A stretch of 64,000 bases of DNA, from positions 105,338,001 through 105,402,000 of the forward strand of contig NC_135810.1 of the NCBI RefSeq assembly GCF_964213995.1, written 5' to 3'. The notes below the pieces were generated by a model that was given only the letters and a program-made list of their open reading frames with translations, did not search any database and was not told the origin of the DNA. Below are positions 1-64,000 of the stretch, piece after piece; positions within the stretch are counted from its first letter, which is position 1, and each line of letters begins with the position of its first letter. A program made the translations under genes and the position numbers. Source of the stretch: Mustelus asterias. Its lineage: Eukaryota.

Positions 1-442
1 CCGGAGGTTTCATTCACATTTTAACCAAGCTTCATGAGAAGTAGCCTTAATAAACCCCATCATTCACAATATGTCGACCCATTGCGTCATCCTGAAACTC
101 CAAATACTCACCTCAAAAATTGATAAGACCATGAGCCTTTGTTATTTAGCAAACAGGGTCATGAATCCCTCAGTACTTTTCAGAATGACATTGACTTGTT
201 TTGCTTCTGCTCTCTGGGATTGAAAGGCCACACTCAGTTCTTTTGTATTCATTATTTCAGGGGGTGTGGGTGTTGCAAGCTAGACCAGCATCTGTTGCCC
301 ACCCCCGATTGCCCTCGGGAAGGTGGTGGTGGGCCACCTTCTTGAACCATGGACAGCCCATGTGGAGTAGGCACACCCTTGGTGCTGTTAGGAAGGGAGC
401 TCCAACATTTTGAGCCAGCAACAATGAAGGAACGGTGATATA

Positions 443-1466
443 GGGGGCGATTCTCCCAAAAAGGTTCTAAATGCAGAATTCACGGAAAAACTGATGTAAT
501 TCACGTTTGCTTTGTCAGTGCAGCTTCAGACCTGAATCTCCGCACTCTGTGCAATGCAGAGGTCACAATCGTGAATATCATTAATAGTTCAGGGGGCGGG
601 GCCTATTCACGCTGGAGTCTGACAGTTCTGGGCCTCTGTGCATGCGCAGTGGCCCCAAACAGTCAGCCTCTAGTTTGCTGGACAGCTTGATCGCTGGCCA
701 TCCCGGAGCCCCCACAATGGTGCCCCTCCAACGACCCGATCGAGGCCCCCTGAATATTCCTGGACCAACCACGACCGCCCCCCCCCCAACACAACGGGAG
801 GCAGACACCCCCACCCCACGGAAGGCAAACTCCCTAGGCTGACCACCCCCCAAGGCCGCCCGTCGCTGCCCCCACCCCCGCAGTCCTGACCAATCCCCAT
901 GCAGAGTGGCAGCGGGACCCCCTACCCCCACCGATCGCCCCTAGGCCCTGCCCCCAGCTGGCCCCACCCCATGCCCAGTGGGAAGTGCCAAGGTGCCCCC
1001 TGGGCATGGGGACTTTGCCCCTTGGACAGTGCCAGGGGCACAGGCTGGCATTGCCAGGGTGCCCATGCCCAGGGAGCAGCCCCCCCCACCCCAATCGCCC
1101 GACCTCCTGGGGGGGCCTTGATTGCCACCCCCTTCGCTCCACTGGGGTCTCCTGCAACTTCCCCAAAAGCGGAGAGCTAGTCTGGACCCTACCGGAGTGA
1201 AATTGTACTGGCGAGGTGGGAGATACCAGCGGGCCCGGAGACTTCACCCCCAGGCCCGCTAATCACATCAAAGTAACAGGAAAATCAAATTTAAATCACT
1301 TACCTGCAGTTCCCACTTGTTTCTAACGTGGTCCCGACCGCGCCGGATATCCGGCGCTCGGAGATGCGCACACATCGGGAACGCACGTGCGAATTGGCCC
1401 ACACGCAATTCTCTCAATGCACCGTGCTAAAAAAAATGAGTGTGGCAGGATGGGAGAATCGCCCCC
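443..1466. mobile_element. Non-autonomous TIR DNA transposon (PIF/Harbinger-like), GC-rich, about 1.02 kb
   Basis: Perfect 16-bp TIRs gggggcgattctccca (443-458) and tgggagaatcgccccc (1451-1466), 3-bp TSD ATA. It interrupts a LINE whose sequence resumes across it. No transposase ORF. Confidence 0.8.
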
Positions 1467-1907
1467 ATAGTTCCAAATCAGGATGGTATGCAGCTTGAAG
1501 GGGATGGTGCTCTCATTCATTTGGTGCCCTTCTCCTTCTAGGTAGTGGAGGTCATGGGTTTGGAAGGAGCCTTGGTGAGTTACTGCAATGCGTGTAGATT
1601 GTGTACACAGCCATCACTGTGCACCAGTGGTGAAGAGAGTGAATGTTTAAGGTGATTATTGAGTGGCCAATCAAGTGGACTGCTTTGTCTTGGATGACGA
1701 TGAGCTTCTTGAGTGTTGCTGGAGCCACATTCATCCAGGGAAGTGAAGAGTATTCCATCTCAGTGCTGACTTGGGCCTTGTAGATTGTGGATTGGAGAGT
1801 CAGGTGGTGAGGTATTCACCTTAGAATTCCCAGCCTCTGTAGCCACAGTATGGAAATGGCTAGTCCAGTGTGGTTTTAAGTGATCTATATTTGTATTTTT
1901 AAATATT

Positions 1908-3018
1908 ACAGTTACAACACAGGCATCTACCCAACAACGTGGAAAATTGCCCAGGTATGTCCTGTACACAAAAAGCAGGACAAATCCAACCCAGCCGATT
2001 ATCGTCCAATCAGTCTACTCTCGATCATCAGTAACGTGATGGAAGGGGTCATCAACAGTGCTATCAAGCAGCACCTGCTCAGCAATAGCCTGCTCAGTGA
2101 CGCCCAGTTTGGGTTTCGCCAGGGTCACTCAGCTCCTGACCTCGTTACAGCCTTGGTTCAAACATGGACTAAAGAGCTGAATTCCGGGGGTGAGACGAGA
2201 GTGACAGCCCTTGACATCAAGGCCGCATTCGACTGAGTGTGGCATCAAGGAGCCCTAGCGAAACTGGAATCAATGGGTATTGGGGGAAAACTCTCTGCTG
2301 GTTGGAGTCATACCTGGTACATAGGAAGATGGTTGTGGTGGGTCAGTCATCTCAGCTCCACGATAACTCTGCAGGAGTCCCTCATGGTGGATTCACCACA
2401 TAGACAAAGTGGCTATAAGGGCAGGTCAGAGGCTAGGAATACTGTGGCGAGAAACTCACCTCCTGACTCCCCAGAGCCTGTCCACCATCTACAAGGCACA
2501 AGTCAGGAGTGTGATGGAATACTCCCCACTTGCCTGGATGGGTGCAGCTCCAACAACATTCAAGAAGCTTGACACCATCCAGGACAAAGCAGCCCGCTTG
2601 ATTGGCACCACATCTACAAACATTCAATCCCTCCATCATTGACGCTCAGTAGCAGCAGTGTGTACTATCTACAAGATGCACTGCAGCAATTCACCAAAGA
2701 TCCTTAGACAGCACCTTCCAAACCCACGACCACTTCCATCTAGAAGGACAAGGGCAGCAGATAAATGGGAACACCATCACTTGCAAGATTCCCTCCAAGC
2801 CACTCACCATCCTGACTTGGAAATATATCGCCGTTCCTTCACAGTCACTGGGTCAAAATCCTGGAATCCCCTCCCTAACAGCATTTGGGTCAACCCACAG
2901 AACATGGACTGCAGCGATTCAAGGTGGCAACTAACCACCACCTTCTCAAGGGCAACTAGGGATGGGCAATAAATGCTGGCCAGCTAGTAACACCCATGTC
3001 CCACAAATGAAAAAGAAA
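1908..3018 (+). mobile_element. 5'-truncated, internally deleted LINE of the same family
   Basis: ORF fragments WKIAQVCPVHKKQDKSNPADYRPISLLS, ALDIKAAFD and YKAQVRSVMEY; 3' end gggatgggcaataaatgctggcc followed by an A-rich tail. Confidence 0.85.
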
Positions 3019-3616
3019 ATTAGAAATAAGCTATCGATTTAAGTGGGTTTAATTTAGTGTTTCTGTGTAAGGGTAAACTTCTAGTTAGACTCATGTTAGA
3101 CAAAAGGTTTTTGCGTGCATGGGGGTTTTAGTTTCAGTTCAAACTGTATTTCTATTAGAATTTAGAATTTTTACGGTGCAGAAGGAGGCCATTCAGCCCA
3201 TTGAGCCTGCATCAACCACAATTCCACCCAGGCCCTATCCCTGTAACCCCACATATTTACCCCTCTAATTCCCTGACACCAGGGTCAATTTAGCATGGCC
3301 AATCAACCTAACCTACACATCTTTGGACTGTGGGAGGAAACAGGAGCACCCGGAAGAAATCCACGCAGACACGGGGAGAATGTGCAAACTCCACACAGAC
3401 AGTGACCCAAACCAGGAATCGAACCCAGGTCCCTGGCGCTGTGAGGCAGCAGCGCTAACCACTGTGCCGCCCCACTATTGTGCTGAGAGTGTTTATGGCG
3501 TGAAAAGTAAATAAAAGCTTGGAGGAGCAATGAGTGGTTGCTTAGCAACCGGGGCAACTTTAGGGTAGGAAGGCTTTTTGAGATTGATTTTGGTTGAATT
3601 CATAGTAGTAGAGGCA

Positions 3617-4737
3617 TAGTAGAGGCAAGGTACTAACATGGATTGACGATTGGCTGTCAGACAGAAGGCAGAGAGTTGGGATAAAAGGTTCTTTCTCAGA
3701 ATGGCAACCGGTGACAAGTGGTGTCCCGCAGGGTTCAGTGTTGGGGCCACAGCTGTTCTCTTTATATATTAACGATCTAGATGACGGGACTGGGAGCATT
3801 CTGGCCAAGTTTGCCGATGATACAAAGATAGGTGGAGGGGCAGGTAGTATTGAGGAGGTGGGGAGGCTGCAGAAAGATTTAGACAGTTTAGGAGAGTGGT
3901 CCAAGAAGTGGCTGATGAAATTCAACGTGGGCAAGTGCGAGGTCGTACACTTTGGAAAAAAGAATAGGGGCATGGACTATTTTCTAAACGGTGACAAAAT
4001 TCATAATGCTAAAGTGCAAAGGGACTTGGGAGTCCTAGTCCAGGATTCTCTAAAGGTAAACTTGCAGGTTGAGTCCGTAATTAAGAAAGCAAATGTAATG
4101 TTGTCATTTATCTCAAGAGGCTTGGAATACAAAAGCAGGGATGTACTTCTGAGGCTTTATAAAGCACTGGTTAGGCCCCATTTGGAGTACTGTGAGCAAT
4201 TTTGGGCCCCACACCTCAGGAAGGACATACTGGCACTGGAGCGGGTCCAGCGGAGATTCACACGGATGATCCCAGGAATGGTAGGCCTGACATACGATGA
4301 ACGTCTGAAGATCGTGGGATTATATTCATTGGAGTTTAGGAGGTTGAGGGGAGATCTGATAGAAACTTACAAGATAATGAACGGCTTAGATAGGATGGAC
4401 GTAGGGAAGTTGTTTCCATTAACAGGGGAGACTAGGACGCGGGGGCACAGCCTTAGAATAAAAGGGAGTCACTTTAGAACAGAGATGAGGAGAAATTTCT
4501 TCAGCCAGAGAGTGGTGGGTCTGTGGAATTCATTGCCACAGAGGGCTGTGGAGGCCGAGACGTTGAGCGTCTTCAAGACAGAAATTGATAAATTCTTGAT
4601 TTCTCGAGGAATTAAGGGCTATGGGGAGAGAGCGGGTAAATGGAGTTGAAATCAACCATGATTGAATGGTGGAGTGGACTCGATGGGCCGAATGGCCTTA
4701 CTTCCGCTCCTATGTCTTATGGTCTTATGGTCTTATA
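3617..4737 (+). mobile_element. Young 5'-truncated CR1 LINE (RT C-terminal half, ORF 3711-4649)
   Basis: [26 protein letters not shown] and FFSQRVV motifs are uninterrupted; the 3' UTR has the CR1 hairpin and a (tatggtct)n tail. Confidence 0.93.
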
Positions 4738-6679
4738 GTTGGTGATCGGAAGCAAGAGGGCAAGCAGCTCTCAGCTTTGCCAGAAGAAAAGCCAAACGAT
4801 GGAGTAATGGTTAAGAAAACCAGTGCCAGAAATCTAAAGAATAGCTAGTTAAGGAAACTAGAGAAAGGAAGAAATGTTTCCAGGAAGACTGAAGTTAAAA
4901 GAACAGAGGAAACTGGAATTAGAACAGATATCCTGTTTATTGAAGCCACAGGCAGAGCTGAGTAGTTGGCTAATGAGAAGCCAGAAAGCTATCTGAAGTG
5001 ATTCTGAGGTTTGTCAGATATTACAGATAGGTGAAATAATTGTGGAGCAATTGGTGGTTGGATCTCAGAGTTTGCCTAAAAGCATTTAAGACAAAGGGAA
5101 ACTGAAAAGAGAGTTGGAAAATCTGGAGGTGGATTCTTGCTAAAACAGCTGAGTGAAAGCCTTGTCTGATAGGATAGTTGGAAAATTTGGAGGTGGATCC
5201 TTGATGAAAACAGCTGAGAGAAAGCATTGGTTTGGAAGAAGATTTTGAAGCATGTCTTTTTGAGTGTGGAATTTGGAAACATTTCTTCGACAATCATTTT
5301 AGGAGAATTTGAGGTGAAATATCGACTGAGTGACATCTGCCATTTTGCTGCAGAGTGGGATATTGTCTAATCATAGTCAGCTTGTGGGTTTAAAGGGACC
5401 GTGTTTAATAAAAATCTTGTGGCAGAAGATATATTTTGTAACCTGCATTATCCTTCAAATCTGTACACCTTTATGAAGATAAGGGGGAGTAAAGGAGTAT
5501 TGTATTATGGTCAAATTTTTCATGCTTAATTTTTTTTTGCTAAAAGCTAATTGACAGTCTGTGACTCTAATGTTCCATATTTTCTGAAAAAAAGATAAAG
5601 TTACAATCTTTTGAGCCAGGGTTCCATTCAGAGATCTTCCAGTCCAGCAGTATCAACTGGAATCATAACCTAACCCCCAAGTTGTTGATAGTGGGGAATT
5701 CAATAATCGTAGTGCCATTGAATGTCAACTTACTCTTTTAGAAGTACCTGAATCTACACAAGTGCTCCAAGCTACAGGACTATAGGCCCAGTGCAGGAAG
5801 GTGGGGTTAGAAGGGTGTACTCAGGCTGGCATGGACAAGATGGGCCAAATGGCCTCCTTCTGTGCTGTAACTTTTCTACGGTTCTATGGATATTCTCTCC
5901 TGTTGGAGATGGTCATTGCCTTGCACTGGTGTGGCCTGTTACTTGCCACTTATCAGCCCAAGCCTGAATGTTGTCCAGTTCTTGCTGCATATGGGCATGG
6001 ACTGTTTCAGTATCTGAGGAGTCACAAATAGTGTTGAACATTGCAAAATCAGCAGCAAAGTTCTGCATTTCTAACTTCATGATCGAGGGAAGGTCACTGA
6101 CGATGCAACTGAAGATGGTTGGACCTAGGACATTACCCTGAGAAACTCCTGCAGTGATGTCCTGGGACTGAGATGACTGGCCTGCAACAACCACACCCAT
6201 CTTCCTTTGTGCTAGGTAGAACTCCAACAAGTGTAGAGTTTTCCCCCTTACTTGCATTGACTTCAGCTTTACTTGGGTTCCTTGATGCCACGCTCAAATG
6301 TTCCCTTGATAGCAAAGGCAGTCACTCTCACATCACTTCTTGAGTTCAGCTCTTTTGTCATTGTTTGGACCAAGGCTGTAATGAGGTCAGGAGTCGGGTG
6401 GCCCTGGCAGAGTCCAAATTGAGTGTCAGTGAGCAGGTTATTGCCAAGTAAGTGCTGCTTGACAGTGCTGTTGCGATACCTTTCATGATTTAGCTGACAA
6501 TCTGAGTGTAAACTGATGGGGCAGCAGTTAGTTGGGTTGGATTTGTCTTGCAGTTTGTGGACAGGACATACAGTTTCCACATTGCCAGTATATCAGTGTT
6601 GTAGCTGTACCGGAACAGCTTGGCTAGGGGCACGGCTGGTTCTGGAGAATGTCACGATCTTGGACCAGACCCCTAAAGG

Positions 6680-7485
6680 GAACTGGAGTACAGCTGATGT
6701 GGTAGCATTATTCAAGAAGGGAAGTAGGGATAAACCAGATTATTACAGGCCAGCGAGTCTAACCTCAGTTGGGAAATTATTTGGAAAAAATTCTGAGGGG
6801 CAGAATTAATCTCCACTTGGAGAGGCAAGTATTAATCAGGAATAGTCAGCATGGCTTTTTTCAGGGGGGCGATCATGTTAAACAAATTTGATTGAAGTTT
6901 TTGAGGCGGTGACTAGGTGTGTAGATGAGGGTAGTGCAGTTGATGTAGTCTACATGGACTCAGTAACGCTTTTGGCAAATTCCAGCATAGCAGACTGGTC
7001 AAAAAGGGAAGAGCCAATGGGATCCAGGGCAATTTGGATCCAAAATTTGCTAAACGACAGGAGGCAGAGGGCGATGGTTGAAGGGTGTTTTTGTGACTGG
7101 AAGCTCGTCTCCAGTGGTGTACTGCAGGAATCGGTGCTGGGTTCCTCGCTGTTTGTAGTGTACATTAATGATCTGTGCGTGAAAGTACCTCTTAATAAAG
7201 GAGTAAATAACCAGGGGGCATAGATTTAAGGTAAGGGGCAGGGGATTTGGGGAAATACATTTTCACTCAGAGGATTGTAACTTTATCTTTTTTTCATTGC
7301 CTGAAAGGATGGTAGAGGAATCCTCACAACATTTAAGAAACATTTAGATGAGCACTTAAAATGCGATAGCATACACATCTACACACCAAGTGCTGGAGAA
7401 TGAGATTAGAATAGATAGGTGCTTGATGATCCACACTGACATGGTGGGCCAAATGGCTTTTTTGGGCTGTAAAACTCTATGACTA
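6680..7485 (+). mobile_element. Degenerate CR1 fragment
   Basis: LFKKG.RD.P..YRP.SLTSV and VDEG.AVDVVYMD remnants with frameshifts; CR1-type 3' end. Confidence 0.8.
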
Positions 7486-7719
7486 AGTGGACCTCTATCC
7501 AATAATTATGCTTCTATCAATGGTGTTCGAGGATGTTAGACAATTATTTCAATAGGAACAATGTGCATGGGTCCGGGTTTGGGGGGTGGGAAAGAAGGGC
7601 AGGGAAATGGCACTAAGTCATAATGCTCATTTAGATGTGGCTGGCGCAGGGATAATGGGCCAAATGGCCTCCTTCAACAACCAGAACAATGCTGTGTTCA
7701 CGATAAAACTGGGCAGAGT

Positions 7720-8023
7720 TATGGCAGCACAGTGGTTAGCACTGCTGCCTCACAGTGCCAAGGACCCGGGTTCGAATCCCGGCTCGGGTCACTGTTTGTG
7801 TGGAGTTTGCACATTCTCCCCATGTCTGTGTGGGTTTCCTCCGGGTGCTCCGGTTTCCTCCCACAGTCTGAAAGACGTGCTGCTTAGGTGCATTGGCCGT
7901 GCTAAATTCTCCCTCAGTGTACCCGAACAGGTGCTGGAGTGTGGCAACTAGAGGGATTTTCACAGTAACTTCATTGCAGTGTTAATGTAAGCTTACTTGT
8001 GACACTAATAAATAAACTTTAAA
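7720..8023 (+). mobile_element. Same SINE head/core with an alternative tail (representative copy)
   Basis: Head identical in type to the HE1-like SINE; tail ctccctcagtgtacccgaacagg...cacagtaacttcattgcagtgttaatgtaagc.tacttgtgacactaataaataaacttt. Other copies: 34995-35310(-), 42858-43150(+), 48433-48710(+), 49140-49400(-), 52308-52583(-), 52647-52918(-), 16205-16385(-, tail missing), ~8665-8735(-, tail only). Confidence 0.88.
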
Positions 8024-8039
8024 CTGGGGGCAGTAAGTG

Positions 8040-8400
8040 AGTGAACCGCCCCAGGCCCAGGCCGCTGTGTGGAGGGAGTTACTGGGCCCGATCCGCAGCC
8101 TCGGCCTTTCCTGGTCCTCACTCACCGGCTTTGAGCGGCGGCCGCCGGTTCACGCCGTTCTGCAGCACGGCCGTGGCCCAGCCGATGATGCCCAGCCACA
8201 CGCTGTTCCTATTGACGATCCCCGGCGGCGGCAGCGCCTTGGCCCTGTCCGGCAGGAGCGCCATCTGCCAGCGGTCACCGAGTCCCCGACCCGGACACCA
8301 AACCAAGGGCAAGGAATGTGAACGGAACGTCCGCCCCCTTAACAGCTCCGGGCGGACACCCGCGACCCACCGCAACCGTTCCGGCCCTCACCCCTGCTGA
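8040..8400 (-). promoter_or_regulatory. CpG-island promoter of NDUFC2
   Basis: Local GC/CpG-rich island with GC boxes (ccgccc ~8331, gggcgg ~8350), an ETS-like ttccgg (~8379) and a YY1-like CAGATGGCG overlapping the start codon. Confidence 0.6.
8126..8264 (-). CDS. NDUFC2: NADH:ubiquinone oxidoreductase subunit C2, coding exon 1 (remaining exons not found; presumably left of the window)
   Basis: ATG at 8264 gives MALLPDRAKALPPPGIVNRNSVWLGIIGWATAVLQNGVNRRPPLKA(G), matching the fish NDUFC2 N-terminus. The exon ends at a G|GTGAGT donor and lies in a CpG-rich patch. The gene is next to ALG8, as in the human 11q14 block. Confidence 0.9.
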
Positions 8401-8822
8401 CTGCTCTTAAAACATAAACCCCGACTCAAGTGAGCACAATAACTCCCCCATTTCCAGATGGATGTCCAGTAAAAGGCAGATTGTAACCAGAGTGCTATAA
8501 TTGGCCCCTGGACGTATTTAGATGACTGGAAATCATTCCAGGTGCCTGCTCTTGATCACCATCCAGTGGTCTCTACTTGTCTGTGAAGTGAGGATGAATT
8601 CAGCTGCAGATCCAGCTGACTTCCCAACTTTGAATACCCCACTGTCACAAGGAGAAAAGTTTCAGTTTATTTATTAGTGTCACAAGTAAGCTTACAGTAA
8701 TACTGCAGTGAGGTTACTGTGAACATCCCCTAGTTTGTAAGAGGCATGGGTTTCCAGAACCCAGAAAACTAGACCTAGGACAGGCATAGAGAAAACCATA
8801 GAGTACATTTGGTTCCCAGAAT

Positions 8823-9288
8823 TCCTGGTTGGATCACAGCTTGGTATGGCTCCTGCTCTGCCCAAGATCGCAAGAAACTACAAAGGTCGCGAATGTAGCC
8901 CAATCCATCACCCAAACCAGCCTCCCATCCATTGACTCTGTCTACACTTCCCGCTGCCTCGACAAAGCAGCCAGCATAATTAAGGACCCCACGCACCCCG
9001 GACATTCTCTCTTCCACCTTCTTCTGTCAGAAAAAAGATAAAAAAGTCTGAGGTCACATTCCAATCAACTCAAGAACAGCTTCTTTCCTGCTGCCATCAG
9101 ACTTTTGAATGGACCTACCTCACATTAAGTTGATCTTTCTTGACACCCTAGCTATAACTGTAACACTACATTCTGCACCCTCTCATTTCCTTCTCTATGA
9201 AGGGTATGCTTTGTCCGTATAGCATGCAAGAAACAATACTTTTCACCGTATGCTAATACATGTGACAATGATAAATCAAATCAAATCA
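8823..9288 (+). mobile_element. Rex1/Babar-type LINE 3' fragment
   Basis: AASIIKDPTHPGHSLFHLL motif; tail gtgacaatgataaatcaaatcaaatc; same family as 17427-19345. Confidence 0.85.
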
Positions 9289-10454
9289 GAATGGAATATG
9301 TCTTAATTTTACCTCTTTAACTGGTTTGATTCTTTTTCTGCTCAGAAAGAAGGATACAGTGATTATCTAAAAGGAACTTTCTCAACATTACATTTTCCCC
9401 CCAAGTCTAAAAAGATAATTACCTATTTCACAATTTTATCAATTTTTTTTAAGTAGAGGTGGTTCGAGCACTTAGGCAAAAACAGAAAGCTAGAAAACGA
9501 GAACAAGTCTGAGTTAATCAGATCCATTCTTTCCAACATATCATGCACAGTGTCATTTGCCTTGAGCACTTCCATTATCAAAATCTCCACAGTGCAGAAG
9601 GTGGCCATTTGGTCCATCCAGCCTGCACTGACAACAATCCCACCCAGGCCCTATCTGCACATATTCACCCTTTTGGTCCCTCTGACACTAATGGGTAATT
9701 TATCATGGCCAATCAACCTAACCTGCACATCTTTGGACTGTGGGAGCAAACCGGTCCACCCAGAGGAAACCCATGCAGACACGGGGAGACTGTGCAAACT
9801 CCACACATTTGGTGACCCAAAGCCGAAATTGAACCCAGGTCACTGGCACTATGAGGCAACAGTACTGACCACTCTGCCACCCATAATCTCTCACATAAGC
9901 CAAATAATTGTCATCATAAAGGTTTATGGCAGTGACAATTCAGCATTGCTGGGCAGGAATTCAGGGAGTGCAGAAGCAGAAAAGGACTCCTTTACTGTCG
10001 ATCACAAATAAAGATACTGAGTATTTGATAATTGAAATGTGCTATTTTTGTTTCCCTGCATGCATTCCGCAGAAAAAACAATTGAATATACCTGGGCCTA
10101 CTGCCCCTCCATTTATGCAGGAGCTTATATCGCTGCTTAAGTAATTTAACTGCTGCTTTCCACCATCCTCATTTCTACAGCCCAGTGAGCTCAGTTTCAT
10201 GCAGCTTAGAAAAGTGACAGTGAGGTAAAACAGGCAGCTTAGAAAAGTGGGGTCAAGCAGGCAGGCAACTTTTTTTCCTAAAGGTCTTGGTAATTTAGTT
10301 AACCCCCAAGTAGCAGTATCTACTTCAGTTACAAGACAAATGGATAATCAGAAGTAAAACGTTCCTAGGTCTCTTTTTCTTGGCCTCAAACTATAAGGCT
10401 GCATTTATTGCCTGTCCTTACTTGGCCTGAGGTTTTGGTTGTGGTGGACCTTCT

Positions 10455-10795
10455 GGGCGACACGGTAGCACAGTGGTTAGCACTGCTGCTTCACAGTTCC
10501 AGGGACCTGGGTTCGATTCCCGGCTTGGGTCACTCTCTGTGTGGAGTTTGCACATTCTCCCCGTGTCTGCGTGGGTTTCCTCCGGGTGCTCTGGTTTCCT
10601 CCCACAGTCCAAAGATGTGCGGGTTAGGTTGATTGGCTATGCTAAAATTGCCCCTTAGTGTGCTGAGATGCGAAGGTTAGAGGGATTAGCGGGTAAATGT
10701 GTAGGGATGTGGGGGTGGGTCCTGGGTGGGATTGTGGTCGGTGCAGACTCGATGGGCCGAATGGCCTCTTTCTGTACTGTAGGGTTTCTATGATT
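10455..10795 (+). mobile_element. HE1-like tRNA-derived V-SINE, CR1-tail type (representative copy)
   Basis: A box tagcacagtgg, B box ggttcgattcc, V-core tgtgtggagtttgcacattctcccc, tail gatgggccgaatggcct...ttctatgatt. Other copies: 3160-3472(-), 9585-9880(-), 12810-13128(-), 15070-15388(-), 20348-20672(-), 22755-22915(-, partial), 35829-36138(+), 36865-37212(-), 38935-39250(-), 41545-41846(-), 56058-56392(+), 60181-60352(+, partial). Confidence 0.9.
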
Positions 10796-11309
10796 CTTCC
10801 AGAATCGTTAATAATCCTTGTTATGTAAGTATTCCCACGATGGTGTTTGGTGAAGAATTTCAGGATTTTGACGCAGTGACAATGGAGTAATGGCATTTTG
10901 TGGCCAAGTCAGGATTTCACTTCTCAGGTAACTTTGAGGTTGCAATGATCCTGTGACTCTGCTACCAAGAGGGCCAAGAGCAGCACTGCTATGAGGCTGG
11001 GTGTTGCTGTCAAAGAAAGATCTGCAATTTGCTGCAGTGCACTTAGAGTACAGTACATACAGAAATTACAACACGCCAATCTTAGAAGGAATGATTACTA
11101 AGCTCAGTGACAAGTGCTGATGAACTTTACGCCCGAATGGAGTCGAACTTCTTTAATGTTGTGACTACACCTCTTCAGTCCATTTCCTATTTGTGCCTTT
11201 AAAATGGTCTGGCGAGGGCAGTCGGTGAACCACTAGTCCCATACCCTGTATCGTGGCTGTGATATTTTGTTAGTGCTGTTCTTCCAAAGCAGGACAGTCT
11301 TTGTCTCTT

Positions 11310-11813
11310 TACTTGAGAAAGGATATACTGGCACTGGAGGGGTTGCAGAGGAGATTCACTAGGTTGATTCCGGAGTTGAGAGGGTTGGCTTATGAGGAGA
11401 GACTGAGCAGACTGGATTTATACTCATTGGAATTCAGAAGAATGAGGGGAGATCTTATAGAAACATAAGATTATGAAGGGAATAGATAAGAAAGAAGCAG
11501 GGAGGTTGTTTCCACTGGCAGGTGAAACTAGAACTAGGGGACATGGCCTCAAAATAAGGGGGAGCAGATTTAGGACTGAGTTGAGGAGGAACTTCTTCAC
11601 ACAAAGGGTTGTCAATCTGTGGAATTCCCTGCTCAGTGAAGCAGTTGAGGCTACCTCACTGAATGTTTTTAAGGCAAGGATACATTTTTGAACGGTAAAG
11701 GAATTAAGGGTTATGGTGAGCGGGCAGGTAAGCGGAGCTGAATCCGTGGTCTTAGTGAATGACGGAGTAGGCTTGAGGGGTCAGATGGCCTACTCCTGTT
11801 CCTTGTTCTTATG
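11310..11813 (+). mobile_element. CR1 3' fragment
   Basis: TRTRGHGLKIRG...RRNFFTQRVVNLWNSL. Confidence 0.88.
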
Positions 11814-13702
11814 AGCAATGGTAATTCCGCTGAGGGCCACAGGGAACATTGTCCTGATGGTATTTGGAACTGCCACTTGTCAGCTCAAACTTGGAAATTA
11901 TTCAGGTCCTTCCTAGGACTGATACATTGTTAGAGGAATTATAAATGGAGCTGAAGACTGTACAATTAGCAGCAAATTGCCCTGATTTAACTTTATGATG
12001 GGAGGAACGATCACTCATAAAGCAAATAAAGATAGCTGGCCAGTGGATATCGAAAAGAGTACATTCTGGAAGAGACCACATTTTAATATACTTAATTGGC
12101 CATAAAGGGCTTTAGGGCATCCTGCAGTTTTGTTTAGGGCTGGACAAAAATTTTTCTTGACCATAAATTGCTTTTTTAAAAAAAATAATCAAATATTCCA
12201 ATTAGAGAGAAATTAGTTTAGAAAACACATTCAACCCTTGACACATGCAGCTGAGCTCAGAGCTAAACTGGTCGAGATGCAAATTCAGCACGGGTTCTTC
12301 AGTTCCATGGCTTTAATTTAAAATCACTAATCTCGCCTTTACTTTATTTTGTTGGCTTACATTATTACTGAATGCTATAATGGGCCTGTTATCCCAGCAC
12401 TACTTTCGGTGGTTTGAGGTAAATGAGGTTCGAAACAATCAAGAAAAACAATCTCCTTTATTTAAGTGATGGTAAATGAATTTCGCGATTTGACATAATC
12501 CAATCCCAAATGTTTAACAAGTGTTTCTACTGGTTATTCCTTATACAAAATAAGAAAATAAATGCATTCTGCGCTTCACAAATGGTTTTGTTTTTGGATT
12601 GTAGTTACTCTGACATTATTACATTTCAAAGCATACTTGCAAGATTTTGTTTTTATAAAATAAACACCTTTCTAGGTTACATTTACAATTCACAATGTAC
12701 AGAGGTTAATGAAAACATACACTTCAGCTGGCACCCGTAACAGAAACATTTTGGTCCTTGCGACAAAACTAATTATTGACACATCAGTAGATCGTTTTCA
12801 GAAATATTTATAGAATCCATAGAATCCCTACAGTACAGAAGGAGGCCATTCGGCCCATCGAGTCTGCACCAACCACAATCCCGCCCATACCCTATTCCCG
12901 TAACCCCACACATTTACCCTGCTAATCCCCCTGACACTAGGGGGTCAATTTAGCATGGCCAATCTAACGCACACATCTTTGGACTGTGGGAGGAAACCGG
13001 AGCACCCGGAGGAAACCCACGCAGACACGGGGAGAACGTGCTAACTCCACACAGAGAGTGACCCGAGGCCGGAATTGGACCGGGGTCCCTGGCGCTGTGA
13101 GGCAGCAGTGCTAACCACTGTGCCACCACTTAACCAAGATCAGACTTGTATAAATGTTTGGAGGTCTAGCGTATACCTCGACTTAATGAAAATTAATGCG
13201 GCTCTTGCAGGAGTGATGCAGGTTTATTCGAAAATTCATTTTTGATATAACTTTGACAGGAATAGTCACCATGTACTGAATTTTGCATCACCAAATACAA
13301 TGGCAGCATTTAGCACCCAATGGCATACTGTGGGGTAGGATGACAAAAATAAAATCACACTTCACAGGGCAGAAGAAGTCTTTAATCTCCAGGAAACAAG
13401 TTTCCCAGGCTAATGAAATGAGTCTCGAACATCAACAAAGGCACAATACCATGCAATTTTTAAGGGTACTGAAAATATACCCAGCATTGAAATATCATGC
13501 CACTTATATCGTTAGTGCTTTCAAAATTTGCAGTAAATTAAGGTCTGCATTACAGTTGCTAAGGCCTCAACACCGGAATATGTCCATGATTCCTGTATCG
13601 CGTTCACGATTCTTGTATTGTGTACATGATTCCTGTATATTGTAACTCCGAGTCAACAGCATATTCACATGTCCAAATAAAACAAAACTTTTGGTCCATC
13701 AA

Positions 13703-13937
13703 CTACTGTGCTTTCATCTTCCTGTCAGTCCTTGGCTCCCTCAGGAATGAAACGTACAGTTTAATCCAAGAGTAGGTAACGCCTAGCGAGCAGTATACGG
13801 AGATGAGCAACAGTGGCACAAAGGGGAATCTCTGCTGCCAGGGCGTTAGGGGATAGACGATCTCACAGATAACTTGCAGGGGAATTAGACCGCTGAGGTA
13901 GATGGATTCAGGCAGATTTAGAAGTGATCCCTCTTTC
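13703..13937 (-). CDS. ALG8: ALG8 exon 13 (last coding exon, 235 nt to TAG)
   Basis: KEGSLLNLPESIYLSGLIPLQVICEIVYPLTPWQQRFPFVPLLLISVYCSLGVTYSWIKLYVSFLREPRTDRKMKAQ*. The C-terminal lysines fit an ER-retrieval signal. The 13 exons sum to 1578 nt = 525 aa plus stop. Confidence 0.95.
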
Positions 13938-14544
13938 CTAGATAGGTAACAAGGTTAGTTAGATTTTAGTGGATTTACCATACATACTTTCTGTAAAATT
14001 CAATAAACTCAATGTTTGAAATTGAAAATATTTAAAAGGGATCTGGAAATTCTGTGGAAACAAGGTGAGGAAGATATTTCTAGTCAAGATGAAGTTCAGC
14101 TGACCCAGTAAGTGTCCACATTGCTTTAGCTACATTCAAGATGTGAAACCAAGACAAGCTACTGTGCCCCGTCAGAACGTTCTGGATAAATCTTTATTGA
14201 TCCAGGTAGCATATTATACTCCCATTGCATTAGTTTCCATCCAGAATAGTTATAAAAAGATATTGCTGTAGATATACAACAGAGAGCAATCAGCAACTGA
14301 AAGACAAGAGATTCTTTCGCTATGAATGCTAGCAGGCCTGCTGTACATTTTGAACAATTCCTGTTCTCTATAAAGAGCGATACTTGCTCGAATATTGTAG
14401 TGGAACAGCTCTTTGGAGCTCCACGAGCAATGGTACAGGCAATAAAATATGTTCCTTTGCCCCACCATGGGCTGTTTTAAGTTGTCCAGACTCTAGGCTG
14501 TGGAATTCACTGAAGCCTCTCCAGCCTTCAAACCAACAAAGATA

Positions 14545-14760
14545 AGAACAAAATACTGCAAATGGTGGAAATCTGAAATAAAACCAGAAAATGCTGGAAA
14601 AACGCAGCAGGCTGGCAGCATCTGTGAAAAGAGAAACAGAGTTAACATTTTGAATCCATATGCCTCTTCTGAAGTAGTCATGTGGACTTGAAACGTTGGC
14701 TCAGTTTCTCTCTCCACAGATACTGCCAGACCTGCTGAGCTTTTCCAACATTTTCTGTTT
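14545..14760. mobile_element. Older palindromic copy of the 62438 family
   Basis: cagaaaatgctggaaa...gcagcatctgtg and its inverse cacagatactgccagacctgctgag...cattttctg; centre retains gacttGAAAcgtt. Confidence 0.75.
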
Positions 14761-15971
14761 GATGGAGACTTTGACCATCTGTCCTAATAGTTCCTTCAGG
14801 AGCTCAAGTGTCAAACACTGTCAGCTAATATTCCTGGGAAAGGACTTGGGGTATTTTCCAGTTTCCAAAACTCAACTGTGTCATCAGGGAGTAAAGTCGA
14901 GTGGAGATTGGACACAAAGAACGAAGAACAGTACAGCACAGGAAACAGGCCCTTCGGCCCTCCAAGCCTGTGCCGCTCCTTGGTCCAACTAGACCAATCG
15001 TTTGTATCCCTCCATTCCCAGGCTGCTCATGTGACTATCCAGGTAAGTCTTAAAACACTTAAAACATTTATAGAATCATAGAATCCCTACAGTACAGACG
15101 GAGGCCATTTGGCCCATTGAGTCTGTACCGACCACAATCCCACCCAGTCCCCTATTCCCGTAACCCTCATTTACCCTGCTAATCCCCCTGACACTAAGGG
15201 GCAATTTAGCATTAGCCAATCAACCTAACCTGCACATCTTTGGACTGTGGGGAGAAACCAGAGCACCCGGAGGAAACCCACGCAGACACGGGGAGAATGT
15301 GCAAACTCCACACAGACAGTGACCCGAGGCCGGAAGTGAACCCGGATCCCTGGCACTGAGAGGCAGCAGTGCTAACCACTGTGCCACCCCCATTGGTGGG
15401 GCAGAAAGAGAAGAGGTGCCTGGATTAAGAACGGGCAGTGACAAAGATGAGGTGCAGTTCTGATGTACACTTCACTGAGGGATGGTGTGTAGCATGGGCA
15501 AACTAAGAGCATGGTATTAATAAAGGAAACCACTTAAAGAAAATAAATAAATGGATTGAGTTGACAAGTTTTTTTATTGGTGTAAGAAATCTCACTTCAG
15601 CCACAAAGTGACAAAAAAGAAAAGATTGTAAGGGAAGAAATCTTCAGTCTTAAATAAATTCTCTAACCCCTGTTTACTGTTTCATGTGGGGTTGTTCCAA
15701 GATGCATAGGAATGCGACCTACTGGTCATGCTACGGCAGTCCAAAAGAGAGGGACATTTGAGACTTGATTTGAAGGTTTCCAGGTGGTTAAAAATAAAAC
15801 TTTTACAAAACTAAGGAAGTAATTTCAACAAAACTCATCTCTCTCTGGACTGTTCTTCCCATTTAAACAGTAATTACAGTATTTAAATATTGTTAACGCA
15901 AACTATCACTGTTGCAATAGCAGAATGTTTCACATGGATTTCTAGGGAGGAATGAACGCATTTCAACTCAC

Positions 15972-16044
15972 CTGAACAAAGCTTGCAGAGCAGAGAAACT
16001 ATACACAGTGAACATCAGCATGAGGCAGATTTTGAGTGGCATCT
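15972..16044 (-). CDS. ALG8: ALG8 exon 12 (73 nt)
   Basis: (E)MPLKICLMLMFTVYSFSALQALF(R); ttatag| and |gtgagt. Confidence 0.94.
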
Positions 16045-17426
16045 CTATAAAGGATAAAAGATCAGTACAAAATCAAAAGCTTTGCACTGAATACAATGCA
16101 CGACATGCAAGATTAAATTCACCAATCCTACGCTGCCAGCAAGGAGTCACACTTGCATGGAACAAGCAAAGATGTGGCTAGGTCATCACAGCCTCACTTC
16201 TCTGCATGGCCAATGCACCTAACCAGCACGTCTTTCGGACTATGGGAGGAAACCGGAGCACCTGGAGGAAACCCACGCAGATATAGAGAGAATGTACAGA
16301 CTCCACACAGACAGTGACCCAAGCCAGGAATCGAACCCAGGTCCCTGGCGCTGTGAGGCAGCAGTGCTAACCACTGCGCCACCGGAAATTTATTCTAGGA
16401 TTCTCATTATAGTTTATAATTATGACGGACGTGGAAATGTTCTGGAATCAAAATGCTGAACAAGAGTACAAGTCAATGATAGGAACAGTTGTAGACCATT
16501 CAATCCCACAAGCTTATTCTGCCCATCAATTCATGCTTTAATCTCTTGATACTCTTACGCAACCAAAATCTATCAATCCGAGTCTTTACAGTTTCAAATG
16601 AGCCAGATTTCGGGGCAGTTTTGAAGGAGAGTTTTCACTATCCTCTGTGTGACAAAGTGCTTTCACTCCTACATGGCCTCACTCCAATGTTAAGGCAATG
16701 CTCCCTTGTTTTGGATTCCGTTATCAAAGGAAACGGTTTCTATGTATTTATCCTGTCAAATTCCTCCAGCATTTTAAAGCTTGATCGAGTGATCCCGAAT
16801 ACATAACGTGGCATCTTTAGGAAAAGGGAGAAAACACAGCAGTGTAAAGGAAAAATCCAACAATTGTCAAATGATTTTATAAACACCTCAATGAATCAGA
16901 CAATGCGTACATTTGTATTTTTGTTTTCTCTCCTGAAGGCACTGATATGTTGGGGCCAGCTCATCCTTGTAGCTAGACTTCGCTATTCAATATGATCACA
17001 GCTGATCCTCTCAACACCTTACTCCCACACTCTCCCCATATCCTTTGATACATTTAGAATTTAGAGACCGAATTATTTCCTTATTAAATACATTCAGTGA
17101 CTTGGCCTCCACAGCCGTCTGTGGTAGAGAATTCCACAGGTTCACCATCCTCTAGTGAAGAAATTTCTCCTCATCTCAGTCCTAAATAACCCGCCCTGTA
17201 TTATGAGACCATGATCCCTTGCTCTAGACCCCCTCAGCCAGAGGAACCAACATTGCTACATCCAGTCCTGTCAGAATTCTAGATGTTTCAATTAGGTCTC
17301 CTCACATTCTTCTAAATTCCAGTTAATAGAGGCCACAGTCAACCCAATCTCTCCTTATGCGAAAATTCTGCCATCCCAGGAATCAGTCTGATAAACCTTC
17401 ACTGCACTCCCTTTATGACAAGTATA

Positions 17427-19345
17427 TTGATTTGATTTATTATTGTCACATGTATTAACAGACAGCGAAAAGTATTGTTTCTTGCGCGCTATACAGACTA
17501 AACATACCGTTCATAGAGAAGGAAACGAGAGAGTGCAGAATATAGTGTTACAATCATAGCTAGGATGTAGAGAAATATCAACTTAATGCAAGGTAAGTCC
17601 ATTCAAAAGTCTGACAGCAGCAGGGAAGAAGCTGTTCTTGAGTCGGTTGGTATGTGACCTCAGACTTTTGCAGCTTTTTCCTGAAGGAAGAAGGTGGAAG
17701 AGAGTATGTCCGGGGTGCGTGGGGTCCTTAATTATGCTGGCTGCTTTGCCGAGCCAGTGGGAAGTGTAGACAGAGTCAATGGATGGGAGGCTGGTTTGCG
17801 TGATGGATTGGGCTACATTCACAACCTCTTATAGTTCCTTGTGGTCTTGGGCACAGCAGGAGGCATACCAAGCTGTGATACAATCAGTAAGAATGCTTTC
17901 TATGGTGCATCTGTAAAAGTTGTTGAGAGTCATAGTTGATATGCCAAATTTCCTTAGTCTTCTGAGAAAGTAGAGGCGTTGGTGGGCTTTCTTAACTATA
18001 GTGTCGGCATGGGGGGACCAGGACAGGTTGTTGGTGATCTGGACACCTAAAAACTTGAAGCTCTCGACCCTTTCTACTTCGTCCCCGTTGATGTAGACAG
18101 GGGCATGTTCTCCTTTACGCTTCCTGAAGTCGATGACAATCTTCTTTGTTTTGTTGATATTGAAGGAGAGACTATTGTTGCCGCACCAGTTCACCAGATT
18201 CTCTATCTCATTCCTGTACTCTGCCTCGTCATTGTTTGAGATCCGACCCACCACGGTGGTGTCGTCAGCAAACTTGAAAATCGAATTGGAAGGGAATTTG
18301 GCCACACAGTCGTAGGTGTATAAGGAGTATAGTCGGGGGATGAGAACACAGCCTTGTGGGGCACCGGTGTTGAGGATGATCGTGGAGGAGGTGTTGTTGC
18401 CTGTCCTTACTGATTGTCGTCTGTCAGATAGGAAGTTCAGGATCCAGTCGCAGAGGGAGGAGCCGAGGCCCAGGCCATGGAGTTTGGAAATGAGATTCAT
18501 GGGAATAATAGTGTTGAAGGCTGAGCTGTAGTCAATAAATAGGAGTCTGATATAGGTGTCCTTGTTATCTAGGTGTTCCAGGGTTGAGTGCAGCGCCAGG
18601 GAAATGGCGCCTGCTGTTGGCCTGTTGCGGTGGTAGGCAAACTGTAGTGGATTCAGGTAGTCCAGGAGGCTGGAATTGATTCGTGCCATGACTAGCCTTT
18701 CGAAGCACTTCATAATGATGGACGTCAGAGCCATAGTCATTAAGGCGCGCTGCTTGGTTTTTCTTAGGTACCGGGATGATGGTCGTCTTCTTGAAGCAGA
18801 TAGGGACCTCAGATTGTTGTAAAGAGAGGTTGAAGATGTCTGTGAATACCCCCGCCAGCTAATCCACACAGGATCTGAGTACACATCCGGGTACCCCATC
18901 TGGCTAGTCACTTTCCGTGGGTTGACCTTCAAGAAAGCTGCTCTGACATCTGCAAATGGTGACCCCAGAAACAGGTTCATCCAGGGCTTCCAGGGTGGAG
19001 TGCATGCTCTCGCTGACCTCTTGCTCAAAACGGGTGTAGAATGCATTGAGCTCATCAGGGAGAGGTGCGTTGGAGCCGGCGATTTTACATGCCTTCATCT
19101 TGTAGCCTGTTATGTCTTGCAGACCTTGCCATAGTTGGCGGGGTTCGGTGTGGCTAGCCTGGGACTCTAGCTTGGTCCGGTACTGTCTTTTGGCATCTTT
19201 GATGGATCTCCTTAGATCGTATCTGGCTTTCTTGTATAGGTCAGTGTCGCCTGATTTGAACGCCTCAGACCTGGACTTCAGCAAGTAGTGGATATCCCTG
19301 TTCATCCATGGTTTCCAGTTGGGGAACACACGGATTTGCTTCTTT
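17427..19345 (-). mobile_element. Rex1/Babar-type LINE (RT region, few frameshifts) nested inside an older CR1 (~16975-17426 and ~19346-19780)
   Basis: ORF 17829-19055 has [32 protein letters not shown] and [10 protein letters not shown]; tail (tcaaa)n. The CR1 sequence resumes on both sides. Confidence 0.9.
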
Positions 19346-20715
19346 GGTTTCTCAGGTAAGGAGACCAAAACTGCACAAAATACTTCAGGTGCGGTCTCAC
19401 CAAGGCTCGGTACAGCTGCAGCAAAACATCCTTGCTCCTGTACTCAAGTCCCCTTGCAAAGAAGACTGACATACCACTTTCCTTCCTAATTGCTTGCTGT
19501 ATGTGCATGCTTGCTTTCATTGACAGGTGTACTAGCTCACCCAGGTCCCTTTGTACGTCAATATTTTCCAATCAAACACCATTTAAACAATATTTTGCTA
19601 TTCTGTTTCTCCATCTGAAGTGAACAGCTTCACTTTTATCCACCGTATTTTCCCGCTCACCCGACAACTCTAAATCAACCTGAAGCCTCAACCTCCTCAC
19701 CACTGACATTCCCACTAAGTTTCATGTCATCAGCAAATTTGGAAATATTACTTTTGGTTCCCTCATCCAAATCATTGATGTAATCCTGGTTCTCTCTCAA
19801 AATTGATGCTTGCACATTTTCCAGTCGCATTGAATGGATAACAATGTGAAATGGGAACCCGAGCAATTTTCCCTTTCACCTACAGGAGGCCCTGATTATT
19901 ACTCCTATTTAAATCAGCTAACTCAACAAAGACTGGGAAGCTAGTCCAAGTGTTTATGGTGTGTGTCTACAGGTGGGTGGAACTCATTGCATAATGACCT
20001 GTGCACACAGAAAGAGACGCTCCCCTTTAAGGAGCTGTTAACTATTTAATTAATGTGTTTCATTGTTCTACTCAAAAGAGAATAATAAAACATTGCAGGT
20101 CTTCTGGTGCAATGATAGCATCCCTGCCTTTGAGTCAGTAACTCCAGATTAAAGTCCCATTCAAGGACTTGACAGTGTGTTCATAATGTGTTAACATTCA
20201 TAACAGGTTGAGTATCAATCTGCAAATCCTTCCATGGCAGCAGGCAGGTTTCCTGGTCAGACAAGTGATGGAAAGAAAGAAATTGGAGCTTCACCATTCA
20301 TAGCTCCTAACTACAACATGATTGTAAAAGTGTATGTTGCCACAGCATAGAATCATAGAATGCTACGGTGCAGAAGGAGGCCATTCGGCCCATCAAGTCT
20401 GCACAGACCACAATCCCACCCACGCCCTATCCTCATAACCCCATCTATTTACCCGAGCTAGTCCCCCTGACACTAGGGTCAATTTAGCATGGCCAATCCA
20501 CCTAACCCGCACATCTTTGGAATGTGGGAGGAAACCAGAGCACCCAGAGGAAACCCATGCAGACATGGGGAGAATGTGCAAACTCCACACAGACAGTGAC
20601 CCAAGCCAGGAAACGAACCCGTGTCTCTGGCGCTGTGAGGGAGCAGTGCTAACCACTGTGCCACCGTGCTGCCTAAACTCTGCAACTTGGACTCAATGGG
20701 GCATCCAATTCCTAC

Positions 20716-20944
20716 NNNNNNNNNNNNNNNNNNNNNNNNNNNNNNNNNNNNNNNNNNNNNNNNNNNNNNNNNNNNNNNNNNNNNNNNNNNNNNNNNNNNN
20801 NNNNNNNNNNNNNNNNNNNNNNNNNNNNNNNNNNNNNNNNNNNNNNNNNNNNNNNNNNNNNNNNNNNNNNNNNNNNNACACACAGACAACACACAGACAA
20901 CAGACAACACACACATACAACACACACATACAACACTACACACA
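20716..20944. other. Assembly gap (162 N, 20716-20877) followed by a degenerate (CA)n/(ACA)n microsatellite
   Basis: Run of N followed by acacacagacaacacac...; lies in ALG8 intron 11. Confidence 0.98.
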
Positions 20945-20978
20945 ATTTTGAAAATGTAAATGAGCATTTGATCTTTAC

Positions 20979-21076
20979 CTGGCCCTGTGAAGAGCAGCGG
21001 GAAGAGGGAAAGATGCCCTGTTGTTACTAAGATGAGATATGTTCCAGCATCTTTTCTGTTTTCCACAGCAAACAGA
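20979..21076 (-). CDS. ALG8: ALG8 exon 11 (98 nt)
   Basis: [32 protein letters not shown]; ccttag| and |gtaaag. Confidence 0.95.
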
Positions 21077-21392
21077 CTAAGGATTTAAAAGAAAAATACT
21101 GCAATATAAGACTAACTTCATTGGAACTGACTAAAACTCTGTTGTAACGGCTATTTTATTTACTTTATAGACTGACCAATTTACTCCAACACTACTGCAT
21201 ATTATGGGTTTGGAATCATGTATCTTGTTGGAAGAATATGTTCCAGCACCAGCTTTACTTAATGTCATGAGATAAGGATAACAGTCAGTTATTTTCTGAC
21301 ACATGTTAAAAATAATAGACAAGAAGAAATAAGTTTAAGAAAATAAATTTATAAAGTTTTGATATATTCAAAGGATTGCCTGAGTACTTTAC

Positions 21393-21692
21393 AAAGAACA
21401 ATACAGCCCAGGAACAGGCCCTTCAGCCCACCAAGCTTGTACCAATACCCGGTTTCTATCCCTCTGTTTGCTCCCCGTTCGTGTGTCTATCAAGATACAT
21501 CTTGAATGTTGCTAACGCGCCTGCTTCCTCCACTGGCAATGCATTCCAGACACCCACCACCCTGTGTGTGAAAAACTTGCATGTCTCCCCTAAACTTACC
21601 ACCTTTCATCTTAAACCCGTGTCCTCTTGTAGTCGACCCTTCCACCCTGGGAAAAAGCCTCGGACAATCCACCCTATCTGTGCCTCTCATAG
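21393..21692 (-). mobile_element. CR1 3' fragment
   Basis: TTRGHGFKMKGGKF remnant; 3' end aagaacaatacagc as at 29270. Confidence 0.8.
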
Positions 21693-23206
21693 TTTTAAAA
21701 AGAGCATCTTTGCCCTGTTAAACCGTACATGATGCTTACTTCTGATTTCACTTAAGATTCTGTAGGAGAAGGATCACCGTCTGCACTCTCATGTTATATT
21801 ATCACCTTCAGTTATTGCAAATCTCTTTCTACCATGATGAAAAGGGCAAAATAATTGCACCATTAAAAATAAATACCGTACTAAACCTAGGATTGTGCTT
21901 TTCAATAATCTTAGTATCTTAAATTGTAATACTAAATATATTAGCACATTTCAATTAACTTTGGGTGGTTGTAAGCACTCGTACTATTTCTTACAACCCA
22001 TCCAGGAAACACTTCTGCCCCGCAGTAACAATATTGATTGTACGGGTATATGGTTCCAGGGGTACTGGTGTTTTTCCAATACCTCAGCATATGTGCTTTC
22101 ATTACATGTAAGCGTAGACACTTGGATGGATGAACGGAAACGCATGGTTGGCTACATCAATGTCACAATTCCATTTCCCAAATCAGCCATGCATGTTTGG
22201 TGTCAAATTGTAAGAACATTAAAAACTGGGAGCAGGAGTAGGCCATCTGGCCCCTCAAGCCTGCTCCGTCATTCAATAAGATCCTAGCTGATCTTTTCAT
22301 GGACTCACCTTCACTTACCCGCCCGCTCACCGTAACCCTCAATTCCTTTACTGTTCAAAAATTTATCTATCCTTGCCTTGAAAACGTTCAATGAGGTAGC
22401 TTCAACTGCTTCACTGGGCAGGGAATTCCACAGATTTGACTTATCCATTCTACGAACTGGACTGAAGGTCCCAAACTCACTTCATGCATTTACTGCCAAG
22501 AGTGGGAAGAGACTTCCACCCGACTGGCACTCAAATCTAGGTCCCATAGTTAAAGGATAGAGTGCAAATCCAGGAGTGCCCAATCATTTGGCGAGCACCA
22601 CAGAGCCTCAAAGGTCACTTAACAAATTTGAAATCCATTTTTCCATTGATTAGCACATTGTCGTAGTTGTTAAATACTAATGGTAATGGACCTTATTCAC
22701 CAATGAGGCAACAAAGCTACTAACTGCTAAACTTCCAGCCCCACAAGACATAAATCATAGAATCCTACAGTGCGGAAGGAGGCCATTCGGCCCATCGAGT
22801 CTGCACCGACCACAATCCCACCTAGGCCCTATCCCCATAACTTACCCCAGCTAGTCCCCCTGACACTAAGGGACAATTTACCATGGCCAATCCACCTAAC
22901 CTGCACATCTTTGGACGAGTCAAACAAGATAAACAAGTCCAAACAGCAACAATAAAGTACAGAATAGAATTGAGGTGTTAGGACTTGCCAGTGGCTTGCG
23001 GCCCCTCCATGTTTGCAGTTTGAACACCCCTGTACTAACTCATTACCCCTTCCATCGCCGATGGACTCCTCACATCAAAATTTAATTCAATTACCGTTGC
23101 AAAATATTTCTGTTTCTGACAATGGAACACAATCCCCATTATTGATATTACAAAAAGTACTACAGTGATATTGAACAACATCACTAAGCTAACAAATTTA
23201 AGATAC

Positions 23207-23346
23207 CTCAAAGGTAGTATTGCGATGAGAATGGCCTTTTCATGCACATGCCAGCCAAACATGAACGACCCCAATGCACAAAGAATTAGGCACTGAAGGA
23301 ACCCTCTCGGTCCTCGAGGTCTTAGCCAAAGGTGGAGAATAGCAGG
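23207..23346 (-). CDS. ALG8: ALG8 exon 10 (140 nt)
   Basis: [46 protein letters not shown], containing the HVHEK motif. Confidence 0.97.
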
Positions 23347-23602
23347 CTTGAAATAAGAGAAATGGAAAAGTATAAGACCTTGGTTAATAATTGAAGCAAA
23401 AATCATTGAATATTCTCTGCTGGTCATTTTGCACACAATAAAATACTCACCCCAGCATTCAGCTTTAAACACAGTACAAAACTAGGAAACTCATCGCATC
23501 AAGTGAACATTACTATCTCTGCATCAACCAATGCCAAATATTAAACACCAAAGAATAGCAACTGAATCATGTTTCATTGAGAGAGTATGTGTTGGCACTG
23601 AC

Positions 23603-23742
23603 CATTATTGAGAGCAATGTACAGACCAATGTTGTGAAGGGTGACACAGAGGGGAGGACAGTGTGCTGGAACTCCTGCACTAAACCTCCTGTCATCGATG
23701 CCTTTGAAAGCCTGGCAGGATCCAGCAGTTGCAGCTTTACAT
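23603..23742 (-). CDS. ALG8: ALG8 exon 9 (140 nt)
   Basis: [46 protein letters not shown]; ctgcag| and |gtcagt. Confidence 0.95.
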
Positions 23743-23825
23743 CTGCAGCGGAAAATGAAAATTACCTCTCAGTTACTTGGAACATTAGCTGTTTGATAAA
23801 ATAATTTAATATGATAATTATAGAA

Positions 23826-24016
23826 ATAGCATCAGCAAATAGCGAGATAACTAACTGACAGCACCAGCAACTGGTGAGATAATTAACTTATAGCACCAGC
23901 AACTGGAAAGATAACTAACTTATAGCACCAGCAACTGGAAAGATAACTAACTTTAGCACCAGCAACTGGCGAGATAATTAATTTATAGCACCAGCAATTG
24001 GCGAGATAACTAATTT
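23826..24016. repeat. Minisatellite, 6 x ~32 bp
   Basis: Unit atagcaccagcaactggaaagataactaactt repeated head-to-tail in ALG8 intron 8. Confidence 0.93.
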
Positions 24017-24200
24017 CAAACTGGTAAATATCAGGACCATGAAAATATAATTTCCTGATTATTTGTTAGTTTTCAATGTTCAGATAAAGAATTAATTTCT
24101 CTTAACATCCAGTATTGACAGTTAAATATCTTACAGACTGGCACACTAAATATCATAGATGTCTATATATTAACGTTTGATGAATGTAACTAGACCATAC

Positions 24201-24321
24201 CAATGACAGATAATACTTTGTCCACCACATTGTACAAAGCCCAGAAATTTGGGGCCCAATATGCATGACAGAGTCCTCGCTTGAAGGGGAAAAGTCGCGC
24301 AAACACTTGAGGCAGCTGACC
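24201..24321 (-). CDS. ALG8: ALG8 exon 8 (121 nt)
   Basis: [40 protein letters not shown], containing the conserved RLFPF.RGL motif. Confidence 0.97.
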
Positions 24322-24694
24322 CTGAGAAAGAAAGAAACATCTATTAACAAACAGCTTGGGGAATTCTGTACTTACGTACATTTTCTGCAGTGGCATATTT
24401 TTAAGTAAGGGCCTGGTATATTACTTGGTGTGTGAAATCTTAACACTTATTTTAAATTATTACTTATTTTCAAACTAACCAAATGCTGATATTCAGCTCA
24501 ATATGGGGAGGGGGGTAACCACTGACGAGGAACTCAAATGCCCTTCATCCAATATGTGAGGATATATTGGGCTTGGCATGGACGGACAGTAAATGTCAGA
24601 AAATGTGAAAGAGGTTGACTCTTTGTGGCAAATGTTTTTGGGTCATCTGTCTTCTTCATAATGCTATTAGGTCATCTTACCCTGCCAGGTTGTT

Positions 24695-25750
24695 AGAACA
24701 GGATATGGCGCTCGACTCATCGATCAACAGATCCGACGCGCCACAGCGAAAAACCGCACCGACCTCCTCAGAAGACAAACATGGGACATGACCAACAGAG
24801 TACTCTTCATCGTCCAGTACTTCCCTGGAGTGTAGAAGCTACGACATCTTCTTCGGAGTCTTCAACACGTCATCGATGAAGACGAACATCTCGCCAAGGC
24901 CATCCCCACACCCCCACTACTTGCCTTCAAACAACCGCACAACCTCAAACAGACCATTGTTCGCAGCAAACTACCCAGCCTTCAGGAGAACAGTGACCAT
25001 GACACCACACAACCCTGCCACAGCAACCTCTGCAAGACGTGCCGGATCATCAATACGAATGCCATCATCACACGTGAGAACACCATCCACCAGGTACACG
25101 TTACCTACTCATGCAAGTCGGCCTGATACGCTGCAGGAAAGGGTGTCCTGAGCATGGTACATCAGCGGGACCATGCAGACGCTACGACAACAGATGAATG
25201 GACACCACTCGACAGTCACCAGGCAGGAGTGTTCTCTTCCTGTCGGGGAACACTTCAACAGTCAAGGGCATTCAGCCTCTGATCTTCGGGTAAGCGTTCT
25301 CCGAGGTGGCCTTCAAGACACACGACAACGCAGAATCGCCGAGCAGAAACTGATAGCCAAGTTCCGCACACATGAGGACGGCCTCAACCGGGATCTTGGG
25401 TTCATGTCACACAGCATGTAACCCCCACCATTTGGCCTGGGCTTGCAAAATCTTACTAATTGTCCTGGCTTGAGACAATTCACACCTCTTTAACCTGTGC
25501 TTAACTCTCTCTCCACTCGCACTGTCTGTACCTGTAAAGACTTGATTACCTGTAAAGACTCGCATTCCAACCATTAGCTTGCAATTGAGTCTGTTTCTAT
25601 ATATGCCGTTTGTGAACCCAACTCTCCACTCATCTGATGAAGGAGCAGCGCTCCGAAAGCTCGTGATACCAAATAAAGTTGGACTTTAACTTGGTGTTGT
25701 GAGACTTCTTACTGTGCCCACCCCAGTCCAACGCCGGCATTCCGACATCA
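24695..25750 (+). mobile_element. 5'-truncated Penelope-like retroelement (GIY-YIG endonuclease end plus 3' pseudo-LTR)
   Basis: Degenerate ORF with a CxxxxCxxC knuckle and QTLRQQMNGH...PVGEHF...RRIAEQKLIAKF...GLN, typical of the PLE GIY-YIG domain. The 3' end ggactttaac.tggtgttgtgagact...ccagtccaacgccggcat carries a hammerhead motif. Confidence 0.88.
25630..25666 (+). ncRNA. Minimal type I hammerhead ribozyme motif in the Penelope pseudo-LTR
   Basis: tcat-CTGATGA-a-GGAGC-a-GC-GCTCC-GAAA-gc-TC-gtga: both core boxes, helix II GGAGC/GCTCC, palindromic mini helix III (AGCT), UC cleavage site, helix I ucau/guga. Confidence 0.75.
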
Positions 25751-26382
25751 GGTTGTTAGAAGTATGGTGTCTTCTCCCATTTCTATTCCCAAGTTTTGTA
25801 GATAATGTACACAGCCTTCAATATGGCTGGGCCTCCCCTCTTTCTGGGCATGTGTTGCTGCCTTTAGGGAGGGTGTCCTAGAGTGCCAAATCAAGCAACG
25901 TTCCTTGTATCCACCTTATACAATAGCTTGTCAATTTCATCCATCCATGATGGTGAATCTGTGCCTTCTACCGTTTGCCCAAAGACTCCATTTAGTATCT
26001 TCCCTTGACTTTTATCTTCCAGTTTCTTACCCTGCACATAGCCTTCAAGGCCAAAATAATTTTTGTCCCCATACATAGCCATTTACCTATAAGTGGCTGC
26101 ATCCTTGTCAATATTTTCAGCAGCCCTTTAAGAGTTTTTCCAGATATCCCCCAGTCTATCAAATATGCTTTCTGCTCTTAGGTTAATATCCACAGTAGGG
26201 AATATTACAAACAGGATATTGAGTTTGACACTGGAGTCTTCTTGTACTGTGACAGAACTGCACAACTGCCCACTATATAAATGAAACTGTGCTCAACGGG
26301 AATCAGAGAACATCAAAATACCATCTCAAATGCAATGTACAGACAACGTGCTTTAAATTCAATTTATCCAGTTCATCTTTAC

Positions 26383-26486
26383 CATGGCTATGAAGGGTCC
26401 AAAGGAAACAGCAAACACAGAGCAGACTATAAATCCCAAGGCAAAAAGACGGGAACAACTGAAACTCCTCCATTGGATAGATCCAT
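26383..26486 (-). CDS. ALG8: ALG8 exon 7 (104 nt)
   Basis: (D)GSIQWRSFSCSRLFALGFIVCSVFAVSFGPFIAM; AG/GT boundaries. Confidence 0.94.
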
Positions 26487-27068
26487 CTTAAAAATAAACA
26501 CAAGGAACAATAATGACAAATTATAATTTGAGGATATCACAAAAGAAAATGTTTCATTAATTAAAAGCAAGAAACAATATCATAACATTTCAGGGCTATG
26601 GGCCAAGTGCTGGCAGATGGGACTAGATGGGAGTTCAGGTGTTTCTAATGTGACAGTGTGGATTTGATGGGCCTCTTTTGCGCTGTATGATTCTATGATA
26701 ATACATGTGACAATAATAAATCAAATCAAAGCCAGGCAATGACAAAACAAAATGACATGAGGCATTTTAAATACAAAAACTTCAGTCACCATCCACACCC
26801 CTTTAAAAAAATCAGGTGGTTCCAAACAGTGTGATGGAATTCCTCATCGTGGTCTATCCATCTTACTTGCTTTTTTTAAACAAATATTTTCATATAAACA
26901 CAGAGTGGAGTATTGGGGTGCCAGTTTGAATAGGTTACTGTGACTGAATATCAGACAGCTAAATTAATAATCGAAAAAGCTTAATGATTAATCTTTCACA
27001 GAGGAGAAATTTTTTTTTTAAGAGATTAAGAGAACAAGTTTGCACATTCACTTTTTCTTACTGAAAAT

Positions 27069-27755
27069 TATCAGTATCTGGCTACGTCCTAAGCAAAGCT
27101 GAGGGAGAGAGGGGGGAGGGAGGGAGGGATTTTACTGCACTGGTCAGCATGTAAAAGTGGTTCTTATGGTAAACTTACTTTACAAAAATGAGAAAACAAA
27201 AACAAATCAGAATGCTGAAATGTTAAGGGCCAGGAAAAATTACGGTAATAAAACCATTCTTGGAAGTCTTGAAGGTTCACTAATAATGGTATTATTGGCG
27301 AATACATTCACAAAAAGAGGTAATAATTTCAAAATTACTAGGATGAAGGATACAGTAGAAAAAATATTCTGCACCCTCTCCTTTCCCTCTCCCCTATCTA
27401 TTCTATATATGGTATGCTTTGTATAGTGTGCAAGAAACAATACTTTTCACTGTATACCAATACATGTGACAATAATAAATCAAATCAAAATTTTCATACA
27501 GCAATTTACAAGGGTTGTCAATGCTTCACTGCAAGTGTTTATTGTAGTTGAGGTAACATGCAGAGTTAGTTAAATATTTGAAAAAATTATGAAATTGTGA
27601 TATCAGTATCTGGCTACGTCCTAAGCAAAGCTGAGGGAGAGAGGGGGGAGGGAGGGAGGGATTTTACTGCACTGGTCAGCATGTAAAAGTGGTTCTTATG
27701 GTAAACTTACTTTACAAAAATGAGAAAACAAAAACAAATCAGAATGCTGAAATGT
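27069..27755. repeat. Dispersed direct duplication, 2 x 155 bp (27069-27223 and 27601-27755)
   Basis: tatcagtatctggctacgtcc...gaatgctgaaatgt is identical in both copies by eye. Confidence 0.92.
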
Positions 27756-28520
27756 AAAATACAATAAAGCCGAGCTTGTACAAAGAAGCACAATGGCTAA
27801 AAATTAACTTAGGAATACAAATTCAGCAGGAATTAAAGATTTAGACATTTGAATATTCATCATGGATGATTGAGTATCCATGATATTGTAAATCTCTTAT
27901 AATAATTATGATTAATTGCTCTCTGTAGTTACCTAGCAAGTCACTCGGTTATATCATATCACTATAGTGCCTTTACAGGGCACCTAGTGGTTGGAGAAAC
28001 ATACAAACATACAAAATTTGACTCCTCAAGTTTGCTCTGCCATTCAATAAGATCATGGCTGATCCACTTCTGTTTCAAGTTCTGCATTCCCACCAATCCC
28101 AGATAACTTTTGATTCCCATGCCTAACAAGAAATCTATCTACCTCCACCTTAAAAATATTCAATGAACCTGCCTCCACCCTTCTGAGGCAGAGAGTTCCA
28201 AAGTCACAAAGCTCTCTGAGAATCTTTTTAAGGGGCAATTGGATATTGCAATAGAGGGATTTAGAGATCATTATGGATGAATGAATTGAAGAGGAGTCTT
28301 CCTCAACTGTAATTACCTTGTGATAATTTCACAAAAGGACACATCTGGTTTAATGTTCTTTTCAACTCCACATTCATTGCTGCTTTTATATTTTTCTCCC
28401 TTTTCTGCTCAGCTTGGTACCAATCTTGTAATTGTTCCTTGCTTTTCACTTCACAATTGAAAGCCTACTCAAGGACTAAACAAAGCTCTATTATCTCAAA
28501 TTGTTTAAAAAGTTCAATAC

Positions 28521-28647
28521 CTTGTTTGTTTTCAGTGAAGCAGTATGAACGTAGTAGGTAAATACCATAGGCAGGAGCCACGTAAAGAAAAATGTGCTTA
28601 AAGTTCATCAGGATTGCAAATAGTAATGCACTTTCCAAATGTCTCTC
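28521..28647 (-). CDS. ALG8: ALG8 exon 6 (127 nt)
   Basis: [42 protein letters not shown]; ttgcag| and |gtattg. Confidence 0.96.
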
Positions 28648-28816
28648 CTGCAATAAAAGCAAACATTTCAGGTATTGCATTGTTGAGTCCTTTGTGTTAC
28701 TTTCTAACATTAATGAGTGCTAAGTCCGTTCACATTCCTGTAATTAATGTTTATCATGAGCAAACACGGAGGAGAAGAGCATTCAATTATTTATTAGATT
28801 GAATTTCTCAAATTAC

Positions 28817-28884
28817 CTGAAACATCCTTGCAACGGAAAGAAGCATCAAACCAAATAAGAAGCCATTGTATTGAAAGTGAATAT
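28817..28884 (-). CDS. ALG8: ALG8 exon 5 (68 nt)
   Basis: IHFQYNGFLFGLMLLSVARMFQ; acceptor preceded by TTCCTTAAC. Confidence 0.96.
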
Positions 28885-29802
28885 CTGGGTTTGAGTTAAG
28901 GAATAATAGTTTGTGTAGGTATGTTTGTGTGAGAGAGTTGGGAGAGAGAGAAAAACATGCAGACAGAGAAGCTTTCTTAAAATAAAGTAAAGTCAATGCT
29001 TCTTTTGCAGTTCTCCCCACGTCATGCACCATCCAAATCTGAGAAAGGAAATCTGCTTTCTGTCCTCTATCAATGTCATTCAAGGTGAATTTCGCTCTGG
29101 GCTTTGATCCTGTGGAAATTACATTTCCAAAGTGCTTTCTGAGCAGTAAGTCAGTAGTATGTGGGATTCTGGGCAAGTTGCAATGTCCTAACACTCTATG
29201 GCACTGCTATTAGTCAAGATACCACTAAAAATATTCACAACTAGGTTAGCAAGTTGTACACCTTTGTTAAGAACAAAGAACAATACAGCACAGGAACAGG
29301 CCCTTCGGCCCTCCAAGCCCGCGCCGCTCCCCGGTCCAGGATTGAATCCTGAATCCAGGATCCCCGCCCAATTTTCCAGCCTATCTACATACCAATATCC
29401 TATCCACCGAGCTGTCCCTCACAGCTACGATGCTTTGTTCATTACAACCTATTAACTCACCCCCACCCCCCCATTCCAGACCATGTGATCTCCAGGGAGA
29501 GGCGAAAACCCAGAGTGAAAAACCCCAGGGCCAATATGGGGAAAAAAAAATCTGGGAAATTCCTCTCCGAACCCCTGAGGCGATCGAAACGAGTCCAGGA
29601 GATCACAATGGCCCTGATCAGAAAATGCTTCCCAACCCTAGTCATTTCCACTTCCACGAACACCATATGAATTCCCTGCCCCGAGACAGGTTCCCAACTA
29701 TCCGCAGTCTCGCTCTGTACTGGCACCAGCAAGATGATCATAGAATGAAGCCTTGAAACGAGAAACAAAGAACAATTAGCCCGCGCCGCTCCCTGGTCCA
29801 AA

Positions 29803-32682
29803 CTAGACCACTCTTTTGTATCCCTCCATTCCCACTCCGTTCATATAGCTGTCTAGATAAGTCTTAAATGTTCCCAGTGTGTCCGCCTCCACCACCTTGC
29901 CCGGCAACACATTCCAGGCCCCCACGACCCTCTGTGTGAAATATGTCCTTCTGATATCTGTGTTAAACCTCCCCCCCTTCACCTTGAACCTATGACCCCT
30001 CGTGAACGTCACCACCGACCCGGGGAAAAGCTTCCCACCGTTCACCCTATCTATGCCTTTCATAATTTTATACACCTCTATTAAGTCTCCCCTCATCCTC
30101 CGTCTTTCCAAGAAGAACAACCCCAGTTTCCCCAATCTCTCCTCATAACCAAGCCCCTCCATACCAGGCAACATCCTGGTAAACCTCCTCTGTACTCTCT
30201 CCAAAGCCTCCACGTCCTTCTGGTAGTGTGGCGACCAGAACTGGACGCAGTATTCCAAATGCGGCCGAACCAACGTTCTATACATCTGCAACATCAGACC
30301 CCAACTTTTATACTCTATGCCCCGTCCTATAAAGGCAAGCATGCCATATGCCTTCTTCACCACCTTTTCCACCTGTGACGTCACCTTCAAAGATCTGTGG
30401 ACTTGCACACCCAGGTCCCTCTGCGTCTCTACACCCTTTATGGTTCTTCCATTTATCGTGTAGCTCCTCCCTACATTATTCCCACCAAAATGCATCACTT
30501 CGCATTTATCAGGATTGAACTCCATCTGCCATTTCCTTGCCCAAATTTCCAGCCTATCTATATCCTTCTGTAGCCTCTGACAATGTTCCTCACTATCTGC
30601 AAGTCCTGCCAGTTTTGTGTCGTCCGCAAACTTACTGATCACCCCAGTTACTCCTTCTTCCAGATCATTTATATAAATCACAAACAGCAGAGGTCCCAAT
30701 ACAGAGCCCTGCGGTACACCACTAGTCACAGGCCTCCAGCCGGAAAAAGACCCTTCCACTACCACCCTCTGTCTTCTATGACCAAGCCAGTTCTCCACCC
30801 ATCTAGCCACCTCCCCCTTTATCCCATGGGATCCAACCTTTTTCACTAGCCTACCATGAGGGACTTTGTCAAACGCTTTACTAAAGTCCATATAGACAAC
30901 ATCCACGGCCCTTCCTTCGTCAACCATTTTGGTCACTTCTTCAAAAAACACCACCAGGTTAGTGAGGCATGACCTCCCTCTCACAAAACCATGTTGACTA
31001 TCGTTAATGAGTTTATTCCTTTCTAAATGCGCATACATCCTATCTTTAAGAATCTTCTCCAACAACTTCCCCATCACGGACGTCAAGCTCACCGGCCTAT
31101 AATTACCCGGGTTATCCTTCCTACCCTTCTTAAATAACGGGACCACATTGGCTATCCTCCAATCCTCTGGGACCTCACCTGTGTCCAGTGACGAGACAAA
31201 GATTTGCGTCAGAGGCCCAACGATTTCACCTCTCGTCTCCCTGAGCAGCCTTGGATAGATTCCATCAGGCCCTGGGGATTTGTCAGTCTTTATATTCTCT
31301 AACAAACCTAACACTTCCTCCTTTGTAATGGAGATTTTCTCCAACGGTTCAACACTCCCCTCCGAGACACTCCCAGTCAACACATCCCTCTCCTTTGTGA
31401 ATACCGACGCAAAGTATTCATTTAGGATCTCCCCTACCTCTTTGGGCTCCAAGCATAAGTCCCCACTTTTGTCCCTGAGAGGTCCGATTTTTTCCCTAAC
31501 AACCCTTTTGTTCCTAACGTATGAATAAAATGCCTTGGGATTCTCCTTAATCCTGTCTGCCAAGAACATTTCGTGACCCCTTTTTGCTCTTCTAATTCCC
31601 CGTTTGAGTATTTTCCTACTTTCATTGTACTCCTCCAGAGCTCCCTCTGTTTTTAGCTGATTGGACCTAACATACGCCTCTCTTTTCCTTTTGACCAGTC
31701 CCTCAATTTCCCTGGTTATCCACGGTTCTCTAATCCTACCCTTCCTATCCTTTTTTACAGGCACATGCTTGTCCTGTAGCCCTAACAACCGTTCCTTAAA
31801 AGACTGCCACATACCAGATGTGGATTTACCCTCAAACAGCCTCTCCCAATCAAGAGCTGCCAATTTCTGCCTGATCCCAATAAAGTTAGCCTTCCCCCAA
31901 TCCAACACCTTACCCTTGGGACACCACTCATCCTTTTCCATCACTATCCTAAAGCTAACAGAATTGTGGTCACTATTTGCCACATGTTCCCCAACCAAAA
32001 CTCTGAAGACCTGACCGGGCTCATTCCCCAGTACCAGGTCCAGTATAGCCCCCTCTCTAGTTGGGCTGTCCACATATTGTTCCAACGAACCCTCCTGTAC
32101 ACATTTTACAAATTCCTCCCCATCCAGAGTCCCTGCCCTCAGCGATTTCCAGTCTATACTAGGGAAATTGAAGTCTCCCACTACAACAACCCTATATTTC
32201 CTGCACCTATCCAGTATCTCCTGACATATCCATTCTTCCACTTCCCTTGGGCTGTTGGGGGGCCTGTAGTACACCCCCAACATAGTGACTGCGCCTTTCC
32301 TGTTTCTAAGCTCCACCCAGAGTGACTCGCTACACGACTCCTCCGAGTTGTCCTCCCTCTGCACCGCTGTAATATGCTCTCCAACCAATACCGCTACTCC
32401 CCCACCTCTTTTGGCCCCTCCTCTGTCTCGCCTAAAACACTTGTACCCTGGAATATTCAGCTGCCAGTCCTGTCCCTCTTTCAACCAAGTCTCTGTCACC
32501 GCAACCACATCCAAATTCCTCGTGCGCATTAAGGCCCCAAGTTCGTCTGTTTTACCTGCTACGCTCCTTGCATTGAAGTATAAGCACTCCAGACCCCCAG
32601 GCTCAGTGAGGTCGTCCTCCCCCAGAGTGCTCTCCTTCTTTGCCAGCCTTGTCCCAGCCCCAAGCTCGTCCCCAGCCACCAC
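29803..32682 (-). CDS. CR1 ORF2: APE endonuclease plus reverse transcriptase, 959 aa, no stops
   Basis: APE motifs YFNARS, VTETWL, GDFN, LDL, SDH; RT motifs YRPVSLTS, DFSKAFD, GVPQGSVLGP, FADD. Confidence 0.95.
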   Translation of the reverse strand: MVAGDELGAGTRLAKKESTLGEDDLTEPGGLECLYFNARSVAGKTDELGALMRTRNLDVVAVTETWLKEGQDWQLNIPGYKCFRRDRGGAKRGGGVAVLVGEHITAVQREDNSEESCSESLWVELRNRKGAVTMLGVYYRPPNSPREVEEWICQEILDRCRKYRVVVVGDFNFPSIDWKSLRAGTLDGEEFVKCVQEGSLEQYVDSPTREGAILDLVLGNEPGQVFRVLVGEHVANSDHNSVSFRIVMEKDEWCPKGKVLDWGKANFIGIRQKLAALDWERLFEGKSTSGMWQSFKERLLGLQDKHVPVKKDRKGRIREPWITREIEGLVKRKREAYVRSNQLKTEGALEEYNESRKILKRGIRRAKRGHEMFLADRIKENPKAFYSYVRNKRVVREKIGPLRDKSGDLCLEPKEVGEILNEYFASVFTKERDVLTGSVSEGSVEPLEKISITKEEVLGLLENIKTDKSPGPDGIYPRLLRETRGEIVGPLTQIFVSSLDTGEVPEDWRIANVVPLFKKGRKDNPGNYRPVSLTSVMGKLLEKILKDRMYAHLERNKLINDSQHGFVRGRSCLTNLVVFFEEVTKMVDEGRAVDVVYMDFSKAFDKVPHGRLVKKVGSHGIKGEVARWVENWLGHRRQRVVVEGSFSGWRPVTSGVPQGSVLGPLLFVIYINDLEEGVTGVISKFADDTKLAGLADSEEHCQRLQKDIDRLEIWARKWQMEFNPDKCEVMHFGGNNVGRSYTINGRTIKGVETQRDLGVQVHRSLKVTSQVEKVVKKAYGMLAFIGRGIEYKSWGLMLQMYRTLVRPHLEYCVQFWSPHYQKDVEALERVQRRFTRMLPGMEGLGYEERLGKLGLFFLERRRMRGDLIEVYKIMKGIDRVNGGKLFPGSVVTFTRGHRFKVKGGRFNTDIRRTYFTQRVVGAWNVLPGKVVEADTLGTFKTYLDSYMNGVGMEGYKRVV

Positions 32683-32723
32683 ACTTATAGACCTAATAGT
32701 TTGATCCCCACCCCCCTGCCATA

Positions 32724-33263
32724 CTAGTTTAAACCCCCCCGAACTGCATTAGTAAAGCTCCCAGCCAGGATATTTGTGCCCTTCCAACTTAGTTGTGACC
32801 CCTCCCTCTTGTACAGGTGCCATCCTCTCCTGAAAACCTCCCATTGGTCTATGAAAATAAAGCCCTCCCTCCTGGACCAGTCCTTTAGCCAGGCATTCAT
32901 TTGAACCAACTCCCTATTCTTAGCCTCACTGGCACGAGGCATTGGGAGCAGCCCAGAGATGGCCACCCTAGTGACCCTACTTTTTAACCTATTTCCCATC
33001 TCCCTGAATTGCTCTCTTAGGACCCCCCTACTCTTCCTATCTACGTCATTTCCACCAATGTGTATAATGACATCCGTTTCGTTATCTTCCCCTTTTAATA
33101 TGCCTCCTATCCGCTCGGAGACATCTGTGACCCCAGCACCAGGTAGGCAGACTACCATCCTGGAGTCCCATTCGCCCCCACAGAATCGCCTGTCTGTGCC
33201 TCTAACTGACGCATCCCCCACCACTATCGCTCTCCTAACCCCTCTCTTCCCTTTCCGGGCCAC
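32724..33263 (-). CDS. CR1 ORF1 C-terminal SGNH esterase-like domain (partial)
   Basis: AIVVGDAS, VCLPGA and IIHIGGND blocks typical of CR1 ORF1 esterase domains. Confidence 0.85.
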   Translation of the reverse strand: MARKGKRGVRRAIVVGDASVRGTDRRFCGGEWDSRMVVCLPGAGVTDVSERIGGILKGEDNETDVIIHIGGNDVDRKSRGVLREQFREMGNRLKSRVTRVAISGLLPMPRASEAKNRELVQMNAWLKDWSRREGFIFIDQWEVFRRGWHLYKREGSQLSWKGTNILAGSFTNAVRGGLN

Positions 33264-33649
33264 AGAGCCTGACTGTGTGCCAGTGACCTGGTCACTGTGT
33301 CTTACCCCTGGTATAAAGATATAAAGATATCAAAACTATCAGTTGAATAAAGTCCTCCATATAAAGTGCTGTTGAATAAACTAATTGTTATCATCACCTC
33401 CAATGGTGGTAATGATTTAAAGTCGTAAATTTCACCAAGAAATGTGCCCACAGCTTCTGCTATTATAAAATAGATTAAAGTTTATAAATCAATATAAGTT
33501 AAAGCACATCATAATCACCAGCTCAATCTAGCCAGGAACAACAATAGTGCTTTATCACGGTGAGGAAAATGAAGATAACTTAAGGCATTAGAATCTATGA
33601 ACTATTACCCAATAGTTTTTAAAAGATGTACTTTACAATGCAAGGATAC

Positions 33650-33759
33650 GATCAACAATCAGCAATCCAAAGTTCCAAAGTAACAGCACAGCAAGTATAA
33701 AGGCTGGTCTCTCAATTATTTCCTTTGATTCTTTTATTCTTTTCACACACTTGCAACAC
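33650..33759 (-). CDS. ALG8: ALG8 exon 4 (110 nt)
   Basis: [36 protein letters not shown](H); donor is C|GTATCCTTG (U12-type). Confidence 0.95.
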
Positions 33760-34032
33760 CTTTAAAATAGGACAAAAATAAATACTCTTCTGATTATTCA
33801 TTTTCCAGATTATTCTACCCTGAGAACTCGATAGCATAGTGATTTAACACACATCTTTCACTTTGGGAATCATGTGATTTTTAATTGCAGTTAATCACAG
33901 ACAGCAAAATTGATGGAGCAAATAGCAAGGAGGGATTTTCGTTTGCACATTTTGTAGTTGTATATGCTGCAGGAGCACTATAGTAGTATATTCTAAATGT
34001 GGTATTTCTAAAGAAGGTCACCAGCCACTGAA

Positions 34033-34801
34033 GTAAATGGTAGGACTCTGAAGGTAAATGGTAGGACTCTGAAGAGTGCAGTTGAACAGAGGGATCTGGG
34101 AATACAGGTACAGAATTCCCTAAAAGTGACGTCATAGGTGGATAGGGTCGTAAAGAGTGCCTTTGGTACACTGGCCTTTATAAATCGGAGTATCGAGTAT
34201 AAAAGTTGGAGTGTTATGGTAAGGTTATATAAGGCATTGGTGAGGCTGAATTTGGAGTATTGTGTACAGTTTTGGTCACCCAGTTACAGGAAGGATGTAA
34301 ATAAGGTTGAAAGAGTGCAGAGAAGGTTCACAAGGATGTTGCCGGGACTTGAGAAGCTGAGTTACAGAGAGAGATTGAATAGGTTGGGACTTTATTCCCT
34401 GGAGCATAGAAGATTGAGGGGAGATTTGATAGAGGTGTATAAGATTTTGATGGGTATAGATAGAGTGAATGCAAGCAGGCTTTTTCCGCTGAGGCTAGGG
34501 GAGAAAAAAACCAGAGGGCATGGGTTAAGGGTGAAAGGAGAAAAGTTTAAAGGGAATATTAGGGGGGGCTTCTTCACGCAGAGAGTGGTGGGAGTGTGGA
34601 ATGAGCTGCCGGATAAAGTGGTAAATGCGGGGTCACTTTTAACATTTAAGAAAAACTTGGACGGGTTCATGGATGAGAGGGGTGTGGAGGGATATGGTCC
34701 AAGTGCAGGTCAGTGGGACTAGGCATAAAATGGTTCGGCACAGACAAGAAGGGCCAAAAGGCCTGTTTCTGAGCTGTAATTTTCTATGGTTCTATGGTTC
34801 T
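34033..34801 (+). mobile_element. Young 5'-truncated CR1 (ORF 34138-34722)
   Basis: [18 protein letters not shown]...FFTQRVVGVWNELP; tail (ttctatgg)n. Confidence 0.92.
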
Positions 34802-35453
34802 AAGGCACTAAGGAAAGTTTCTGACTGTGAGAGCAAAAACAGTACAAAGAACTTAGACAGAGAATTTTGCTTTGGTTGCATATTAAATGATAATGACTTT
34901 TGATCATATAATTTTAAACAGGTCACTTGGAGTTAATTTAAAAATATCCATAAAATGCCTTAAAAATATTGAAAATATCAGAAACAAGGATAAAGTTTTA
35001 AAGTTTATTTATTAGTGTCACAAGTAGGCTTACATTAACACTGAAATGAAATTACTGTGAAAATCCCCTAGTCGCCACACTCCGGCACCTGTTCAGGTAC
35101 ACTGAGGGAAAACTTAGCACGGCCAATGCACCTAACCAGCACGTTTTTTGGGCTGTGGGAGGAAACTGGAGCACCCGGGGGCAACCCACGCAGACATGGG
35201 GAAATTGTGCAAACTCCGCACAGACAGTGACCGGTGATCCAAGCTGGGAATTGAACCCGGATCCCTGGCGCTGTGAGTCAGCAGTGCTAACTATTGTGCC
35301 AGCGTGTCGCCCCATAGATAGAAAGTCTGTTAGCAGGGACGAACAGATAGACTTGCTGTCAATGTAGCTTTTTAAAACAAACAGTATAAGTACACAACTA
35401 ATAAAGAATACGATCATTACTAAAATAAATATAAAGGTAATATTCAGACATAC

Positions 35454-35647
35454 TCCATTACTCCATAAATAAATACTACATCCACAAGGATGACTGAAAG
35501 TCGCTGAAATAGGACTGTTGCGTTACTGGCATAATTAAGGTTTTGGACAACCAGCATTTCTTTGTCGAAATATTGTGCAATGAAGGAAAGTAGATATTCA
35601 AACCACGCAAAAAATGGCGGATAGTCCAAAGTCCACTGTGAAGTTGC
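35454..35647 (-). CDS. ALG8: ALG8 exon 3 (194 nt)
   Basis: [32 protein letters not shown]...YGVME; AG/GT boundaries, phase consistent with neighbours. Confidence 0.96.
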
Positions 35648-38564
35648 CTACATGTGACATGGGGGGAGAAAAGAGAATGGTTAGGAGTAATAGAGAAAGA
35701 GAAGAAAATAAAAATTACATTTGACTGAATTATTTGCATTTACAATTCAACATTTTGGGTCAATTAAGAGATGATATTGAATTCAAGCAAATATCATGAG
35801 AAATTCAGCATTTGAAAATATATTATTGTGGTGGCACAGTGGTTAGCACTGCACCCTCACAGCGCCAGGGACCCGGGTTCAAATCCCGGCTTGGGTCACT
35901 GTCTGTGTGGAGTTTGCACATTCTCCCCGTTGGGTTTCCTCCGGGTGCTCCGGTTTCCTCCCACAGTTCAAAGGTGTGCGGGTTAAGTGGATTGGCCAGG
36001 CTAAATTGCCTCTTAATGTCTGGGGGACTAGCTAGGGTAAATGCATGGGGTTATGGGGTTATCCCACCTGGGTGGGATTGTGGTTGGTGCAGACTTGATG
36101 GGCCAAATGGCCTCCTTCTGCACTGTAGGATTCTATGATATTCGTTAAATGACTATTTTTGCTTATGGCTGTTGTTATAAGTGGTCTTATGCAATCAAAC
36201 AACGTTACAATGCAGGAAAAAGCTTTAGATTTAACTCACAATACATATAGTGACTCTGAAAAGAGTCTTGTGTTGACTCCCACTTCTTTGTTCTTTCCCC
36301 TTATCCACTTAAATTCATCTTTATACAAATTTCTATCCACCTTCCACCACAGGTTCAACAGAAATCACTGTTACCAGGCTTCTGTTAAAGGTTTTGCAGG
36401 GTGATAGTTAAGGCAGACAGGTTATGTTCCAATTTGTTTATAGAATAGCCAAATACTATTTATGGGTGAATGGTAATACTTTGCATTTTCTGCAGGAATG
36501 TTCACAGTAAATCTAAATAGACAGATTTTTAAAAAAAACTACAGAAATTTATTCTTTCAATCAAGAATACAGAACAGCATGCAAACGTACGAATTAGGAG
36601 CAGGAGTAGGCTTTTCAGCCCCTCAGGTCTGCTCCACCATTCAATATGATCATGGCTAATCTGGTTGTGGCCTCAATTCTACATTCCACTCACCCCTGAA
36701 AACCTTTAACTCCCTTGTTAGTCAAGAATATATCTGCCCCTACCTTAAAAATAGGTGCATTTACCATAAATAGCCAAAATCTACTTTCAATGCCTGATCT
36801 GTTTCTATTTACCAATCAATTTCCCATAACATTGCACAAGGGAAGTCAACCAACTCTACTATGTATAGAATCCCTGCAGTGCAGGAGGCTATTCAGCCCA
36901 TCGATTCTGCACTGATTCTCTGACAGAGTATCTTACCCAGGCCCTCTCCCCTGCTCTATTCCCATAACCCCACACATTTACCATGGCTAATCCATCTAAC
37001 CTACACATCTTGGGTCACTAAGGGGCAATTTAGCATGGCCAATCCACCTAACCTGGACATCTTTGGACTGTGGGAGGAAACTGGAGCATCCTGGAAGAAC
37101 CCATGCAGACACGGGAAGAATGTGCAAACTCCACACAGTCACCTGAGGCCGGAATTGAACCTGGGTCCCTGGCGCTGTGAGGCAACAATGCTAACCATTG
37201 TGCCACTGTGCTAAAGAAGAAGGGTTAAAGGACAAGAGATAATTGGACCAGGATGAGCAGAAGCAATTTAGTCATCATTTTAAAACCTTATTTTGTTCTT
37301 AATATTTTTAATGTTACTTGGATTTTATATTATCCATTTAAGATATTTAAATTCTTACTGTTTACACTGCCCTACGTTTAAAATAAGAATTACTTACATG
37401 GATGTAAGCTTATGGTGCAATGACTTCCTCCTACCACTGGTGTCATGACAGTGTCTATGTTAATGTCAGCTATATGTCATATGACTATATTCCAACTCCA
37501 GTTTGATGCTTTCTATACAATTGTAAGTTTTTCTATTTAACCATATTCCATTTTAATATTAAAGTATTATAATAGGGTATTTAAAAGGGGACTGAATTAC
37601 AGCTACATGCTGTACCTTCTAACCCTGTTGCAATTAAAAGCTATATTTGATCAAGAAACCAGCCATATTTAAGCATTGAGAAACATTCCAGGCTTTACCC
37701 AGTCAACAGTTGAAACTGTACAATGTTTAGCTCTGAATGCACCTCGAGAACTGTGTCCAAATTCATCACACAGACACAAAACAGGCACTAAAACCCAGGA
37801 GGTGGTGCACAGTGAGGGAAGAGGCTGACCCCTAGCACCGAGTCACAAAGAAATAATTAGGCAATTTGTACATTTCATCCTGGTAAATGGAGGAGTCTTC
37901 AAAGATGCACCTAAATTAGCAATTTTGTTTTATTCGTTTGTGGGATGTGGGCATTGCCGGCTAGACCAGCATTTATTGCTGATCCTTAATTGTCCTTGAG
38001 AAGGTGATAGTGAATTGACTTCTTGAACCACTGCAGTTGCTGTGATGTAGGCACACCACAGTGCTGTTAGGGAGGACATTCCTGGATTTTGACCGGAGGG
38101 AGTTCCAGAGTTTTGACTCAGCGGCAGTGAATGAACTGCAATATATTTTCAAGTCAGGATGGTGAGTGACTTGGAGAGGACCTTGCCGGTAGTGGAGTTC
38201 CCAGGTATCAGCTGTCTTTGTTCTTCTGGTGATGTTTAAGAAGCAACAAATTCAGGACATTGCATCAAGTTAAACTATGGCGGTAAGAGAAGAGGATACA
38301 ACTCTAAGCCAACAGAAGACAAATTTGGGATTGCAGCTATCACATAAAAGTGTTCAGTTCGTGGAGAGAGTTTCTGGAGAAAGAAAAAGTCTGGAAACAT
38401 TTAACAACCAATTGGATGTTATAATGAGCAGAAATGCAGATCCTCTGCACGCATCAGATAAAATGGACTGAATGGCCTTTCTCATCCATATCGTGACTGA
38501 TAGGACATGACAGAAATGACTAAATTATCATTGTACACAGGATAGCCTCACCCTTCATATATTA

Positions 38565-38708
<144 letters not shown>

Positions 38709-39329
38709 TCATGGAAATAGACCAGTGATATAAATTTCCCAGATTACTGAAATGATGAAAACGCCTAATCAGTTGTCATCACTTGATGGTCACTTTTGAG
38801 GCAGAACACTTGCACGTCAATTAAATGAACTGCAAACATTAAAATATAATAGCTAACAGTCTAATGGTGCGTGAACAATAATCAAAGAGTGATCATGGTC
38901 TGATTGAGTTTAACATTGTATTTGAAAGGGAGAGATCATAGAAATCCTACAGTACAGAAAGAGGCCATTCGGCCCATCGAGTCTGCACCGACCACAATCC
39001 CACCCCCATATCCCTACATAATCCCTCTAACCTACGCATCTCAGGACACTAAGGGGCAATTTTAACATGGCCAATCAACCTAACCTGCACATCTTTGGAC
39101 TGTGGGAGGAAACCGGAGCACCCGGAGGAAACCCACGCAGACACGAGGAGAATGTGCAAACTCCACACAGACAGCGACCCAAGCCGGGAATCGAACCCAG
39201 GTCCCTGGAGCTGTGAAGCAGCAGTGCTAACCACTGTGCCACCGTGCTGCCGATGCAAAACAGCTGCTACAATTCAAGATTTACATGAGGATAACTTCAC
39301 TGGGAAGAGATAGAGACAGTCCACAGTAA

Positions 39330-41350
39330 ATTGGTCAAAATTATTCATGGGGAACATGACAGATAATCAGTGGGTGGCGAATCAAAAATGCTTTAATGCA
39401 GTATGGAACCAGTTTAAACCCCTAAGGAGCTCAAACTCTAATTAGCAAGTTTATCAAAATGACCAAATAACTAATTGCCACGGACAACTTAAGAAGTAAG
39501 AGACAACATAAAATTAAAAGGAAAGTGACAGGAATGGGAAAGATAGCAGAGACAATGGCAACTGGAAAAGATTCAAAGAACAGCAAAGGCTGATTAACAG
39601 TTGGCAAGACCTACAAAAAGAGAATAAGAAAGAAACTTGCAGGGGACATCAAAGTCACAAAATAACTTTACAAGTACATCAGGGAAAAGAGGGTGGTTAA
39701 GAGCAATGTGGGGCCCTTCAAATTTGATGATGATGATATTATAAATGAACATAAGGAAATGGTAAACGTGCTGAATTTGCATCATTATTTACAGTAGAGG
39801 AACAAAACAACATGCTGGACATCCCAAGGAAACTAATATTGCATCAGGGACAGAGACCCAAACACAATTAACATTAGCACTAAAGAGGGGCAAACACCCA
39901 GGATTTTCATTCCAGGATTTTAAAGGAAGTAGCTGAGAACATTACAGATATCCTAACTATAATGTTCTAAAGTTTTCGATTCAGGAACCATTCCTTTAGA
40001 TGGGAAAATTGCACATCATTCTGCTATTTAAGAAAGGTGAGAGAGGGAAGCTTGGGAATTATAAACCAATTCGCCTAACATCTGTTGTCAGGAAATTTCT
40101 AGAGTTTAAAATTAAAGATTCAGTGACTGAACACCTTAAACATCTTGAGTTGATCAGGGGAAAACAGAATCGATTTGTAAAAGGCAGGTCATGCCTGATG
40201 AACCTGCTTGACATTTTTGAAGAGGTGGCTAAAGTAGTAGACATGGGTCTTCTTATGAATGCTATGTATATGGCCTTCCAGAAGACATTCAGCAACATCC
40301 CTCATAGCGACTGTTAACTACAATTGAAAGTCACAGAATTGAGGAAATTTGCTGACCTGGTTGTTTCCTGCAGCTCAGCCAAATTCCCAAAGAGTTGGCG
40401 TAATAGTAACGGCTCTAATTGACAGGATGTGACCAGGAAAGGTTTAACCAACTTATTGGAAGTTCTTTGAAGGAGTGACATTTGCTGTGGATAAAGGGGA
40501 ACCAGTGGCTATATTATACTTAGATTTCCAGAAGGCATTTGATAAGGTGCCACATCAAAGATTATTGTGGAAAATAAAATCCCATGGTGTAGAGGGAACA
40601 TATTGGCATGGATTGAAGATTGGCAATGTAACAAGAACCAAAGTTGTTGTAAAGAGGCCTTTTTTTTGGTTGGCAGGATGTCAAGAGTGGAGAACCGAGG
40701 GATCAATGCTGGGGCCTCAACTCATCAGACGAAGGGTCTGAAGGTATGATTGCTAAGTTTGCTGATGATACAAAGATAGGTAGGAAAGTAAATTGTGAAA
40801 ACTAAGGATGCTACAAAGGGACATAGATAGGTTGAGTATACAAAAATGCAAATTGGATTATGTGAGAAAATGTGAAATTGTCCATTTTGGCAGGAAGAAT
40901 AAAAAAGTGCACGATTAAAGTCTGAGATGCAGAGGGATCTGGGTTAGCTGGTACAATCACAAAAGGCTAGTATACAAGTACAGCAAGTAATTAGGAAAGC
41001 TAATAGATTATCATTTTTGAGGGGAATTAATTACAAAAGTAGAGAGGTTTTGCTTCAGTTGTACAGGGCATTGGAAAGACCACATCTGGAGTATTGTGCA
41101 CAGTACTGGTCTCCTTATCGAAGATGTAAATGCATTAGAAACAATTCAGAGAAGGTTTACTTGACTAATACCAGGAATGAGCAGGTTATCTTATGAGGAA
41201 AGGTTGGAGAAGTTAGGTTTGTATCCACTAGAGTTTAGAAGAGGTGAATTGATCGAAACCTTTAAGATCTTGAGGGGTGTGACAGGGTAGATGTGGAGCG
41301 GATGTTTCCTCGTGTGAGAATCTAGTATTAGAGGTTACAGCTTAAAAATT
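39330..41350 (+). mobile_element. Old, heavily mutated CR1 ORF2 fragments (at least two pieces)
   Basis: LFKKGER..GNYKPI.LTSVV, YLDFQKAFDKVPH and KFADDTK remnants with many indels; the DKG/YLDF region appears twice. Confidence 0.85.
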
Positions 41351-42339
41351 GCAATCCCCATATATGAATTACAAAGTTATAAATAGACCTATTTTATTCT
41401 TGATTTAGAATGAGATTCACTCAATTTGGTTTAAAGGTGCAATCTTTCATTCCACCATGATGACTCACTGCATAATGTACTTTGCTGTGAGATATTGCAT
41501 TGAGTCATGGAAACAATGAAGGGGCAGTTTTGACCCACAACTTTCATAGAGTCCCTACAGTGCAGAAGGAGGCCATTCGGTTTATCGAGTCTGCACCAAC
41601 CATAATCCCACTCAGGCCCTATTCCCATAACCCCACCCTGCTAATCCCTGACACTAGAGTCAATTTAGCATAACCAATCAACCTAACCTGCACATCTTTG
41701 GACTGTGGGAAGAAACTGGAGCACCCGGAGGAAACCCAGGCAGACACAGGGAGAGCGTGCAAACTCCACACTGATAGTGACCCAAGGCCGTAATTGAACC
41801 TGGGTCCCTGGCACTATGAGGCAGCAGTGCTAACCACTGTGCCACAGCTTTTTAACATTTTGTCGGTTTGCAGATCTTTCATTTTGTTCTACCCCCTCTC
41901 TCCCACTTACTTCTTCGCAGTGCTGGCTTTGCACCAGATATGATCTTGTTGACCTGGCAAGATGCATTAGACAGGTTGCATGCCCTTTAACTATAAGGGC
42001 AAAATGTTACCTGCATAGTCCCTTAGTTAGGGAAGAGAGAAAACAATCCTAATCAACGTCCAGGGAAAAAGTGTATCCATGGGGGAAAAGATTGAGTCGG
42101 TCATTCTGTCTGTCCCTCCCCCCACCTCACCTCCTGATTTAAGTACCTGACAGCAACAATCCACAGGTAAAAACAAGAATACGGATTAGGGTAAAGTAGT
42201 GGACATATCCAACACCCCTGTTACTATAGGCTGCTGAAATAGAGAGAACTAGAAAAAATAATCAGATTTGGTGGCAATTAATCCACGTCATTGCATACAC
42301 TGCTTACATTTAACCTTAAATTATAACTTTAAAATATAA

Positions 42340-42720
42340 CCCTCAAAACGCGTTCCTCTGTTTTCATTAACATTTAATGAAAGCCTCGTTTTCTAAAAAA
42401 AACAAAGGTATTAGCCCTTAAACCAGCTGCGTCTCTAGGCCTCTCCTTCCCCCAAGACCCGTGCGGCGAAAAATACTTTATTTTTAAAAAATAACAGAGA
42501 GTTTAAAGATTAGACCCCGTGCCCGGGGCAGCTCTTACTAAGCCGGGATAAGCAGACACTTTAACAGGGTCACGCCGAAGGCCAGCGGCGCAAACCAGCT
42601 CCAAGTGCTCACACTGGGCGCCGCCATTGCTCTTTCACTCAACTTTATTTAAACTCTCAGTGCAGCTGGTGCGAGCAGAGCAGCTCCCTGAGTGAAGGCA
42701 ACACTGCAGCATCTGAACTC
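42340..42720 (-). promoter_or_regulatory. CpG-enriched ALG8 promoter / first-exon region
   Basis: Local CpG enrichment around exon 1 within AT-rich flanks. Confidence 0.5.
42539..42627 (-). CDS. ALG8: ALG8 alpha-1,3-glucosyltransferase exon 1 (89 coding nt)
   Basis: ATG GCG GCG... gives MAAPSVSTWSWFAPLAFGVTLLKCLLIPA(Y); donor TA|GTAAGA; CpG-rich surroundings. Confidence 0.92.
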
Positions 42721-45060
42721 CTATTTGTTCACGCTTAACAACTTAATGGCAAACTGTTACTTGTCTTCCTCTGAAGTGGCATCCACAAAATATTCCACAT
42801 CTATTTTGTTAAATATTTTTTATTTTTAAAGTCCTATTAAATGTATTCTAAAGGCCAGTGGTGGCACAGCGGTTGGCACTCCCGCCTCACAGCAGGGACC
42901 AGGGTTCAATTCCCGGCTTGGGTCACTGTCTGTGCGGCGTCTGCACGTTCTCCTCGTGTCTGTGTGGGTTTCCTCTGGGTGCTCCAGTTTCTTCCCATGG
43001 TATGAAAGGGTTAGGTGCATCGACCATGCTAAAAATTCTCCCTCAGTGTACCCGAATAGACGCTAGAGTGTGGCGACTAGGGGATTTTCACAGTAACTTC
43101 ATTGCAGTGTTAATGTAAGCCTACTTGTGACACTAATAAATCAACTTTAAAAACTTAATCAATTAATAGGTCAGTACTACTGATTTGCAAGTGATAGTGT
43201 GAAGCCTGCTTCTGTCTCTTGTGGCAATGACAGCAACTTCTGTTGGCAAGTAAGCAAGTTATCCAAATTACATACTCGCAGGATGGTGAATTAGTTTGAC
43301 AAGAAGCTCGAAGGATATTAGCAACTCTCTGGTCCTGAAACAAATGGCCACTCTTTACGAATGTCAGCAATCATTTGAGAGATGGATGAATGAATAGTGT
43401 GGGGATTGAAGAGAGGGTAATGCAGATAAGCCCCAACTGACATTTCCAGCAGGAGTCATTGAGTCTTCAAATCAAAACTTGAAACGTTAAGTCTTATTTC
43501 TCACTCCACAGATGCCACCAGACCTGCTGAGTCATTCCAGCATTTTCATTTTTATTTCAGATTTCCAGCATCTGCAGTATTTTTTTGCTTTAATTACATT
43601 TATATAACACCTTTCACGACTACAGGATTTCCCGAAGCACTTTGCAGCCAATGACATACTTTTCAACTGTTTCGTAGTGTTGGAAACACAGCGGCCAATT
43701 TGTTCACACCAAATCCCCACAAACAGCATGTGATAATGACCAGATAATCTGCTTTTGTGATGTTGACTGAGGGATAAATATTTGCCAGGAAACCAGGGAT
43801 AACTTCCTTTCTCTTCAAGGTAGTGCCATGGGATCTTTTCTGCCCACCTGGGAGATGGGGCTTCAGTTTCCTGTCAAATCTGAAAGATTACACCTCAGGC
43901 AGTGCAGCATTCCCTCAGTACTCTAGTGTCAGCCTTGTTTTTTATGCTCAGGTCCTGGAGTCGAACTTGAACCCACAACCTTCTAGCTCCAAGATAAGGG
44001 TACTACTAATTGAGTCACAGCTGGTACCAGTTTAATACACTCTGCTATCCCAATTCCTTCAGACTACAGTCACTGGAGCAACTGTGGCTTCCCCATTATT
44101 TCCTAACTTGTCACAGATGTGGCTCAACACCCAACCATGTGGGTGCACTTACCCACTGAGCTGTGTGGTATATTTTAATGGAATATTTTTATTTATTTGG
44201 GAGGAAACTTTACTCAGATAACCAAAACTATGAACATAACCCCATTAAGTTATATTTATGGGGTACCATCATATACAAAATTGTCTGGAGGTAGCTTTGA
44301 TTTTGGGGCAAGAGGCAGTGAGCTTGTTTCTCCAAAGTATTGACTGCTTGTACTTAATTGCAGCAACAATTTACCATAGTGCAATTTGAACTTACAGAGA
44401 TAGTGTTGCTAATCAGCTCCATAACCACTATATTACCATGCCTTTTTTTATCTTTAAGTGCCGTGTTATGCATATACATCCAGTAAGGTGTAACTAAATG
44501 TTATTATTTTTTAATCAGCAAAGTTTTCTTTGGCAATAGCTATTTGTAGAATCTTGCCGTGTGCAAACTGGCTGCCACATATGCCTACATAAGAGCATGC
44601 ATTCAATTTATATCATGTGAATTGTTTTGATTTATTTTGATTATGGTGTGGTGCAAATGCAAGTATTTCTTTCCAAACCTCAACTGGTAATAGTATGATA
44701 ATTTGGACCAGTTTTGCCTCCATTTTTATTTAAATATCAATAAACCTTGGTTTTGTGTAACAAGAGAAATCAGCAGTGAACATCCATCATTGTGGAAGCT
44801 AGACCCAAAACATTGGATTACTATATATCCTTTAACATAGATAACATCCCAAGATACTTCAGAGGAGTAATCACACGTGAAAAAATGACACCGGACAATA
44901 AAAAGGCTTATTTTATACAAAGAATGTAGGGACCAAGTTGCCAGGATAGACCATTGACTAAAAGCGTATACATGGGTTCAAGAGGTGACTGCCAGACAAA
45001 ACAGCCACAAAATATTCAGTGATTAATCTACAGTCGAGGACATCCTGTCCAGAAGAAATG

Positions 45061-45165
45061 TTGTGGAGATGCCGGCATTGGACTGGGGTAAACACAGTAA
45101 GAAGTTTAACAACATCAGGTTAAAGTCCAACAGGTTTATTTGGTAGTAAAAGCCACACAAGCTTT
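45061..45165 (-). mobile_element. Penelope-like 3' terminal fragment
   Basis: gtggagatgccggcattggactggggtaaacacagtaagaag...aagcttt, homologous to 54808-54912; breaks off within the hammerhead motif. Confidence 0.8.
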
Positions 45166-45710
45166 AAATGTGTCAGTGTTCAACGAGTCTCAAAAACGTA
45201 TATAGAGTCATAGAGGTTTACAGCATGAAAACAGGCCCTTCAGCCCAACTTGTCCATGCCGCCCCTTTCTTTAACCCCTAAGCTAGTCCCAATTGCCCGC
45301 ATTTGGCCCATATCCCTCTATACCCATATAACTGTCTAAACACTTTTTAAAAGACAAAATTGTACCTGCCTCTACTACTACCTCTGGCAGCTTGTTCCAG
45401 ACACTCACCACCCTCTCTGTGGAAAAAATTGCCCTCTGCACCCTTATTTAGGCTGATTTATTTTTAGGCTGATTTATTTTAAAATAAGTGTCCTCTATAA
45501 GTGAATCTAGCAACATTTGTTTCATCTGAACTGTAATATTCTACTGTACCACTAAAAGAATTAACATTCGTGATATTGCATATGATAGACTGAGAGATTA
45601 AGTGCACAGCTGGTAATAATTTTAGTTCTAAATAAGAAAAAAAGAAGAGGCTTTCATTTTTTTTCAAACCCAAAAGATCGGGAACCCATGTCAGTTGGCT
45701 TGCAATATTC

Positions 45711-46442
45711 TCAGTACTGACTGAAATGCAGAATCACTGGATCAGATGAGACAGAGGGAATGGAATGAAGAAGGAATCCACCGTCAACTGCTATTTTTAT
45801 GATTTGCTGAACAAACATTGCCAGATTTTTGATTTGCAGATGAGATGGTGAAACATAGAGGCTTTTCCAATTCTGCATTACATAATGTCTTTCCATTCTA
45901 GTTCCATTGCTTTCAACCCATTCCAGTGAAATAAATTTCTGATCTCCCAGATTGGTACCTGCAGATAAGTTGTCTCCATTGAAAACATAGTAAAATTTGG
46001 AATCGAGGTGTTTCAATAAGGCAAATGATGTGGAAAATACTTGAACATTAACAATTTTTACAGTATAGGTGCCAACATTATGTAACCGTGAGTCGTGAAT
46101 GATGTTAAGCATTACGTTCTTTTTTATTTCAGTAATTGGGGATTTGACTGTCTGCAGAGCCTCCAGCAGAGGTTTTATTTGGAAAAAATCAGCCTCTCTG
46201 TTCAGAAGTTCCAGCTCTTGGAAACCAACTGGAAGGTCCAAGTGCGAAGTTCGAAGAAAATTCAGGATGTGTCGAAATATTTTTCCATCTCTGTCTATGA
46301 AGTAGTTTCCTTGCTGATCCTTGCTGGTGGGCAAAGCTCCATTAAACATTAAGCCAAGCATCGATTCTGGATAGCGAGTTAAAGTCTTTAGGGAAGTGGT
46401 GTATAACTTTCCCCCTACATTCAACGTTATTGGTCCTGACAT
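45711..46442 (-). CDS. KCTD21: BTB/POZ (T1) domain protein KCTD21 or KCTD21-like, single coding exon, 243 aa
   Basis: MSGPITLNVGGKLYTTSL...FIDRDGKIFRHILNFLRTSHLDLP and the C-terminal VFSTS/LEWV/IAVDGGF blocks align with KCTD21. Splice acceptor gtttacag| lies at 46461, 18 nt before the ATG. AATAAA candidates at ~45458-45478. Adjacent to ALG8, as in human. Confidence 0.88.
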   Translation of the reverse strand: MSGPITLNVGGKLYTTSLKTLTRYPESMLGLMFNGALPTSKDQQGNYFIDRDGKIFRHILNFLRTSHLDLPVGFQELELLNREADFFQIKPLLEALQTVKSPITEIKKNVMLNIIHDSRLHNVGTYTVKIVNVQVFSTSFALLKHLDSKFYYVFNGDNLSAGTNLGDQKFISLEWVESNGTRMERHYVMQNWKSLYVSPSHLQIKNLAMFVQQIIKIAVDGGFLLHSIPSVSSDPVILHFSQY

Positions 46443-47337
46443 GGTGAGATCCTTTAATTTCTGTAAACAAAATAAAGAGTGTGATATGGAATCTTTAAGA
46501 GAAAGAATGTCTTTTTAAAAGTGACCTACCTTTGCTTCTAGGTCCCAGACTGTTCCATTCTGGTACCAATAATCTTGAATTATGCATAGAGAACTTGTGA
46601 TAATTCTTCTTTTTCAAAAGGGATGTTAGATACTTTTAATGATACCAGCATCAAGCATGCCCAATTATAATATGGTATAATTAATTGCAGATTAGAGCTT
46701 CCTTAACTATGTACTTGGAAGTCGAGTTGCACACTCACAACTAAAGCAGCGTATTATTTTTGTTTCCCTTTGAGGTATTAAAGAAAGACTGCCATTTAAC
46801 GCCAAGTTTGGAGCAAGCCTTAAAGAGTATTGCTCCAAACTTGGGCTGTGCGCCCTTCTCACTAGGCTTGAGAATTATTGAATTTCATGAAGTCCTCACT
46901 CATCACTCACCTCAGTAGTTAATCAGTTTTTCCCAAATCTTTTACAGTAGGAGGCGACAGCTAAGCCCAGTCTTGTTCTGAACTTCAATCAATACACTTT
47001 CCATTCAGAGTTGAATTACAAGAATGAGCAGAAACTCTTCAATGATTTAGCCACTCATGCAATGGTAGTGTGGTAACCCATTTGGGTAAGTTAAATTTAA
47101 AGTCAGTAGCATTATTCTCCAGACAGCGATTAGAAGCAGGAACCCAAATAATTTTCCCCTGCCTAACTCGGAAGCACAAGAGCCAGATAATTGTAGTACC
47201 CGTGCTACTTTTCCAACTGAGATCAGTTAACTTGTCGTGAAACAGGGCAAATCCGAGGCCTTCCTGATCTGTATGTCTCAACCACTCAGATGGATAAACT
47301 CACTGAACTACTACTGGGAGATCTTAAACTTTAAAAA

Positions 47338-48395
47338 AAACTTGATTCCATAGAGTAACCATTTCCCCAGGCAGCTGTGTTTTCCTTCATAAATCGAAAA
47401 TAGAATACTCCAAAACTAACACTTTGTCGACTTTCAAGTGACAATCACCACACTAAGAAGTCCTGGAAAAGTGAAGTATTGTTGCATCACTTACGAAAAT
47501 AAAGATCACTTTTGAAGTTATAGGTCCCAATTTACGTTGGATGTCGAAAGAAATTGATATGAGCACAGTGCTTTAATGGATTTGATTAAAAGCTACAAAA
47601 GGCCTAAAAAAGGTACAAACTGCACCTTCAAAACCACGTACTTGGAAAATTCTTAAACAATCCCCTTTCCAGAATAATCGTATTTAACATCTGCCCTTAT
47701 CTTTATGGCATTAAAGAGAAAACAAACACAGTCACACCCTAGACCACAAAAGCACTTCAAGACAGTTTGGATCCACAGACCTTTTAAAACTTTGTTTTGT
47801 CTTCCTTAAGTATTACTCTAAAGTTTATTTCCTGTGACAGCCACCTTATTGCAACGAGATCACCCAGCTAACTAAATTTACTTCCAGGTTTGAAGGAAAA
47901 TAATTAGAAACTGGAATGTGTGCTGCAGGTGCTTCCTACCGTCTCAAAAAGGTTGCTTAGCACATTGCATTCTGGGATATGTGGATTTATTACTCCCAGT
48001 CCCAGAATACACAGCAGCTAGTTTCATTTGCAAACAAACCTGTGGTCACGTATTTTTTCTAATGCACAGGAGATGGGCAACACTGGAAGGTCAGCACTTA
48101 GACAGGGGGTATCCCTCCCCTCCCTCTATCACCACCCTCCCTCTATCCCCATCCTCAGAGAAACTTGATTCCACAAAGTAACCATTTTCCCAGGCAGCTG
48201 TGTTTTCCTTCATAAATCGAAAATAGAATACTCCAAAACTAACACTTTGTCGACTTTCAAGTGACAATCACCACACTAAGAAGTCCTGGAAAAGTTAAGT
48301 ATTGTTACATCACTTGGGAAAATAAAAATCACTTTTGAAGTTATAGGTCCCAATTTACGTTGGATGTCAAAAGAAATTGGTATGAACAGGTGCTT
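47338..48395. repeat. Dispersed direct duplication of ~235 bp (47338-~47573 and 48161-~48395)
   Basis: aaacttgattcca...ggtcccaatttacgttggatgtc is present twice with scattered substitutions. Confidence 0.9.
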
Positions 48396-49767
48396 CTTAC
48401 CCCCTGTGCCACCCCTAGGGGCAGTGAAAAACAGCACGGGGGCACAGTGGTTAGCACTGCTGCCTCACAGCGCCAGGGACCCAGGTTCGATTCCTGACTT
48501 GGGTCACTGTCTGTGCAGTGTCTGCATGTTCTCCGCGTATCTGTGTGGGTTTCCTCTGGGTGCTCCGGTTTCCTCCCACAGTCTGAAAGACGTGCTGGTT
48601 AGGTGCATTGACCTGAATAGGCGCCGGAGTGTGGCGACTAGGGGAATTTCACAGTAACTTCATTGCAGTGTTAATGTAAGCCTTACTTGTGACTAATAAA
48701 TAAACTTTACTTAACTCCCACTCCGAATTGCCCATGTGGGGAACCCCTTTCTTGAATTGCTGTGGTGTGTGTGGTGAAGGCATTCCCACAGTGCTGTTAG
48801 AAGGGCTTTCTGGGATTTTGATTCAGCGGCAATAAAAAAAAGTGATATGTTTCCAAGTGAAGTTGGTGTGTCAGTGGCAGGAGAACTTGGAGGTGACCCA
48901 CGTTGCCCTGGCTGTGGGGAAGGTCGTGGGTTTGCAGTGTGCTGCCACAGGAGCCCCGGTGAGTTGCTGCAGTGCACCTTGAATACAGGACACAGTGCTC
49001 CCACCAATGCTGGTGGTGGGGGGAGTGAATGATTAAGAAGATGTCAAGAGTGTCAATCAAGTGGGCTGCTCTATCCTGGATGGTGTTAAGCTTTGAATGT
49101 TCTTGGAGTGCACCCGGATGCAACTGGAGAGTAAAGTAAGTTAAAGTTTATTTATTACATTAACACTGCAATGAAGTTATTGAGAAAATCCTCCAGTCTT
49201 CACACTCCGGCGCCTGTTCGGGTACACTGAGGGAGAATTTAGCATGGCCAATGCACCTAATGTGCACATCTGTGGGAGGAAACCCATGCAGACATGGGGA
49301 GAATGTGCAAACTCCACACAGACAGTGACCCAAGGAATCGAACTCGGGTCCCTGGCAATGTGAGGCAGCAGCGCTAACCACTGTCCCACCATGCCGCCCC
49401 CGTATTTCATCAGACTCCTGACTTGTTGATGGTGGACAGGCTTCGGGGAGCCAGGAGGTGAGTTTCTTGCAGTCTCTGATGTGCATCTTTTAACTGCGTT
49501 TTTCCCAAACTCCCTTAGCAACACCGCTTTTCCTAACCGACCTCCTACTCAGCACCCACTGTCTTCCTTCTCTCCTATAAAATGCTTTTGTACATGGTCG
49601 AATTTCAAGTCAAAAAATTATAGTGCAGCAGCTTTCAGATCTAATTTCTCAGTATTCATTCATTCCCAAAACAATCCAAAGCTAATATTAAAAAAGCAGA
49701 TTTTAAAAAAATCAAATCACTGATTGGAAATCTTTAATAGAGAAACAGATAATGCAGGAAATAAGTT

Positions 49768-50175
49768 CATAAGATACAGGAGCGGGATTAGGCCATTCGG
49801 CCCATTGGGTCTAGTCCGCCATTCGATCATGGCTGAAATGCTCCTCATTCCCATTTTCCTGCCTTCTCCCCAGAACCCTTCAACCCATCACCAATTAAAA
49901 ATCTGTCTGACTCCTCCTTAAATTTACTCACTGTCCCAGCATCCACCGCACTTTGGGGTAGCGAATTCCACAGATTCACAATCCTTTGGGAGGAGTAGCT
50001 TCTCCTCAACTTTGTTTTAAATTTGCTACCCCTTATCCTAAGTCTATGACCTCTCGTCCTAGAATGCCCCACCAGCGGAAGCATCTGCTCCATGTCTACT
50101 TTATCCATACCTATTATCTTGAATACCTCAATTTGATCTCTCCTCATTCTTCTAAATTCCACAGAGTATAGGCCT
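49768..50175 (-). mobile_element. CR1 3' fragment
   Basis: SRTRGHRLRIRG...SQRIVNLWNSLPQ. Confidence 0.88.
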
Positions 50176-50815
50176 AAAAATATGTAGCAAGTCAGCAGAA
50201 TGCCAACAGTTTCTTTTTTAATTTAAAATTAGAATACTGCTCTATACACCACAATACCCATTGACCCCCTTATCCTTATGGGATGCGAGTGTCACTGGCA
50301 TTTATTGTTCATTCCTCAATTACTCTCGAGAAAGTAGTGGTGAGCGGTCTTCTAGGATCACTGCAATCCATTTTTCATATATTATAAGGATTTCAATTAC
50401 AACAATAAGTTAAGATTTTGCACCCTGTATTGTCAGTATTTTATGCATAAATATTTGTGTACATTATACATAGATTGTTGATGAATTCAAACATTCCCAA
50501 CAATAGATACACAATTACATTATTTTTTTAGTCAAGCCCATCTTCCATACAGACCATTCTTTTGTTTCAATTTTCCCTAAAGAAAATAACTATTTCATAC
50601 TGCCTGGACCTTGTTTGTCAGTGTTTACTAAATTAGCACCATGGATTGTGAGAAAGTAAAGTTTTAGTAAAACTCATCTTTGGTAATAAGAGTTGTCCAA
50701 AACAAAACCAGATATATTTTTGCTTGATTCAAGCTGTCAGTTGGTAGGTTCAGCAGTATTAAATTCAAGTTTGCTTGTTGAGTTGACATTTGAAAGAAAA
50801 TCAAAGGCTAAAAAA

Positions 50816-51946
50816 TTACATAATTGCCGTAACTTGTTCACAAAGTGCATTCCACTTGTTATGCAGCTCATTGTCCGGGGAACAAACCCTTAAGTGGGCA
50901 TTTGCCAAAACCATTGTTTCAGTAGGGCAAAACCTGTTGCCAATGAGGTCTGAAGCTAACTGGTCGCACATGGTAGATGGTAGCCAGTCAGAAAACACTT
51001 CAATGCTACAGCTTTCAATCCTGCCATGGTTGATGCTCATGTTCAATTTAATTTCTCCCCCTGGTAAATCACGGTGCAGAGAGAAAAGGTGGCTGATGCT
51101 GAACTTGGGCGTTCTTCCATAGATCCACTCCCAACTTTTAAGCTCCTGGGTAAACTTGCCAATTCCTGGCAGCAACTGATGGTCTCCGGGATCAATGGGC
51201 ATGATTTGGCTTTGGAGACCGTGGCGCTTGGCGTACTCTGCTGCAATGGCATCCATCAGGACATCACAGGTGAGGGTGGGATCCTCTTGGCAGAGGTTTT
51301 TCACAGGGGCGGGAGTACTGGGGGTGGCGTTGGTCTCTAGACCTTGATGGGGAGACTGGAGCACGGAGGACAGCAGGGACCTGTCTGAGTTGCAAAGCAA
51401 GGTGCAGTGGTGGTAGGCAGAGGTCCTGCCAATCTTGGAGGCAGTGCCTGAGATCTTGAAGGCCCGGTTGAGCAGCAGGTCGTGCCTGTCCGTGGCCAAG
51501 ATGTCCAGGTGAGGTCGGATCCTCCTCAGGGCAGAGATGAGCAGCTCCAGGTTGCCCCGCCGGTCGTAGCCCTTCCTGGAGGTGAAGAAGGTGAGGTTGA
51601 GGTTGCCCAGGTCGTGGTACACGGTGCCTCCCCCGCTCCGCCTGCGGCTCAGCCGGACCCCTCGCTCCCGCATGAGTTTCAGGTTGCACTCCCTCCAGGG
51701 GTTCTGGTGGCGACCGATGACCACGGCCGGCCCATTCCTCCAGAGCAGGAGCGCCTGCCGCTGCCGGGACTGCAGGTAGTCGTGTAGCCAGTCCTCCAGC
51801 GCCAGGTTCTGGTAGATATCGGTGGAGAGGGACTTGAGCAGCAGAGCGCTGCCGCCCTGGGACTCAGCCCAAGCGGCCAGGCTGCTGTAGCGAGCCGGGC
51901 ACACACCTCCCCACACTGCCCGCAGTCCCACATTCAGCAAGGGCAT
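50816..51946 (-). CDS. LIPT1: Lipoyltransferase 1, mitochondrial, single coding exon, 376 aa
   Basis: YQNLALEDW, VVIGRHQNPW, RRRSGGGTVYHDLGN, KISGTASK, HHCTLL and WEWIYGRTPKF motifs, with full-length similarity to vertebrate LIPT1 and a presequence-like N-terminus. Acceptor tttgcag| at 51954. Confidence 0.95.
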   Translation of the reverse strand: MPLLNVGLRAVWGGVCPARYSSLAAWAESQGGSALLLKSLSTDIYQNLALEDWLHDYLQSRQRQALLLWRNGPAVVIGRHQNPWRECNLKLMRERGVRLSRRRSGGGTVYHDLGNLNLTFFTSRKGYDRRGNLELLISALRRIRPHLDILATDRHDLLLNRAFKISGTASKIGRTSAYHHCTLLCNSDRSLLSSVLQSPHQGLETNATPSTPAPVKNLCQEDPTLTCDVLMDAIAAEYAKRHGLQSQIMPIDPGDHQLLPGIGKFTQELKSWEWIYGRTPKFSISHLFSLHRDLPGGEIKLNMSINHGRIESCSIEVFSDWLPSTMCDQLASDLIGNRFCPTETMVLANAHLRVCSPDNELHNKWNALCEQVTAIM

Positions 51947-52056
51947 CGCGTGGCTGCAAAATACAAACTAACAGGTATAAAAAATAACTAAACACAATGA
52001 TTAACAACATTGAAAACAGCCTCCCCTCCCCTGCAAACTGAATATCATCGACTCAC

Positions 52057-52210
52057 CTCCTTTCAAATTCTCCTGTTGTGAGCAAACCCCCTCCCTCCGG
52101 CCCTGAATCCTCCTGCAGTGTCTGTCATTGCAATAGGAGAGGAACTTCCAGCTAACCCCAGATAGCTATTTTCACTCTTCTCTCTCGTTAGCGCCATCTA
52201 CAACGCGGAG
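52057..52210 (-). promoter_or_regulatory. Probable non-coding leader exon / promoter upstream of LIPT1, with a CTCF-like motif
   Basis: Strong donor GAG|GTGAGT at 52056 defines a 103-nt intron to the 51954 acceptor. TTGTAGATGGCGCTA (minus strand, 52189-52203) matches the CTCF core. The 5' boundary is a guess. Confidence 0.5.
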
Positions 52211-53524
52211 GTGCCCCTCAACAAAATTCCTGCTGCTTTGATCGAAGGCTTGCACACTTCAAGCAGATCCTGGGATGGTTCCGCTTCCATGCCTAGAGGG
52301 TGAAGTTTTTAAAGTTTATTTATTAGTGACACAAGTGGGCTTACATTAACACTGCAATGAAGTTACTGTGAAAATCCTCTAGTCCTCACACTCTGACGCC
52401 TGTTTGGGTACACTGAGGGAGAATTTAGCATGGCCAATGTGGGGGGAAACCCGGAGTACTCGGAGGAAACCCACGCAGACACGGGGAGAACGTGCAGACT
52501 TCCCACAGACAGTGGCCCAAAGCCGGGAATTGAACCCAGGTCCCTGGCGCTGTGAGACAGCAGTGCTAACCACTGTGTCACTGTGCATTGACATCGTCCA
52601 CAATCTGGTGGATTTCAAAGAGACAATGGGAGCAAAGGGGGATAAGGTTTATTTATTAGGGTCACGAGTAGGCTTACATTAACACTGCAATGAAGTTACT
52701 GTGAAAATCCCCGGTCGCCATATTCCGGCGCCTGTTTGGGTCAATGCACCTAACCAGCACGTCTTTCAGACTGTGGGAGCAAACCGGAGCACCCGGACGA
52801 AACCCATGCAGACACGGGGAGAATGTGCAAACTCTGCACAGACAGTGACCCAAACCCGGAATCGAACCTGGGTCCTTGGCACTGTGAGGCAACAGTGCTA
52901 ACCACTGTGTCACTGTACCGCCCTGGGAAAGACAGTGTAAATCAGATAAAATGCATACGGACTACTGCGATATTTCATGCACTGCCACAGTCTCTTCACT
53001 TCAAAAACACATTTTGGCTGTGAAGTACTTTGGGAGGCTCTGAGATTCCAAAAGGAACCACATAAGTGAATTTATTTTTCGACGGTAGTTTTTTAATTCA
53101 TTCGAGGGATGTGGGCTTCACTGGCTAGGCCAGCATTTATTGCCCATTTCTAATTGGCCTTGAGAAGGTGGTGGCGAGCTGTCTTCTTGAACTGCTGCAG
53201 GCCAAGTGGTGCAGGCACACCCACCATGCTGTTGGGATGGATTTCCAGGATTTTGATTTAATGACAATGAAAGAATGGGATTTTATTTCAAAGTCAGGAT
53301 GGTGAGAGGCTTGGAGCGGAACCTACAGGTAATGGTGTACCCATGTATCTGCTGCCCTTGTCCTTCCAGATTGTGGTAGTCATGGGTTTGGAAGGTGCTA
53401 TCTCAGAAGCCTCATTTACTATGACAGGTTATATTTACAATGCACATTCATATTTCATTTCAACCATTCTCTGGTGCATAAAGCCTGAAGGGTTTTACAC
53501 AGTTTCCAGCCCTATAGCATACTA

Positions 53525-53790
53525 AGGTGGGAGGGCCTTGGACAGTGGCCTTACCCTATTGAAACTTTGTGACGGTTGCCCCAAGCTTTAGTGTCCCTCA
53601 GCACATAGTCCTGGACCTTGGCCAGTCTGCAACTCTTGGTCATTGACAGCTCTTTGCACTGGAACGCCAGCAGGTTTGGGGCAGACCAAAGAACACCTTT
53701 CACCTTGTTGATGATCCTACAGCAACAGTTGATGCTTATTGCAGTGTCCATCTCTGGGAATAGCCTGTACAGCATTGAGTCCTGCATTAA
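53525..53790 (-). mobile_element. Degenerate L1/Tx1-like ORF2 C-terminal fragment
   Basis: LYRLFP...INCCCRIINKVKGVLWSAPNLLAFQCKELS...VQDYVLRD resembles Tx1-type C-termini (from memory of the family). Confidence 0.55.
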
Positions 53791-54267
53791 TTGACTAACC
53801 TACCTCGCTCATTAATAGATTGAGAGGGGGATGTTGTTTATTGCACTTACCTTCTGATAACTCTGCAGGCCAGCAGCATATCATCCTTGATTTTGCATAG
53901 AAACACAGTCGCCACACAGGTTGCAAGAGTTCAAGGACAAGGCCTTCCATCATCTTCTGAAGGATAACCCAAGGATAGGAATTAAATGTTGGCCATGCCA
54001 GAAATGCCCAGATCTCAAGGATGAAAAGAAAAAATGTGCCACAAACACATCTGCCAGATAAGCCAGTGTGTTATGTACCACTGAATCTATTAGGTCACTG
54101 AAGCCAAGTTTAAGAAGGTAAATGACTTTGTCATGTACTCCAAGAAAGCAAAAGGACAGGCCCCAGCACTTGTACAGGATGGCAAGGATACCCAGGTCAT
54201 GGCATTTATTGACATCACTCACCCAGCTCCTTCTATTAATTCACAGGCACTCTTTGCTTCAATTCGA

Positions 54268-55278
54268 ATCTGCTCCACCATTCACTTTTTTCATAGCTGA
54301 TCAAAAAAGTCAATATCCTGATCCTGCCTTCCCCCCATATCCCTCGATCCCTTTAACCCCAAGAGCCATATCTAATTTCTTTGTGAAATCATACAATGTT
54401 TTGGCCTCAACTACTTTCTGTGGTAGTGAATTCCACAGATTTACCACTCTCTGGGTGAAGAAATTTCTCCTCACCTCAGTCTTAAAAGATTTACCCCTCA
54501 TCCTCAAGTAATAACCCCTAGTTCTGGACTCCCCCACCATTGGCAACATTCTTTCTGAATCTACCCTGTCTTATCCTGTTAGAAAATTATAAGTTTCTAT
54601 GTGATCCCCTCTCACTTTTCTAAACTCCAATGAGTACAATCCTAATTTTCTCTCCTCATATGACAGACCTGCCATTCCAGGAATCAGCCTGGTAAACCTT
54701 TGTTGCATTCACTCTATAGCAAGGACATTCTTCCTCAGATAAGGACACCAAAATTGCACACAATACTCCAAGTGTGGCCTCACCAACGCCCTGTACCATT
54801 GCAGTAATGATGTGGAGATGCCGGCGTTGGACTGGGGTAAGCACAGTAAGAAGTCTCACAACACCAGGTTAAAGTCCAACAGGTTTATTTGGTAGCAAAT
54901 ACCATAAGCTTTCGGAGCAATGCTCCTTCGTCAGATGGAGTGGTCTCTGTTCTCAAACAGGGCACAGACACAGAAATCAAATTACAGAATACTGATTAGA
55001 ATGCAAATCTCTACAGCCAGCCAGGTCTTAAATGTACAGACAATGTATGTACATTTAAGACCTGGCTGGCTGTAGAGATTTGCATTCTAATCAGTATTCT
55101 GTAATTTGATTTCTGTGTCTGTGCCCTGTTTGAGAACAGAGACCACTCCATCTGACGAAGGAGCATTGCTCCGAAAGCTTATGGTATTTGCTACCAAATA
55201 AACCTGTTGGACTTTAACCTGGTGTTGTGAGACTTCTTACTGTGCCATTGCAGTAAAACATCTCTATTCCTAGCTCAA
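54268..55278 (-). mobile_element. CR1 3' fragment interrupted by a palindromic Penelope insertion
   Basis: ESRTRG...FFTQRVVNLWNSLPQ; the CR1 sequence resumes after 55245. Confidence 0.85.
54808..55245. mobile_element. Palindromic Penelope pseudo-LTR insertion with 198-bp perfect arms and 11-12-bp TSD
   Basis: Arms 54841-55038 and 55048-55245, 9-nt spacer gacaatgta, extra 33 nt on the left. TSD (c)cattgcagtaa at 54796-54807 and 55245-55256. Hammerhead motif in each arm (54902-54938 minus, 55148-55184 plus). Confidence 0.92.
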
Positions 55279-57344
55279 GGAAGCTCTGCATCAGGGTTCT
55301 ATACAGAAGAACTTCCAACATGGAGAATCTTATAAGGATGGATCTATAATGAATGGAGCCCAAGTTTACGTTCAAATATTTGTCAGCACTAGACATTTTC
55401 TCAACTTTAGTGTCACCAGTTTCTCAGGCAAGTGGACTATTGTTACAATTGCCCCAGAGGAACCATAAATCAAAATGACAAAATTTACTCAATGACCCAC
55501 AAATGAAGAAATTGCCAAAAAGATTTCATTTTTTGTAGCTTTAACTTTAATACAGATCAGAAGCAACACAAATTAAACATAAATGGTAATGGGTAAGTCA
55601 AATAAAAATGTAAATTCCACTTTAAATAGTCAATACAACAAATGTGCGTCTTATACGACCACAAGTGCTCACAGCATATATGTGGCACTATATACCTACA
55701 CATTTCCACAATATGCAGTTTTTTATTCATGCAGAGTGGGTCTGCAGTCCTATCTGACAACAACTTTCACCTCTGAGTCTCATGTATAATTATCATCAAC
55801 AAGGCATACTTCTACAAACTCTCTCTCCCTTGGGTCATGACAATCCAGATGGTGTAGTTTTCCAGAATTCCTTCACCAACCAATAATATTTCAGTTCACA
55901 GTTTGGCCATTTTTGGGAAAATACTCAGCTTTCTGAGCTATTCACACAGCTTTGCAGATTTTAGTCCTAATTAGCCAGCTTGCAGATTGCCTCCAAGAGC
56001 TCCTGACCCTTTATCTGCCAAACAGACAAATTGACCCCTCGAAAAATTGTACCTAGCATGGCATAGTGACACAGTGGTTAGCACTGCTGCCTCACAGCGC
56101 CAGGGACCCGGTTCAATTGCAGCCTTGGTGACTGTCTATGTGGAGTTAGCACGTTCTCTCTTTGTCTGCGTGCGTTTCCTCTGGGTGCTCCAGTTTCCTC
56201 CCACAGTCCAAAAATGTGTAGGTTACACATGCTAAATTGACCCTTAGTATCCCAAGATGTGTAGGTTAGGGGGATTAGCGGGGTAAATATGTGGGGTTAT
56301 GGGAATAGGGTGGGGTGCCCTGTTGGAGAGTCCATGCAGACTTGATGGGCTGAATGGCCTCCTTCTGCACTGTAGGGATTCTGTGATCTATGAACTAGAA
56401 GACACTGTTTCTAAACATTTAAAAGAGGTGAGGAGAAATGTCCTTTTTCAATGGGTCATTGCAATTCTCCACAGGGAGCAGCGCAGATTGGACAATTGAA
56501 TATACTCAAGGCTGACTCAGGCAGACTTTTGAATGACAAAGGATTGACAAGTATTATGCTAGCCTGAAAAACATATCTCCTAGACTGGGTCTGTGGTAAG
56601 TGGTAACAGAATTAATAAAAGAGAAAAACCTACTTGACCTTCTGCTCAGCAATCTACCTGTCACAGATACATCTACTAATGTCAGTAATGATAGAAGTGA
56701 CCACTATATAATCCTTGGGGAGACAAAGTCCCCTCTTCACAGAGAAAACCCTCTACCGTGTTGGGCAGCACTAAATGGGATATGCTCAGGATAGATCTGG
56801 TGGCTCAAAACTGGGAAACCTTGAGGTGCCCTGAGCTATCAGCTGTGGTAGAATTGTATTTAACCACAATCTGTAAACTCAGAGCACAGCAAATACTTCG
56901 CTCTACTGTTACCATCAGACAAGGGTTCAATCGTAGTGCAGAAGAACAGGCCTGGCGCAGCACCTGGCATACCTAAAAATTATTTGCCAATCTGGTTAAG
57001 CAACTACACAGGATTGCACACATGCAAAACAGTGGAATCAGCATGGATTGACAGAGCAAAGTAATTCCAAAAACAATGGATCAGACTAAGCAGTCCTGCC
57101 ATCCAGTCATGAGTGGCGGTGGAGACATCAGCTTCATGCTGTTCCCTAGCGCAAGGCTGATTACGTCAAAAGAAATGGCCCGGGAGAATCGCGACTTGCT
57201 GGACACAGGCTGGATTAAGAATTTTAGCCTCCCGCTTAAATGTCCCGCCACACTACACTGGCCGAGTAGCGTAGTGGGGCGGGAAAACCGCACCCTACAT
57301 GTGGGTCAAGTTTTTCAATAGTTTGTCCTTGATCCATTTACGAA

Positions 57345-58020
57345 CAGGATCAGTTTCTCCCTATCTACTCTGTCCAGCCCTCTCATGATTTCCTCTTAGG
57401 CATCTCCTCTCCAAGGAGAACAGTCTCAATTTGTTCAATCTATCTTCATTACTGAAGTTTCTCATCCCTGGAACCATTCTTGTATAGTTCTGCGTTCTCC
57501 CCAATACATTCACATCCTTCCTAAAGTATGGCAACCAGAACTGTACACAATACTCCAGCTGAGGTCTATCTACTGTCTTGTATAAGTGCAGCAAAACCCC
57601 CTTGCTCTTGTACTCTAGGCCCCTTTTAATAAAACCAAGGATACCATATGCTTTATTAAATACTCTCTCCACCTGTCCTGCCACCTTCAATGATCTATGC
57701 ACAAATGCACCTAAGTCCCTCTGCTCCTGAACCCACTTTAGAATGGTACTTCTTTATTTATATTGTCTTGCCATGTTCTCCCTATCAAAATGCATCACCT
57801 CACACTTATCTGAATTGAACTTCATCTGCCACCTGTCTGCCCACTCCACCAACTTGTCCATGTCCTTTTGAGGTTCTACATCGTCCTCCTCACAGTTGAC
57901 AATACTTACAAGATTTGTATCATCCGCAAACTTTAAAACTGTCCCCACAAACACAAAGATCTAGATCATTGATATCTATCAGGAAAAGCAAGGGTTCCAG
58001 TGCCACTCCCCAGGTGATCC
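57345..58020 (-). mobile_element. Degenerate CR1 RT fragment
   Basis: LKFADDT, WQMKFN.DKCEVMHF and [11 protein letters not shown]. Confidence 0.85.
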
Positions 58021-58145
58021 AGGTGAGTTTCTGCTGAAATCAAATATGAAGGCAAGTCCAGGATTTTATGGCGCTTCGCGGTGTCTTTCCCACCCCAGTG
58101 GGACTGTAATATCTTGCTGGGAGGGAGGGGTTGTAAAATCCTGGC

Positions 58146-58346
58146 CAAAATACTGCAGATTCTGGAAATCTGAAATGAAAACAGAAAATAACGCAAATAC
58201 TCAGCAGGTCTGGCAGCATCTGTAAAGAGACATAGGGATAACATTTTATATCAATGAGCATTCATCAGAATTGAAGTGTTAATTGTTCCTCTCCAGAGAT
58301 GCGGTCAGACCTGAGTATTTCCACTATTTTCTGCTTTCATTTCAGT
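58146..58346. mobile_element. Degenerate palindromic copy of the 62438 family (a single arm also lies at ~43475-43590)
   Basis: ctcagcaggtctggcagcatctg ... cagagatgcggtcagacctgag inverted pair. Confidence 0.65.
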
Positions 58347-60785
58347 TTCTGTGAAACACTGGCAGATGGTGGAACTGCTTCTTTTCTTATTATTTCACTA
58401 TGTAAATTGCATAGGTTCATTTAAGGGGAAGCTTAATAAACAGAAGGGAAAGGGAATAGATGTTGATACTGATTGGTTTAGATGAAGAGGGGGGGCCCAG
58501 ATGGCTGCATGACTGCTGTACATATGTAATTATCCAACTATCCCCTGCTATTATTTCTGGCCAAATATGCCTGATTTAACTTCACAGATATACGATGTTT
58601 ACTGTCTCCAACTTTGCATCTGGTGCTGTGTGCCAGAAAGAACAGAGGTTAGCTGAAAGCCACAGAACAAATGATCCATTTCAATGGCTGAGTGTGTGCC
58701 ATGTGCCTCAGCCTTTTACAGAGTCCTTCAGTTAATGATAAACCATTAAATGCTCAGTCGCAGAGATCAGCCAAGATACCTTAAAAGTGAATTTCCCCTT
58801 AGCAAGGTTAATCACAAAAGGTTATTACGGTATCCATGGAATCCAAACAAACCTTACTAAGGGACACAGACTGTCCTATCATTAGTGTGCGGACATCATC
58901 CTTTTGCAGACATGAGAGACCATCCAGGGAAGAAGATGTTACTTCCTCTGAATTAGAATTAAAATTGACAAAGACAAAACTCTGATGTCAAAATCAATTG
59001 AGAAGGAGGAATGAAATTTCAGTGTCTCACAACCTCAGGTGAGTGAGCCTGTTCTGTATAATTTATGAGGATTGTGTACAAGAATGGAATGGCGACAAGT
59101 CTCCGACAATGCTTGAAATTAACACCGGTTGTTCTGTGCTACAGATGAGGAAACTGAAAGTGTCTTTAACAGATTGTGCAGGTTCAGTTTAAAGCATGGA
59201 TTGTGTGTTTAATCAAATAGGTTTGAAGGTAGACTGATTAAATGGCAACATCTTTAAAATATGTTCTGTGGATGTGGTCGATGCTTTTGCAACCACATCA
59301 ATTGCCCAAATTTAGTCGGCCTGAGAAGGTGGTACTTAACCTTCTATATCTTTGTTTTAAAAACAATTAAGTGGTTTCTAGGCCTCTTCGGGAGTCATTA
59401 CAATTCAAGCACATTGTGGAGTTGGAGTCGCAGATAAACTGAACCAGGAAGAGAAAGCAGATTTTCTTCCCTGATGGGCATTAGCAAAACATCTGTGTTT
59501 CTTAGCAATTCACAAGCTTTTATAGTAATTTTAAAAGTGTCAGACCTCTAACCGTGTTCTCATCTGTTTGTGTGCTTATGTATGCTACTCAAACTGATAG
59601 CAATCCAAATATCTTTCTTCAAACAAATGCATTGTACAATATCTTCTAAAATGACATCTGTTGCATGTTACTTTAATTTTTTTCATGACCAGAAGGTTTC
59701 CCAGTAACAGAAATGGAAATTGCAAGTCACTGGTTGGAGTTTTCTGCAGACTTCCTGATGTAATGGGGGATGTATAAATACAGAGCTTAGAAAAACATAC
59801 AGCAAAACAATGTGGTTAGAATGGAAGATTAATTTTCACAGACTGGGAGATGAAGAACAGCTTGAATAATAATGGCAATGAGTTTCTAGCAGTATGTAGT
59901 GCACATTGAGATTACATTTCTTCAGCTTTTATAAATTGGTGATAAATCTTTGAATTGTTTCGAAGTAGGCATTTAAAATAAATGACTCACCAAGTGTTTT
60001 AAAATAATAGACAATAATTTAACACAAAGGCAACATTCTGCATTCTACAAGTGGTACACATATGAAAAAAAACTGAACTGAGTTAATTTATAAAAAGCTT
60101 AATGAGAACTGCTAAAGTTTCCCACAGCAGTAGATTTAGCATAATAAGAAAGAAGAAGGAAAGACTTCAACTTATATTGCAAGATGTGTGGGTTAGGTTG
60201 ATTGGCCATGCTAAATTGACCCTAGTGTCAGGGAATTAGCAGGGTAAATATGTGGAGTTAGGGGAATAGGGCCTGGGTGGGGGATCGTGGTCGGTGCAGA
60301 CTTGATGGGCCGAATGGCCTCATTCTGCACTATAGGGATTCTATGATTCTATGCACCTTTCGTGACATCAGGATGTCTCAAAGTGTTTTAAAGCAAATGA
60401 AGCATTTCTGAAGTGTGGTCACTATTGTTATGTAGGAAACACAGCAGCTAATTTGAACATGCCAGCAAACAGAAACTCTGTTTGATGATCACCAGTTAAT
60501 CAGTTTTTATAATGTTGATTGAGGGATAACAATTGGCCAAGAAATAACGTCACCGCTCTTCTGCAAACTGGTGCCAAAGGATCTTATATCTGTGAAAGCG
60601 GATAGAGCCTTTGTTTACTGTCTCATCTGAAAAGCAGCACTTTTGATGGCGCTGCACTGGAGTATCAGCCTCGAATTTTGTGCTCAAGTCTCAAGAAAGG
60701 GACTTGAATTCACAGCCTTCTAACTCAGAGGCAAAATTACTACCAGCTGAACCTTGCCTGAGACAGCATCACCGCAATGGACACT

Positions 60786-61498
60786 TAGACCATAAGACAT
60801 AGGAGCAGAATTAGGCCACTCGGCCCATCGAGTCTGCTCCGCCATTCAATCATGGCTGATATTTTTCTCATCCCCATTCTCCTGCCTGTTCCCCATAACC
60901 CCTGATCCCCTTACTAATCAAGAACCTATCTATCTCTGTCTTAAAGACACTCATTGACCTGGTCTCCACAGCCTTCTGCGGCAAAGAGTTCCACAGATTC
61001 ACCACTCTCTGGCTGAAGAAATTCCTTCTCATCTCTGTTTTAAAGGAGCATCCCTTTAGCCTGAGGTTGTGCCCTCTGGTTCTAGTTTTTCCTACTAGTG
61101 GAAACATCCTCTCCACATCCACTCTATCCAGGCCTCGCAGTATCCTGTAAGTTTCAATAAGATCCCCTCCCATCCTTCTAAACTCCAACGAATACAGAGC
61201 CAGAGTCCTCAACCGTTCCTCATACGACAAGCTGTTCATTCCAGGGATTATTCTTGTGAACCTCCGCTGGACCCTTTCCAAGGCCAGCACATCCTTCCTT
61301 AGATATGGGGCCCAAAACCGTTCACAATACTCCAAATGGGGTCTGGCCATAGCCTTATACAGCCTCAGAAGTACACCCCTGCTGTTGTATTCTAGCCCTC
61401 TCGATATGAATGCTAACGTTGCATTTGCCTTCCTAACTGCCGACTGAACCTACACTTTAACCTTAAGAGAATCTTGAATAATGACTCCCAAGTCCCTT
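60786..61498 (-). mobile_element. Young 5'-truncated CR1
   Basis: ORF 60868-61350 RPHLEYC...FFSQRVVNLWNSLPQ; tail tatgtcttatggtct. Confidence 0.92.
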
Positions 61499-62437
61499 CC
61501 CCAAGGCTCTTAAAGTACTGGTTAAATTAGAAGGTGAACTCCTATAAAATATCCTTCCTTGAAAATACATTGTAAAAACTTTTTGACTTAAGCTTGACAA
61601 TGATACTCTCTCCTTGATATGGGAGCTATGCTGCCCCTCTCATGAAGAATGATGATGTTGTGGCATAAACTATGTTATGATTATTATTATCTCTAGTAAT
61701 CAGCTTTGAGTTATCACACTTGCAGTGATTTGGTATGATTGCCAATCCTTCATTTTTACTGCAAGGATCATCCTTCCTGCTGGTGGCTGCTATGACAACC
61801 AAAATCAGTGGTGCAAAACAGCCTGATCACACTTATGGCGTTTATGGAGGCAGAATAAGGCAGCATGTAGATGGGAATGATTTTAATGTTATCATCTTAT
61901 TTTCAGATTCAGGTTCTGGATAGAAGGTTTCATTTATGTTTTATGGCTTCATGCAAAGCCTTCTTTCAGAACAATATTGCAACCATATCATCTATCTGAT
62001 CTGATTTCACTTTGGATGCCTGTCAAGGTGAAGAATATCAGTGCTCGGAATTTGACACTCTTAAAATAAGTACAGCCCAACTGACTACAAAGTAAAGCCA
62101 CCTTTACTCTGCATCAACAATGTACTTTAACAGCCTCTTTTAATTCCCACAGCAATAATCCATATGGGCAGCAATGCCTCTTGTGCTATGGGCCCATACT
62201 GACCAGGAATTGGATCAAGACAGCTCAAACCCCATTCACATAGAATCCTTATATGTATAAATCTGGGACGGGTTTAGATCCACGTTCCAGAGTGAAGGAA
62301 CTGTGTACTAGCCCACTGCCCACTTAGTCCTTGGTCAGTAAGCATTGTAGAAAGAGGAACTGACATTCTGTCATGATACATGCTGGGTCTCATGTTATAT
62401 CTCATGAGCAATGCAAGAGAGGCATATTGTATAATGT

Positions 62438-62661
62438 AAAAGCAAAATATTGCGGATGCTGGAATCTGAAAGACAAACAGAAAATGCTGGAAAATCTCAG
62501 CAGGTCTGACAGCATCTGTGGGGAGAGAATAGAGCCAACATTTTGAGCCTAGCTGACCCTTCATCAGAGCTCTGACGAAGGGTCTTCTAGACTCAAAACA
62601 TTGGCTCTATTCTCTCCCCACAGATGCTGTCAGACCTGCTGAGATTTTCCAGCATTTTCTG
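62438..62661. mobile_element. Palindromic short element (probably Penelope-like pseudo-LTR) with 92-bp arms and 14-bp TSD
   Basis: Arms 62478-62569 and 62570-62661 centred on cagag|ctctg, extra 40 nt on the left. TSD atattgtataatgt at 62424-62437 and 62662-62675. Decayed hammerhead CTGACGA-AGGGTC-ttcta-GACTC-aAAA-catt. Confidence 0.82.
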
Positions 62662-64000
62662 ATATTGTATAATGTGCCTCCCTCCCTTCATGCCAGCCAG
62701 GTTATATTATCAGGATGTTTGGTGTTCCTCTGTAACTTATGGCACCATTGTTTACAAACTGTGCATGGTGGCACATTGCTGGACCCGTAATCCAGAGGAT
62801 TTGTCTAATAATTCAGAGAATGTGAGTTTAATGGCCATGTCAGGACTTGCATTCAGTAAAACAAAATCATGCACTAACATGATTGAGTCTTCACTGACCT
62901 TTGGAGTGGTCCAGCACTCAGTTGTAACAAATTGCTACACGTGCTATCTCCTCAGGGCTTTCGAGGATGGGCAATAAGTACTGGCTTCATCAGCAAGGTC
63001 CACATTCCAAGAATGTATTAAAAAAAGCAAACGCACAAACTTATTGATTCAAATTTGATAGCTTTACTTTGATAAATTAGATATGGCAATTGTACTGTAA
63101 CAAAGAACTAAAGGATACATAGTTTTATTTTGTTCCAAACATTAAATTTTGTGAGATTTGATGGCAAGGTCGAGACACTATTGCAAAACTCAGAACCTTC
63201 AGGCCAAAACCAAGTAATTGATAATTCTTGTCACTTTGCAAATAATGAGTACATTTTCATAATTTAGTATTAAGACCACACAGGTCACGTTGCAATGTAC
63301 ACACGAGCACTGTGTGGATCTGTATCTGTGTTTGTTTGCTGTGTAAAATGTATGAAAATCGTCAATAAGCATATAAAAAAAAGTGAACGATACTTTAAAA
63401 TACTGATATTAGGCAATGAATCGATTAGGCTTAAAATTAATTTTAAAGTCCTAGTTATGAATTAGGAAGCTTATTACTAGTTTATTCTTTAATGTGTTAA
63501 AGAGAAAGCACCCAGCATGACAGCAGACTGTTTTTCTATTTCAAAGATCTAACCCATTTATTCGGAATTAGCATTACTTATTTAACTCTCTTTGAAGGTA
63601 ACAAATTAAAATATTGTATCCTGTCATAGCTAACAATGAAGAAGTTAAGAACAGATAGCAGACAGGAATACTGTACATGCAATTGTTCTGGTGCTGTAAG
63701 ACATTATTTGCTATTGTTGCCACAGGTGAAGAGACTCTGATCAAGATGCGTGAAAGCAACAGAGATGAAATAGGAATGTTCCAGATGTTCATTGTATGGT
63801 CTGCTGTTACACGGAACCAGTAAGATTCTGACTGCTAAAGGCACCCATCATATAATTTGGTCCTATACGACAGGGGATCAAATGGGAAAAGGTCACAAGA
63901 CTGCATGTTAGTTTTCAGCATTGTTCATTGTTTCAATAGATGTTTAGGGTTTTATAAAATTGTGTAAACTTAGCAATTGTGTCATTTCTGAAGAACCTTA

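Follow-up and report, generated by a model that had tools for sequence, protein, structure and literature searches.

How does a perfect inverted repeat, with a hammerhead ribozyme motif on each strand, come to lie inside a dead LINE? Such a structure was found in Mustelus asterias, in the stretch of 64,000 nucleotides of contig NC_135810.1 analysed here (hereafter, the window). Two inverted arms of 198 bp, at 54841-55038 (minus strand) and 55048-55245 (plus strand), match each other with 0 mismatches across a 9-nt spacer (55039-55047); a palindrome call that tolerates one mismatch instead gives 202-nt arms and a 1-nt loop. An exact direct repeat of 12 bp, CCATTGCAGTAA, lies at 54796-54807 and 55245-55256 (plus strand) and has one base in common with the arm end, which gives a target site duplication (TSD) of 11-12 bp. 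The left arm alone carries 33 additional nucleotides (54808-54840, minus strand). A preliminary description had listed identical 198-bp arms, a 9-nt spacer, an 11-12-bp TSD, and an arm 33 nt longer than its partner, all of which are present in the sequence. The hairpin amounts to ~440 bases of DNA and has a folding z-score of -47 relative to 100 shuffles.

The left arm corresponds to the 3' UTR/pseudo-LTR (pLTR) of a Penelope-like element (PLE) and faces outward, with family sequence continuing to 55046, while the right arm has the same sequence and ends at a "short" tip without a tail. The tail of the left arm ends at a "long" tip, the base that precedes the ORF ATG in tandem copies, and the arms begin ~100 nt past the ORF stop, in agreement with the suggestion that the insertion is entirely non-coding. 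At the centre, 8 nt of family sequence that belong to the tailed arm are accompanied by a microhomology (ACA/TGT) and a stutter of 4 nt. The proposed origin from a Penelope-like element in a single insertion event is supported. The hairpin represents a 5'-truncated insertion, in head-to-head arrangement, by a young PLE of Neptune type.

The insertion breaks the decayed reverse transcriptase (RT) coding sequence of a CR1-type LINE (54337-54807, minus strand; 54% identity, E 5e-54, to the 981-aa APE-RT ORF of the window, an open CR1-type frame at 32748-29806 on the minus strand). Other copies of this host repeat run continuously from the left flank to the right flank with a single copy of the duplicated bases. 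Contigs of two other organisms (runs X3 and X7) match the right flank up to the TSD and then continue with 16 and 50 unmatched letters; with their orientation inferred from neighbouring rows, they seem to leave the arm as an empty site would. On the minus strand, 51967-50819 holds a LIPT1-like ORF whose first Met is ~2.85 kb from the insertion. Further coding stretches, both minus, resemble KCTD21 (46514-45714) and ALG8 (23481-23038), and the window also holds a 158-bp direct repeat (27069-27226 and 27601-27758; 99% identical, 532 bp apart).

Several other PLE copies lie in the window. The outer part of the arms had been described as homologous to a GIY-YIG element at 24695-25750. The homology is real and extends over the whole arm and tail, at 75% identity (181 of 241 positions). 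Since it is only 75% identical, this 5'-truncated single-arm copy (24687-25761, plus strand, long tip, 13-bp TSD) is an older relative rather than the source of the arms. A third, short copy of the main family (45058-45165, minus strand, 89%, long tip) has its 5' end a few bases from the hammerhead GAAA box. An unrelated hammerhead-bearing PLE-like family is represented by a fold-back at 62425-62680, with arms 93.5% alike, a tail on the left arm only, a duplication of ~14 bp, and symmetric flanks GAGGC/GCCTC; older pairs of that family lie at 14543-14761 and 58146-58349.

A 47-nt hammerhead-bearing stretch of the arms has 1839 exact matches in the 3.68-Gb genome. Our family sample consists of the first 100 of the 1839 matches listed, all on one contig, which correspond to 76 insertion loci; selection by an exact 47-mer favours young and two-arm copies. 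Among the matches listed, 38 of the 76 loci are simple fold-backs and 36 single arms, the other 2 being complex events with two arms, so that 40 of 76 insertions contain inverted arm pairs. By a rough scaling of 40 per 100 matches to 1839, the young subfamily alone probably holds several hundred two-arm events.

A second search recovered full-length copies, one of which (L126:2564-5242) holds an intact 892-aa ORF and has a 3' end 98% identical to the window arms. The ORF encodes an RT domain (RVT_1, E 5e-10) followed by a GIY-YIG domain on the C-terminal 143 aa (E 5e-05, above the cut-off), and its comparison with solved structures gave no match. It also contains a DKG motif, a linker before the endonuclease (C-x4-C-x2-C) that fits CX2-5CxxC, and a CCHH motif with two Cys inside the GIY-YIG core. 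In most of 32 loci containing the ORF start, the ATG directly follows the element 3' end, an arrangement that corresponds to a partial-tandem pLTR. The family thus combines the hallmarks of endonuclease-positive (EN+) PLEs, namely a single ORF with RT and C-terminal GIY-YIG domains, a pLTR tandem, and an inverted truncated copy with tail and TSD. Passages of PMC8557442 define Neptune/Nematis, a C-terminal EN+ PLE clade, by DKG, linker, and CCHH motifs, and the present family resembles this clade in its RT-then-GIY-YIG order, DKG, CX4CX2C linker, and two Cys in the GIY-YIG core, a placement made by motifs. One further locus (L135:893-2596) is an array of 377-bp units (pLTR end plus the first 111 nt of the ORF), 3 one way and 2 opposite, that forms a retrozyme-like tandem with one hammerhead per unit.

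The perfection of the window arms had been taken as a special mark and as a sign of very recent insertion, neither of which finds support in the family. Among the matches listed, where two-arm insertions are common, 7 of 19 pairs with at least 170 comparable sites are likewise perfect, and 12 of 48 other arms have exactly the sequence of the window arm. Arm divergence within the other listed events is 0.87% (104 of 11987 sites), as compared to 1.17% between events. A perfect 198-bp pair has a probability of 0.18 and bounds divergence only to below 1.5% (95% upper bound).

The ends of the arms follow a simple rule. Arm 3' ends form two groups, the short tip and, 33-36 nt further, the long tip. 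Among the matches listed, 36 of the 37 events with both ends visible pair a long tip with a short tip (p 3e-10 versus free pairing), long-long events number 0, and L013 is the only short-short event. The underlying set of 38 events excludes the window's own hairpin, a second row for L021, and an older L071 pair, and the tip count also excludes L015, one end of which lies off the locus. Older subfamily pairs combine long and short tips in 7 of 9 cases, the remaining 2 being unclear, and the second PLE-like family of the window obeys the same rule. Some long tips enter the ORF start by 3-8 nt (L046, L083, and L076), as predicted by internal initiation. TSDs measure 10-14 bp in 30 of the 33 called among the matches listed. 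Single arms in the same listed matches carry the short tip in 25 of 36 cases, and 7 of these 25 have a 7-14-nt inverted long-tip stub right after the TSD; a distant second arm could escape detection in 7 singles, which had only 1.5 kb of flank.

The inner ends of the two arms are coupled. Among the matches listed, 13 of 38 events have 5' ends no more than 3 nt apart (shuffle mean 0.87, maximum 6 over 20000 shuffles), and 20 of 38 have them within 20 nt (shuffle mean 4.0). Rare variants common to both arms number 13 within these listed events versus 0.3 across events, and no RNA-editing signature was seen in the shared variants (3 A>G and 3 T>C of 14). Of the 24 unequal events among the same matches, 16 have a tail-less arm that extends further 5' (by up to 2.2 kb) and 8 a tailed arm that is longer at the centre, while in another 12 events the arms are equal; the 16:8 bias is not significant alone (p 0.15).

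A third regularity concerns the target. CAG occurs no more than 7 nt outward on the flanks at 24 and 23 of 30 sites among the matches listed, against a background of 11%. Of the two-arm sites in this listed set, 17 of 30 carry the strict dyad CTG-N16-CAG, as do 8 of the 18 single-arm sites (background 0.08%); other spacings from 10 to 23 account for at most 2 sites each, and the relaxed form NTG-N16-CAN is found at 27 of 30 two-arm and 13 of 18 single-arm sites (background 2%). These counts omit 8 of the 38 events (5 without a TSD call and 3 with a doubtful TSD) and 18 of the 36 singles, which have no TSD of at least 10 bp. The dyad defines a 22-bp target that frames the ~12-bp duplication and is the same on both sides. 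The window's own site is CTG-N16-CAT, with the left half-site CTG at 54791-54793 and the right half-site CAT, one base off CAG, at 55259-55261 (both plus strand); in the empty target the two half-sites are 16 nt apart.

We consider a symmetric double nick followed by two primings on one RNA to be the best reading of the window hairpin, with a probability of roughly 0.7. The dyad target, the rule that a tailed arm pairs with a tail-less arm, and the coupled arm lengths and shared rare variants all argue for this reading. A dimeric element protein would read the dyad and nick both strands ~12 nt apart, leaving 3' overhangs. Each free 3' end would then prime on the same RNA, one at the tail site and the other 33-36 nt further in, such that both reverse transcriptions begin inside a tandem or read-through RNA, close to its ATG. 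The two cDNAs would proceed to the same RNA 5' end or stall, yielding equal arms when both reach that end and unequal arms when one stalls. A microhomology, here ACA/TGT with a stutter of 4 nt, would join their 3' ends, and the second strands would be filled in by host repair. The dimer, the ~12-nt-spaced nicks, the internal starts, the shared RNA end, and the microhomology joining are deduced from footprints. This double priming is proposed for a family sampled on one contig by exact 47-mer selection; shared variants could also stem from one source locus or from arm-to-arm conversion, and unequal arms could reflect deletions that arose later in unstable palindromes.

A broader statement, towards which we lean only slightly, is that the family is a sequence-directed retrotransposon in which a dimeric GIY-YIG nuclease reads the spaced palindrome CTG-N16-CAG, cuts it symmetrically, and always starts two reverse transcriptions on one RNA at two fixed sites. 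All insertions, singles included, would then be two-ended, with one arm ranging from zero to kilobases.

The leading alternative requires a single priming. The first cDNA (or an antisense RNA, as proposed by Arkhipova et al., 2013) would fold back and be copied into a hairpin, the second strand would stop, or be cut, 33-36 nt short, and central deletions would follow later. Self-priming is also proposed in passages of PMC3846280. Such snap-back accounts for equal 5' ends and shared variants, and for the window copy alone, where the loop lies on the tailed arm, it fits as well as double priming does. It also fits the 3-4-nt loops of 6 events and the junctions copied into both arms at L059 and L073, among the matches listed. 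At these last two loci (L059:136-3655, a 3.5-kb palindrome with 1.6-kb arms, and L073:2989-4026), the arms stop at the same family base and then share 19-21 nt that do not continue the family. Snap-back clearly happened at L013 (L013:1428-2090), the sole short-short event, in which the palindrome includes 10 nt of the flank, which points to DNA-templated snap-back copying.

As a general account, however, its fixed order of synthesis would always place the loop on one arm type, whereas the loop is found on the tail-less arm in 16 events and on the tailed arm in 8 (among the matches listed), and of 8 simple centres at the window's family position, 7 have it on the tail-less arm (40 scored of 111 candidates). 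The tail-less arm cannot be a copy of the tailed arm, because it is the one that reaches further 5' in those 16 of 24 unequal events. Snap-back would moreover need near-total loss of the first arm to produce the short-tip singles that have a clean TSD but lack a stub, as well as 7-14-nt stubs beside arms of hundreds of nucleotides, and the dyad target is identical on both sides. We therefore regard snap-back as an unlikely, if serious, explanation of the window hairpin.

Priming of both target ends on two unrelated RNAs, with start sites chosen freely, is far less probable. The divergence between arms of one event is not far under that between events (0.87% and 1.17% among the matches listed), as two RNAs would have it. 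Long-long and short-short pairs should then be frequent, but 0 and 1 of 37 were seen, and 5' ends should be independent, but 13 of 38 events have them within 3 nt (both among the matches listed). This reading is largely refuted; a dimer whose two sites are not equivalent could save the tip rule, though it would leave the coupled ends unexplained.

A hairpin that propagates itself, copied whole like a MITE or a retrozyme, is scarcely credible. Besides the window, 15 fold-backs centre near the same family position, as compared to 5 and 5 for two control centres (40 scored of 111 candidates), and one of the control centres has an exact second occurrence at another locus. Against this, the exact window centre was found at none of the 40 loci scored of 111, the 15 differ from one another in centre detail, subfamily (88-100% identity), flanks, and TSD, and the centres of the sample spread over 2.4 kb (among the matches listed). 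A MITE-like replicating palindrome would exist as many copies with the same centre and ends, which is not what these loci look like. A non-LTR retrozyme consists of head-to-tail tandem units, each with a hammerhead (passages of a preprint, 10.64898/2026.07.22.740005, describe retrozymes as head-to-tail tandems), and the window arrangement is head-to-head. The genome search, called for in the preliminary description to distinguish shared from variable centres, thus points to independent events, so the hairpin appears to be made afresh each time, with a mild preference for the window's centre position. Short microhomology of the ACA/TGT type could lie behind this preference. The centre also sits on an initiator-like sequence, CCACATT, with TTTAA 30 nt upstream. 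That the centre marks an RNA start is nonetheless doubtful: only 4 of 121 family 5' ends among the matches listed fall at this position, equal to two other positions, and no tandem-pLTR 5' end falls within 3 nt of it in 32 loci.

Perfect palindromes are a known artefact of sequencing and assembly, and read support covers the junction of the right arm with its flank, not the palindrome centre, but the flanks differ, the tail is on one arm only, the TSD and family dyad frame the hairpin, the host repeat is continuous across it, and a contig of the same sample label (run X1) continues without any difference from 25 nt of arm, less than the 31-nt bridging rule, into 573 nt of right flank, so the fold-back artefact against which the preliminary description had cautioned can be set aside.

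One hammerhead motif was found per arm, as the preliminary description had it, at 54902-54938 on the minus strand and 55148-55184 on the plus strand, the latter with a predicted cut after 55180 (triplet CUU). All parts of a minimal type I hammerhead with a palindromic helix III are present (core CUGANGA and GAAA, helix II, a short helix I, and NUH), although an Rfam scan of the window returned no family at gathering score, hammerhead included. Across 41 distinct variants from the fetched loci, which are related to one another and whose core was fixed by the search pattern, the core-proximal pair of helix I is U-A in 25, C-G in 9, U-G in 4, and unpaired in 3; position 17 is G in 1 of 41, and N7 is variable. 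The variants thus preserve helix I through exchange of U-A for C-G, and they avoid G at position 17. Passages of PMC4209133 describe minimal type I hammerheads of metazoan PLEs, as well as opposite-strand pairs 100-700 bp apart. The present motifs share with them an extra base after the core, a G-C first pair of helix II, a palindromic AGCU replacing helix III, and a short helix I, and differ in no structural respect from the hammerheads of those passages; the young subfamily has U at the cleavage position.

In a predicted read-through RNA, the motif is fully paired within a -400 kcal/mol hairpin. Self-cleavage of a transcript from the window locus is thus predicted to be unlikely, with the motif buried and its partner antisense. 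The two hammerheads would be passengers of the pLTR, and one transcript would contain one sense and one antisense copy, mutually paired. Because these copies pair, the tandem dimer thought to be needed by minimal motifs would not form here. Elsewhere in the family, some 5' ends lie 0-6 nt past the predicted cut (L095, L102, L104, L021, L121, L038, and L071), and 3 of ~25 pLTR-type 5' ends, as given by BLAST, fall within 3 nt of it, which may be a weak hint of cleavage in vivo.

A single hairpin of this kind matters little, being one of many and lying inside a dead LINE. The dyad target, the fixed pairing of start sites, and the coupled arm ends yield exact predictions, and the intact 892-aa ORF and the defined 22-bp target make these predictions testable. 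If the two-ended reading is true, it would explain the inverted pLTR and tail of Penelope-like elements in general. If transcribed, hairpins of the window type could represent a large source of perfect dsRNA.

The anatomy of the hairpin and its opposite-strand hammerheads is already known from parts of PMC8557442, PMC3846280, and PMC4209133. Passages of PMC8557442 and the account of Adineta Pen2a (PMC3846280) describe EN+ PLE insertions with an inverted 5'-truncated copy, a 30-40-bp tail, and a TSD. The window hairpin resembles these in its head-to-head arrangement, tail at one end only (33 nt here), TSD, junction palindrome, and pLTR hammerhead, and differs in that truncation has left only the non-coding end in each arm and no ORF in the middle. 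The same passages name a microsatellite or AT-rich bias and a variable TSD, and in what they cover give no pairing rule, arm coupling, or dyad. The microsatellite bias is hypothesised for Neptune and is not a strict criterion (PMC8557442, in part). It was not seen at the two-arm and single-arm insertion sites of our family, which are ordinary sequence framed by CTG-N16-CAG, a spaced dyad in contrast to the microsatellites proposed for Neptune/Nematis. Double priming, a pairing rule, coupled arms, or a dyad target for PLEs were not found in the open literature, older subscription papers and Repbase being outside the scope of the search.

The origin of the inverted ends and one-sided tail of PLEs is called undefined in passages of PMC8557442. 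The only in vitro system is that of the anole Poseidon protein (PAc), which according to passages of PMC11167929 cleaves and extends both strands in vitro and is predicted to be a dimer. PAc starts at two internal sites that bound the tail, with later steps left open in those passages. Double priming agrees with these properties, since in both systems two internal starts bound the tail and both target strands are cut and extended. PAc, on the other hand, prefers ATT and starts 111-118 nt inside the ORF, whereas the long tip here lies at the ATG, and the passages on PAc do not tie its two start sites to the two arms of one insertion (PMC11167929).

The proposed events also invite comparison with another route to inversion. 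The window hairpin is an ordinary product of a known class, and it is the family-level rules that make the mechanistic question, hitherto open, a testable one. In L1 twin priming, both target strands prime on one RNA and an inversion results, the arms being non-overlapping parts of the RNA. In the family described here, by contrast, the two arms are copies of one and the same stretch, and the second start occurs at a fixed site.
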